From NCBI GenBank assembly GCA_012026655.1, contig JAAILG010001240.1:1-64000 (forward strand): a stretch of 64,000 nucleotides of DNA. Direction: 5' to 3'. The translations under genes and the position numbers were made by a program. The notes under the pieces were generated by a model. That model had not been told where the DNA came from. It ran no database searches and saw only the letters and a program-made list of their open reading frames with translations. This DNA is from Hydrolagus affinis. Lineage: Eukaryota. Each line of letters begins with the position of its first letter. Position 1 is the first letter of the stretch. Shown here piece by piece: positions 1-64,000 of the stretch.

Positions 1-243
1 ATGCCTGTGCCCAGGTTGTGATATTTCAGTGTGGTGACTGTGCAGACCTGGCCTGGAGCAGGTAGGATTGGCGTTTTTATTCCTGCAATTTTTGTCACAT
101 TCCGGATTCCGGAACTCCGGACCTTTGGCTGCTCAACCTGTACACCCAAAATGTTAGCGCCAGGAACCGCTGGGAACTAAACTGATGTTAGTGGGGAGGC
201 TCAGGTCGGGGTGGTGTTTTGGCTGCTGCCAAATACAGTAATA

Positions 244-326
244 CAGTTAAACTCTCACTTAACAAAATTTTCACTTAACGAAGGGATTTAAAGTCCCGAA
301 CCCCTTCGTTAAGCGGGGTCTACCTG
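244..326. mobile_element. Small Tc1/mariner (Tigger-like) MITE
   Basis: TA|cagttaaactctcacttaac ... gttaagcggggtctacctg|TA: imperfect TIRs with TA TSD. Confidence 0.6.
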
Positions 327-699
327 TATATTATTTTATTCCGCTTTGCAATATTGCAAAATATAAGTTTATCCTAACTTTTGATCCATAATGAAATAAG
401 TATTCTAACTGCTGTATAACTATATTGTGTTTGCTTAAGAACGCTCTCTTGAATTAATATTGCTTTTACTTTGGATTCTTTCGTTTTACTGTAAACCAGA
501 ATTAAGCAATTATCCATCAAAGTCCTGAAACCTAATCTTGATGTTTGACTGGTCCCTGCTCTCTCTGACTCTTCTCAAGTTTTGGTGGCGTTTTGCACTC
601 AATATAAAGAATATTCCCCCCAAAAGTGTAGTTATTTTGTACTTTCTTTCCCTCTCTATGATTAATATAGAAGATATTTTCTTCTGTTATTTTATACAG

Positions 700-844
700 G
701 TGTCCGGTGGTACTACTACAGAGCTTGTGGAAACTTTGAAGACCATGGGCTACAATAAAGCACTTGATGTAATCCTTAAGGCACTGACCAACTCAGAAGA
801 CACAATATCAGAGGAAACGGAAACTGTTAACCCAGAAGAGAGCA
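700..844 (+). CDS. NFKB1: NF-kappa-B p105 penultimate coding exon (end of death domain)
   Basis: ttttatacag|GTGTCC...AGCA|gtaag; translates VSGGTTTELVETLKTMGYNKALDVILKAL..., matching the p105 death-domain C-terminal helices (human [25 protein letters not shown]). Confidence 0.92.
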
Positions 845-1997
845 GTAAGAACCATTCTCTGTATTCATTCATAGCTACAATAATTTACATTGATATAGTG
901 CTATGTCAGGATTACTAGCACTCTACGTATATATATATATATATTTACTAGCACTTTATACATTTATATAATGCTACGTCTCCAAGTGCTTAACACAACT
1001 GACTGGGAGCCGACACCTCCGGGGTGGGGTGGTGGAGGGTAAGACCATGTTAGTGACCAAAAGTGCAGTGATAAAGATAGGGCTTTTGTTTTGAGGGGGG
1101 GTGGGGAGGTGGGGGAGGTTAATTCAAGAAGTGATTTTGAAATAGTATAAAATAACAACAGATTACATTACATTTGTATAATAGCGTCTTTCATGTCAGG
1201 AGGACGCCCCAAGGGGCTGGATAAGGCATGAATAGAAAATATACAACTAGAGTTTTTTTTGCTAAAAGGGTAATCAGATTGCGGACGTGTGGTGAATCTC
1301 TTTAGGATCACATTGACACTAGTATTACATGCCAGGCAGTGGCAGTTTAGGATCCATAAGATCATACGAATCAGGAGGAGTAGGTCATTCAGTATGTAGA
1401 AGAGATGCATGTCACCTACCCGTGGACATTTCTGAGTATCCAGAATGGAATGCGCAGTTTCTCTGGGCTTAAACCGCAGTTTGCCATTGAAAGCATCGTC
1501 TTGTGAGCTTCCCATTGCTTGTCCAACGGGGAGCAACATAAACCTTGGCTTTCAAGGTTAACAGGAGACAAGTTGGATGAATCCCTGCCCTGGGCTGGTC
1601 CTTCAGAACCTTGCTTGGCAGTGCCCTGGAGTCCTACAGACCTCCCTGGTCAGGAACCAAAAGCAGTTTGATTTGCACAAAAACATGGGAGTCAGATCAA
1701 CCCCAGAGACTTGGCTGTGCTTTCCTCCAGCGAGTGCACATTTACAGAAACATTTAAGTGGCATATATTTGTGGAACTCGTTTTAGATCCTCTTAAACAT
1801 GGTGATGGGGTTCCACATTTGTCAAAATAACCATTAGCCTCTAAAAAAAAATCAGTAACTTCTCGATCAAGGAAATCTGGCAGTTCAGAGGTGATATGTG
1901 TAGGATTCGGTAAGACCAAAAATTCCTTGTCTCTGATTAGCTAGATAATTGTAATAGTATTTATACAATGTATTTATATGACTTTTTTTTCCAACAG

Positions 1998-2107
1998 ATG
2001 TTCAAATTCAACCCAAACCCCAGCAGTGTGATAGTGTGTGTGACAGTGGAGTAGAAACATCCTTCAAGAGGCTGAGTCTTTCATCTGAATCATTCAGCAA
2101 CAACTAG
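1998..2107 (+). CDS. NFKB1: NF-kappa-B p105 last coding exon (PEST region with DSGVETS IKK/beta-TrCP degron)
   Basis: ttttccaacag| acceptor, phase compatible with the preceding exon; reads ..VQIQPKPQQCDSVCDSGVETSFKRLSLSSESFSNN-TAG (human DSVCDSGVETSFRKLS). Confidence 0.92.
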
Positions 2108-2790
2108 GCTTCCCTTGGTCTGCAAGATCCACACGGCTCTGCCAACCCCCAGTGAAAGCTAAACAAACAATGTTGCCTTTGTGTGAATTCACACTAGAAA
2201 ATATCAACCTGGTTGTAAAGTTATAGAAATGATCAACATAGCAAGCTCGGTTATGAACCTATTTTACAATACCGTCGTCAGATTTAATATTTATTTGAAA
2301 TATTTGGCTGGTCAGTTCATCGGACTATCCTGATAGGTGTTCAAATCTGGTCAAACGGTAAATTGGCCAACCAACTTTAGTTCTACTTTTTGTTTTAAAA
2401 AAAGTTTTTTAAAAAAAACGCAAAAGAAATTCATAACTGTGAAGTATCCAGCAACAATAAAAACTATTCATAATATCTCAATAAACATATTTTTCATGAA
2501 CAAAGCAAGCTCCATTCTGAGGCTACTTGTATTTGCAGCATTTTCCCACTTAAAAGTTTTATTTGCAGACAAATTTAGTAATAATGCAGTTGAGATTTTT
2601 TTAAAATGCTGATAAAAATCTAAATCATGAGTTCCTTCAACCATAAACTCTTTCTAAATGCATATTTGTAAATAATAGTGGCGGCTGATTGTTACCAAAT
2701 AGTCAAGAATGTTTATTTTTGCTTCAAAGTTGTACTTAAAGATTCTTAGCTTTTTTTTACACAATAAATGACCACCTACTTTCTTCCTGG
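2108..2790 (+). other. NFKB1: NFKB1 3' UTR (probable)
   Basis: AT-rich sequence after the stop; AATAAA at 2763-2768 followed by a GU/U-rich tract (ggttgtgttgttttcc) at about 2789-2804. Further AATAAA hexamers lie near 2456 and 2480. Confidence 0.6.
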
Positions 2791-2810
2791 TTGTGTTGTT
2801 TTCCTTTTAT
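2763..2810 (+). terminator. Polyadenylation signal (AATAAA + downstream GU-rich element) of NFKB1
   Basis: acAATAAAtgaccacctactttcttcctggttgtgttgttttcctttt: canonical hexamer with DSE spacing. Confidence 0.6.
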
Positions 2811-3889
2811 TTGGGAAATTGAAGCAGGAATCGTAAAATCACAAGAAATCTTCAGATGAAGGGTGACTATACAGACGGCCCTCCAACTCATTTGATTTTT
2901 ACTGTAGAATACCTACCATTACAGCATTGAGATGTTTCTTCATTGTCAATTATGCTTCATGCAAAGAAATACGTTTGGTATATGTTCTGAAATTACTCGT
3001 TTCAAGATCTGAACTTGTGCCTATTTGTCCCAGATCCTCAACAATAATCACCTCCTTCATCCTATTTCCCAACCACTCCTCCATAATGCTTCCCTACCTC
3101 AAGTGAAAAATAAAGTAAAAATTTGGAGATTAAACTGCTATCCAGATCTGTCTGGTGTACTCCCATTTCATGTGCCTTTACTTTAGTCAGAGTATAACTA
3201 CAATTTTTAAAAACTTTATTTGCTCACAAAATGACCCAAACGTCTACATCTAAAAATATCAGATTTTTGCACATTTCATTTATTTCTGTAAACATCTGAT
3301 AGTTTATGTATGATATTTAGTTACATCACTTGTTGAGGCTAGACAATAAATTCATTCACAGTATTTTTATTTAAGTTCAATTATTGCAGTTTCAACAACA
3401 CTTTATGGCTTCAGTTAGAACAGTTTTGGAATGCATCAACACACATTTAATAGATAATTAACATAAAATTTATATCCTCACACAATGTACTTGTAGCTTG
3501 ACATCCTTCTGACATGAAAGGCACTAGTACAAATGTAATTTTGTATTGTATATTAATTATCCAGAGTCAAAGATTATTTTTAAAAATACATTTTCACAGT
3601 GAGAATATACTGTACTAACAATAAAGTGACTTTATTATGAGTCAGACTCATTTGTTAGGTATTTGGCAAAGTTAATTTAAAAAGCCACCCTTTGGTCACT
3701 TTCTTTTAAACCATTTTAACTCCACCCCTGCTGCAGATTGTTGGCTTTTGCCACTGGAGCTGGGAAAGATGAGGTGCTGCGGGACACATTGGGTCATCTC
3801 CAGGCCCAAAACATCTTGGTTAAAACTGAAATGTGCTGGTAAGAATGGCCATGAATTCTACACACATTGCCCCAGCGCAGCACATCAGG

Positions 3890-4127
3890 TGCCGTGTATA
3901 TTCACCCCTGCAGCCGCTGTGAGTGAGGATTCTGATTGATTGGTGCTGAATTGGGAAGGTTTGGGGTTGTGGATTTGCACCCATGACAAGCTCAGTGCAA
4001 ACGGATTAATTAACATTATTTCACTTACATTCAGCGGAGAAAAGGATACTTTCATCCAATCACTGGGTTGGATTCAAACCCAGATACCAGAGGTGAATCC
4101 AGCTTTGAGCGACTGACTGAACCAATG
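3890..4127 (-). mobile_element. Ancient LF-SINE-like fragment in probable MANBA 3' UTR
   Basis: Minus strand ttcacctctggtatctgggtttgaatccaacccag...gaaagt...gtgaaat...tccacaaccccaaacc...caattcagcacc resembles the LF-SINE 5' half as I recall it; not aligned computationally. Confidence 0.4.
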
Positions 4128-4995
4128 AAAATTTGCACGTTTTGAGATTGTAGTTCTGTGGTTATCACAGTACAAAGACATTTAATAAAAGTAAATTTGA
4201 TCTGTTATACAGAAATACCTGTATTTTGGGGCACAGAATTAAAGGAACCATTTTATTAAGATGGTTGCAACATTATATCCTTTAAGGAACAGTAGGATGA
4301 TATTGAAAGGTATTACAAATTATTTGAATCCACAGGATATGTTTTGATAAAATGGTAAAAAAAAATGGATCAATCAGAGCCCTGAACAGGTGACTGAATT
4401 GGTATGGCTTGTCCTTCAACAAGTTATTGCTGAGATTTGACTTACAGAGAGGTTACAGTAATATTTCACTGCAGACTTGAATGCTCATCAAACTTACAAT
4501 ACTTCTCGCAAAACAAAAGTCACTTTGAGTGGCTCGGTGGAACGGGAAACAATTTTGTATAAAAAATATAGTCTCTGAATATTTAAAAAATTTATATTAA
4601 AACACATTCATCTAATATATTTGATGATCTAAAAAAATGTGGGATGAGTGGAAGATAACAACACATCTATAAGAACTGTAAAACTATAAGACTTTGCCAT
4701 GATGAAAACTATATGCCTCATTTGATATTCATTGATATAATTTTACACATTCAACTCTTGAATGAAGTTTAAGAAAATAATACTGAAATGGAAGGAAACA
4801 CACATATTGGTTAAGAGGACATTAGTAAATTTGTTTCACAAAGCCTCAATTTTTTTGCTCTAATTCTGACTCGACAATTTTTGATTTGGGTTATAAATGT
4901 ATCGAGGCTTGATGTAAATTCACAAGCTTATTTTCTTTTAATATGTCCCTTCCTTTTAATCCAAGTAATGACTTAGATGTTAGCGTAATAGATGT

Positions 4996-5226
4996 TTACT
5001 TCTTGTAAATATCAATAAGCGATCGCACACGGAGGGCCTTGGTCAGCTCAGAGATGCTGGTCGGGCACCAAGGATAAAAGGTCACAAGCTTTGTTTTTTC
5101 AAGCATGAGAAATCCATTGTCATCAAATCTTCCTGAGACGTCCCCGACATCCAGCCAGACATAGGGGGCAATACTTGTACTGTGCAGGGTAACAGTAAAC
5201 CTTTCACCGTGCTGACTGATGGTAGC
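4996..5226 (-). CDS. MANBA: MANBA exon 17 (terminal coding exon)
   Basis: atttag|ATISQHGERFTVTLHSTSIAPYVWLDVGDVSGRFDDNGFLMLEKTKLVTFYPWCPTSISELTKALRVRSLIDIYKK-TAA. Confidence 0.96.
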   Translation of the reverse strand, partial: ATISQHGERFTVTLHSTSIAPYVWLDVGDVSGRFDDNGFLMLEKTKLVTFYPWCPTSISELTKALRVRSLIDIYKK

Positions 5227-5428
5227 CTAAATAATGGGGGGAAAAGGACATGGCTGTAACATCTCTTTAGAATCTAATCAAAGGCAACACTTACTAAAGC
5301 AGAGCTGCCAACCTTCGAGGCAGATTTTCAGGAAGATTATAGTAATTTTTCAGGAAGGTTTGTTACATTTTCAGGAAGGAATTTTGTTATTTTGCCTCTA
5401 CCACTTCAGTATCAGCCAATAGTTAAGC

Positions 5429-5586
5429 CAGGGCTCGACATTAACAGGCATCCAGGCAGCCTGGACACCTGAATTTTGGCGTTGGGCGCAAAACAAAGTT
5501 ATGATCTACAACACACTCGGGCACCTTGAAAAAAATCTGAGGGTCCAGTTGGGCCCCCGAAAATAAAGCTTTAGTATGGAGCACTG
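5429..5586. mobile_element. Degenerate hAT-like MITE
   Basis: cagggctcgacattaa ... ttagtatggagcactg imperfect TIRs; flanks gttaagc / ggtaagc resemble a decayed TSD. Confidence 0.45.
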
Positions 5587-5660
5587 GGTAAGCTGACCTT
5601 GTATTACTCTCTTTGGAGCTCCCATGCACGTGTGCGTATACTACAGTACAGCAGTGCAGC

Positions 5661-5722
5661 AGACACACAGACACACACACACACACACAGACACACACAC
5701 ACACACACAGAGACACACACAC
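5661..5722 (+). repeat. Imperfect (CA)n microsatellite
   Basis: agacacacagacacacacacacacacacagacacacacacacacacacagagacacacacac. Confidence 0.9.
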
Positions 5723-5769
5723 TGCATAATGCACACACCACTCCAGGAGGCTGAGCACCATAGTGTCAC

Positions 5770-5798
5770 TGCAGCTCTGCCGCCAGCAGAGGGCGCTG
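5770..5798 (+). promoter_or_regulatory. CTCF binding site (core plus upstream TGCAG module)
   Basis: ctGCAGctctgccgCCAGCAGAGGGCGCtg: near-perfect CCASYAGRKGGCRS core at 5783-5796. Confidence 0.75.
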
Positions 5799-5966
5799 TG
5801 AGAGCAGCGGCGGCGGCGAGGGTTTGGCAGACATCAGTGTGTGGGGAGGGGGTGGCTGACGCGATGACGTTTACCAGTGGCTGGCGGGGGTGACGCTGAC
5901 GCCGGTCGGGACGCGCTGACGTGTGAACGCTGCCGGCGAGGGAGCGGGAAGACAAGACGTCGAGTG

Positions 5967-6194
5967 ACAAAACACAAAATACTACAGATGCTGGGAATCT
6001 GAAAACAAAAACTGCTGGGGAAACTCAGCAGGTCAGGCAGCATCCATGGAGAAAGGAAAAAGAGTCAACGTTTCGGGTCTACAACCCTTCGTCAGGACTC
6101 AACTCTGACCAAGGGTTGCAGACCCAAAACGTTGACTCTTTTTCCTTTCTCCATGGATGCTGCCTGACCTGTTGAGTTTCCCCAGCAACTTTTG
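5967..6194. mobile_element. Palindromic Penelope-like-element (pLTR-derived) insertion with 13-bp TSD
   Basis: ~85-bp inverted arms (about 6010-6095 and 6105-6190) around a 9-nt loop; flanked by aagacgtcgagtg (5954-5966) and aagatgtcgagtg (6195-6207); carries the gatgctgcctgacctgctgagt motif and a hammerhead core. Confidence 0.7.
6062..6100 (-). ncRNA. Minimal (Penelope-type) hammerhead ribozyme
   Basis: Minus strand GAGUC-CUGACGA-A-GGGU UGUAG ACCC-GAAA-CG-UU^-GACUC: stem I GAGUC/GACUC, CUGANGA and GAAA cores, 4-bp stem II, palindromic CG stem III, GUU cleavage triplet. Confidence 0.7.
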
Positions 6195-7465
6195 AAGATG
6201 TCGAGTGGTTTCTACCTGCGGTACATGTAGTAACTATACGGGTGGTGCAAAGGGGGATTTAGCTTAAATTATGAAATGGCAACAAATCTGAAGTTATTTA
6301 TCTGGGATCGGGAGGGGGGGGAAGGGAGCGTGTAAAAGCAGAAGGCTTCCGCAAAAAACAGGAGGGTTGGCAGCTCTGCTAATGACATAGTTTTCAAAAG
6401 AAAGTGTAAGCTTCTGGTCTCTGCTGGGCACCTCGCAGATATATTCACATAACTGAACATCCTGTATTTGTAATTCCACATATGAATATGTATCGAAGCA
6501 CTTGACAGAAGAGCTTCAAAATTCTGCAGCAGCCATCAGCAGCCCCTTGTGCCTCCTTTACCACGTTTTTGCTCATTTCTTAACAAAATATATTTATTAC
6601 CTTGTCAACACACTCAGATACTAATATGAAAGTAAGCATCTTAGTAAACTGATGGGTGTTAACCAGTGCCGTACGATAATCAGGTAATGTGACTTGTGAA
6701 CTTGTGAATTCATTTAGGTGAATTGTCGGAATTGTTTTGATCTACTTGGAAATGAGGAGGTTCAAAGTAGACCCATGTTTTAAGCGAACGTACACTCTAG
6801 TGAGAAGCTGAATAATGATTCATCCTGTACCATAAATTTAGAATAGATCCTGAAATTGAGAAGTGATTCACTTGAAGTGGATCTCAGTGGGCCATGTTGT
6901 AGAACGTGTGTTGCCCAAGCTGAATGGCATTAAGAAATTTCAAACTTTAAAAAGACTTAATTTTTTTTAAAAAAAACCTCAGGACTATTACAAGATAAAA
7001 TGCAGACTATTCCATGACTGAAGAATGCCAGGTTTTATCATGTGTGTAGATAAAGATTAGCACACAAACAGAAATGAGAGAAGAACTGAGTACGTGATAC
7101 AAAAAGTATTTCACACAATGAATAGAATATTGGATTCTGTCCTTCCCCCTTGGATGTTGGATAATGTTAGCAGACTGTATTTAAAGTAAGATTGACAGTA
7201 GTTTACATGATAATGTAGTACAGTTATTCAGACTTGTATGAGTATCACCCTGACATTGTAAAGTACCCACACAATTTACATGATGATTAACTAAATGTAA
7301 AATGGGATACCAACCAGTAGAGGGCTCTATGTAATACTGTCTATTAAATTCAGTACGTTCAATAATTGTTTAACGCATTCAGTGGTCCTCATTTTGGCAC
7401 ATTACAATGAAATACTGTGAAGACTTTATAGTAGCAATGATGGATGAGATAATACATGTACTCAC

Positions 7466-7720
7466 ATTAATCTTGGGGGGTTTCAAAGTTGAAACGTGCT
7501 TTAAAGAAGAAAGAAAGTAGTGATTGATAGGTCCATATTTCTGGCCATTAACGTCAAAGTAAAACGTTACTACACAGCTCAACCGACTGCAACCACATTG
7601 AATCATCAGATCATCAGTGACTTTCTTGTAGATAGGGGAAGCGCTTCCTGCCTTAAGGGTAAAGGACTCAGTTGTGTGAACACATGCTGGGGCCATTTCA
7701 CTCCACTGGTAGATTTTAAT
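7466..7720 (-). CDS. MANBA: MANBA exon 16 (255 nt)
   Basis: ttgcag|IKIYQWSEMAPACVHTTESFTLKAGSASPIYKK...GPINHYFLSSLKHVSTLKPPKIN|gtgagt. Confidence 0.93.
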
Positions 7721-8061
7721 CTGCAACAGAAAAAGGGATAGTAGTCTGTCACAAACACTTGTACAATGTGTTGTACAACACAGATATCGTGGCTCACAAT
7801 TAAAATGAATAAGCAAACACATATGGAAATATATAGAGTAAGATATCCCTCCCCAACCGCGGGGTTACATTCCTCTAAACCTTAGTAATACATTCTGTGA
7901 AGATGCTACAGTAATATTTCTTACACTGTGTATTTTCAATTATTTACATTAAAAAAAACATGCATTTACACATGTACTGAAGTGCACTGTGCACCTCGAA
8001 CAAACTTCCATAAGTGGGAATTTAGTACAACATTTAGGATGCCAACAAAGTATTTGCAGTA

Positions 8062-8340
8062 CATCAGCTCAGCAGGCTCTGGCCTACTCCACATCCCCCG
8101 ACCCACCCGCCCCATCATTGGCGGGCGAGCCTTTAGTCACTCTGCCCCCAACCTCGGGAACTCCATCCTGCAGTCCCCCCGCCTCGTTCCCTTCCCTAAC
8201 CTCCTTCAAGTCCTGCCTCAAAATTCTCCTCTTCGATGGTCCCATTGGCAACTGCTAATCCCTCCCTTCTCAGCCCACTCCGTCCCCAGCTCGGGTTTGA
8301 CATAGTGATAGTGACTGTCCAGCGTCTTTATTGTTGTTGT
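8062..8340 (+). mobile_element. L2 LINE 3' end
   Basis: Decayed L2 ORF2 C-terminus (GGRAFSHSAPNL.NS..S.R...FKS.LK..LF) and (TTG)n tail. Confidence 0.8.
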
Positions 8341-8805
8341 AATGAACTTTATAGTCACTGCACACATTGTCACAGTCCTACAGCAGCAAAAACAGACAAA
8401 ACAACTGTTTTACTATGATCACAAACTGCAACAATACTGAATTGGAATCTATACACTTATTTATAGAAATTGAAATCTTTCCAATTTGGTTAATCAGATC
8501 CATTAAATAACCATTAATAACCATTGAAAAAAACATATTCAGTATGTACCCTCCCCTGATTATTGCCAATTATCAACATAGGCCTCGGTTTTGAAGCATC
8601 ACTCAGTTATTTTACTCTTCTGGTTGACAACAAAACAGGAAGAACATCTCTACAGTTTACAGTCCTTGCAAACTTTAAAAAAATCTTTTCATAAACTATT
8701 TTTTTTAAAATCTTTTCATAAACTTTTTCCTTGTCTTTCTGTTATAATAATCCTTGCATTTGATATAACACCTTATCAGGTCCCCGAGACATATCAAAGC
8801 ACAGA

Positions 8806-9180
8806 ATACAACAATAACAAAATGACATTTGCATAGCGCCTTTCACATCAGGAGGACGTCCCAAGGCGCTGGTTAGTTACTGCTTCAGACCTGAGCTGAG
8901 GATGGGGGCGTGTGGGATGGGGGAAAAGAGTTACCGATGCGTCCATCGAAGAGGAGAATCTTGAGGCGAGACTTGAACGAGGCCAGGGAGGGGGCGAGGC
9001 GGAGGGACCTCAGGATTGAGTTCCAGCGGTTGGGGGCAGAGTGACTGAAGGCTCGCCCGCCAATGGTTGGGCGGGTGCATCGGGTGACGTGGAGCAGAGC
9101 CTGAACAGAGGGAGGGGAGAGGAGATAAGGGGATAGGAGGTCATGTATGTAGGGTGGGACGAGGTTGTGAAGGTCTTTCA
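8806..9180 (-). mobile_element. L2 LINE 3' end
   Basis: ORF 8885-9181 GGRAFSHSAPNRWNSILRSLRLAPSLASFKSRLKILLF; (CAA)n tail at 8806. Confidence 0.85.
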
Positions 9181-9475
9181 ATGCGAGAAAATTGTGAAAT
9201 ATATTTTAAAACTGTATATTTTGTGGGCGAAATGTGGCAGCTAATTGCAAACAGCAGTGTCCCAAAAACAGCTGTGAATTGAGTGACCAATTTTTTTTGT
9301 TGAAAATTTATTACCCCAGGAAAAGCAATCCGCCAATCGAATAACAACCGGATTCCTACTTACTGTGAGGTAAACAGAGGTGTGTGGAGTAAGAAAAGGT
9401 GCCCAACATTTCGCCCTGCCGGGAATCCAAACCAGGTCCGAGGAGAGTGCTCTAACCATTGAGATACAGTACTCC
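9180..9475 (-). mobile_element. tRNA-derived Deu-domain SINE (long variant)
   Basis: Reverse-complement A/B-box head near 9420-9470 and gggacactgctg..caattagctgcc core. Confidence 0.7.
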
Positions 9476-10004
9476 ATCGACAATTTGTATAAAATTTCAA
9501 CTTCGTACAGCTTCCTGTCAAAACTTCACACGTCAACCCAATGTCAGTAACGTCAGCACCTGATTTCAAGGAAGGTCTTGCCGGTAATCGACACCAATTG
9601 GAAGAGTTTATGTTCCTTGTTTCAAGGATTGCACACTTGATGTTAACCTCATCATCATGAATCACTGTCAGTATTGAATTAATTGGGAAGAAATCGAGTT
9701 ACAACTCCAGCTTCATGGAGTGAGGTGGGAGTCAAGATCCACAGACCCATATAGTGCAATATTGCATTCAGATCATATTTCCTTTTAAACCAGGTGTGGA
9801 AGGTTCTGTCGTCTCCTAGAACTTTCACAACATCTTCCAACTCACATTATGTGGCAATTTAACTTCAGGCCTCTATTCCATTGCTATGCCGACCTATGAA
9901 AACTAGTTTCCCGCCACTGTAATATTCTGTGTTGCTTGTAGCTTAACATTCCAAATTACATCTGTTCTTTATTGGTTGTATGCTACATCTCTTGGATATC
10001 TCAT

Positions 10005-10250
10005 GGGATCCTGTAGCTCAGTGGTTCGAGCACATGACGTGCAAGCGAGAGACGTGGGTTTGATTCTAGGCAGGACTAAATCTTGGGCAAGTTTCCTTAC
10101 TCCACGTGCCTGATAATAATTTAAGCAATTGGCTGCTGCATTTCACCCACAAAATATGCAGTCAATTCTCTTTACAGTATATTCTGTGAAGCTCTTTTGA
10201 GACGTCTAGAAGATGTGAAAAGCGCTATATCAAATGCAAGGATTATTATT
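10005..10250 (+). mobile_element. tRNA-derived Deu-domain SINE (internally deleted)
   Basis: tagctcagtgg A box, ggtttgattc B box, L2-like tail ...gcgctatatcaaatgcaaggattattatt. Confidence 0.85.
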
Positions 10251-10809
10251 AGTTACACCCACATTATCTATTTACGATTTTTTTTCTTTGAAACTGAGGC
10301 TTACCTTGCGCTAGTTCTTTGCAATACTTTGGTTAAAGAAGGAGGATGTCCATACATACAAACCTTGTATGTCCATACAAACATGCTCTTTTTATTGGTC
10401 AAACACTGGCAAAATGTATTCAAAATCATTACAGTCACTAGTAGTGTATTAGCATTTAGAAAAATGCTCACAGACAACACTCCCAAAACTACAGGGCTTT
10501 CCCTCTGACATCTGAATGATTTCTTCTTAGAGTGCAACATGACACCTAACAAGTCATTTTTGTAACTATGGTTAGGATTCATATCACAAAACTTCCACGT
10601 TATCCTAATGACACAGTTGAACAATTTGACCTGAGAGATTCTCTATTACTTGGAAGAATGTTTTAACAAATTGATTATATAGATTCCAAGAGTAGACCAT
10701 CAAAATTGGAGACCATACCATAGAATCCTGTCTAATTTCTGTCCTTACATTTCCTTGGTCCCAATCCAATCTTACCTTTCACACAGTCTCTATAAACGGC
10801 TTCTCCTGC

Positions 10810-11525
10810 AGACCACGTACTGTCTGTCTGGTGTGATATTCCTCAGGGCTGTGTTCTTGGTCCTCTCCTCAATATCTGTAAACTCTCTCTTGGTAACATC
10901 ATCCACAGATATACAGTCAACTTCTATATGTGTGCGGATGATATCCAATTCTATCTCTCTGCCTCCACCCTTGACTCCAAGAGCACTACCGTCTTGACAG
11001 AATGTCTGTCAGACATCAAGTCTTGGATGAGAGCTAATTTTCTACTTGAACGTCAACAAGAATGAGGCCTTCCTGATCAGCGCCTCCACATCTTAGGTGC
11101 TGGCAGCATCATGGATACACACTCCACCTCCCTGAGCCAGTCCAGAACTTTTGCGTCTTGTTTGACTCCCAATGTTGCTCCTTCCTAGTTCTGTGACCTA
11201 CTGATTCCAGTTCGACCTCCCTCCAGTCAGCAGTCTGTTCCACATCCCTGCTCAGTCCATCTCACCATCAGTGTTCGGCCCTTCAGCCTCTCTACCCCCA
11301 GCTTTTGGAACTCCATCCGACAGTCCATTTGCCTCGCTCCCTCCCTTGCCTCCCTCAAGGCACTTCTCAAGACCCTCCTTTTCAACCATGCATTTGGTCA
11401 CTCTCCTATCCCTACCCTCCATGCCCCCCAGATCCCAACTCACTGCTCAGGTCCAAATCCTTGACTGTCCAGCACCTTGGGACATCCTCCCGACTTGAAA
11501 GTTGCTATACAAATGTAATTTGTAT
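10810..11525 (+). mobile_element. Decayed L2 LINE (RT remnant + 3' end)
   Basis: tatatgtgtgcggatgat (YADD-like region) and gctatacaaatgtaatttg tail. Confidence 0.7.
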
Positions 11526-12314
11526 TTGATTATATCACATGTCACTCTCAGGTTTGAAACTGCTGGCAGCACAAAGCATCATTGAAATTGAACTACTACA
11601 CTAATAAGTGATGATGCAGCCTGATCTAATTTAGCTAAGTCACTACAACAACAACTAACATTTATATAGCACGCTTCATGCAGGATTAATATCTCAGAGG
11701 TGTTAGGGTAGGATTTAATCAGAGCAAGGTGGAGGGATTGAGGCAGTGTCTTCCAGAGGTTAGGGTTGCAGTGGTCCACCTATAGTAGCACAAAGGGATG
11801 TGCAGTCGGCCTGCGTTAGCAGAGTGAATGGGGTGGGCAAAGGAGTGAGGTATGAGCAGTAGAGCAGACAGTAAAGAGGTGCAAGCACGCAAAAAGATTT
11901 GCATGTGAGGGTGTGAGTTATGTCCTTTAGAAGAGACGTTAAACCTCTAGGGCCCATCTGCCTATTTCAGTTAACGTTAAAAATCCTATGACACTATTCG
12001 AAAAGACAATGGAGTTTCTCCTGGTGTCCTGGACAATAAATCCCCCAAATAAATTTGGTCACTCACTCCATGACTGTTTGTGGGGCATGGCTGTGAGCTC
12101 CTGGCTGCCGCGTTCCACCCAAAACATACACCGTCAATCCACTTTACAGTACAACGTGTGAAGCTCTTTGAGATGTTACAACATCGTCAAATGCAAGGAT
12201 TATTATTGAAATCGATCCTTTCAGAAACAGAGCCAATAGAGCCGGATAAGGATTGAAGGTGGACATGGATGAAGATACACAAGTCGTTACAAAAGCAATT
12301 GTAGCAATATTTAC

Positions 12315-12457
12315 CTGAAGTACAAGTTGAAGGTCTTCATGCAAATCCGATATTGCATAGATTAATATTGTCCCACTGTCTTCAAAAGCTACTGGCAAAA
12401 CTGGAGCAAAGAAATTCTGTGCAAAGTAATGTAACATCTTCCACTTGCCACCGTACT
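12315..12457 (-). CDS. MANBA: MANBA exon 15 (143 nt)
   Basis: tcccag|[48 protein letters not shown]|gtaaat. Confidence 0.96.
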
Positions 12458-13729
12458 CTGGGAAAAGAAAAACAGCAGAAAATTCTTACCTTTTTTGCTA
12501 AATTTACCAGTTACAATGAATAGTAAATGAAATGTACACACATGTATGCAATTATAATACCATTATTGAAACCAAGTTTTAAAAAATCGAACTTTAGCTT
12601 CCATTTCAATTAAGAAATACATTTGGCATAGTACCATACCACACTGAACTATCTCAATCACTTCACAAACGATTTCCACGTTACTTTTACGTGCAGTGAT
12701 TTAAGGAATTCTTGCATTTCCCTTATCATGTTATTGAGCAGCCTCAAGTCACTTCACAGGAGTTATTGTAGAGTAGTGACTGCATATTTGTGGATGAATG
12801 TGGCAGCAAATCATAAATATGAAGTGAATGACCAGTTTTATGGGGGAAGTGATGACATCGGGAGAAACACTCTTCTCAAATTGTGCAAACAGATCCTCAG
12901 TTTAAACATTGCATTCGAAGGACGACACCTCACCTCTCCTCTTCCCCCCAACATTTCAAAATGTTATGTTGAGGGCAACAGTACCTCATAGTAAATTGCT
13001 CAAGTATATCAGCACATCACAAAGTGCAAGACAGCAGAATTGCGTTATTGATATCCTGTCCTTGCACAGTCACTGATGCAACAATCTGCTTCAGTTTTTC
13101 AGAGTGTAGTTCACGAGCTAGAACAAATACTAGATGTCACGCTGCTCTGATTGCATAGATCAATGTCAAGTTAAAATTAGCCTCTCAGCAAAAGTGTTGT
13201 AAAGTCCAAGGCTGGAGAAGGTTAAATAATACTAACTGCAGTTCAGCACGCTCTTCTATTGATTATGCAACACATAAATCAAAGTGAGATATTTCTGATT
13301 GCCTTTTAAATATTGAATAAAATGTAAATGATTCTCAAATCTTCAGAAATAAACACTTCTATTCTACATACAGTACTGTAATAAGTTTTCCCTAGAAAGG
13401 TATCTTGGGACAGATCTTCACAGTAAGATTCACCCATCTGTTCTATCAAAATAAAATCTGTTCTCATCAAAACATCAACTACTGCACTGTAAGCCTTCTG
13501 GTTACGGTTCCATTTTTTCCACTAACAATTATTTATATTCAAACAGAGGCTTTATTACTCAATGTCAGTAAGTTAATCAGGCACACTATTCTATCTAGAT
13601 AACTCTACTTTTGGAAATTATTTTATTTCAATGAAGAAAACAGTTTACGTGCTAACAAAAATAAATTCCATTCACCTTTACTGTGCTCTATTAAAGACAG
13701 AGGGTACAAAAATATGATTTAAATTAAGA

Positions 13730-14840
13730 ATTTTTCACCCTGCCTTCCTCCAAATCCCTCCACCATCTTTTTCTGTCCATGTAAAAAGCTTTCGCCCGCG
13801 TCCTTCACAAATGCCCTCTCATCCTTGGATCTTCTCTTCTTCTGGCCTTCCACCCGCAGTGATCCTGATGTAGCCGTCAAGCTGCTAAACAATCACCTCT
13901 CCTCCGACTTCAAATCCCTTGTCCCCCTGAAACCTGGACCATCTCCAGACTTACCCACTTCCCGTGGCATCTCCGCTCCCTCAATTTCCAAACCTGGTGG
14001 TACAAAAAGGACAAAACCGACCTCACAGTTCACCACCAGCTGTGGCTTGAGCATCTTCACACCTACCACTGCTCCCTCTAACAAGCCAAAACTGCATTCT
14101 ACTCACAGGTAATTCTGAAGGCCAAAAACAACTCTAAAATCCTATTCTCTACCATCCACCATCTGTTCTGTAAGCCCCATTAAGTAGCATCAATCCTAAC
14201 ATCTAATGTCAAGTGGGACGAGTTCTCGGATTTCTTTATCTCCTTCTCCTGCCCCACGTCCCACACCACCACCCCTATTCCCTCACCAACACCCACTCTT
14301 TGACCCCCCAATACTACGCAGTTGCTGGTCACTCCTCTGCTGGCAGCCATCATAAATCAGTCTCTCTCCTCAGGCTCAGTTCCACTGCCCCTCGAACAGC
14401 TATCATCACTCCCCACCTTAAAAACCTACTTTCAATGCCTTCGACCTCGCACATTACCATCCCATCTCAAACCTGCCCTTAAATAATAATAATAATCCTT
14501 GCATTTGATATAGCACTCTTCATGACTTCTAGACGTCTCAAAGCGCTACACAGAATATACTGTAAAGTGAATTGACTGTTTATTTGTGGGCGAAATACAG
14601 CAGCCAATTGCACAGAGCTGTGTCCCACAAACAATCATGGATTGAAATGACCATTTTTTCACCAAAAGCCTGGAAAGAACTGTTGCAAATCAACTTCAAT
14701 CAACTTCAACTTTGCAAGAACTGTTGCAAATCAACTTCTCGCCCTCCACTCCCTCTTTGAACCCCTTCAGTCCGGTTTCCGCCCAGCGAAGAGACAGCAT
14801 TCATCAAAGTAATACATGACGTCCTCTCTCACAGGGCTTC
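13730..14840 (+). mobile_element. Decayed L2 LINE internal fragment
   Basis: C-rich L2 ORF2 remnant ending in cagtccggtttccgccc (QSGFR motif), interrupted by a SINE. Confidence 0.65.
14482..14662 (-). mobile_element. Deu-domain SINE 3' half inserted in an L2 fragment
   Basis: Reverse complement of SINE core and tail with (TAA)n end, interrupting L2 sequence. Confidence 0.8.
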
Positions 14841-14951
14841 CTCTAATTCTACGATTCTATGAAACTACTTCAGTGAGTGAGTAGTAAATGTATGGAACAG
14901 ACTCCCTTAGGAGACAGTGGAAGTAGAAAATGCTAATTCAATATCAAATTA

Positions 14952-15167
14952 CAGAAAAAGCCTGTTTATCCATGCCCCGATCAACCGTAGCTTCCATATA
15001 ACTGGCACCTAAAAAAAAGGTCCCCATTCTATTAACCGGAATTTATCCGGCACAATGTACAATTATTTTTTTTTAAATGTTGGTGTGTTTTCGGCCGAAT
15101 ATCCGGCACGCGCTTTAACCGGCATTGGTCAGGTCCTGAGGGTGCCAGATAAATGGATAGATTTCTG
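14952..15167 (+). mobile_element. Tigger-like MITE (family copy 1)
   Basis: TA-flanked; similar along its length to 49757-49959 and, inverted, to 53498-53703. Confidence 0.75.
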
Positions 15168-15380
15168 TAAGGAAATATACCTCGGGATACAATACATAGT
15201 TCGGGAAATGACATATGCAGCTATTCCAAGGTGGTGGAAGGCAACCTGGATAGTCTTCTTTCGCCTGGAAAATTCTTAAGTTCTTAACACCTTACAGAAC
15301 ATTTGGGCTTTTGTGTAGAATGGGTTTTCAGTTACTGGAAAAGATAAGAAACACATAGGGGTGCTTTTCTTTATGCTTAC

Positions 15381-15525
15381 CAATGGAAGCCCAGGAGGGA
15401 GCTTGCCAGATATCATTAAGCTGCCAGTATAATGCCCCCATTGTGCGACCTTGCCCATTTATGATCTCACTTTGACTGCGACGGTAGAATTCAGTTTGTA
15501 TCTTTATGCATTCCGCTTGCGTCAC
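15381..15525 (-). CDS. MANBA: MANBA exon 14 (145 nt)
   Basis: caacag|[48 protein letters not shown]|gtaagc. Confidence 0.96.
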
Positions 15526-15769
15526 CTGTTGATAAAAATGTAACACAGGGGGCACTCTTTATAACTTTTGCACATCACATCAACATTGTTATTTAAAAAC
15601 AACTCCAACTCTGTAATTACGCAGATTAAAGCTGCAATGTGGTCATTTTATCTACACAGTGTATCCTATATATTGCACCAAAATTATTTACTTTGATTAC
15701 TTCCACACTTTAACTGGTCCAATAAAATTACAATGGATACATAATTAGCTGACTGATCGATCCAAATAG

Positions 15770-16480
15770 TGGAGAAATCCTCAATGTTTTCAGGTTGGGA
15801 GAATGTTGCCAGCGGAGTTCCACAGGGTCTGTTTTGGGACCTCAAAATGATCTGGGGCTAGGAGTCACAAGCACAGTGGCTAAATCTGCAGATAACGCAA
15901 AGCTAATGAAGGTGGTAGACTGCAAAAATTAACAGGATAGGTTACAGGGGGAATTGAACATACTTGAGAATTAGGCAGATTAATGGCAGATGAAATTCAA
16001 TGTGGAGAAATGCGAATGCTTCACATGGGGACACAAAATCCAGGGACAATCCTAAACAGAAAATGAAAAGGCTAAAATGATTGAGGGGACTGGACGACAA
16101 GGAGCGATTAGAAAAACTGGACTTGTTCACACTGGAGAAGAGTAGGTTGATGGGCAATATGATTATGGCCTTTAAGATTCTGAACAGACAAGATAACGTA
16201 GATCATGATGAGCTGTTTTGTACAGCCTGCAATTGAAGGGGGATAAATTCAGAACAAATCTGCAGAAACACTGCTTCAGAGAAAGAGTAAATGGTACAAG
16301 CTCCCTAGAAAAAGTTGTTTGTTTCAACAACAAATTAGATAAATTTCTGCGAGAAAATAATATCTTGGGATACACTATATAGTTTGGGACAACATATATC
16401 AAGAGATTGCCAAGTGGTGGAAGGCGAACTAGATGGACCTTGGTCTTCTTCCGTCATCAAATTCTTATATTCTTATGTTG
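15770..16480 (+). mobile_element. Decayed CR1 LINE 3' part
   Basis: agcggagttccacagggtctgttttgggacc (SGVPQGSVLGP remnant), tggcagatgaaattcaatgtggagaaatg, (ttcttat)n tail. Confidence 0.75.
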
Positions 16481-16538
16481 TTAACCATTCATCCAGCAGC
16501 TTGATTGAGGATAGACAGCATTCAATGCCAACTGTAAG

Positions 16539-17235
16539 TAATAATAATAATAATCCTTGTATTTGATATAGCGCTATTCACATCTTCTAGAAGTCTCAAA
16601 GCGCTTCACAGAATAAACTGTAAAGTAAATTGATTGTATATTTGTGGGCGAAATGCAGCAATGTGCAGCAGCACACAGCAGTGTCCCACAAACAATCATG
16701 AATTGAAATGACCATTTTTTTTTAGGGATTATTATTAAGTGCGTGGAGTAGGGTCCATCGATATGGAAATTTTCCAATATCGATGTATCGATGGGCTCAT
16801 ATCGATATATATCAATATCGCCGGGTTTCTTTATTCTGTGTAAGTGCGCGCATTCCAATGTGCGCGCATTCCGATATGCGCGCGCATTCCATGCTCTCGA
16901 CCTAAGAGGTTTGCAATGCTGGCGACAAGGTAAGTTGAAAAAGTTCGCATTGTACTGATATGACCGATATATCGATATATCGCCGGACACGATCTACCGA
17001 TATTTGCGATATACCAATTTTTTTTATACTGAATTTTTCGATATACCGATATATTTAAATTTCCAATATCGGCATATCAATATGAAACATTATACCGATA
17101 TAACCGATATATTGATATATTGCTGGACACTAGCATGGAGTAAAGAAATTTGTCCAAGGTTTTGACCTGCCTGGGAATCGAACACTGGTCTCACACTTGT
17201 AAGGCGAGTGCTCTAACCACTGAGCTACAGGACTA
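16539..17235 (-). mobile_element. Deu-domain SINE split by hAT insertion
   Basis: Tail at 16539, core to 16748, head resumes 17141-17235 (aaccactgagctacaggact). Confidence 0.85.
16749..17132. mobile_element. Non-autonomous hAT element with CGATAT subterminal repeats, nested in a SINE
   Basis: TIRs tagggtccatcgatat / atattgctggacacta; 8-bp TSD gcgtggag (16741-16748) / gcatggag (17133-17140); the host SINE resumes exactly after the TSD. Confidence 0.85.
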
Positions 17236-17323
17236 AGTATTTCAAAGTGACCGAAAACTCTAGGAATCAAATACATAACCAGGAGCAGTTGAATTGTGAC
17301 ATTGTAATTTTGTAGATAATTAC

Positions 17324-17488
17324 CTGAGTGAGATAAAGTGTATCTTTGAATTTCTGTAGTGGATCATTTGCCTGAGGAAGGTTAAAGTGGATCTGAGCTT
17401 GGTTCAGCATTTCATTGTTGCCATCCTTATGGTGCTGTCGATGATCCATAAAGGAGCTATTGTAAAACCAGTCCTCAGGTGAAGAAAC
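17324..17488 (-). CDS. MANBA: MANBA exon 13 (165 nt)
   Basis: gacaag|[55 protein letters not shown]|gtaatt. Confidence 0.95.
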
Positions 17489-17565
17489 CTTGTCAATAAA
17501 GAAAAAAACTGACAAAATGCCTCATTTTACAAGCAATGGAGAAAACAAGCAGCATTCCTCTAAAA

Positions 17566-17843
17566 CAGTGGTTCCCAAATTTGTTTTGCTGCGACCCTAA
17601 ATTGGCTACCAACAGGTCTTCCCCACTGCGGGACTGAAGCGAAGCTCAGCCAAGACAATATCTCCTCTTTTGTGGACTCAGCGCAACTCACTAGTACAGT
17701 CTTTCATACAAATTGGTTGGCGGTGTCGCCTCAGGCACTTTTCAGCATTAAATAAGAATAAAAACTTCAGATGACCCTTTGCGATCCTACTGAGGACCCC
17801 CGCGACCCTGATTTGGGTCAGGACCCGACGTTGGGAACTACTG
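17566..17843. mobile_element. hAT-Charlie MITE
   Basis: TIRs cagtggttcccaa / ttgggaactactg; perfect 8-bp TSD ctctaaaa on both sides (Charlie NTCTARAN target). Confidence 0.9.
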
Positions 17844-18373
17844 CTCTAAAATGTTCTATCATCTAAATTCAATTGACTGTCTTAGACTCAGGGAAAGAGC
17901 AGCCATTTTATAAACAGGTTTTATATTATTAGGCCATTACTAATTTAACAAGAAATTAATTTAATTATTCAATATATTTAAAATCATATGTTAAATATTA
18001 TAATAAAATTATCAGTTAACATCATGTAGAATTTACATGACAAGATTTTCGAAGTTGTTGCCTGGAATTCCAAAGAATAATTTCAAGACTCATTGTTATC
18101 GAAATAAAAATACTGGTCAGTTAGCTTAGGATCATACAGTAATCTATTTAGTCTATCATATCTACCACAAAAACAACTACAAAATTACATTTATAGAGCG
18201 CCTTTCATGTCGGGAGGACGTCCCAAGGCGCTGAACTATATCAAATCTATACCAAATGAAAGAACTATCCATTTAGTCCCACTCTCCTGCCCTACGTTGT
18301 ATCCTTTAATATTTTCCATTTTCAAATATTTGCTTAATTCTGCTTCAAAAGCCTGCACTGCATCATTACGTAC

Positions 18374-18592
18374 CTTTTCTAAAGTTGAAAAAGATGGCCA
18401 AGATTGGAAGCCATATTCAGAAGAAAATCTAGTCTTTGGAAATCGTGTCCAGTCCCAGCAATCGCTATAGTAATTATAATAATGGGAGTCACCGTAGTGA
18501 GTGTCATAGGGGTTATGAGCAACCCAGTTCTCCAGAATAGATTCATCACCATTAGTGGGACTTGAGGTAATATAAGGACGACTTGTATCCTC
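18374..18592 (-). CDS. MANBA: MANBA exon 12 (219 nt; catalytic nucleophile SEYG)
   Basis: tccaag|EDTSRPYITSSPTNGDESILENWVAHNPYDTHYGDSHYYNYYSDCWDWTRFPKTRFSSEYGFQSWPSFSTLEK|gtacgt. Confidence 0.96.
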
Positions 18593-19829
18593 CTTGGAAC
18601 AGAATTAAAAAAAGTTAAGAAGTTAATTGAGGTAAGTTTGTATTAGCAACAATAAGAATAATGATTAAAGCTAGATTTTCCATGATGTGTTTTTATAGTT
18701 TTACGAGCAGTCGCCAGTTCTTTATCACCGAAGGGAGAGCTGATCACCACATGTTCTATCTCTTCCGATATTATTTATTCCCAGTAGATTCAGTAAAAAA
18801 ATTGAAAACTTTGTTCTCAAAAATATCTTCTTTGAAAAAGAAAGTTTGAAAAACCTTTCTACCATCCAATGGTCTAATTCTTCTTTCCTCAATAACCATT
18901 TGTAGCAATATAAACTTCTACCCTATTTTTCTGCCAGGAAGGAAATAGTTTTTCCATTTGTACTATCAGGTCCTTTCAGTATCTTAAAACATTTCTTTCA
19001 TGTTCCTTATTCAAACAATCCTGAGATTAACAAGGATTTTGCACAGACTGTCTTAAATACATTACTCTTACATGGTTAACTGGTTTATCTGTAGATCCAG
19101 ACCCTAACAAATTTCTATTTTTAAAATCACTGTGCTTATCTCAAGTGACCATCCAAAGCACAAACATTTGCATCATAGCTTTTCCTTTTTAACTCTTTTT
19201 TTAGCACGTGGCTGAAACAGGATCTGAGACTATTTTTGCAACATTTCACAACTCTCACGAAACTGAATCAAAACAACTAAGTACTGTATAATAAAAGCTA
19301 AACTTTGTACACATCTCAACTCACACAACATGAAATTGCATGAAATGCACAAATTCCAGCTACCTGTATACTGAAATATTATAGTTCTAATTGTACTTCC
19401 AATATGTGCTCATATAGTTAACTTTGCAAAGCAACACCTTGCTTGCCTTTCCATAAGAATAGTTATTGCTCTGTGGTTATACTATCTACTCAACAGGTGT
19501 TCAATGTTAATGCAGTGTTTGTCCCATATCAAATTACAGAGCCAGTAAACATGATATGAATTCAAACATACCCTGATAGACTAACTTGGGAATTATAAAC
19601 AACATTTTTCTTAGCAGGGCCCTGATATTGAATTAGCAACTGTAAACACGAGAGCATCTAAAATTAACTATCTTCTTGGACCATTTCACATGTATATGAA
19701 ATTATGTTATACAACTTGTATTATTTTGCAATCTTCACATGGAATAATATCTCAAGGAGCTGTACAATGGCAGATTTGGATTCTGAGCAAGGGAGATGGG
19801 GGAAATTGGTGCAGTTGAAGTGATTGTTT

Positions 19830-20745
19830 TTAAATCCCATCTTAAAACCTGATAGGGGCAGGGAGTTCCTGATGTTAGGGACATAATGACTGAAGGCTCA
19901 GTCCACCATTGCCTCAACCCTCAGTCTGATAAAACCCTCATAACACACATTTGTTACCTCAAGGCCACACTATTATGGATTCTCCCTCATCAGCCTCCCC
20001 AACTCTTCCCTCCACAAGCTGCAGATCACACCAGTATCCGTGAACCCCATTCTCTCCCAGCTTCACTGACTACCCATCTCTCAGAGGATAGAATTCAAAA
20101 TCCTCGTCATCACTTTCAAAGCCCTCCACGTCCTTGCTCCCTGCTACATGGTCTGCTCTGACCTGCTGACCCCCTATCTACCTGCCCACTCCCTCCATTC
20201 AGCTGGCTCCGACTTGCTCCATGTCTCTTACCCGACCCAACCTNNNNNNNNNNNNNNNNNNNNNNNNNNNNNNNNNNNNNNNNNNNNNNNNNNNNNNNNN
20301 NNNNNNNNNNNNNNNNNNNNNNNNNNNNNNNNNNNNNNNNNNNCAGTCTGGTCGGGACCCGAGCGGAGGTGGGGGGGGGGGGGGGCGGGGGGGAGAGGAG
20401 GGTTGGAGTTGGGGGAAGGGGAAGGAGAGTGGCAGAGGGGGAAGAGTTAGTGGGGCAGCCGAAGGCGCGATTGAAGAGGAAGGTCTTGAGACGAGCCTTG
20501 AAGGAGGAAAGGGAGGAAGCAAGGCGAAGGGGCTACGGGATGGAGTTCCACAGTGTGGGAACAGAGAGGCTGAAAGCACGACTTAAGACCCTTTTTTGAC
20601 AGTGCCTTCAGCCACCCTCCTACCCCCTCAGCCATCCTTTATTCTAACACTGCCCACCCGCCGCCCAATGCTTGGGTCCTGATCTCCGTCTGTTCAGCGC
20701 CTTGGACATGAGAGGCGCTTTACAAATATAATTTTATTGTTGTTG
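19830..20745. mobile_element. L2 3' fragments in both orientations spanning a gap
   Basis: + strand L2 19830-20243, - strand L2 20344-20580, + strand tail 20580-20745. Confidence 0.7.
20244..20343. other. Assembly gap (100 N)
   Basis: Run of N. Confidence 1.
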
Positions 20746-21230
20746 TATAAGTGAGAAATAATAATCAGAATGGTCAAAGTAATACCTTTGCACTCCACCA
20801 CATTCAAATAGTGTGCAATTTTTTCCAATGTAATCTCATCTCCCTGGGCTCAAAGAACATGGTCCTAGAGCCAAGCCAATATGAGCCTTAATCATGCAAA
20901 TACAATTCAATGTCAAATACTCTTTAGTTATATAGTGCAATTCATTATTCAGGACATGTAAACAACAATAAACATTGTATAATAATTTTTTAAAACCTTC
21001 AACATATAGTGACAGAGAATTCCCTGTAGAAACTTAACTTGTAACAAATCAATGCCTGTGCCCATTATCTAGAATAAACAACAAAAACATCTTTAGTTAA
21101 ATTCCAAAGTGTATCAACAAATCAACATTATCCCTCTTATTTACAAATGATCAAGTCTTTGGTTTCTATTCACTACTTCCTCTCTCCTTTCTCTCTTTGA
21201 ATGGGGTACAGCTTCCAACAATCCACAATG

Positions 21231-21550
21231 TTTTAAAAACACAAAAAAAATTCATAACTGTGAAGTATCCAGCAACAATAAAAACAATTAATAATATCTC
21301 AATAAACATATTTTTCATGAACAAAGCAAGCTCCATTCTGAGGCTACTTGTATTTGCAGCATTTTCCCACTTAAAAGTTTTATTTGCAGACAAATTTAGT
21401 AATGTTAATGCAGCTGAGATTTTTTTTAAATGCTGAAAAAAATCTAAATCATGAGTTCCTTCAACCATAAACTCTTTCTAAATGCATATTTGTAAATAAT
21501 AGTGGCGGCTGATTGTTACCACATAGTCAAGAATGTTTATTTTTGCTTCA
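21231..21550 (+). repeat. ~320-bp direct copy of NFKB1 3' UTR segment 2407-2726
   Basis: By-eye alignment: about 8 substitutions and one 3-bp indel; the copy runs into the assembly gap. Confidence 0.9.
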
Positions 21551-21721
21551 NNNNNNNNNNNNNNNNNNNNNNNNNNNNNNNNNNNNNNNNNNNNNNNNNN
21601 NNNNNNNNNNNNNNNNNNNNNNNNNNNNNNNNNNNNNNNNNNNNNNNNNNNNNNNNNNNNNNNNNNNNNNNNNNNNNNNNNNNNNNNNNNNNNNNNNNNN
21701 NNNNNNNNNNNNNNNNNNNNN
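21551..21721. other. Assembly gap (171 N)
   Basis: Run of N. Confidence 1.
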
Positions 21722-21755
21722 CCAGTTAGTGACAGTTTGCTTTCTGGGTACCTAC

Positions 21756-21923
21756 CTCAAGGACTATTTTTCTAATATTATGAACATAGAGAAATATGTA
21801 GTCATCTAAATACTGGTCCATATTGACTAAAGGAATGCTGAACCAGTTATCAGCAAGTGCAGCTTCATTTTCATTGTTTCCACTCCAGATTACAATGCTT
21901 GGGTGAGATTTCAGTCGCTGTAC
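21756..21923 (-). CDS. MANBA: MANBA exon 11 (168 nt; catalytic acid/base NNE)
   Basis: tttcag|VQRLKSHPSIVIWSGNNENEAALADNWFSIPLVNMDQYLDDYIFLYVHNIRKIVLE|gtaggt. Confidence 0.96.
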
Positions 21924-24756
21924 CTGAAAGGTAACATGAAAATGAACAAGTCAAAACTGATGCACCACTGATCACAGTTTAAATAAACATTTGACAGTTA
22001 TACAAGCTCAAGGTTGTAAAGTTAAAGTTGGCAGCATTTTACATGCATGCTCTGTAATGAGTTATTGTAATTTGATACAAATATTTTAGTATAGTGTAAT
22101 TTAATAGTATCTTAAAATGAAGAACAAGCAAAATAATAGAAAGGCGTTGAGATGAGGTTCATTAAATAACTGCCTCCCTTATTCCTCTGCCAACGGTGGT
22201 AGGAGTTTAAGTTATCTATTACATTTTTATTCAATCTGGGATTGGATCACAAAAATTTAATTTTTGCCTTTCTCAACAACCAAACACTAAATCACAAATG
22301 CAAACCCAGGTTAATTCTCTGAAATTAATTAATCCATCTATAAACGTAGAGCAATTGGTAAAATAATAGCTTTTCCTACATTTAACACAAGAATTACATG
22401 ATCCAATACATTCTGCACCATTAAGTGTTCGAATGCATTTCAAAACCTAAGCAGATTAGTCCTTCCAAAGATTTTGTTCACTTTTGGATTAGAATTCCCA
22501 GTATATTAAGGCTCTTTTTCCCACATGGTTGACAGAGCACATTATCATCATTCTGCCACATGCAGAATCTTCTTGGCAACATGCAGGCTTGAAACATACT
22601 CAGAGCCACTCTGCACGTAGAAAATTGATATTGCAAATTGCAGGGTCTTTTCTGAATATCCTTAAAGAATTAATCTACAGCAGAAGGTGTTTTTCATTAT
22701 ACAATAGCCAGTCCTGATCCTCTGTGAGTTCAGCGTCACTGTGAATAAATTGGCTGCACTACAGTTAATCTGTAAAATAATTTCCAGCCGTTAGTCACAT
22801 ACAAATGAGTATCTTGGGACAGCCTCCCATGAAAGACGTTGTATAAATGTAAATTTATATTGTATTGTACGCGCAAGTAACATATAATAATTTTTTATCT
22901 GGAAATCATAACCCAGGGTTGCTAATTAGCAATATTTTGTTTAGAACCAGCCCTGCTATTAATAATTCACCCAATAATATAAATACTCCATAATATAAAA
23001 CCGATTATAATTCAAGAACATAAGAAATAGGAGAAATACGAGAAACTTTTGCCATTTCAGGTTGCAGACTACAGTGAGCGAGTGAAGCTTCTGTAATGTT
23101 TAAACCTTAATGAAACTAGGTGGTTGAAGTCTCCCTTTGCAAATGAATTATTTACAATTTTTAAATAAGAGTTTTACTTAAATTGGATAATGTTGAAAAC
23201 ATTTGTACACACTTGATAAAACTTGTACTGCTAAGTGTAAAAACATTGTTTAGCGTATATCAACAATTTATGGATGTGATTTCCATATGTATGTGCATGC
23301 AATTGTGGAGCTCACAGTTTAGTTTGAATACTCTTAAGATGGTGATGGATTTCTTCAGAAAACTGACCGAAACAAAACAGCTTTTAGAAATGGAACACGC
23401 AAATAATAGTGCAGTGATACTATACAGTGACTGGTTGTTTTGCAGCTAAATAATTTAAATTACACTGAATTCAAAACCAATTCTGGGACAACCTGGGAAG
23501 ATACATCAGTTAATTTGCTGTTCAGACGATGCTATTCTCACAAACCTAATCATTTGTATGATTATAAATTATAATGTAATAAAATGAAATATTGATTGAC
23601 TAAATAACCAAACTGAAAATGAAGTGGATTATTTGCCTTCCTTGCTTGACTATTAAATATTTTAAATAAAAAAGTGGCCTAGGCTGAATTTTCTTTTTCT
23701 AGAATCCTGATGTACTTATACTGTTTGTACCTACAAGAACAGCAGTGAATGATCAAGCATGATCTTCCCTTTTGATGATAAACCAATTAATTTAACTACA
23801 GGGACTTTTTAAATTCTATGAAATGATTAGACAATTCTACTTCTCAGAACTACTGCACAATTTAATTCTGATAGCAAGAGCCTCAGTAGCTGATTTTATA
23901 AATGCAAGTTACTGATTTTATAAATCAGAGTAATTTATGGGATATATACTTTTAAATAAAATACATAAATAGCAGCAACAACAAATTACATTTGTACAAT
24001 GCCTTTCACATTGGGAGAATGCCGCAAGACACAAAACAACGAGTGGCATAAACATGTAATACACTAAAATTCTGGAACCAATTCACTATCTGTCTTGATA
24101 ATCTAATATCTTCTTGATAACTGTGAGAGCACTAAAAACATCATTTTTTGCAGCGATTTCCAATTTTGATTACAAAGTTCACATTTACTAATTGCCTCCT
24201 TGTTAAACAATTTGTAGTTCTTTTTATACTAATAAACCTTTAAAAGTAACAGTAGAGAAAAAACTGGCAAATGATGTGACATCAATACATGAAAGCTCTT
24301 AGGAGGATTAAGATTTACCAAACAACATATCTCTGTTATAAAATATATCTCACATTGGCTTTCATATCCTCTAAGCATAATGGATTCATTTACACACGAT
24401 GAAAATTTTAATCCAGATTGTGGCATTATGGAATTAGTAGCACCATTAAAATAACAGAAAAAGGAATTTAAATGCAGCTGAACAACTGTAAATTGTTCAT
24501 CTGAATTCAGATTATAAATACAATTCACCTAAGCTTTACCCCTCTGATTTGTTTTCTCTCGTCACCCATATTCCTTCCTCCTGATTACCTGTTCTTTAGG
24601 TATCACATGTAAATCATGACCTTGGTCCAGGCAATTTATTTGGTCTTCTTTGCTGCACTCCATGAGTTTATTGTTTACCTATATTAGTAAAACCATTATT
24701 TTGAATGAACTGAGAAAATAAAATGCATTTCTGTTCTGAAGCTCAGGTGTACTCAC

Positions 24757-24843
24757 CTGATAAGTGATCTCTGCCTTTACTGAATCAACAAGGCTTTTGT
24801 CAGTTGGATAAAGAGCACAGGCAAACATGAAATCTTGCCAAAT
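24757..24843 (-). CDS. MANBA: MANBA exon 10 (87 nt)
   Basis: ttgcag|[29 protein letters not shown]|gtgagt. Confidence 0.96.
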
Positions 24844-24968
24844 CTGCAAAGTGAATAAACCAGGTGGTATTTCAGGAAGTAAAAGCACTTTTTTTCATAG
24901 CCTTGCAAGGCAGTAATATTATATTTCCATCATTCAGTCAGCAAATTGTTAATAGAACCTATTATTTA

Positions 24969-25262
24969 GAATAATAATAATGAACCTTGCATTTGAAATA
25001 GCGTTTTTCACGTCTTCTAGACGTATCAAAAGTGCATCACAGAATATACTGTAAAGTGAATTGATTGTATATTTGTGGGCGAAACGCGGCAGCTAATTGC
25101 ATTGAAATGACCAATTTATAATTGCATTTTTTTTCTTGAGGGATTATTATCAAGCGTGTCGAGTAAGGAAACCTGCCCACGGTTTCGCCCTGACCTGCCT
25201 GGAATCGAACCCAGGTCTCTCGCTTGTAGGCAAATGCTCTAACCACTGAGCTACAGGACTCC
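24969..25262 (-). mobile_element. Near full-length tRNA-derived Deu-domain SINE
   Basis: Head gagtcctgtagctcagtggttagagc...ggttcgattcc, partly deleted core, (TTA)n tail. Confidence 0.9.
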
Positions 25263-25405
25263 ACCAGATAGAGAATGAGATACTGCTACTGTTTATAGAA
25301 CGGAGTTTTTAGCAGTCTGCTCTTGTACCACTTCAAAAAATTGGTAGACTTTTCCTAAAACCCTTAATCCTGAATTCACAAAACGTTCACTTTTTAATTT
25401 CTTAC

Positions 25406-25523
25406 CATAATTCCCAATTCATCACACAGATTATAGAATTCATCTTGTTCATACACTCCTCCTCCCCAAACTCTCAGTGCATTCATATTGGCATCCACTG
25501 CTGACTGCAGCAAGTTTTGTAAA
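25406..25523 (-). CDS. MANBA: MANBA exon 9 (118 nt)
   Basis: tcacag|[39 protein letters not shown]|gtaaga. Confidence 0.96.
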
Positions 25524-26074
25524 CTGTGAATCACACAAACGAGTATAGAATGTTATAAATAATGAACCAAAGATAGAACATCCAAGAAAAAATAAAACTG
25601 TAATCGCAATACTCAGAACAATAACATCAGCTGTTATGAATTGTTCTTCATGTTTAAAAGTCCTTCTGAGCTGACGTTACTGACAGTTCATTAAATGTTT
25701 AATCAACCAAAATGTCCCTCAAACAACTTCACCATCAATTTAAAAATAGTTAAGCAAACAAAATCAAACAAAGAGTGAAAAGCATAATTCATTTTGTAAC
25801 TATTTTTAGCATATAGTACTAAATCCCTTTCAAGGTTGTTTAATTTCCCAAAAAAGGTTTGAAACAGGAACATTATTAAACTGCATTTGCAATTACTTCA
25901 TTTTAGCATTCTATTGAAACCTAATACAAATAGTTATACTCTTATGGACTATATGGATTAACAAAGGTGATGCAAAAGTAGTATTTTTACAGCAAATTAT
26001 CTTTCATGTGTTGAATATTGCTTGTCGTAGTTTGGAAAATTAAAAATGTAAATGTGCAGGATCAGTCATTGTTA

Positions 26075-26665
26075 GACAACAAAATTACACTTGTATAGCG
26101 CCTTTCACATCAGGAGGATGTCCCAACATAGCATTTCAATTTTAAGATTTGGATCTTTGCATAAAGCTTTCCAACAACACAACTTGGATTTAACGCCAAA
26201 CAGCATCTCGGAGCACTTCACAATAACGGATCCCGGGGCCGAGCCAGGGGAAGGGGGGAAAAGATGACCAAAAGCACGGTTGAAAAGAAAAGTCGTTAGG
26301 CACGACCTGAAAATAAGAATAGAGGGGGCGAGGTGAAGGGAGTGAGGAAGGGAGTTCTAAAGCCCCAGGGGGTATTGGCTGAACGCATGGCCACCAACGG
26401 GGGAATGAAGGATTCGGGGGACAAGGAGGAGACCAGACCTGATAGAGCAAAGGCAATGGGTACTGTTGTGAGGAAAGAGGAGGTCAGAGAGGTAAGGGGA
26501 TGCAGAGAAGTGGAGGGATTTGAAAACAAGAACAAGGATCGTGAAATTGATCCGCTCTGAGACAGGGAGCCAGTGCAGTCTGGTAAGGACTGGGGTAATC
26601 GGGGAGCGGAGTTTGGTTACAGTGAGAATGCGGGCGGCGGAATTTTGGATAACCTGGATTTTATT
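26075..26665 (-). mobile_element. L2 LINE 3' end(s)
   Basis: Reverse-complement similarity to 44098-44672 and direct similarity to 57783-58372. Confidence 0.85.
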
Positions 26666-27671
26666 TCCAATAAAAGAGTAAACATTTTGAAAATGACTGG
26701 AAATTACCTTGAACCTCTCTAAATTGTCTGAAATTAAATTTTATACTAGTTCAATTAAAATTATGAATGGCTAAACTGGCACCAGCCTTGCCATAGAAAC
26801 CAGAAAATTAGACATGGTCCCTCACTGGCGCCATGACAGGCAGGCTGACAGAACATCAGGGGACTGGGGGTCGCAAAGTGAAGTGGAGAAATAGAATTGG
26901 GTGTCGTCCGCATACATGTGGAAATGTACCCCATATCTGCGGATGACATCACCAAGAGCTAGATGGCTATTATGGCTAGATGTCATTCAAATATATTTAA
27001 AGCTAGAAGCACAATCTGGGTTTGATTGCAATTCATTAAATCAGAAGAATCCTCCTCATATTGCTGGATTTAGGTCTACATCAGCACTGAGGGAAGGAAT
27101 GACTGAATAACATTTCTTCACAATGTTATGGGCATAATTATTTTAAGACACATTTCTGATATAATTCTCACATCCTCGTATGACAAACATATATCTTCAT
27201 TTCATTGTTCCCCAAATTAATATTTCCATATGCTCTTTTCAGTAGTCTCTGAGCCTATTTGTCAGTCTGTGCATGGAGGCTGCCTCTGATAACAAGAATG
27301 AAGAGCATACAAAGCAGGTATTCTTCCATTTTTCTTTATTCTAAATATCTTCTACACGCTACTGAAGACTGACCAAGTTTGTCAATAATTTGATGTATAT
27401 CAGATTCAAGTTTATAAAAACACATAACAATAGCAAGTTAGCAGATCTGTGATTGTATTGGGGGCAGGAAGACAAACAGGATATCAGGCAGACAGTGTCC
27501 TTGCAGAAAATGACCTCATAACTATGAAATATGTAAAACATTTGCAAAAGTCGAACAGTACATGTGGCAGGCCAAACCCTTCAGCTAGTTTTATTAAAAG
27601 GTAATCTTAACTATTTTATTTACTGATGTTGATGAATCCATTCATTGCAATTTTCTGAACCAAAAACCTAC

Positions 27672-27823
27672 ATGTCAGATGTCACTCTGTCCTGGAAGGC
27701 ATCTGCAGGAATCCAGTTTGAACCCTTCATGAATATTGGAACTCCATTGATTTTAAAATAAAAGCTTAGTCCAGGAGATCCTATGATAGGCTCTTGTACC
27801 AACTCCACAGTCCTAAAATAGAC
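27672..27823 (-). CDS. MANBA: MANBA exon 8 (152 nt)
   Basis: caacag|[50 protein letters not shown]|gtaggt. Confidence 0.96.
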
Positions 27824-28439
27824 CTGTTGAAATCATAAGAAATTCCTTAGTCAGGCAAGCGGGTTATAAAGATTACACATTATTGAAGGTTATACATCAT
27901 TAGGATACATAAAATAACTTACATTTTCATTTCAGGCACAAGGTAGGAGGAAGCGAGTCAGAGATATTCTGGGCTAGAATTCCAGAGGAGTAGCAGAATT
28001 ACTAAAAAAAAAACTCATCTGCTGATAGTGGGCTGGATATGGTAGGGGACATGAAGCAGGCTACATCCAAGCGAGCAATCAAATCAGTTGGGTTGAAGGT
28101 TGGAGAGACTGGGTGCGAGTGAGACCATGGAGGGGATGGAAGGTGAAAACGAACATCTTGAGCCAGTAAAGTTGAGTATTATTATTATGAGGGTCTTGTC
28201 ATCTCGGTGGACAGTATCTTATCATCATCTCTATGGACCTGGGGTGGTGTGGTGGGCTGAGGTAGGGAAAGGAGTATGCAATGTACAATTGAAGTGAGGA
28301 AAAGCCAAGTGAATAAACACAGATTTAAAATTTTACAGTTGGGAGTCAAACCAGATGTGCAGGTACATTAAATCCTAGCCGTTATGCATTAAAATATGGT
28401 TATTCTTCATGGATGCTTTTCACTCAGTCACAATTATAA

Positions 28440-28740
28440 TAAATAAATGATCCTTGAATTCGATATAGCGCTTTTCACATCTTTCAGATATCCTCAAAGT
28501 GCTTCACAGAATCTAATGTAAAGTGAATTGATTGTATATTTGTGGGTGAAACACAGCAGCCGATTGTGCCCAGCAGTGTCCCACAAACAGTCATGGATTG
28601 AGTGACCAAATTATTATTTTTAAAGGATTTTAAAGGATTTTTTTAAAGCATTATTATCCCTGGAAAACCAATCTGCCAATTAATGAACAACTGAGCTCCT
28701 AGGTAAACAGCATCGTGTGGAGTAAGGAAACTTGCCCACC
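28440..28740 (-). mobile_element. Deu-domain SINE (long variant, headless)
   Basis: Same core and tail as the other copies. Confidence 0.75.
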
Positions 28741-29226
28741 ATACTCCATTGAATCAGTTTGAAACTTAGGTATCTTGTTCGACCCTCAACTGTCCTTTAA
28801 ACCCCACATCCATCACTTGACCTGTTCAGCCTCAATTCTCCCCACTCTCTGTCTGCTCTCTCTTGTTCTCTCTCAATCAATCTCGCTGTATCCCTCTCTT
28901 TGCCTTCCTGACAGACTGCAGCGACAGCTAGTATTATTCTCACTCCCCGCACTGTGGCACACCCCCCTCCGCCAGCTGAGGCTGTTGTCACGAGAGAACA
29001 TTCAACAGGGAGGCGGCAGAAGTTGGAATCTTGGAAACGGTCTTGGGATAGATAAAATCTCCCGCCGGATGCCATCCGGCCCATGGGCCGACAATTAGGC
29101 CATGCTTCTTTACAGTAAGATGCTGTGAAGCAATTTGAGACATCTCAATAATGTAAAAGGTACTGTATAAAATGTAAGGACTATTATTGTTTAAGTACAG
29201 AAATTATTTCAGTAAAAACTACTGAC

Positions 29227-29337
29227 CTTAATGAACTTTTCAACATGAAAATTTCCTTTGATTGTGAAAGTGACACTCATGTTGTAGCCAGTCTGATTGC
29301 CATGACCATTGGGCCACCAAAGATCAATAGGAGTACT
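29227..29337 (-). CDS. MANBA: MANBA exon 7 (111 nt)
   Basis: tttcag|STPIDLWWPNGHGNQTGYNMSVTFTIKGNFHVEKFIK|gtcagt. Confidence 0.95.
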
Positions 29338-30232
29338 CTGAAACACAAAGTGAAAAACATAAAATAAATCTTGAGTGACGAATATATTGTTTTTGCACAT
29401 GCTTTTGTACAGATGAGTGCATAATAGAATAGACTTTTCCAATTATGATTTAATTACAAGTGTAAATATTGTACAGAGATTTTCTACCTTTGTCCATGGA
29501 AATGTCAGTATCATCCATAATCATCCATTTCACTGGAAAACATTTTTGATTGCCGATGGGGTAGGTGAGGGGGAGAAAAATTTAATTACCACCTTCTGTT
29601 AAAAATAATAGCCCTTTCATTTATTTTCATTTAATTGCTATGCACAAATTGGGTGCCACATTCGCCAACAATAACAGACATCGCACTGTACAGTATATTC
29701 AGTCAAACACTTTGGGGGATCCTCCTGACATGAAAGGCGATACAAAATGAAAGTTTTTTTTAAATTATTTATTCTGGCATACTGCAATTTTTTTCCTATC
29801 CCAACCTGCGATCATAACCTTGTTCAGAATTTACAGTAAAATCCTGTGACATGTTTGTGAGGCATCCTCCCAACGTAATAAGGCACTGTATCAAATGCAA
29901 GGAATATTTTATTATTATTCATTTGGAGGAATTGATGACCAGAGCATTAGGAATAAACAAAAATGGGTCACTAATTTGGGAGGATTTCCTGAGGATCGGC
30001 CGATCATAAATTGCCCAATCATATCGATTGGGCTGACATGATAAATGCTTAATCTCATCAACACTATGCCAAGAATCAATTCTCTAATTGAGAAACTTAA
30101 AAGCCATAATAACCTCAGAAAGAAGATCAAGAAACCAAGGGGTGTTTCCTGCAGAAGACAGGAATTATGAAAAGTACAAATTACAAGATTTCATAACCGA
30201 AGCTGAAATCTAGTCCAATCAAATCAATCAAT

Positions 30233-30460
30233 ACTTTCATTTATATAGTGCCTTTCACGTCGAGAGGACGTCCCAAGGCGCTGTACAGTCAAGTAGGGAC
30301 AAGAGCAGGGGAGGGAGGGGGTCGGGGCAGGATGAAGGAGACTAGGAAAATTGACTGTGTATTTGTGGTTGAAACGCGGCAGTCAAATTGCGCACAGCAG
30401 TGTCCCACAAACAGTCATGGAAATGGGATTAGGGGGGAAAGATAGCAAGGGGAGGGATCC
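30233..30460 (-). mobile_element. Headless Deu-core / L2-tail hybrid repeat (copy A)
   Basis: Reverse-complement match to 37735-37968, including the C-rich segment upstream of the Deu core. Confidence 0.65.
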
Positions 30461-30941
30461 ATTAGTATATTAGTCCAATACTGAAGGAGTGATGCATTGT
30501 TAAGTGTTACAGTCCTTTGGTCCATTGAATTTAGATCCTGCCTTCAATTCTTGTGAGTCAGATGTCTTTTAAAAAAAGATTCCATGCTGTTATTTGAAAG
30601 AATATTTTTTCAGTGTTCTCGTCAATAATCTTTAGTAACCTTTCGAACACAAAATAAATAATTCACTTTACAGTATATTCTGTAAAGCTCTTTGAAACGC
30701 CTCGAAGACGAGACAAGGCGCTATACCAAATGCAAGGATTTATTCTATTTAGCATTGGTCATTCAACTAATTACATACATAGGATGTTGGTGACACAGAT
30801 CAGATGCCATTTTTACCCACATAACTATCAATACAGTTCAAAAAGTAATTCATTCTGTGAGGATTCAGATGCTTTTTATGTAGTTAGAAGCTATATCGAA
30901 CACAAATGCGTTTTAAAAATCTGAAGAAACAGACGTCTCAC

Positions 30942-31117
30942 CTTGTTTATGTTCAGCTGCACTTTACTACGGCTCTCTCCGGGCTGAAGAATTATTTTGT
31001 AGGTATCTTGTATGTGTAAGGAGAGACTGCTAACAGTCAAATCACCTGTGATCGTCTTTGAATAACTAACGTCAAAAAAGGTCTCCACCTCCACTGACCA
31101 CTTCTGGGTTTCCTGAT
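30942..31117 (-). CDS. MANBA: MANBA exon 6 (176 nt)
   Basis: ttgtag|DQETQKWSVEVETFFDVSYSKTITGDLTVSSLSLHIQDTYKIILQPGESRSKVQLNINK|gtgaga. Confidence 0.92.
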
Positions 31118-31944
31118 CTACAAATTAAGAGACACACAACTGTTACATTAAAACACTGCTGGTCTATCACTGCTTTATTTCTCATCCATTTTTCAAACGC
31201 TTTGCTTGTGCTTCAAAACAGAAGGATGAAAATCTGTTACATCAACAAAGCAGGAATAAAATGGGTCCATGTGTTGGTGAGAATATTCCAGTTTACAAGT
31301 GCTAGACATCGGACAAACAGGAGATCAGATCAAAGTTCGTGGATTGGTTTAACACAGTTTAACAGTTAAAGTATCACAAGATAATCAGTGCTGCCTGAAT
31401 GTAACTAGCAATATAACTGTTGCTTTCATCAACAAGTAAAGGTGCTGGAAAGATGTTGGGAGAGAGATTAAGTAGCAGGTGCATCCAGAAGGAGGCCAAG
31501 AATTTGTCATTTGGCACAGATTACCCTGGATTGTCATTCTTAAACTGAATGAGAATCTGAGGAGCACCAGCAGTATTGTGGGGGGGGAGGACTGCGAGTA
31601 TGAAGCCAAATGTAGGTCACAATAACAGTTCTGGTCAATGCTGCAAACCCTATTCAAATAACCTCCCTGGAGGTGAGGAACGTGTTTGAATACCTCAGTA
31701 AGAATGCAAAGGTAAAATCAAGAATATGTGGCTAAATAATAATAATATGGCACAAAATTAAAAGATCCATGACATGACTGCATCTCCCAAAAATATGGGC
31801 TGCCATGATACAGAAATTTACGACTGTACATTGTTTATTCTCAAGAGGAATATTTGCCACAACAGGATGGAGGGCAATTCAATAATTAGAATTTCAAGGC
31901 AGTGGAGGAGATGATAATTTCCTTATATTCTCAGCTACCGTTCA

Positions 31945-32258
31945 GTGAAGGATCGACTCCCAAGATCCTCAAATTCGTATTCAAATCCATTCACTCGCTG
32001 GCACCTCCCTACCTCCTCACTCCCCAAACCCTCACCCAGTGCCTCTGCTCGAGTGGTACCCGCCTCCGTCAGAGGCCATGCTTTCAACCACAACACCCAA
32101 AAACTCTGGAACACTCTCCCTCAATTCCTCTGCCTTGCCCTTCCCCTTTTTCAAGCCCCACCTTTTAAACTGTGCTTACGGCTCGGAGCCAGGCTCCGCC
32201 ACTGTTAAACACCACCCTGCATGAAGGTCGCTATATAAGTGCAACTTGTTATTGTTGT
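31945..32258 (+). mobile_element. L2 LINE 3' end
   Basis: KILKFVFKSIHSLAPPYL motif; gctatataagtgcaacttgttattgttg tail. Confidence 0.75.
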
Positions 32259-32568
32259 TATATTCGAGGATTAGAGATTATTAGGATGATATTCAATGCA
32301 AGAATGCGACATAAACTTGTGATTTATAAAATGGTTACCTCAAGATCATTAAAGGGGAAATTATTTTAAATCATTACCTGAGATACTGAAGGGCAGAGGT
32401 CCTAAGGAATATTTGCCGATGATAAATTATCCCTCATAAATCTGCTGGAGTTCTGTGAGTCAATTCAATTTCACCTACTTTAGGATTTATTTAAACATAT
32501 CAAACATAAGACATACATTCAAGGACTATGCCTAAATGAAGCAATAATATTGTATTGCCAACACACAC

Positions 32569-32692
32569 CATAAATAGAAGTTGCAGTGAGATGTGTCAGG
32601 TGGCAGACATTAAACGTTTCGATTCTTATGTCTTTCCAGATGCCTTGTGTAGGAAAGGATGGTCCCCAGTCCCAGCTGAAAGAAGACTGCTC
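32569..32692 (-). CDS. MANBA: MANBA exon 5 (124 nt)
   Basis: ttctag|[41 protein letters not shown]|gtgtgt. Confidence 0.95.
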
Positions 32693-32782
32693 CTAGAAAT
32701 TAATGTACAGAAATGAACCACATTATTATTTTACATTAAATGCTAAATTATCTAAATTATCAAAAAGTGGAATATATAATAT

Positions 32783-33095
32783 AATAATATAATCCTTGAA
32801 TTTGATATAGCGCTTTTCACATCTTCTAGACGTCTCAAAGCGCTTCACAGAATATACTGTGAAGTGAATTGTTTGTATATTTGTGGGCGAAACGCAGCAA
32901 CCAATTGCGCACAGCAGTGTCCCACAAACAGTCGTGGATTGAAATGCCAAATTTTATTGTCGGTTTTTTTTGAGGGATTATTATTATGTGTATGGAGTAA
33001 GCAAACTTGCCCGAGGTTTCGCCCTGACCTGCCTGGATTCGAACACAGGTCTCACACTGGCAAGGCGAGTTCTCTAACCACTGAGCTACAGGATT
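32783..33095 (-). mobile_element. Full-length Deu-domain SINE
   Basis: A/B-box head, tgtgggacactgctgtgcgcaattgg core, L2-like tail. Confidence 0.9.
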
Positions 33096-33625
33096 CTTTA
33101 TCTGTGAAGAAAATTATATTACATCCACTATTACTAACCATTGGAATTGTTGAAAAGGGAGTTGCCAGCAAAGCAATGGCTCTGCTTTGTGTTCTTTATC
33201 CTGTCCATTCTCCACATGAGCCCTTCCTATTAGCCCTGTTTCCACCACTATCTGATTGTATTCCCAGCCTCACCCAAAATATAGGAAATGTATTTCTACT
33301 TGCAAAGTTTCTTTTTTTTAAAAAACAACTGTGCAGGTGCTTTCAATCTGTATTGATGCCAAATGTTCTGGTATGAAAAATTACAGCAGCATTTGGTGGG
33401 CAGGGTCCAAGTAGTTGAAGCCTGCATCTATTGTAACGCTTTAAAAATAAAGCCACTTTGAAGTTAAAACATCCTGGTCCAAAGGGTTCAGATAACTGCA
33501 GGCCACTGCAGTTTGCCAAAAGTACCACACTCAACATAAATATCTGCCTATTATCAGCTTCTGTTTCAATTGCTAGTTGCATTGTCAATTTAATTTATAA
33601 ATTTCTTGGTATTAAATTTTGTGTC

Positions 33626-33920
33626 GTCCTTTGGCTCAGTGGTTAGAGCACTCGCCCTGCAAGTGACAGACTTGGGTTCGATTCCAGGCAGGGCAAAACC
33701 TTAGGCAAGTTTCCTTATGCTTGATAATCACTCAAGAAAAAAATTAATAAATTAGTCACTTCTTTCCACGACTTGTTTGTGGGATACTGATGCACGCAAT
33801 TGGCTGCATGCGTTTCACCCAAAAATATAGTCAATTAACTTTGCAGTATATTCTGTGAAGTGCTTTGAAATGTCTAAAAGATATGAAAAAGCACTACATC
33901 AAATGCAAGGATTATTATTA
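33626..33920 (+). mobile_element. Full-length Deu-domain SINE
   Basis: tggctcagtggttagagc...ggttcgattcc head, core and tail. Confidence 0.88.
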
Positions 33921-35446
33921 ATCAGTCAATTCATCCAAGTTTCCACTCAATAATGTAATTATTGTCAAAAAAAATTCTAATAGATTTATGAGGGATAAAC
34001 TATTGTAACTTCTGTTATAATTTCTCTATTAGATTTGGGCTAACCAGTCTACAGACTCGACAGATTGTTGAGTATCAGAACAATAATGTCTATCCTCCCT
34101 TTAGGAAATTCTAAAAATACTGCAAAAGCTCCTTTATTTCCTCTTTCATTCCCTTAGGATTTGGGGTCTATGAAACCTGTTTCATGTACTTTGCCTTGAT
34201 TTGACGACAAAAAATCTGAAAGCAGAAGCAAGTTAATTATCAGTTAATATGCGGTTCTTTAATGTCTACATCAGACTTTGAATGCATTTTTTTTAATTAC
34301 TCTCATAATCTGCTGCAAACATTCAATGTACACAACTAATTCTCTCTGAATCACAAAGCAATCAACAATGATAGTTAAGTCTTTGAGGTGAGCTATTAAA
34401 CCAAGTTCAGGTAGATATTAAACACTCACGGCACTATTCAGGAGAAGGGAGTTTCTCCCGGTTTCCAGGCCAGCAAATCCCCCAGACAAAATTAGTTATT
34501 CATTTCTTGGCTGTGTGCAACATTGCTGTGTACAAATTGACTACTTCCCTACAAATAGACTTACTTACAGTAAGTCCTCTGAAGCGCTTCCAGGTATTTC
34601 AATGACAAATTGTACTCTGTTAAATGCCAGCATTGATAGTATTCATTCTAATAATTGATAGTAATATTCTCAATTTATTGCAAATGTATCCATCTTGTGT
34701 AGCGAGTGATCAGTGTTTACCAGTGTTGCAAATCAACTTTAACAACATAAGTGGTAATTAAGTATGGCGTGTAGCATATTAGATTTAACAACATAAGTGG
34801 CAATTAAGTATGGGATAAGTACATAAGGATTCTGGGAAGAATGACTTGAGGGAGTTGGCGAGAGAGAGAAAGAGGGGATTGGAAAGAAGCTGGATTGTAA
34901 AATTGCAATAAAGATTGGATTGAGTCAAAATTGTGTTTTGTGGATTAAAGAACATTACAACCAGCTGCTGATTGTCAGTAACCATGATTGTAATAGTCAG
35001 AAATTAATACTGTATAGCTGCATCTTATTACAAATTTAGATACAGTACCGAAGGTCATTTTGTATTGGCAACTAGTTTTGTAGGCAAGTTTCTCTGCTTT
35101 AACCATGAATTAGTCGCAAATAGAGTCTATTTCAAGATAACAATCATTAGTTAGCCAGTTGAATTCACATATATTGAGCATTGACAAGTGGTAAAGGAAC
35201 AAATATCACATTTATTTATAACAACATCTGGTTTCTATTAATTGCCACTAAGATTTGGTAAGGCCTGCTATCAATTTCAATAAGCTGTTTTTAAATCAAA
35301 GTAGATGATTAAAAGTAAAATCTACAGCTTGATATTTTACTCAAGGTTGCCAAATGAGGTTGACTGGGGAGTAGCTGTTACAATTTGTTTAAACAATGCT
35401 TTGATTTTTTTTAAAGACTTGAGATTTGCACATTCATCACTTACAT

Positions 35447-35748
35447 GAGTCTTATAGCTCAGTGGTCAGAGCACTCACCTCACAAATGAGGGACCTGGGT
35501 TTAATTCCAGGTAGGCGAAACCTTGGGCAGGTTTCCAGACGCCAAATAATAATCCCTCCCAAAAAAATTGGTCATTTCAATCCACAACTGTTTGTGGGAC
35601 ACTGCTGTGTGCAATTGGCTGCCGCACTTTGCCCACAAATATACAATCAATTCACTTTACAGTATATTCTGGTGAAGCACTTTGAGACGTCTAGAAGTCA
35701 TGAAAAGCACTATATCAAATGCAAGGATTATTATTACTATTATTATTA
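35447..35748 (+). mobile_element. Full-length Deu-domain SINE
   Basis: Head, core, (TTA)n tail. Confidence 0.88.
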
Positions 35749-37699
35749 GTGCGTAAAAGAGCAGACTTATAAATACAATGCCAGGAAAGTTTACATTATT
35801 CATATAACTCACAGCTGGATTGCGCCTTTTTTTTCCACTGATGATATAAAATTCACTATCATTCCACACTGCTCAAGTTTACTAGCCTGCTGCCAAGATG
35901 GTTAGAAGCAGGACCAAATTAAAAGAGCTTTTGATAGCAGGTATTTAAACGATAAGCATTTAATTGGTTAATCATAGTACTCCCAAAATTAATTGTAAAA
36001 CCTGTGCTAATAATTTCTTAATCCTGCAATTCTTATTTGTTACCAATTTATTTTTGCCATTTTAAATCTGCAACAGAAACAATTTATATACAATTGAGGT
36101 TATACTGCAGAAACTAAACTATACAAGTACAATGCAGTATAGACAACTACTTTTAAATCTGAATCAAGTCATTTATGAATCTGACTTTGAGATCGTGGTG
36201 GCAAACAGTTTTCAGCCAATACAATCTATAATTTTAGATCGCATACTGGAGATATAAACTGGATCGGCGTTGCTGAAGGGAGTGGTCAAGTGTATGCATA
36301 TGACATCGCATCTGGAGAGATAAATTTGTTTAGGTAGCATACCTACAACAAGAGACTTTTACAGAAAACAAGGCTTTTTACATAATACTGTAACATTCTT
36401 TCTTATTCACTTCAACTGGCAAATACAATCAACACTTTGCAGGCATCTGATAAGAGAGGTGAAAAGTGCAGACCAGTTTCAGAGCCCAAGGCTGCAATAA
36501 CAATTTAAGTAAAAATTACAAAATGCTTTAATCACAGAAATGTGAATCAGCAAGCAAATAAAAGGGAAGTTAATCAAAAAGGAGAAATGGATCTTGAATG
36601 AGTTAAGAGAAATAACTCAAGCGACCATACCACAAACACAAAGAACCTGGTCTGAAGTAGTAATAGTCGGCCCATGGAAGCACAGCTGAGATTCCCACTT
36701 CCTCTATGGAACAGAGTTCATTTGGCTACATTGTTATGCAGATATGCTCCAGTACCGAGAGACTAGAGAAGGAAAATGGAAAACAATTAAAATATGGGTA
36801 AGACCTGAGAGCTTCAAATCAAACCATGGGGACGGGTGCAGCAGCTGAGTCCAAGATCTAGTCACTAATATTTAATGTGCACTTGGGCTTTCGGGAGAAA
36901 AGTGTTTCAAAAGTGTTAATTGAAGCCAAATATAATACAGTACTCCATTCTTTATACTCTACATTTTGAATAATAAATCAGGCACTTTAATCACAAATGT
37001 TTGTGGTATTGCTGCGCACAGTGCATTGGCTGCCACATTTCGCTCACAATATATACAGTCAATTTACTTTGCAGTATATTCTGTGAAGTGCTTTGAAATA
37101 TTTCAAATACATGATAAGGTGCTAAGATTATTATTATTACTCCAACTATAAGTATAATTTTCAGCCTTCACATATAGCTGGTAATGTTCACGAGTTTAGA
37201 GGAAAGGAAACAAATAGCGAACGACACTGCACCTTCCACAAATTGTTATACTTGTGCTGCCATTTTGGTCAAGTGATCTTCCTCCTTTCCATTGTACAGT
37301 AAAACTCACAAGTCGTATCAGTTAGGATCATAACATTTCTTATGACTTTTGCAAAGTACGAGTTATGGCAAACTTGCATAAGTTGTATCATATATGACTT
37401 ATGTGATGTTATGTATAAATTGGATTTTATGTGACTAATAAATACATAACAAATGCTATTCCAAGTATTGTACTGGCTGGTGAAATTCAGGCAACATTTC
37501 TATACCATGTTTAACTAATTCAATTAAAGTTATGTAGCCCAATCTTTCCATATAGAGTAACACACAGTATTGTACCTCATGAGCAGACAATATGTACTGT
37601 AGTACAATGAATGGCACAACCAAACAGATTTCAAAAACAGAACTATTTTAATACAATATAATCTTAATTTGTGTTTAGTTGGGGTATCTGCATTACCTG

Positions 37700-37968
37700 A
37701 TGTCCTGCTCTCCTTCCCCCTACTCCCCTACGCCGAACCCTCCCCTTGCCATCTTTCCCACCCTTTTCCCTTAATCCCACTTCCATGCTTGTTTGTGGGA
37801 CACTGCTGTGCGCAATTTGGCTGCCACGTTTTGCCCACAAATATACAGTCAATTTTCCTACTCTTCTTCATCCTGCCCGATCCCTCCCCCCCTGCTCTCG
37901 TCCCTGCCTAACTGTGCAGCGCCTTGTGACGTCCTCTCGACGTGAAAGGCGCTATATAAATGTAAGTG
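37700..37968 (+). mobile_element. Headless Deu-core / L2-tail hybrid repeat (copy B)
   Basis: C-rich leader + tttgtgggacactgctgtgcgcaatttggctgcc + ...gacgtgaaaggcgctatataaatg tail. Confidence 0.65.
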
Positions 37969-38454
37969 TCGGTCGGTCGATTGTGCCTGGTCAATATCTA
38001 CTAGTTCACTGTTCTGTATTGTGCATGATGTGCTTCAGCACTGCAGCCAGTAAGTGCGCATACAGTGATGGGTAAGGAATTAATTCCCTCAACTGTTTCG
38101 CATGGAGCATGCTTTTTTAAGGCAGTAAGTGACGGTTCCGCCTCACCCACTAAGTGATCAGGGGACGCTCTCTCCTCTCTCAACCCCCCACCCCGCAGTT
38201 GTGTGCGATGACATTGGTGTTATGCCTCTGGGAGGGGGAGTGAACAGAGTGCCGGGGTGAGCATGTGAGGTGTTCCAGTTGAAGCAAGCACAGGAAACAA
38301 GATTTTGACAATGCAACAAAAAGATTAACCCTAATCACTTCAAACAGCACCTAGTTTGAAAGAGAACAATGAGGCAAATATCGACAGCACCTCTGAAGGT
38401 TGATCTTGAACTGAAAAGAGAAGAAAACAACTCCAAAAATGGTAATCCAACATT

Positions 38455-39000
38455 TACCCTGTCACCCTTACCCGGCTCCACTGGTTCCCCATCCCTCAAA
38501 GAATAGGATTCAGAATACTCATTCTCGCTTCAAGGCCCTCCTTGGCCTTGCCCCCCTCCTACCTTTCTGACCTGCTGACCCCCTATCAACCTGTCCACTC
38601 CCTCCGTTCAGCAGGCTCCGGTGTGTTCCTCGTCTACATGGCCTTGACCCCCTCCTTTCTCTCTGACCTGCTGGACCTCTATCATCCTATCCCCTCCGTT
38701 CAGCAGTATCTGCTCCATGTCAACCACCCAATCTGCCCTACCATCAGTGGCCAGGCTCTCAGCCTCTCTGCCCCTATGCTTTGGAACTCCATCCCACAAT
38801 CCCTTTACCTTGCTGCCTCCATTGCCTCCTTCAAGACAGGTCCCAAAACCCTTTCATCGACCGTGCCTTCAGTCACCATCTAACCTCTCTGCCCTCCCTC
38901 ATCCCAACCCACTCCCTTCGGGTCCTGTCCCCTGATGGCTCGTTGCCTTGGCGTGACGTGAAAGGTGCTCTACAAATGTAATTTTGTTGTTGCTGTTGTA
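38455..39000 (+). mobile_element. L2 LINE 3' end
   Basis: LHWFP...APSYLSDLL...LWNSIPQSL remnant; (TTG)n tail. Confidence 0.8.
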
Positions 39001-39573
39001 CTAGTCAATTAAATAATCTCACGTTAACAAAGCTTTAGCTATGCTTTGTTCCCATACAAAGCAAACAATACTCTGAGTTGAAAATGCCTCTTACTTCAAA
39101 AGTTCTATGCAACAGAACCAACCAGTGATATTTTCTTTCAGTGGAAAGAGCTTAGCATAGCAATTTTTTCAGTCAAGTAAAAAGGAAACAATTTTCAGCA
39201 AAAGTGATGAAGTGATCAAATAACTCCCCTATTCTCATGCAAAAAAAATACTGTTCAAAGTGTCCATTATTGCAGTTTACAAATCCCCTCTTGCAAAAAT
39301 GAACTGCTAGTTTTAAGGTCTATGTATTCAGCTGCATTCTAATAGTTGTGAATTGAACAACTATTGTTGAACTAGACTTTCACTTTGAAATTCAAAGCCT
39401 TCAAGATGAGGATATCCTAGATTCTCAAGGTTGGTATTTCACTTATTAGAAAATGCACTTGATACTGGCAGCACATTTGAAATTTCCATTTTCAGCATAT
39501 GCTGCTTAGATTAGTTAAAATGACTACAAAACAGAATAATAATATTTCTTGTTTTTGATATAGCGCCTTATTA

Positions 39574-40418
39574 CATAAGATAAGAACAAAAGAATTAGGA
39601 GCAGGAGTAGGTCATTCGGCCCTCCGAGCCTGCCGCGCCATTCAATAAGATCATGGCTGATTTTCTAATCCATCTCCACCTACCCGCTTTATCCCCATAT
39701 CTCTTAATCCCTTTATCCACAAGAAATCTATCAATCTCAGTCTTGAATATGTTCAAGGACTGAGCATCTGCAGCTTTTTGGGATAGAGAATTCCATAAAT
39801 TCACTGCCCTCTGAGTGAAGAAGTTTTTCCTCAACTCAGTGCGAAAGGGCTGACCCCTAATTTTAAGACTGTGATCCCTGGTTATAGTTTCTCCAACCAG
39901 GGGAAAACAGTCTCCCACTATCTAATCTTATAGGTTTCTATAAAATCACCTCTGATTCTACTATATTCTAGAGATTATAGGCCTAGATTGCTCAACCTAT
40001 CCTGATAGCTCATCCCCGTCATCCCAGGTACCAACCTACTGAATCTACGTTGTACCTCCTCCAAGGCGAGTATATCCTTTCTTAAATAAGGAGACCAAAA
40101 CTGCACACAATATGCTAGGTGCCATCTCACCAAGGTTCTGTACAGTTGCAGCAAGACTTCCCTACTCTTATATTCTAACCCTTTTGTAACGAACGCCAAC
40201 ATACCGTTAGCCTTCCTAGTTGCTTGCTGTACCTGCAAACTAACATTTTGTGACTGGTGTACAAGGTCACCCAAGTCCCTCTGAACGCTAATACTATTCT
40301 CTCCCCTTCTAAAAAATAATCTGCTCTACTGTTTTTACCACCTAGATGGATGACTTCACACTTCCCTACATTATACTTCATCCATCACCTACTTGCTCAC
40401 TCACCTAGCCTATTTATA
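39574..40418 (-). mobile_element. CR1 LINE 3' end (~840 bp)
   Basis: KYNVGKCEVIHLG..LYRTLVR.HL.YCVQFWSPYLRKDI..RKNFFTQR.VNLWNSL; ttcttatg-type tail. Confidence 0.9.
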
Positions 40419-41129
40419 TTACGTCATTGAGATGTCTGTATGTATTTTGTGGGCAGAACCTAGCAGTCAATTTGCACAAAATATCTCCAGACAGTCATCT
40501 AGATATAAAAAACTGTCAATCTAATGCATTATCCTATTATCTAACGACAAAGAACTTTATATCTCACAATAGATAATATATTTTTAAGTTCATTAACAGA
40601 TTTGTTCAATCCATAATCAATCAAAAGTACATTTCAATTTTAGATATAATCTAAAGCCTATTCTGTAAACCCATCTTTAGTCACTAGCAGACAAAATTCT
40701 CAATTTTTGAAAATTAAACTCTAAGAAACTAGCTCAAGGGAAGATGCAATAAATTTCTTAGTCTAATATCTGCATGGCAGTTGTGGTCATGTGTTAGCTC
40801 TGACAGCAAATATTAAGTAACATTAAACTAGACTTGGAATGACAATCATTTTAGACTTGTCCTTAGGGATCATATCACTTTCTATACATAAACACTGCTG
40901 AAATTTTCCAGGAAATCGTAGAACTTATATGCATAACACTGTACAAATCCCTAAAAGCACAGGATGCACTTTCAGTTGTGCAACTATAAATAAATTGAGA
41001 ATCATCAGCACTGCTTTCCTAAATAGTTAGATAGTTATGCTGGTAAACCTTAATTAAGAGCAACAATTAATGTTGAGCTCATAAACATCTAGTAGAAAAT
41101 GAATGACGTATAGTATGCAACGTCGTCTC

Positions 41130-42897
41130 TCTCTGTGATCAAGGTTCCCTCTGCCTCTTTTGTTCTCTGGTGCTCGCTACTGCATTTGATAGTTGATCAT
41201 GCCTCTCCTTCCTCAACCACCTCAAACAGACCGCACTTGCATGGTTCGAGTCCTACTTAACCAACCGTCATCACTTCATTCCCGCAAACATTTTTTCCAC
41301 CCTCCTCCAACTACCCTAAGTCTCCATCCATGGCCCACTTCTTTTCCTTATTTATGTTATCCCTTTCGCCAATGTCATCTGCAGACAAGGGGTCAACTTC
41401 CATATGTGTGCAGATGACACCCAAATCTGCTTCTCCTGGAGCTGCAACTCCAGGTCTGCTGATGTTCTGTCAGCTTGTTTGTTGGACATCAAGACCTGAA
41501 TGAGTACAAACTTCCTGCAGCTGAACATCAACAAGACAGAAGCCACAATGGCTCCTGTCAATGTCTTCGGTTCCGGTCCCTTCAACTTCCTCGACTTACA
41601 ATATCAAAGTCCGCTTAAATTGTGCCCCCACACTGGGTGGTATCTCATAGCGCTTAACAGTGGCGGAGCCTGCCTCCGAGCCGGGGGGGTGGGGGGTGTA
41701 GATTGGGTGGAGGTGATCATAAGCACAGTTGAAGGGGAAAGCTTTCAGGGGGGACTTGAAAAGGGCGAGAGAGGGCAAAGCAGAGAGACTGAGGGAGAGT
41801 GTTCAGGAGTTTGGGGACATAGTGGTTGAAAGCACAACTTCTGATGGTGAGGCGGACGGTGCAAGGGATGAGCAGTAGGCTAGTGCCAGTCAAGTGGAGG
41901 CGCCGGGCAGTGGATTGGAGAGTGAGGAGGTTGGAGAGGTAGGGAGTAGCCAGGGAGTGAGTGGATTTGAACACAAGTGTGAGGATCTTGAAATCGATCT
42001 GATCGGTGGAGCCTGGCAGAACTGGCGAGATGTGGGTATAGTTTGGTCCAGGTAAATATGCCGGCGGCAGAGTTCTGAATCAGCTGGATCTTTTGAATAG
42101 TGGAGCTGGAGAGACCACTGAGGACTGCGGTGGAATAATCCAAACGAGAGGTGACCTAAGACTTATTGAACATGTAATTAACCTTGGAGTCAATTTCGAT
42201 CCTCAGCTGTCCTTCTTACCCCACGTTTAGTCCCTGACCAAGATCGCTTTCCTCCATCTGCGTTACATTGGCCACCTCCGACTGTACCTCACACCCAAAG
42301 CAACCAAAACCCTTGTCTACCTTTCAGTCACCTCTAGCCTTGATTATTGCAATACCCTCCTCCCCAGCTTTACTATCCACAAAAAACAACTAATTCAGAA
42401 CACTTCTGCCAGCTCTAAACTCCAACAACAACAACAACTTCTATTTATATAGCACCCTCCACACCAGACGGCGTCTTAGAGCACTTAAACTCCATAACCC
42501 AATCACACCAATCCTCGCCAGACTCTGATTGGATCGACCTCATGATACATCTCACATTCATCTACAAATTTCACACTCTGGCACCTCCCTACCTCGCTGA
42601 CCTGCTTATCAGGTCCCTACTTTGCTGACCTGGCCACTCCATTGCCCACTACTTCCGCTAGGTTGACTCCAGTCTCCTGCTTGTCCCTCATCCCTTCCAC
42701 TCCACCATTGGTGGCCGTGTTTTCTTTTTCCCTCAATCACTCTGCCTTGCCCCCTTCCTTCCCCTTTTCAGATCATGCCTGAAGATCTTTCACTTCGATC
42801 GAGCTTACAGTCACCTACTCCATCCCCTGCTCGGCATCAGGTTCCATCACTCCAAGGGGACGTGAAGGATGCTATATAAATACAAATTGTTGTTGAT
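41130..42897. mobile_element. Nested L2 cluster (+ strand L2 interrupted by a - strand L2 at about 41650-42157 and a 61-bp L2 tail)
   Basis: YADDTQ/LQLNINKTEA remnant on +; [19 protein letters not shown] on -. Confidence 0.75.
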
Positions 42898-43585
42898 GCT
42901 TTATGCAGAATTTATACCTGGACTATTCGATCTGCATGATAAATATAGCACACAATAATTTCAGGAATGCATACGAAGTAGAATTATAGCCTAAAGATCT
43001 AGTGAAGGAGCAGAGGGATCTGCGTACAATTAATGTCAGTAAAAGTGGCAAGTACAAAAAGCTGTCAAGAAGGCAAATGGGATTTGGGAATTTATAAGAC
43101 ACAGTATTCAATGAATTAGGGAAGTTTTAATGGAATTATTTAGGACATTGTTTGGAGGATTGTGTTCTATTTTGGGCTCCTCATTAAATATTCCATTTTG
43201 TGTTTTGGAACGAAATGTGTGCACTTTCTTTCTGGAGGGATGCACCATTCTTAACTAATTCAGAAATTGGATTAAGCAAAGGTTAGGGGGATTTAGTCTC
43301 TGCTCCCAATGACTGCACTGTGGCCCCAACTCCAGTCCCCTGATGGGCCATCAGCAGTGCCCTGCAGGACTGGTTTGGGAGACTGCCACAGGGGATTGGC
43401 TGGATTCTGACATTTTTGCTAGCCAGCTCAGCTCCAGAGACCATGTGTACCAAAGAGGATAGTAGAAGACTCTCAAAGGAGTTTCAGAAAAAGAGAATTG
43501 GAAGAAAAGTAATTTAGTAAAAAAACATTTAACATATTAGTACGTACATCACAATTTTGAATGCAAAACTAACTTTTTACATTAC

Positions 43586-43756
43586 CTTTCTGATGAAGTT
43601 CACATGGCATTCTCCTTTTTGCTGAGGTGGAGGGCATTCAGGGGGCACTGTATAATTGCTATACAAAGCATTCTGTTGTGCTGCATAGAAGATGGCAGAT
43701 ACAAATCTGATTTCAATGAAGTTCTCCTCTTTGATCACTTCAGTGATATCAAATGT
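43586..43756 (-). CDS. MANBA: MANBA exon 4 (171 nt)
   Basis: ttatag|[57 protein letters not shown]|gtaat. Confidence 0.95.
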
Positions 43757-44097
43757 CTATAATAAAAGACCAAAATAAAAAAATTATAATAATGCCTGAA
43801 AGTTAGCATATCTGTTAATTCTATGCGGACAAACCATCTGTATAAAAAAAGCTCCAAAATGGAATTATGATATTAAAAGATATTTCATTCTTCATAGCTT
43901 CATATTCACTGTTGGTATTGGTCCTACTTTTGTCTGTTTTTTTTTTACACACCTGGGCAGATCAATAAACAGTATTTCTGGACTTCAATGCACTCATCCC
44001 CCCACCTACCCCCCCACACACTTACAATATTTTCCTAAAGACTTCTCCTTCTCCATAACTGCTAGAAAAAGTCCACATTTTATTTATAGCAAACGCC

Positions 44098-44672
44098 TTT
44101 GTCACCTCACCTCACAGCTGGACTATTCAAATGCCCTCCTTGCCGGTCTCCCCTCCACCACAATCCATAAAATCCAACTCATCTAAAACTCTACCGCCCG
44201 CATACTCACCCGCACCAAACTTCGCTCCCCCATTACCCCAGTTCTTGCCAGACTTCACAGGCTCCCTATCCCAGAGAGATCAACTTCAAGATCCTCACCC
44301 TTGTTTTCAAATCCCTCCACTCCCCTGTATCCCCCTACCTCTCTGACCTCCTCTCTCCTCAAACCAGCTCCCGTTGCCTTCGCTCCACTGGGTCTGGCCT
44401 CCTCCATGTCCCCCGAATCCTCTGCTCCACCCTCGGCAGCTGGGCCTTCAGCCACGATGCCCCAAGGCTCTGGAATTCCCTTCTCACTACCTTCATCTTG
44501 CCCCCTCCTTTCTCAGTTTCAGGTCCCAGCTGAAGACCTTTCTCTTCGACCCCGATTTTGGTCATCTTTCTACCCCTGTCCCTGGCTCGGTCCCGGGATC
44601 CGCTATTGTGAAGTGCTCTGAGAAGCCGTCCGGCATGGAGGGCGCTATATAAATCAAAGTTGTTGTTGTTGT
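44098..44672 (+). mobile_element. L2 LINE 3' end
   Basis: L2 ORF2 C-terminal remnant and gcgctatataaatcaaag(ttg)n tail. Confidence 0.85.
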
Positions 44673-45327
44673 TGGTACTTCATCATTGTTGCAGAGGATT
44701 TGCAACAATGATGTCACCATGATGAGCACTATATCAAATGCAAATATCATTATTATATATTCACAAGAGAAGAGAAACTTGATAAATTAAAGCAAAATAT
44801 CAGAGCCTTTGATTTCAATCTAGAGGGCTCAAAAATCTTCAGGTTTCCAAAACCCTGAGCCTATAAATTAAACATGTGAATGTGATCATAAATCCAAAGA
44901 TAAACATTCAAGTTATTGTGGATATCTTTAATACAAGTTATGCTGCCGATTAGGAAATGAAGGCAATTTGGTCAAGAAGCCCATTTAGTGGTCATGAATT
45001 GTCAATGCTATTGATGGGACTCCACCTACAATAACAGCCTCATGTGGAAAAACATGGATACATTACTCAGTTGGCATTCAGGCCAAAATAAAAAAGATAA
45101 ACTTTTAAAATAGCTTTATTGTTATATGGGAAATACTATTATAACAGCAACAAGTTTTTGTAGATCTGCCAATTGTTACTGTTATGAGCTTTTAGTGAGG
45201 TTGGCAAGACTTGTTGGAATAATAAGATCCTGCAATTATTTCACACATATACAATTATAACTGAGAAACAAGTTTGTATCTGCTTTAAATAGTACCCTAA
45301 CTATTTTTTATACAAGAGATTACTCAC

Positions 45328-45433
45328 ATATTTGATGAACATGTTGTTTGTAGTCCCGACGGTGATATTATTAACAAGCACTGTTACAACGGTATCCATC
45401 CCCTCACAAACTAGATTTATTTTCTTCCATTTG
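45328..45433 (-). CDS. MANBA: MANBA exon 3 (106 nt)
   Basis: taacag|KWKKINLVCEGMDTVVTVLVNNITVGTTNNMFIKY|gtgagt. Confidence 0.95.
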
Positions 45434-46467
45434 CTGTTAAAGAATACATTGATCCAAATATCAAACTATATTATAATAGTACTTCTTGTATTTGATAGTG
45501 TGCCTTATCTCATTGAAAGGTTTTGAAACGTCAGAATAGTTTTCTGTAAAGTTTCTGTATTTGTACACAAACAAATGTAAGTGTAGTCAGGGGCAGCCCT
45601 GAAGGATAGCCCTGCTGTTTTACAGACCAGGAGATTGCTGATTTGAACCCACACTATGCTTACTGGTCTCAGCCAGAGCTGCATATCAAGGCTAAATTAT
45701 TCCAGGTCTTTCCAGGGTTAAGAGAGCTCCCACTCCTGATTGCTATCAGGGCACTCCTGCTAGTAAATGAGTATGTGGCAAAATAGTTTCAGGCATGCTT
45801 GTGATGCTTCCATGGTTAAATAGCCTGCCAACATTTACAGTCAATGATCTCAGTACAGTATTATGTATTGTATGCATGTGATAACTTCATATCTGACTTG
45901 TTTTCTTACCCAAAAGTTGACCAATCCCAAATAGCAAGCATATGAGCCTCTCTATTCTGCAGCCATAATTCAACAAATATAGATTCAACAAGTTTATTAG
46001 TTGTATGACATTAGTGGAGAGTATTTACTTGAACAGGGAAGAATAAATTGTTTCACTCATGTCACTTCCTCCCCTTTTCCCCAAACTCAAAGGCATTTGA
46101 GGTATCAGCCTGGCCTCAGTTGGTAGCCCCACCAATGGTGGTACTTTAACTCACAGTCAAAACTGACACCCTAATCCAGTATTGGGGGAGTGCTGCATTG
46201 TTTGAGGTGTCGTCCTTGAATGTTAAAACAAGGTCCCATCTGCCTGTTCAGGTGGATACTAAAGATCTAAAATTAGCACTAATCAAAAGAACATTGTTTC
46301 TCTCAATGTCTTGGCCACTCCATCCCACCACCATGATAAAATTGCTAATTCACTTCATGACTGTTTACGATTGCTATGCACAAATTGTCTGGCATGTTAT
46401 TAAATGCAATATCAAATGCAAGCATTATTATTGTTATCCACCATTACCATTTATCTACTGTACTACA

Positions 46468-46742
46468 CCTGTGTTCGAATCCAGGCAGATTTGGGCGAAA
46501 CCTTGCGCAAGTTTCCTTACTCCACACGCTTAATAATAATCCCTCAAATAAAACAATAATAAAATTGGTCATTTCAATCCATGACGTTGGTGGGACACTG
46601 CTGTGCGCAATTGGCTGCTGTGTTTTTGCCCACAAATATACAGTCAATTCAGTATATTCTGTGAAGTGCTTTGAGACGTCTTTGAGACGTCTAGAAGATG
46701 TGAAAAGTGCTATATCAAATGCAAGGATTATTATTATTATTA
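46468..46742 (+). mobile_element. 5'-truncated Deu-domain SINE
   Basis: From the B box onward, core and tail with a tttgagacgtc duplication. Confidence 0.85.
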
Positions 46743-46829
46743 CTAGTCTAATGTAATAAATACACCCACTTCCAATCAGCCCAGTCTCTATCTAAACCAT
46801 TAAAAACATTATATACTGGTAGATATTAC

Positions 46830-46924
46830 CTGACATCAGGGGGAAGATTAAATGTCCTGCTGTACGTCCAGTTGTCCAGTGCAATCCATCTGTAGGTGTC
46901 ATCATTAAATCTATAATAAGGATC
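46830..46924 (-). CDS. MANBA: MANBA exon 2 (95 nt)
   Basis: cttttag|[31 protein letters not shown]|gtaata. Confidence 0.95.
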
Positions 46925-47040
46925 CTAAAAGTAAACAGAAATGTTTTATTTACACCATAGCATGTTTTATTTACACCATAGGATGTTATTCTGTGACAAT
47001 TTTTCTCAAACGTTCTGGTTAAACACATACAGTACTGTAT

Positions 47041-47826
47041 CATGGCAAATTAAATATAATGTAGGGAAGTGTGGAGTTATTCACCTAGGTAGTAAAAACA
47101 GAAAAGCAGATTATTTTCTAAAAGGGGAAAGAGTAGATAGTGTCAGCGTTCAGAGTGACTTGGGTGTCCTTGTCCACCAGTCACAGAAAGTTAGTTTGCA
47201 GGTGCAGCAAGCAACTAGGAAGACTAATGGTATGTTGGCGTTCGTTACAAAAGGGTTAGAATATAAGAAGAGTCTAAGAGTCTTGCTGCAGCTGTATAGG
47301 GCACTGGCCCTAGAATATTGTGTGCAGTTTTGGTCTCCTTATTTAACAAAGAATGTACTCGCGTAGATTCACTAGGTTGGTTCCTGGGATGAGGGGGGGT
47401 TGAGCTATGAGTATAGGTTGAGTAATCTAGGTTTATATTCTCTAGAATATAGAAGAAATAGAGGTGATCTTATAGAAACCTATAAGAGTATTAAGGGGCA
47501 TGACAGAGTAGACAGTCGGAGACCATATCTCCTGGTTGGAGAAACTATAACTAGAGATTAGGGGTTAGCCTTTTCACACTGAGTTGAGGAAATACTTCTT
47601 CTCTCAGAGGGTAGTGAATTTATGGAATCCTCCACCGCAAAAGGCTGTGGATGCTCAGTCCTTGAACATATTCAAGACTGAGATTGATAGATTTCTTATC
47701 GATAAGAGTTTCTTAAGGGTAGGTGGAGTTAAATTAGAAGATCAGCCATGATCTTATTGAATGGCGGGGCAGGCTCGAGGGGCCGAATGGCCTATTCCTG
47801 CTCCTAATTCTTATGTTCTTATTATG
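47041..47826 (+). mobile_element. CR1 LINE 3' end (~790 bp)
   Basis: WQIKYNVGKCGVIHLG..LEYCVQFWSPYL; ttcttatgttcttattatg tail. Confidence 0.9.
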
Positions 47827-49264
47827 TAAATAAATAAATAACAATGAATACTTTCAATTTATACAACAACAAAATTATACTTGTATAGCGCGACAGTATG
47901 TAGGAGCGAAAACAGTAATACCATACCTTCCTAGAAACACAAACCTTCAATTATCTTCAATCAATTTACATTATTTGTGATCATACCACATTTATATTTT
48001 TTTAAAATTGTTCCTGTTAAATGTATTAAATATATATATTTATAGTAAAATATATGATGGTATTGAGAGATGGCTCCTGAAAACTAAAAGCCCTGGCTGA
48101 TCTGAAATAACCCCCATTTGTAGATTATGCATATCACTTCTATGAAGGATCTGCATGTGGGGCTTCATCCTACCAAAATCTCTGATGGGAGTAAATAACT
48201 CACTGCCCATTCTTTCCAATAGGTTATGTACAGTCAACTCTATTAATGGACTCCACCTACAACAATCAGCCTCACGTGGAAAAAACATGTGTACTGTATA
48301 TACACTCAGTTGCATTCAGGCCAAAAGATCACTTTTGGCAAGGTCATTCGCTATGGTCAAATGTCTTCCAAACTCAAATAACAATGATCAATAAAAGTAA
48401 ATGTACTACTCTTGCCGCTGAAGTCAGGTAATGTTTATACCATGTTTTTAATGACTTAGATAGACCAGGTTGATTAGAAGTTGGTGTACTTAGACAGTGG
48501 TAGTACATACTATAGAATACTTTTATGTAATAATCAATAAAACCTTGTACTGTATCTTATCAAAAAGTCTCAAGGAGCTTCACATTAATAAAAATTATAT
48601 AATATATATATATAACTCATTGAAAATTTTGATACGGAAGTGTCTACACACAGCCAAGATATGATACACCATTTTAGTGGGAGGATTGTTGACAAGGACA
48701 TCTCTTGTTGACAAGGACATCTAACGTTCTCTTTGCAAACAGTGTCATGGATTCTTCAACATCCATGTGAAGATCCATATATACTTAATTATTGTTATCA
48801 AAATATTTCTTGCATTTGATTAAGGGCCTATAAACCAAACTATCTCAAACGTTTCACAGGGAATTACAGTCAGTTGTAGTGAGAGTCACCTCCCCACTCC
48901 GTTTGGCTCGTTGTCAAACTCTGCGACTGTGAAGCACTCTGGAACGCTACCCTGCACCTGCATGAAGAGCGCTATATAAATGCAAGTTGTTATTACATGC
49001 ATTTGTAGAATGTGGCAGTTAATTTCTGCACAATGTCCAACAAATATCCATTTATATAGTGAATGACCAATTTTATCTGAAATATTGTTGGCCAGGAGAA
49101 ACTCCCTGCTATTTCGCGCAGTGTCATTGTTCAGTCTAGATGTATCTTTGAAGCAGAATACAATATCAGTGTTGTATGTAGAGAGCTAGTACATGTCATG
49201 TTTCCACAGATCAGTCCTAAAAGTCAGGGAGAAAAGCTTTTCACAAAGCATTTAGGTTTATAGC

Positions 49265-49750
49265 TAGAAACATAGTAATTTATGCAACATTGCCATTTGG
49301 CCAATCATGTTTGTGCTGGCCCTTTTAAAGAGCAACCAGTTTCATTTACCTGCCCTTTCCCCATCTGCCTGTCAGTTACTCCTTTATATCTGTGACGTTC
49401 CCTTCTAAAAAGTAATATAGATTCTGACTCAATCACCACTCTTGGCAGGTCATTCCATATGCAAACAACTCTTGTACTTGAAAAAAATTCCCTTAATCTC
49501 CCCATGACTAACTTTCTTAAATTGATGCCCTCTAGTTACTGATTCACAGACTAATGAAAATTATTTCTTATTGACTTAAAAACCCTTATAATTGAAAAGA
49601 TTTCTATCAAACCCCTCAATCTTCTTTGTTCCAGTGGAACACTTCCTCCACACTCTGCTCATTGGCCAAACCATTAATCCCCATATCACCCTAGTAACTT
49701 TCCTGCAAAGCTCATCGACGGCTTTGGCGCTTCAACATCTTTCCGAAAGT
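49265..49750 (-). mobile_element. Older CR1 LINE 3' fragment
   Basis: LREFFSSTRVVCIWNDLP remnant. Confidence 0.6.
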
Positions 49751-49756
49751 GAGGTA

Positions 49757-49959
49757 CAGTAAAATCCTGTTTATCCGTGACCCGATCAACCGTAACTTCC
49801 GTATAACCAGCACCTCAAAAAAAATGTCTGCATTTGATTAACCGGAATTTATCCGGAAAAATGCATTTTTTTTGTGTGTGTTTTCGGCCGAATATCCAGC
49901 GCGCGCTTTAACCGGCATTGATCAGGTCCCAAGGGTGCCGGATAAACGGGCTTTTACTG
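49757..49959 (+). mobile_element. Tigger-like MITE (family copy 2)
   Basis: TA|cagtaaaatcctgtttatccg ... cggataaacgggcttttactg|TA: ~21-bp TIRs and TA TSD. Confidence 0.85.
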
Positions 49960-50339
49960 TAATTAAAACTGGCAAAACTGGACAGAATATAATTATAAAA
50001 CCTTTCAAAAGGGAACTAGATAGCTAAAAGGGAATACATTTCCATAGACTTAATGATGATGATGCCTAGAGATAGACTGTAGGGCGAAAGCTTGGGCAAG
50101 TTTCTTTAATCCACACACAGGCCTGATAATAATCCTGCACCCATCAAAACTATAATAACTTGGTCACTCAAATATCAAATGGAAGGATTATATTATTATT
50201 ATTTGTGGGTGAATGTGGCAGTCAATTTGTATACAGGAATGTCACACAAACAATTATGAAGTGAATAACTTTTTTATTGCTGGTCAAGAAGAAACTGCCT
50301 TCTCTTTTCAAATAATACTATGGGATCTTTACTATCTGT

Positions 50340-51285
50340 GATCAGGGCTTTCTCTGTATCCTTGACCTCTCTGCTGTCTTCGACACTATCGACCACTCCA
50401 TCGTCCTACACCGCCTCTCCTCCCTGCTCAATCTTCATGGACCTGCCATCGCCTAGTTTGACTCTTATCTTTCTCACTGTCTCCACTTTGTCACCACCAC
50501 CTCCAGACCACGCACTGTCACCTGTGGCATCCCCCAGGCTCTATCCTTGGCCCCCTACTTTTCAATATCTACATGCTCCCACTTGGCGACATCATCTGCA
50601 GACATGGGGTCAACTTCTACATGTATGCAGATGACACCCAACTCTATCTTTCTGCTTCTACCCTCGATTCCAGGACCATTGCTGTCCTGACAGCCTGCCT
50701 ATCAGAGATCAAGTCCTGGATGAGAGCTAACTTTCTACGGTTGAATGTAAACGAGACTGATCTCTCGTGCCAGCGATTTCACATCATGCACTGGCAGCAT
50801 CAACCTCCCTGGTTGCACAATCCACTCACCAAGCCAGACAGGAACTTACAATAATAATAATACTTTAGGTGTCTTGTTCGATCCTCAACTGTCTTTCCTT
50901 CCCCACATCCAAACCATGACCCGCTTTGTCTTTCGTCACTCCATAACATAGTCCAACTCCGCAAATACCACACCCCTCAGGCCGTTGAAACTTTCATTCA
51001 TGCCTTCATCACACCCTGCAGGCGAGCCTTCAGCCACTCTGCCCCCAATCTCTGGAACTCCATCCCGCAGTCCCTCTGCCTCACCCCCAACCAGCCTTCT
51101 TCAAGTCCCACCTCAAGATCCTCCTCTTCGACAATCCTATCAGTCACCTCAAATCCCCTCCTTTCCCTCCACCCTCCTCAATCCCGACTCCAGCTTGGGT
51201 CTGAAACATAAGCTGTCCAGAGCCTTGGAATATCCTCCCGATGTGAATATAAAGGCATTATATAAATGTAATTTTGTTGTTGTTT
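50340..51285 (+). mobile_element. Decayed L2 LINE (RT domain + 3' end)
   Basis: MLPLGDIICRHGVNFYMYADDTQLYLS...IKSWMRANFLRLN (L2 RT YADD motif). Confidence 0.85.
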
Positions 51286-51703
51286 AACATCAATCTGGAC
51301 AGGTAAATGAAATCTTGGTTTAAACACTCACCCAACACGACAGACCTCCAGAATTTTGAGTGTTCCCTGAAAACTGCATTGAACTACATTTTGATCCTCT
51401 CAAAAATGGCAATTCATTATATGTCAGCTTGGACATTGAATGTAAATGGTTATGTAAAGTGGAGAGTCTCACAGTCAAGTCCAATTCTTTTTGTCGTATT
51501 AACATATACTTTTTACACTTTCCAACCGAGATCATTGAAAGGACATTAAGGAGAAAGAGGTTGGTTTGGTTTTCCACTTCCCTACCTCGGAAGGCAGAGG
51601 TCAAATATAACAATCTTACTGAGATTAGCTACATCAGACAACCTAGAGATCAACTTTTCATTTTTAATGTTTCTTACGTAACATCATTAAGCTAAGCTTT
51701 ACA

Positions 51704-52090
51704 AGTCCTGTAGCTTGGTGGTTCGAGCATTCGCCTGGCAAGCAAGAGGACTTCGGTTTGATTCCCCGGCAGAGTGAAACTAATTGGGCAAAATTCCTAA
51801 TTGCACAAGGTTCTGTTCATCTAGCAGCGAGTAGGATCGCTGTTAGTCGATTGGCAGATCACTTTTCAGAGGGTAATAATTCCTTCAAAATAGTAAATAA
51901 ATAATAAGTTGGTCATTCAATCCACGACTGTTTGTGGGACACCGCTGTGCGCAAATGGCTGCCTTGTTTCGCCCACAACATACTGCCAATTCACTCTATA
52001 GTATATTCTGTGAGACACATTGAGACGCCTCGAAGACGTGATAAGGTCGAAGACGTGATTACATCAAATGCAAGGAATATTACTATTATT
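51704..52090 (+). mobile_element. Deu-domain SINE (long variant)
   Basis: A/B-box head, extra internal segment, core, tail. Confidence 0.8.
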
Positions 52091-52350
52091 ACCCCAGGTT
52101 TTATCCAGACTTAGTACAGTACCATGTCATGGAATTTTGAAAAACACACACAAGATGTGTCCCGACTCAAATGAACCTCAGTGGAAAAGAAATTAGCCTT
52201 TCTACCACGGCACGAAAATGTAATTTTAATTCTAATACTTTCACAGACCTGCAAGTTTGTACTGTTCGTGGTAGAAACACCCATTTGTGATTTGAACTGT
52301 AGGGTGCCAGTCCCACATTAATGACGGCTCTGCCCAGCCAGGTGATAGCC

Positions 52351-52474
52351 CTGCCTGCCCTGCCCGGTGGGGGTATGCTGCCTGCCCTGCCCGGTGGGGG
52401 TATACTGCCTGCCCTGCCCGGTGGGGGTATACTGCCTGCCCTGCCCGGTGGGGGTATGCTGCCTGCCCTGCCCG
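52351..52474. repeat. 27-bp minisatellite, 4.6 copies, start of MANBA intron 1
   Basis: Unit ctgcctgccctgcccggtgggggtat(g/a) repeated four times plus a partial copy. Confidence 0.95.
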
Positions 52475-52479
52475 ATGCC

Positions 52480-52890
52480 ACTCAGCGCCGCGCTCACGCA
52501 CCTGGATGAGCCGCTGTTGGAGCAGGGCGCTGTGCACATTGCCGGGTACCGTGGCGCCGCTCAGGCCCAGGCTGCCATTGCCATTGCGGATGTGCCAGCC
52601 CTGCCCCCGCAGGCTGTACCCGCACAGCCCGAGGCCGGGCGACGCCGACATGAACAGCCCGAGAAACCACAACAACCGAGCGACCATACTCAATTCCCCG
52701 CCGCGCCTGCGCACAGCCTCTAGTCCGCAACCGCCACTGCGCGTGCCAGCGGCCGGCAGAATCGCGCTTGCGCACAGCAACAGCGGCCGGCCAGACTACG
52801 CCTGCGCACAGCCCCCACCAACCAGATGGGGTTGACGCCCCATTGGGCGGGTTTGTGCTGTTAGTGCGTTAAAATAACTTTGGGCGGGTT
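52480..52890 (-). promoter_or_regulatory. MANBA CpG-island promoter with three NRF1-like sites, CCAAT box and two GC boxes
   Basis: CpG-dense. cgcgcctgcgca 52702-52713, cgcgcttgcgca 52763-52774, acgcctgcgca 52798-52808; CCAAT (minus strand) 52842-52846; GGGCGG 52845-52850 and 52882-52887. Confidence 0.75.
52502..52687 (-). CDS. MANBA: MANBA exon 1 (signal peptide + N-terminus)
   Basis: ATG at 52687; MVARLLWFLGLFMSASPGLGLCGYSLRGQGWHIRNGNGSLGLSGATVPGNVHSALLQQRLIQ|gtgcgt donor; lies in a CpG island. Confidence 0.9.
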
Positions 52891-53497
52891 TACAAAAATA
52901 TATACGGTACTGTATATTCTTTTAATGTAAACCTGTAAAACTTTGTTTGTTTGTTTCCCTCCCCCCCCCCCACCCTTTGAAAGCCCCGAGCCACCTCAGC
53001 CACCCTGCAGCCGACACGGTGTATTGGGCAAAAGCAGAAATGACTGGGAGCACTCAGCAGGTCAGGCAGCATCTATGGAGAGACGTTATATTGGGCTACT
53101 TTTGGGGCTGGTGTTTGGTTGGACATTGGGCTATTTATACACCTCTCTGTCTGTGTCTCCTCTGGAGGGCAGAAGGGTGTCTGTCGCTCTGAGACGGGAG
53201 GCGCTCTGAGACGCCGTCCGGCGTGGAGGGAGCTATATTGCTTCCATTTGCCGTCAACCCTCTCCTGCAGACGGGGGTCCCCACTGAGAGGCGTGGGAGG
53301 AGCGAGTGAGCAAACGCACAGCAGATCAACATCAGAGACATGGAGAGGGAGGGGGCACAAACAGGGGAACAAAATAACACTGCAATAAATTACACCAGGA
53401 AGGGGCAAAACACAACTACAAGGGTCTCTTACAGCACGCCACTGGGAGGACGAGCTAATGTAGTTTAGTGAGAATGGAAATAATGGGGAACAATATA

Positions 53498-53703
53498 CAG
53501 TAAAAGCCCATTTATCCAGCACGCTCGGGACCGGACCAAAGCTGGTTAAGGCACTTGCCGATATTTGGCCGAAAATGCAAAAAAAATATTTAAATGCATT
53601 TTTCCAGATAAATTCTGGTTAATTGAATGTGGACCTTTTCTTTGCGATGCCGGTTATACAGAAGTTACGGTTGATTGGGTGCCAGATAAACGGGCTTTTA
53701 CTG
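53498..53703 (-). mobile_element. Tigger-like MITE (family copy 3, inverted)
   Basis: TA|cagtaaaagcccatttatcc ... gataaacgggcttttactg; interior is the reverse complement of copies 1 and 2. Confidence 0.8.
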
Positions 53704-55299
53704 TCCCCTGTGAAATACTTTGAAACATAAGTTACTATATCAAATGCAAGGATTATTATTATTATATTAGAGACTAGAGAAACTGGTTTTGGGGGTTTGG
53801 AGCTTTTGAAGGCATTCAACTGGAGCAGAGATTGAATCTAACATATCAAGGTATCCATCTCTTGTTTTTGAGTTATTTTCCATACATCAAAAGAATTCCT
53901 AGATTGTTTTGACTCTTTCCATAAGATTGGATCCAGATTTCATTCACTCACTGGTGGATCAATGAATTGTTTTCAGAGTGGGAGCTTCACATTTTTAAAT
54001 GTTTGTTGGAATTATAATTTCTTGCAACAACATGGTGATAAAAGAATACATAAATCAGCTTGCATATCCTGCTATACCCACTGAGGAATACTTTTCAAAG
54101 AGCAGCTTTGAATGTTTTTTTGTTCCACAATTTGAAAAGTTATCAACACTTTCATACAGGTTAGAAATTAAGTGCCATTTGTCTTGTTACATTTTCCAAG
54201 CACATTTTTCAATTCATGAAAAGTTCTAAATTTATATTTTAGATAGTTATCAAGAGCAAAACGTGGCTCTAAAGGTTCTGTGCTATTATGGTTCTAGAGA
54301 AAGAATGAACATTAAATAGAAATAATTTCTCTGCCCCTAGATGAATTAAATGTCTTGTTCCACATTGCTAGTTGTTGACTGGTCTATTGATCAATCAGCA
54401 ATATCAGATTTGGAGCAGATCAATAAAAGCCAGGAAATATTTCCTTCCTTTGAGGAATATTTTTATATCAGTCTATTAGTAGTCCTCACTGTGCTTTAAT
54501 GCAGAGTAAATTAGCCATGCATTTTGGGAAAAATAGTGGTAGTACAATAAGAGAATCAGTGATCCTCACTAATTGGAACCAATCACTTTATAAATACCAA
54601 AATAGAATGCGACTGTCCTGAATCTAGGATAGAAAACTTACCTTGTGATTCGTACTCGCGTACAATGACTCCATGGCCTGGCATCTCCATACCAAATCTG
54701 ATCACATCCCTTCTCCCCATCCTGCTTCATTAAGCTGGATCCGTCCTCCTGCATATCTGTCAACCTCTCCGCTCCACTGTCGGCAGCTATGCCTTCAGCC
54801 ATTACTTCCAAATAAATGGAACTCTGCCTCAATCTCTCCACCATAAGGAAGTTGGGCATAATTCCTGGACAGAATGTAAATTGGTTGCTCAGTCCACTAT
54901 TGTTTGTGGGACACTGTTGTGTGCATTAGGCTGCCGCATCTTGACCACAAAACATAGTCAGTTTCACTTTACAGTATGTTCTGCAAAACGCATTAAGACA
55001 TCTTGATGTGATAAGGCTATACATCAACTGCAAGGACTATTATTGTTAACATGGTTACACTTGCTGTACCTTTGATGTAATACTACACAACTTGCATATT
55101 TCTATGGGCATTCCAAATATTTTATAACTTTGAAAATAACTTTGGCTCATCAGATGCCTCACTTAACCTCTTTACAAAAAACTAGTCCTATGGCAAAGTT
55201 TAATAGAAAGATTTGAAGGTGGTGCATCGCATTTAAAATGTACTCAAATTAGCATGTCATGCTTTAAAAAATACATTTATAACTGCTATTTGGACTTGT

Positions 55300-55592
55300 G
55301 GAGTCCTGTAGCTCAGTGGATAGAGCACCCGCCTTACAAGCGAGAAATCTGGGTTCATTTCCCAGCCAGGGTGAAACATTGGGCAAGTTTCCATACTTCA
55401 CACAGCTGATAATAATCCCTCAAAAAAAATTGGTCATTTCAATCCACAGCTGTTTGTGGGACACTGCTGTGCGTATTTGGCTGCCGCATTTCGCCCATAA
55501 TCAATTCACTTTGCAGTATATTCTGTGAAGTGCTTTGAGACATTGATAAGATGTGAAAAGCGCTATATCAAATCCAAGGATTATTATTATTA
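55300..55592 (+). mobile_element. Full-length Deu-domain SINE
   Basis: ggagtcctgtagctcagtgg head, core, (TTA)n tail. Confidence 0.88.
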
Positions 55593-57782
55593 TTTAAAGT
55601 GTGAATATACAGAGCGCAATACCAAATGCAAATATTATTATTATTTCCCCACTCATCCATTTTAAATAAGTGGGGTTTCCTTGGAGGCAAACTGACATGC
55701 CTGAATATTAATTCATTGTCCTCTCTCCATGGATGCTGCCTGACCTGCTGTGTTTCCAATGGCTTGTGTTTATATCAGATTTTCAGCATGTCCAATACTG
55801 TACCTTTTGTTTAAAATGTACAGACAAATCATTTTACAGTATATTTCATGAAGCACTTTGAGATATCTTGAAGATATGATAAGGCTCTATTTCAATGCGG
55901 GGATTATTATTATGTAGCAGCTTTTTTGCAGAAAAAGTTAAAAAGTTGAATTGGATCGTCTCCAGAAAGCAGAAAAAACGTCCTCCGCTTTTCAAATAGT
56001 ACACAAAATATATAGTGAGCCAGAGTACAGATTTCACTATCTTAATAAATATTTTTAGAATATCATTTTTCTGATATTGATGTAAAGTTGTATATGGTGA
56101 ACAGCAAGCATAAGTCAAATTATTCCACTTAAAAATAATCACTTCATTATTTAGAGAATTCCTGGTGTAAACCTACATCAAAACCAGTCATCACGCTTTT
56201 CTAAAAACAGGAAGCTTGAATATAATGAAAATTAAAGAACAATTTTGCTTATCATTTCTAGAACCAGAATTTTGGAAGTTTTTTTAAAATTAGTTTAAAT
56301 GATTTCCTTAACAAAAAAGTGGGAAAGGTTTAAACTGAGGAAGAAAAGTCAAGGAGCAAATTCATAATTTTGTGGTTAATAGTAAAACTATTACAAATGT
56401 AGTTCCTAAATCAGAACTGTAATTTTCAAAGTTAAAAGTATTTGTAATGCCCAATTACACTGATACTACTGCTTTGTGCCAATAGAAATGATTATCTCAT
56501 TCTATAATTTAGCCAATATTTATGTGCTAATTAACCAGAAGTTTGTTTCACAACACTAATATTCAGATATAATTGGACATCAATCCAAGTCTCCAGTTTC
56601 AATTAGATGGCTAGTTGGCATTATAAATAACACAACCATTCAAATGTTACAACATCATAAAAAGAGCAATCTATCCAAGGACTACTTTACTACATATATG
56701 TTCCTCTAAACTTCAATACAGTTATACTGTACCCTGTAAGGTATTTAATTTAAGAGCAATCTTCAAATCCAGGCAAATATTGCTAATTCTACTCACAAGA
56801 GATGGCCTTTCAGAGCATCATTCATCAGTTTATGTGTAGTTTGCAAAACTCAACCACCCTTTCAGGTGACATTAGTACATCTAAATGGTCTGACTTTCTC
56901 GCCTTGCTGTCTATATCTGAAAGCACCAATTGGTGTCAGATTTCTCATTAAACATCTCGACTTTTTTTTCGAAGAGGCACAGCTTATCTACGTAATCATT
57001 ATGAAGTCCTCTGAGCACATTGGGAGATTAGACTACTTCCTTCCCTATGTACTGCTGCTAAGATCACAACAGCTTTGATGACAAACCATTCAGTCTTCCA
57101 TTTCCAGCATACCAACTTTTTCTCCTGCATTACATCCCCTGGGTCTCTACACCCGTTCTGGTAATGTTCACGCTGTTGAAGGCCTGGGTGCCTCATAATT
57201 TTATGCAGTACTCCAGGTGCATCCTGATCAATTTAATAAGGGCCTCCAAGACTTTGGGCAGAGGTACGAATTCTGAATACAATTCTGCAGTAAGTGTAGT
57301 CCAGAATTCTAATTACCACTTTTTCCACCTCACGTGGACTTGGTCAGAAAGTAACACCTGTAACATTTTCAATTCTCTCTTTGAAAATTTCTATCCTACC
57401 CATGTATGGCCACTACTGAAATAATCATCACTTGCATTTACATAACTCAGATCAGAAAGGATAGAGACATGCAGTGCTCAACAGTGGCTGCACTCATCAG
57501 GCAAGAGCGAGAGGTGTCGGTAGGCACTTATACTTTATGCTGAGTAGGTTTATACTGTACAACCATTCCCCATAGCTCATCCCTCAGGATCAATGCAGTC
57601 CCTAAATTCTACTGTAAAAATTATGTACACAATGGTTCAGTGCTTTGGATTTAATAATGTGGTCATCAAACCACTTTCCTGTTTTATTATTGCTTTACCG
57701 TTTGAACGGTGAATTTGAATGGTGAGCCACTTCCAACGTATTCTTTGGCAAATTCTATCCCACTTTAGAATCAACTTCTCTA

Positions 57783-58372
57783 CAACAACAACAACTTTGA
57801 TTTATATAGCGCCCTCCACGCCAGATGGCGTCTCAGAGCGCTTCACGATAGCGGATCCCGGGACCGAGCCAGGGGCAGAAAGGTGACCAAAAGCGAGGTC
57901 GAAGAGAAAGATCTTCAACTGTGACCTGAAACTGGGAACAGAGGGGGGGCAAGGCGAAGGGAGTGAGGAAGGGAGTTCCAGAGCCTCGGGGAGTAATGGC
58001 TGAAGGCACAGCCGCCGAGGGTGAAGAGGAGGATTCAGGGGACATGGAGGAGGCCAGACCCAGAGGAGCGAAGGCAGCGGATGCTGGGTTGGGGGGAGAG
58101 GTCAGAGAGATAGGGGGGTGCAGAGGAGTGGAGGGATTTGAAATCAAGGGTGAGGATCTTAAAGTCGATCCTCTCTGGGATAGGGAGCCAGTGAAGTCTG
58201 GCAAGGACTGGGGTAATGGGGGAGCGAAGCTTAGAGCGGGTGAGTATGCAGGCGGCTGAGTTTTGGATTAGCTGGATTTTGTGGATTGTGGTGGTGGGTA
58301 GACAAGAGAGGAGGGCGTTGCAATAGTCCAGCCTAGAGGTGACCAAGGCATGGACCAAGGTTTCAGCAGCTC
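57783..58372 (-). mobile_element. L2 LINE 3' end (well preserved)
   Basis: [55 protein letters not shown]; (CAA)n tail. Confidence 0.9.
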
Positions 58373-59390
58373 TAGTGCCTTAGGGTCACTTTTCAAAGTC
58401 TAGGTACACCACACAAAAAGATCATCTGAAGTTTCCATACAGGAATTCTCTCATTTTGTTCCAAATCCAATTGGACAAATCATTTTTTTTTAATCATCTA
58501 AGCCAGGCTAATGGGTCTTTGAATACTAAATCTATAGAAAATGCAAACTCTGCATTACCACAAAAGGGTTGAATCAGAAAGCACATAAGAATGGTTTCTG
58601 CAAGGATCAGGAATAATTCATAAATGCCATAAACTGATACAAGCTGAATGGTACTATAAAAAAAGGAAACAGTTGTGTGGTGCACAAGTTCAGGATCCAA
58701 GACACTTTCCTCTATGTCAGATATCTCTGCCAAAACATTAAGTAAATACTGTGGCATAGTAACAAGGAATAATTTGGTCTGGAAAGTCATAATGCTATAT
58801 GCTCAAATGCTTTGAAGATAATCAAATTATGTTGCCCTCTCTAAAAGATCATAAAAATATTAAGTACTACAAACTATGAATTCAGTTGATCTGTAAGCCT
58901 TCGAGTGAATTGTGGTATTGCCCAAGTTTATATATTGTATTCTCTTCTCTATATCCAACATACAGCTAACAGTTTTTCAACCCCTCAATAAAACGTCTGA
59001 GAATTATATAAGGTTTAGAAGTCACGGTTCGCAAATTCTACATATGAATTGTAAATTTTAATATACCATAGTCTACATGCAAATAGCATACCAAAGTTTG
59101 AAATAGTTAATACAAGTATCATGATCTTTTTTCTATCCATTTAAAAATAAGGGACTTCTTTGGTTAAGAAAATTCAGCTCAACCATATCTTCTGACTTCC
59201 AATAACTGAATATTTAAAAGTAGTCGAAAAGAAAGCTATTGTGGAAACCAGTGACAATCCCACCAACAATAGCTTAAAGCAGCAATAGCAGTTTGCATCC
59301 TACAAATAAATTTAAATATTACAACAAAAATACATTTGTATAGCGCCTTTCATTTCGGGAGCACATCCCAAGGTGCTGGAAGTTCCACTT

Positions 59391-60210
59391 AAGAACATAC
59401 ATAAGAATATAAGAATTAGGAGCAGGAGTAAGCCATTCGGCCTCTCGAGCGTACCCCGCTATTCAATAAGATCATGGCTGATCTTCTATTCTAACTCCAC
59501 CTACCTGCCTTATCCCCATATCCCTTAATCCATTTATCTACAACAAATCTATCAATCTAAGTTTTGAATATGTTCAAGGATTGAGCATCCACAGCCTTTG
59601 GAGTAGAGAATTCCATAAATTCACTACCCTCTGACTGAAGAAGTTTTTCCTCAACTCAGTCCGAAAGGGCTGACCCCTAATTTTAAGACTGTGACCCCTG
59701 GTTATAGTTTCTCCAACCAGGGGAAACAGTCTCCCACTATCTACTCTGTCGTGCCCCTTAATAGTCATAGGTTTCTATAAGATCACCTCCGATTCTTCTA
59801 TATTCCAGAGAATATAGGCCTAGATTGCTCAACCTATCCTCATAACTCATCCCATGTACCAACCTAGTGAATCTACATTGTACCCCCTGCAAGGCAAGTA
59901 CATCCTTTCTTAAATAAGGAGACCAAAACTGCACACAATATTCTAGGTGCAGTCTAACCAGGGCCCTAAACAGTTGCAGCAAGACTTCCCTTATCTTAAA
60001 TTCTAACCCTTTGTAACGAACGCCAACATACCGTTAGCCTCCTAGTTGCTTGCTGTACCTGCAAACTTAATTTTTTGTGACTGTTGTACATGGACACCCA
60101 AGTCCCTCTAAACACTAACACTATCTAGTCTCTCCCCTTCTAAAAAAAAATCTGCTCTACTGTTTTTACCACCTAGGTGGATGACTTCACAAGTCTCTAC
60201 ATTATACTTC
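59391..60210 (-). mobile_element. CR1 LINE 3' end (~820 bp)
   Basis: Closely similar to 39574-40418; LVRLHLEYCVQFWSPYLRKDV, RKNFFSQRVVNLWNSL. Confidence 0.9.
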
Positions 60211-60519
60211 TGCAACTGTAATTTACATCTGCCACTGATTCATTTCTGGAACTGAATTCTTAATTTCCACTTGTTGCTATACAGGCATGATAACTTGATC
60301 CAGAACACTATATTTTAAGAAGCAAAATACATCAATAAGGCATTTTGAAACCACTAACTAGAGGTTTGGCAAAATAATTCATTTTGTACCATTAAACTGT
60401 TCTGAATGGCTCTTGTCTAATTATTACAATGCTTTAGACTAGATATCAAACATGTAGTTATTTCAATAGTCATTCATTCAAAGAAGGATCAAGTTGTACT
60501 GTATTCATTCAGGCTGCTC

Positions 60520-61322
60520 AAAACTGGTTTATGCAACTTTATTAAGGAAAAACACAATGACGATGAGCTATTAGTTGATCAGTCTACCACAAACAGATTT
60601 GAATCATAATTCAGTGCCATGTAAAACAGTGCCGTGGAAAACAGATTAACTAATAGTTCTATTTTTTTTTAAAAAGCAGTACTTTAAGTGAAATTTACAA
60701 AATTATCTGACCTAGTTTTCTGGGAGAGGAAGGAAGATTGAGACAGTAAGTTCCACTTCCGTTCTGTGTAGAACCAACAAAAACCTTCAGTCATTCCTTT
60801 TATTAACATGCATAAAATACAGCATATATTTTAATTAATGCCGATGCTATAACATTCTGCCAATCACCATCAATAACCAAGTTATGAGCATAAAGTAAAT
60901 CATGGAAACTAAAATGTTATTTATCAAGGGAAAATGAAAGAAGCTGTAGCAACACCACAGCAATCCTTTAAGGATAGAGTTTAACTGCTGCTGCATCCAA
61001 TTTCAAGTACAAATCAGCACTTTGTTACAGCAATGAGGAATGCATCATAACCAAGTTATTATGAAGGTACTGGCCACTTAACACATGCTCCATTTATAAA
61101 AGGTCAGAATTCCAGATGATTGATGAAACTACATTAAAAATTCATAAAGCTGGTCTTGTCCAAGCAGTAGTACATCGTCTTCTCACGAGAGCATGTGGAT
61201 TGGGAGTGGAGGGGGTGGGGGGCAAATATGTCTTACATATGGGGGCAGCCAAATAGGAAAACCAGAGAAAATCTGTAATTTAAACTTTATTCCAGCTATA
61301 ATGTATTTCAAATTCCAAGGTA
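60520..61322 (-). other. UBE2D3: UBE2D3 3' UTR (approximate extent)
   Basis: Repeat-free sequence after the stop, including cattatagctggAATAAAgtttaaattac (proximal hexamer 61287-61292); further minus-strand AATAAA near 60800 and 60540. Confidence 0.55.
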
Positions 61323-61368
61323 TCACATTGCATACTTCTGAGTCCATTCCCGAGCTATTCTGTTGTAC
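61323..61368 (-). CDS. UBE2D3: Ubiquitin-conjugating enzyme E2 D, last coding exon
   Basis: cttctgttgcag|G TAC AAC AGA ATA GCT CGG GAA TGG ACT CAG AAG TAT GCA ATG TGA = YNRIAREWTQKYAM*, the UBE2D C-terminus. Paralog assignment (D3) rests on NFKB1-MANBA synteny. Upstream exons lie beyond the window. Confidence 0.9.
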
Positions 61369-63502
61369 CTGCAACAGAAGATAAAGGGAGTCAATAAAAT
61401 TTATTCACTTCAATTGAATATTGTCAATAACAGAGATGAACAAAACTCAAAATGAACACAGGAATGACTACAAAGGAAATAGCTAACTGAAGTGTCAATA
61501 CATGGCACTAGATGTTCGCAATTACAATTACCCATCTTATCTATACTACAATAGCAACAGTGGAATACTGCACATAAGCAACAACTAACTGAAGTGCATC
61601 ATATTTTCCTGGACAAAACAGATAGGGAAAGATCAAGGAAAGATCAGAGGATATAACTTCACCTGAAACAAAACCTCACTGGGGGAGAAGAGGAAATGGA
61701 AAACCTCCAACCAAAGAGTAGTTTCAAAGCAAATTTAAAACAATTAAAGCTAACAATCAGTCACACTCAATTACAAGATGCAAAAATCTTTTGTGGAGTC
61801 CATCATGAAACAATCATGCAGCTTTCACCACGGAATTAGAGAAAACAAAATCTCAGGAACTGCATACAATACACACAATAGAGTGGATTATCTTGTTCAT
61901 TAATCTTTGTAACGTCACCGAAGTTTTACAGATGGCTATTCGGCCCACCGAGTCATGTTCTTATATTAATTTCAGAAAAGGGGATTTTTAAAAAAAATAT
62001 CCAGTGTTGTACACAAAGTTAATTTTGGTAAATACTTCAACTTCTACATATTTAATAGAGCAGGAACAGGCAACTTCACTGCAAGGTAACCGCTGCAGCG
62101 TGATCAAATTCTATCATTCAGATTCCAAGGGTTCTAAAGGTCAAAAAGTACATTAAATGGTATGCACTTCAAAAACGTGATTTGGCTTTAAAATCCATTC
62201 CACTACACCTCTACTGCGATATAAGTAAAGACACCAACACTACAGCACACAGTTTTATAAATTAGGTGATCAGTGTAACAATCAGGCTATGCTGAGTTAG
62301 CTTCCAGATCTGCTGTTATAACTGGAATCACCATCTCTGCGGTGGTGGGCGGAGGGGGAAATATTCTGTTATTATTAAAGCATCCTACCAGAGGGTGCTT
62401 ATAGTGGAATACCTATAATCGTAGTTTAAGATGATTTAACATTATATTCCACAGATCAAACATTCAGATAGCTAAAACAAAATGACAAAGTAAAAGCAAC
62501 TATAGCAACACAACATGGAAGTTGCTACAGCTACTAGTACAATTGTAGATTCATGTCATTCTATTCAGTGCTAAGCTTCATAAGTTACTAAATTTGTTCA
62601 ATTCAATGTTTAACTGAACTATATAAACAGAATAGCAAGTATACAAAATAATCTCCAACTATTACTTATGCTGTACCATCAGTTCTAAATGTATAAGCAT
62701 CTCACTGGAGTTCATTCTATCCTACATTACTTTCCAGATTTTGGAATCTCATTACAAGCTTGAAATAAACTGACTGAAAGAAAAGCTTTAGTTTTGCATC
62801 ATTCCTGTGTTTCTAACCTGCCTTAAACACACATAATCATTGAGACTGCAAAAAAATGAAACAAAATTAAAGGCAGGAGAGGACTTTTTTTTTAAAAAGA
62901 ATGCGTTAAGAAAAACACATTCTGTACATCAAGCCTGCCTCTTTCAGACCCACAAACTATTCCATTATTCGTTTCACTCCCAAAATCTCAACGTAATGAA
63001 ATTTAAAACCTCCAGTCTATTGTCCAATCACCAATATTCAACTGAGGCAACATCTCTCACCACCCCCACCCCAACATAAATCATATTGCTCCTTGAGTTC
63101 TCATTTTATTTTGCAACTATCTTTATATTCAATACTCTTCACAATGAGTTAAAAGTGTATCCATTCTTTTTTGTTGAAGTCTTGTGATATATCTTCCTTT
63201 ATTAGGAACAAGTGGGAGAAGGTAAGAAATGCAAAATAATTTAAATACAATTATTTTAACAATCAGTAAGGCATGCTCTGTCAGTGAGGGGAAATGTGGC
63301 AGAAATTAAACAGCATTGCAGAATTCATCAAAAAGGCTCAAACATTCAACTTTATTTTGACAGTTACATGCACATATAAAAGATCCTCACAGCAAAGAAA
63401 TTAAACTTCCCTTGGCAGAATGAGCATGGCACTATACATATAGCAAGTTAGGATTCCGTACTTTATTTCCTAAAATAGCATACTTACAGAATTTAATTCT
63501 TC

Positions 63503-63958
63503 AATAACAAATTACATTTGTATGGTGCCTATCACACTGGGAGGTCATTCCAAAGCTCTGGACAGTCAGGGATTTGGACCAGAGTAGAGGCTTTGGATCA
63601 GGAGGGTTGCAGATCAGGTGGAGGAGGGTGGCTGAAGAGGAGGGCCAGAGATGCGCCTTGAAGGAGGCAAGGGAGGGAACGAGGCAAAGGGACTGCGAGG
63701 TGGAGTTCCAAAGGGTGAGGGCAAGGAGGCTGAAGACCTGACCACAGGTGGTAGGGCAGGCCAGAGATGTGGAGCAAGCCAGAGCCTACTGAGCGAAGTG
63801 TTTGATATGGGATTAGTAGGTCATAGAGGTAGGAAGGAGCAAGACTACGGATGGGGTAAGGCCATGGAGGTCTTTTGACAGAAAGGATGAGGATTTTGAA
63901 CTCTATCCTCTGGGATATGGGGAGCCAGTCCAGGGTGGGAGTGAAGTGATGGGTCACA
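63503..63958 (-). mobile_element. L2 LINE 3' end
   Basis: TPTLDWLPISQRIEFKILIL..LAPSYLYDLL remnant. Confidence 0.8.
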
Positions 63959-64000
63959 GTGCTTGGTATGGGATAAATTATTCAATCGAATAAAGTTTAA

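Follow-up and report, generated by a model that had tools for sequence, protein, structure and literature searches.

A fold-back pair of repeat ends in MANBA intron 16, likely a Penelope-like element remnant, carries a hammerhead motif predicted to be locked by its own upstream arm

Introduction

Is a self-cleaving RNA motif in an intron of MANBA a device of the gene that carries it, or a passenger of the retroelement that brought it there? This question is raised by a short palindromic insert in the 64-kb stretch of DNA analysed here (the window). The original prediction, made from the letters of the window, described the insert as Penelope-derived and its intact hammerhead ribozyme as possibly locked by an antisense arm, and offered as readings a self-silenced ribozyme cassette, a substrate for ADAR or small-RNA pathways, or a hairpin mobilised as a unit.

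It has been described that a typical insertion of a Penelope-like element (PLE) is 5'-truncated, often with an adjoining inverted copy which is also 5'-truncated, and has a tail of 30-40 bp at one end (Craig et al., 2021, PMC8557442). Such units sit inside target-site duplications (TSDs) of 8-10 bp (Arkhipova et al., 2013, PMC3846280), and their inverted repeats differ in size copy by copy (Schostak et al., 2008, PMC2377424). The enzyme of an Anolis PLE cuts and extends both DNA strands in vitro, and reverse transcription starts from two internal sites whose spacing corresponds to the tail; the hammerhead of this element needs the protein, is abolished by the change G8C and is not required for insertion in vitro, and no RNA-seq reads were reported to end at its cut site (Frangieh et al., 2024, PMC11167929). 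Minimal hammerhead ribozymes (min-HHRs) of PLEs number thousands per genome and are mostly single, some forming opposite-strand pairs 100-700 bp apart, and for the single min-HHR no cleavage was found in vitro (Cervera & De la Peña, 2014, PMC4209133).

Results

Position of the insert in MANBA and in an older transposon

MANBA is encoded on the minus strand, where tblastn with the Callorhinchus milii protein placed 16 exons, a set from which three short matches with E values of 0.29-9.1 are left out. With exon 1, found near 52,700 in the list of open reading frames, this makes a gene of 17 exons, and therefore the insert lies in its last intron, intron 16, between 7460 and about 5238 (Table 1). 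The translation of exon 7460-7720 had a single match, the C. milii beta-mannosidase (85% identity), and gave an E value of 1e-13 against mouse beta-mannosidase 6DDT. At this level of identity, the DNA probably comes from a chimaera distinct from C. milii. The tblastn exons together with exon 1 bear out the earlier placement of the motif in intron 16 on the MANBA sense strand.

Convergent to MANBA are, at about 700-2155 on the plus strand, the last coding exons of a gene which we take to be NFKB1 from its death-domain end and CDSGVETS motif; read-through of this gene would cross the insert on the strand of the dead hammerhead. Elsewhere in the window, the segments 2414-2726 and 21235-21550 form a 316-bp direct duplication (96.5% identity), the second copy of which lies beside an N gap in a MANBA intron and may be an assembly artefact or a copied piece of 3' UTR. 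Five tRNA-like matches (17163-17233, 25190-25260, 33625-33696, 35451-35515 and 55308-55366) stand at the head of a dispersed family of repeats which are likely SINEs derived from tRNA.

The insert landed inside an older transposon-like element at 5300-6378, a nesting absent from the original prediction. In one DNA run of a related organism (X5), contig depth was 22,000-34,000 over 6206-6409 versus 25-70 in the unique intron, and contig pieces stop at 6378-6379, the right end of this host element. A candidate 6-bp target duplication flanks it (5294-5299 and 6379-6384, 5/6 match). Contigs of organisms A and B run from this element into unique intron, which places it at the orthologous site of both; around the insert itself, their contigs break in the repeats. 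A smaller element with imperfect terminal inverted repeats of ~15 bp is nested in it at 5429-5586.

Table 1. Coordinates of the insert, its parts and its surroundings in the window
Feature	Position	Strand	Basis
MANBA exon 17, coding part, downstream of insert	4999..5238	-	tblastn
Host element: multi-copy, non-coding, DNA transposon-like, ~16-bp terminal inverted repeats	5300..6378	.	termini; contig depth
Left TSD copy	5954..5966	+	sequence comparison; empty-site joint 5926->6195 in X5 contig
One-sided tail, 39 bp, probable element 3' end (PLE 'tail')	5967..6005	-	outside inverted repeat; loose contig ends at 5967
Main copy, 134 nt of element end from hammerhead to tail, 5'-truncated, MANBA sense	5967..6100	-	longer family copies run past 6099
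Minimal type I hammerhead, core intact, GUU site	6062..6100	-	features match Cervera & De la Peña (2014); without Rfam match
Fold-back centre, 9 nt; 6100-6104 unlike family upstream sequence	6096..6104	.	loose-end consensus behind 6099
Second copy: inverted, tail-less, 5'-truncated, 90 nt, begins at C3 of dead hammerhead	6105..6194	+	
Right TSD copy	6195..6207	+	sequence comparison; same X5 empty-site joint
MANBA exon 16, upstream of insert	7460..7720	-	translation match, tblastn

Anatomy of the insert and its target-site duplication

The insert comprises 228 bp (5967-6194) enclosed by 13-bp direct repeats which are identical at 12 of 13 positions, the lone mismatch being a CpG>TpG change; by a rough estimate, identity of at least 12/13 at fixed boundaries has a chance of ~1e-6. 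One X5 contig represents an empty site, joining 5926 to 6195 via 20 letters that match the left flank in the window and containing a single 13-mer, which confirms the TSD. An X5 piece of the same depth as this contig has 10 differences over 6195-6310, and thus the empty site likely belongs to a paralogous copy of the host transposon. Insert length and duplication were as originally predicted, and this one-copy empty site bears them out.

The inverted arms, 6006-6095 and 6105-6194, are real as well, but each measures 90 nt rather than the ~85 bp first given; they are complementary at 84/90 positions (93%) and separated by a 9-nt spacer. Outside of them a tail of 39 bp (5967-6005), which the original prediction had overlooked, occurs on one side only. 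The only open frame of the insert has 32 aa. Longer family copies run on past 6099 with other sequence, and therefore the present copy is 5'-truncated at stem I of the hammerhead.

The drift between the arms amounts to four clean substitutions and one probable small deletion. When compared with the majority letters of loose contig ends, all four clean substitutions fall in the mirror arm (two-sided chance 0.125), a bias that agrees weakly with constraint acting on the intact arm. Moreover, both arms share letters unlike the family majority (6061-6062, 6080 and 6083 among others), indicating that one template served for both. A single template would suit a fold-back made after insertion, by local inversion-duplication of one retrocopy, but shared letters are equally expected from one RNA copied twice, and the TSD encloses both arms exactly, which implies that the inversion was present at the time of target duplication. 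Taken together with the related proposal that the module came from a hammerhead retroposon outside the PLEs, for instance a retrozyme, the direct tandem units of which (bioRxiv 10.64898/2026.07.22.740005) are absent here, a late fold-back is the most improbable of the explanations that we weighed.

The hammerhead motif and its mirror

Read on the minus strand, the motif consists of stem I (6100-6096/6066-6062), the C3-A9 stretch with the CUGANGA box (6095-6089), a single extra A at 6088 between A9 and 10.1, and stem II (6087-6084/6078-6075), which has 4 bp plus a wobble and in which G6087-C6075 forms the G10.1-C11.1 pair. These are followed by the GAAA box (G12-A15.1) at 6074-6071, by a self-complementary ACGU at 6071-6068 that replaces stem III (palindromic 15.2-16.2, no stable stem III), and by the UH of the core at 6068-6067, with the predicted GUU cut between 6067 and 6066. 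When folded alone, the motif is predicted to form stems I and II with pair probabilities of 0.97 and 0.98, respectively. Stems I and II, the core and the GUU site are therefore as first written, but the hammerhead is complete as a minimal motif only.

A descriptor scan of both strands of the window gave this one match, and at least one match occurred in 1/200 dinucleotide shuffles. The comparison with hammerhead models lent no support: Rfam searches at the gathering cut-off and at E<=10 retrieved no hammerhead family among 5, 12 and 2 matches. The miRNA-precursor families that matched the insert scored far below their gathering thresholds and reflect the hairpin shape; we set them aside.

The mirror motif on the plus strand carries G8>C at 6110 and G12>A at 6126, in keeping with the earlier statement that its core is inactivated, and is also missing the 5' strand of stem I. 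With a drift of 2.4-3.3% per arm, the 13 core positions of the sense motif would stay intact under neutrality with a probability of 0.64-0.73, and thus its intact core needs no selection. No second intact hammerhead which could serve as dimer partner was found within the 64-kb window.

Copies of the end repeat in related sequencing runs

Among 17 sequencing runs listed, 13 contained part of the stretch, with no RNA run among these 13. Four of the 17 (X5, X6 and X11, DNA; X14, RNA) were aligned to 2,031 bp of it at 88% likeness. The pieces listed are 24 of 30,726, and the joints listed are 15 of 92. In unique DNA, X11 differed from the window at 0, 0 and 2 positions in pieces of 200, 251 and 228 bases, and X5 and X6 differed by ~1-2.4%. 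Contigs aligned were 15,912 of 13.5 M in X5, 12,567 of 7.1 M in X6 and 1,777 of 1.7 M in X11, with depth in the DNA runs concentrated on 5934-6205; summed contig depth is no copy number and supports 'highly repeated' only. The end repeat is very abundant in the relatives, with more than 10,000 contigs per well-covered relative. Loose contig ends at 5967 were present in 139, 167 and 33 contigs of the three DNA runs with a flank agreement of 0.40-0.42, which indicates that the element end coincides with the inner edge of the left TSD and recurs at unrelated sites.

Most of the joints listed (12 of 15, from a total of 92) link the left to the right arm, by 12 different position pairs; copies with exactly the present centre are not listed as joints, and some joints may be placement artefacts. 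Half of these (6/12) leave the left arm at 6085-6099, near the centre of the present copy. This clustering, together with the very high copy number of the end module and the report that the terminal repeats of PLEs are enough for mobilisation in trans (PMC3846280), would fit a non-autonomous hairpin element whose whole 228-bp palindrome is transcribed and retrotransposed by PLE enzymes. However, no two of the 12 joints are alike, loose ends at 6095 and 6099 rank with the best-supported ones, 6100-6104 is crossed by none of the 24 pieces listed (of 30,726), and a hairpin of approximately -170 kcal/mol would presumably be a poor template for reverse transcription. Mobilisation as a unit, as the original prediction had suggested, is thus not favoured in view of the different fold-back centres of other listed copies, and we regard it as very unlikely.

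Several further observations concern the family. In 3 of the 14 left-to-right joints listed for other copies, the second arm starts at 6131-6134, at most 3 bases from the mirror cut site (6133/6134); such starts would be consistent with cDNAs that stop where an RNA was cleaved, and are too few to judge. Older fragments of the end repeat with 80-87% identity and without a hammerhead occur in the window at 55713-55789 (+) and 53031-53081 (-), the latter ~300 bp upstream of the first exon of MANBA. Contigs from metagenomes, viruses and genomes, when scanned for the pattern, yielded 6, 0 and 3 loci; all nine matched over only 21-23 bases, lie in DNA of 60-69% GC and are attributable to chance.

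Predicted folding of the insert and RNA data

The minus-strand insert is predicted to fold with -175.1 kcal/mol (z -20.5), which none of 200 shuffles equalled. Forcing the hammerhead fold would cost 38-51 kcal/mol with the upstream arm present versus 3.6 without it, and the predicted pair probabilities of the hammerhead stems then drop below 1e-18, in support of the earlier idea that the upstream arm locks the motif. By position 6085, the catalytic 5' half would already be paired to the antisense arm, before the GAAA box is transcribed. The claim that the antisense arm is transcribed first is true in MANBA sense, but it says little about this orientation: the arms lie head to head, and for that reason the antisense arm comes first on either strand. 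With the predicted locking and no dimer partner in the window, the hammerhead would most likely be inert in MANBA pre-mRNA. Two copies of the motif, when co-folded freely, were predicted to form a duplex that is not catalytic; this result was set aside.

The RNA run, X14, is a poly(A) library of organism A, which is not the species of the window, and ~27% of it was read. MANBA exon 16 had a depth of 1.1-5.5 in one orientation, and bins of unique intron reached at most 1.7. Of the 4,829 reads aligned, 87% run on into other sequence, and the two orientations are similar over 6002-6069, with depths of 1008 and 1112. No pile-up of RNA starts or ends was seen anywhere on the stretch in X14, a poly(A) run of another species which cannot speak for this locus. 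Family-wide A>G/T>C places numbered 21/13 in the X14 RNA and 18/9 in DNA of the same organism, a comparison that says nothing for or against editing.

Two groups of X14 reads, 336 at 5969 and 567 at 6014, share single foreign flanks (agreement 0.73 and 0.76), which suggests that the end repeat is part of one or two well-expressed transcripts in organism A. Near the start of the tail, at 5999 (-), there is an acceptor-like site in MANBA sense, with a branch-like CTGAC, a pyrimidine run and CAG, ~760 nt upstream of the authentic acceptor of exon 17; it could be the end of an intron of the element or a cryptic site. By pyrimidine count, it is 5th among the 65 YAG sites of the intron. A role in a cryptic exon was considered, and the 15 joints listed include no X14 joint at 5999.

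It is plausible that the insert hairpin could serve as a substrate for ADAR or small-RNA pathways. In Xenopus, palindromic repeats undergo heavy editing, and abundant hyper-editing, 81% of it in repeats, was described for the elephant shark (PMC5625713). With a near-perfect duplex of ~88 bp predicted on the transcribed strand, and with its four clean substitutions all in the mirror arm, the insert might on these grounds be thought a host-relevant RNA element that adjusts the processing of MANBA pre-mRNA, whether as a substrate for ADAR or small-RNA pathways or as a ribozyme released under certain conditions. We hold this to be highly improbable. The intact core is expected neutrally, the insert is one of many thousand similar ends, the 64 kb offer no partner motif, and no pile-up of RNA ends appeared in X14, though that library is not one of this species; moreover, incidental editing by itself would not be a function.

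Discussion

In this study, we show that the palindromic insert of MANBA intron 16 is real, well above chance and ordinary, in that it likely joins the known insertion footprints of PLEs. The explanation that we favour, with a probability of roughly 0.85, is that it represents a fold-back pair of repeat ends with a tail and a TSD, likely a remnant of a PLE that was dead on arrival, and that its hammerhead is predicted never to fold in MANBA pre-mRNA. The target was a single 13-mer inside the older DNA transposon. Going by published work on PLEs, the GIY-YIG endonuclease of the element would have made a staggered cut there, and the reverse transcriptase would have made two copies of the end-repeat RNA, with the outer internal start site giving the tailed arm of 134 nt and the inner one the tail-less arm of 90 nt. 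Both cDNAs would have halted at the upstream edge of the hammerhead and been joined head to head, with repair then filling the 13-bp duplication. Afterwards the arms drifted, and the mirror core was broken. When MANBA is transcribed, the antisense arm is predicted to pair with the catalytic 5' half while the 3' half has yet to be made, and the resulting hairpin of ~88 bp would be spliced out with the intron; given that the window has no second intact motif for dimerisation, cleavage should be negligible. The hammerhead is thus likely to be a retroelement passenger, not a host device. The reading as a self-silenced ribozyme cassette is not supported, as an inverted truncated copy is a known by-product of PLE insertion and opposite-strand hammerhead pairs have already been reported.

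A wider scenario goes further than this reconstruction. Both arms might stop at the upstream hammerhead edge since a short RNA that begins at this edge is copied twice, from both nicked strands, by a dimeric PLE enzyme. The fold-back would gag the ribozyme, and intact sense copies in introns would survive selection mainly as fold-backs, leaving thousands of near-perfect ~90-bp hairpins in chimaera pre-mRNAs as a major class of ADAR substrates. We consider this scenario unlikely.

The single locus matters little, as it is likely an inert retroelement stump in an intron. Its value lies in being a clean, minimal footprint of PLE integration, with an empty site, a tail on one arm and two arms that both end at the hammerhead. 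With thousands of copies of this kind, cartilaginous fish could serve to test the priming and termination of PLE reverse transcription, of which little is understood so far, and whether A-to-I editing is fed by self-folding ends of PLEs.

The assignment to PLEs is likely and is based on architecture (tail, inverted truncated copy and TSD) and on motif features, not on a library match; the Penelope-like origin first proposed is in this sense supported. As in EN+ PLE units (PMC3846280; PMC8557442; PMC2377424), there is a 3' end common to many sites, a truncated main copy, a shorter inverted and 5'-truncated copy, a one-sided tail (39 bp here) and an enclosing short TSD. Unlike those units, the insert consists of only two end pieces without an ORF. 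Its TSD of 13 bp compares with 8-10 bp in the rotifer examples cited (PMC3846280). The GC-rich target of the insert also differs from them and counts against the PLE reading, the Anolis enzyme favouring AT-rich DNA (PMC11167929); most family flanks at 5967 look AT-rich.

No match was found in one supplementary file of PMC8557442 or in two of the three of PMC4209133, and the text of the latter and the same two files yielded no shark or chimaera family. By title and start of abstract, no paper describing the end-repeat family was found, which may well be catalogued in Repbase or Dfam, and a full-text search with a 14-base motif of the element returned, by their titles, only unrelated human topics.

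The motif resembles the min-HHRs of PLEs (PMC4209133) in its type I core (CUGANGA/GAAA/UH), the extra nucleotide after A9, the G10.1-C11.1 pair, the palindromic 15.2-16.2, the short stem I and the lack of a stable stem III, and pairing on opposite strands is known for them. Stem II has 4 bp plus a wobble here versus 7-8 bp in the Schistosoma min-HHR families, and the two motifs abut, in contrast to the spaced opposite-strand pairs described in the same source. Poseidon PAc of Anolis carolinensis (PMC11167929) likewise has a hammerhead upstream of two ends separated by the tail, and its killing change G8C is the one present in the mirror arm here. In PAc, the ORF starts in stem II and reverse transcription starts 111-118 nt into the ORF, whereas the ends here are found ~60 and 99 nt beyond the cut site, without an evident ORF.

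Animal non-LTR retrozymes, which have been reported in one chondrichthyan, are likewise short, non-coding and PLE-derived with a type I hammerhead (bioRxiv 10.64898/2026.07.22.740005). However, they form direct tandem arrays of two or more successive units that have complete hammerheads, whereas the insert is a single inverted pair with one intact and one dead motif. Lastly, a palindromic Xenopus repeat of Harbinger that serves as ADAR substrate (Porath et al., 2017, PMC5625713) is similar in being a self-folding sequence of ~200 bp that forms tight double-stranded RNA without a neighbour. It differs in being a DNA transposon with a palindromic consensus, for which editing has been shown, whereas in the present family the palindrome was apparently built per insertion.
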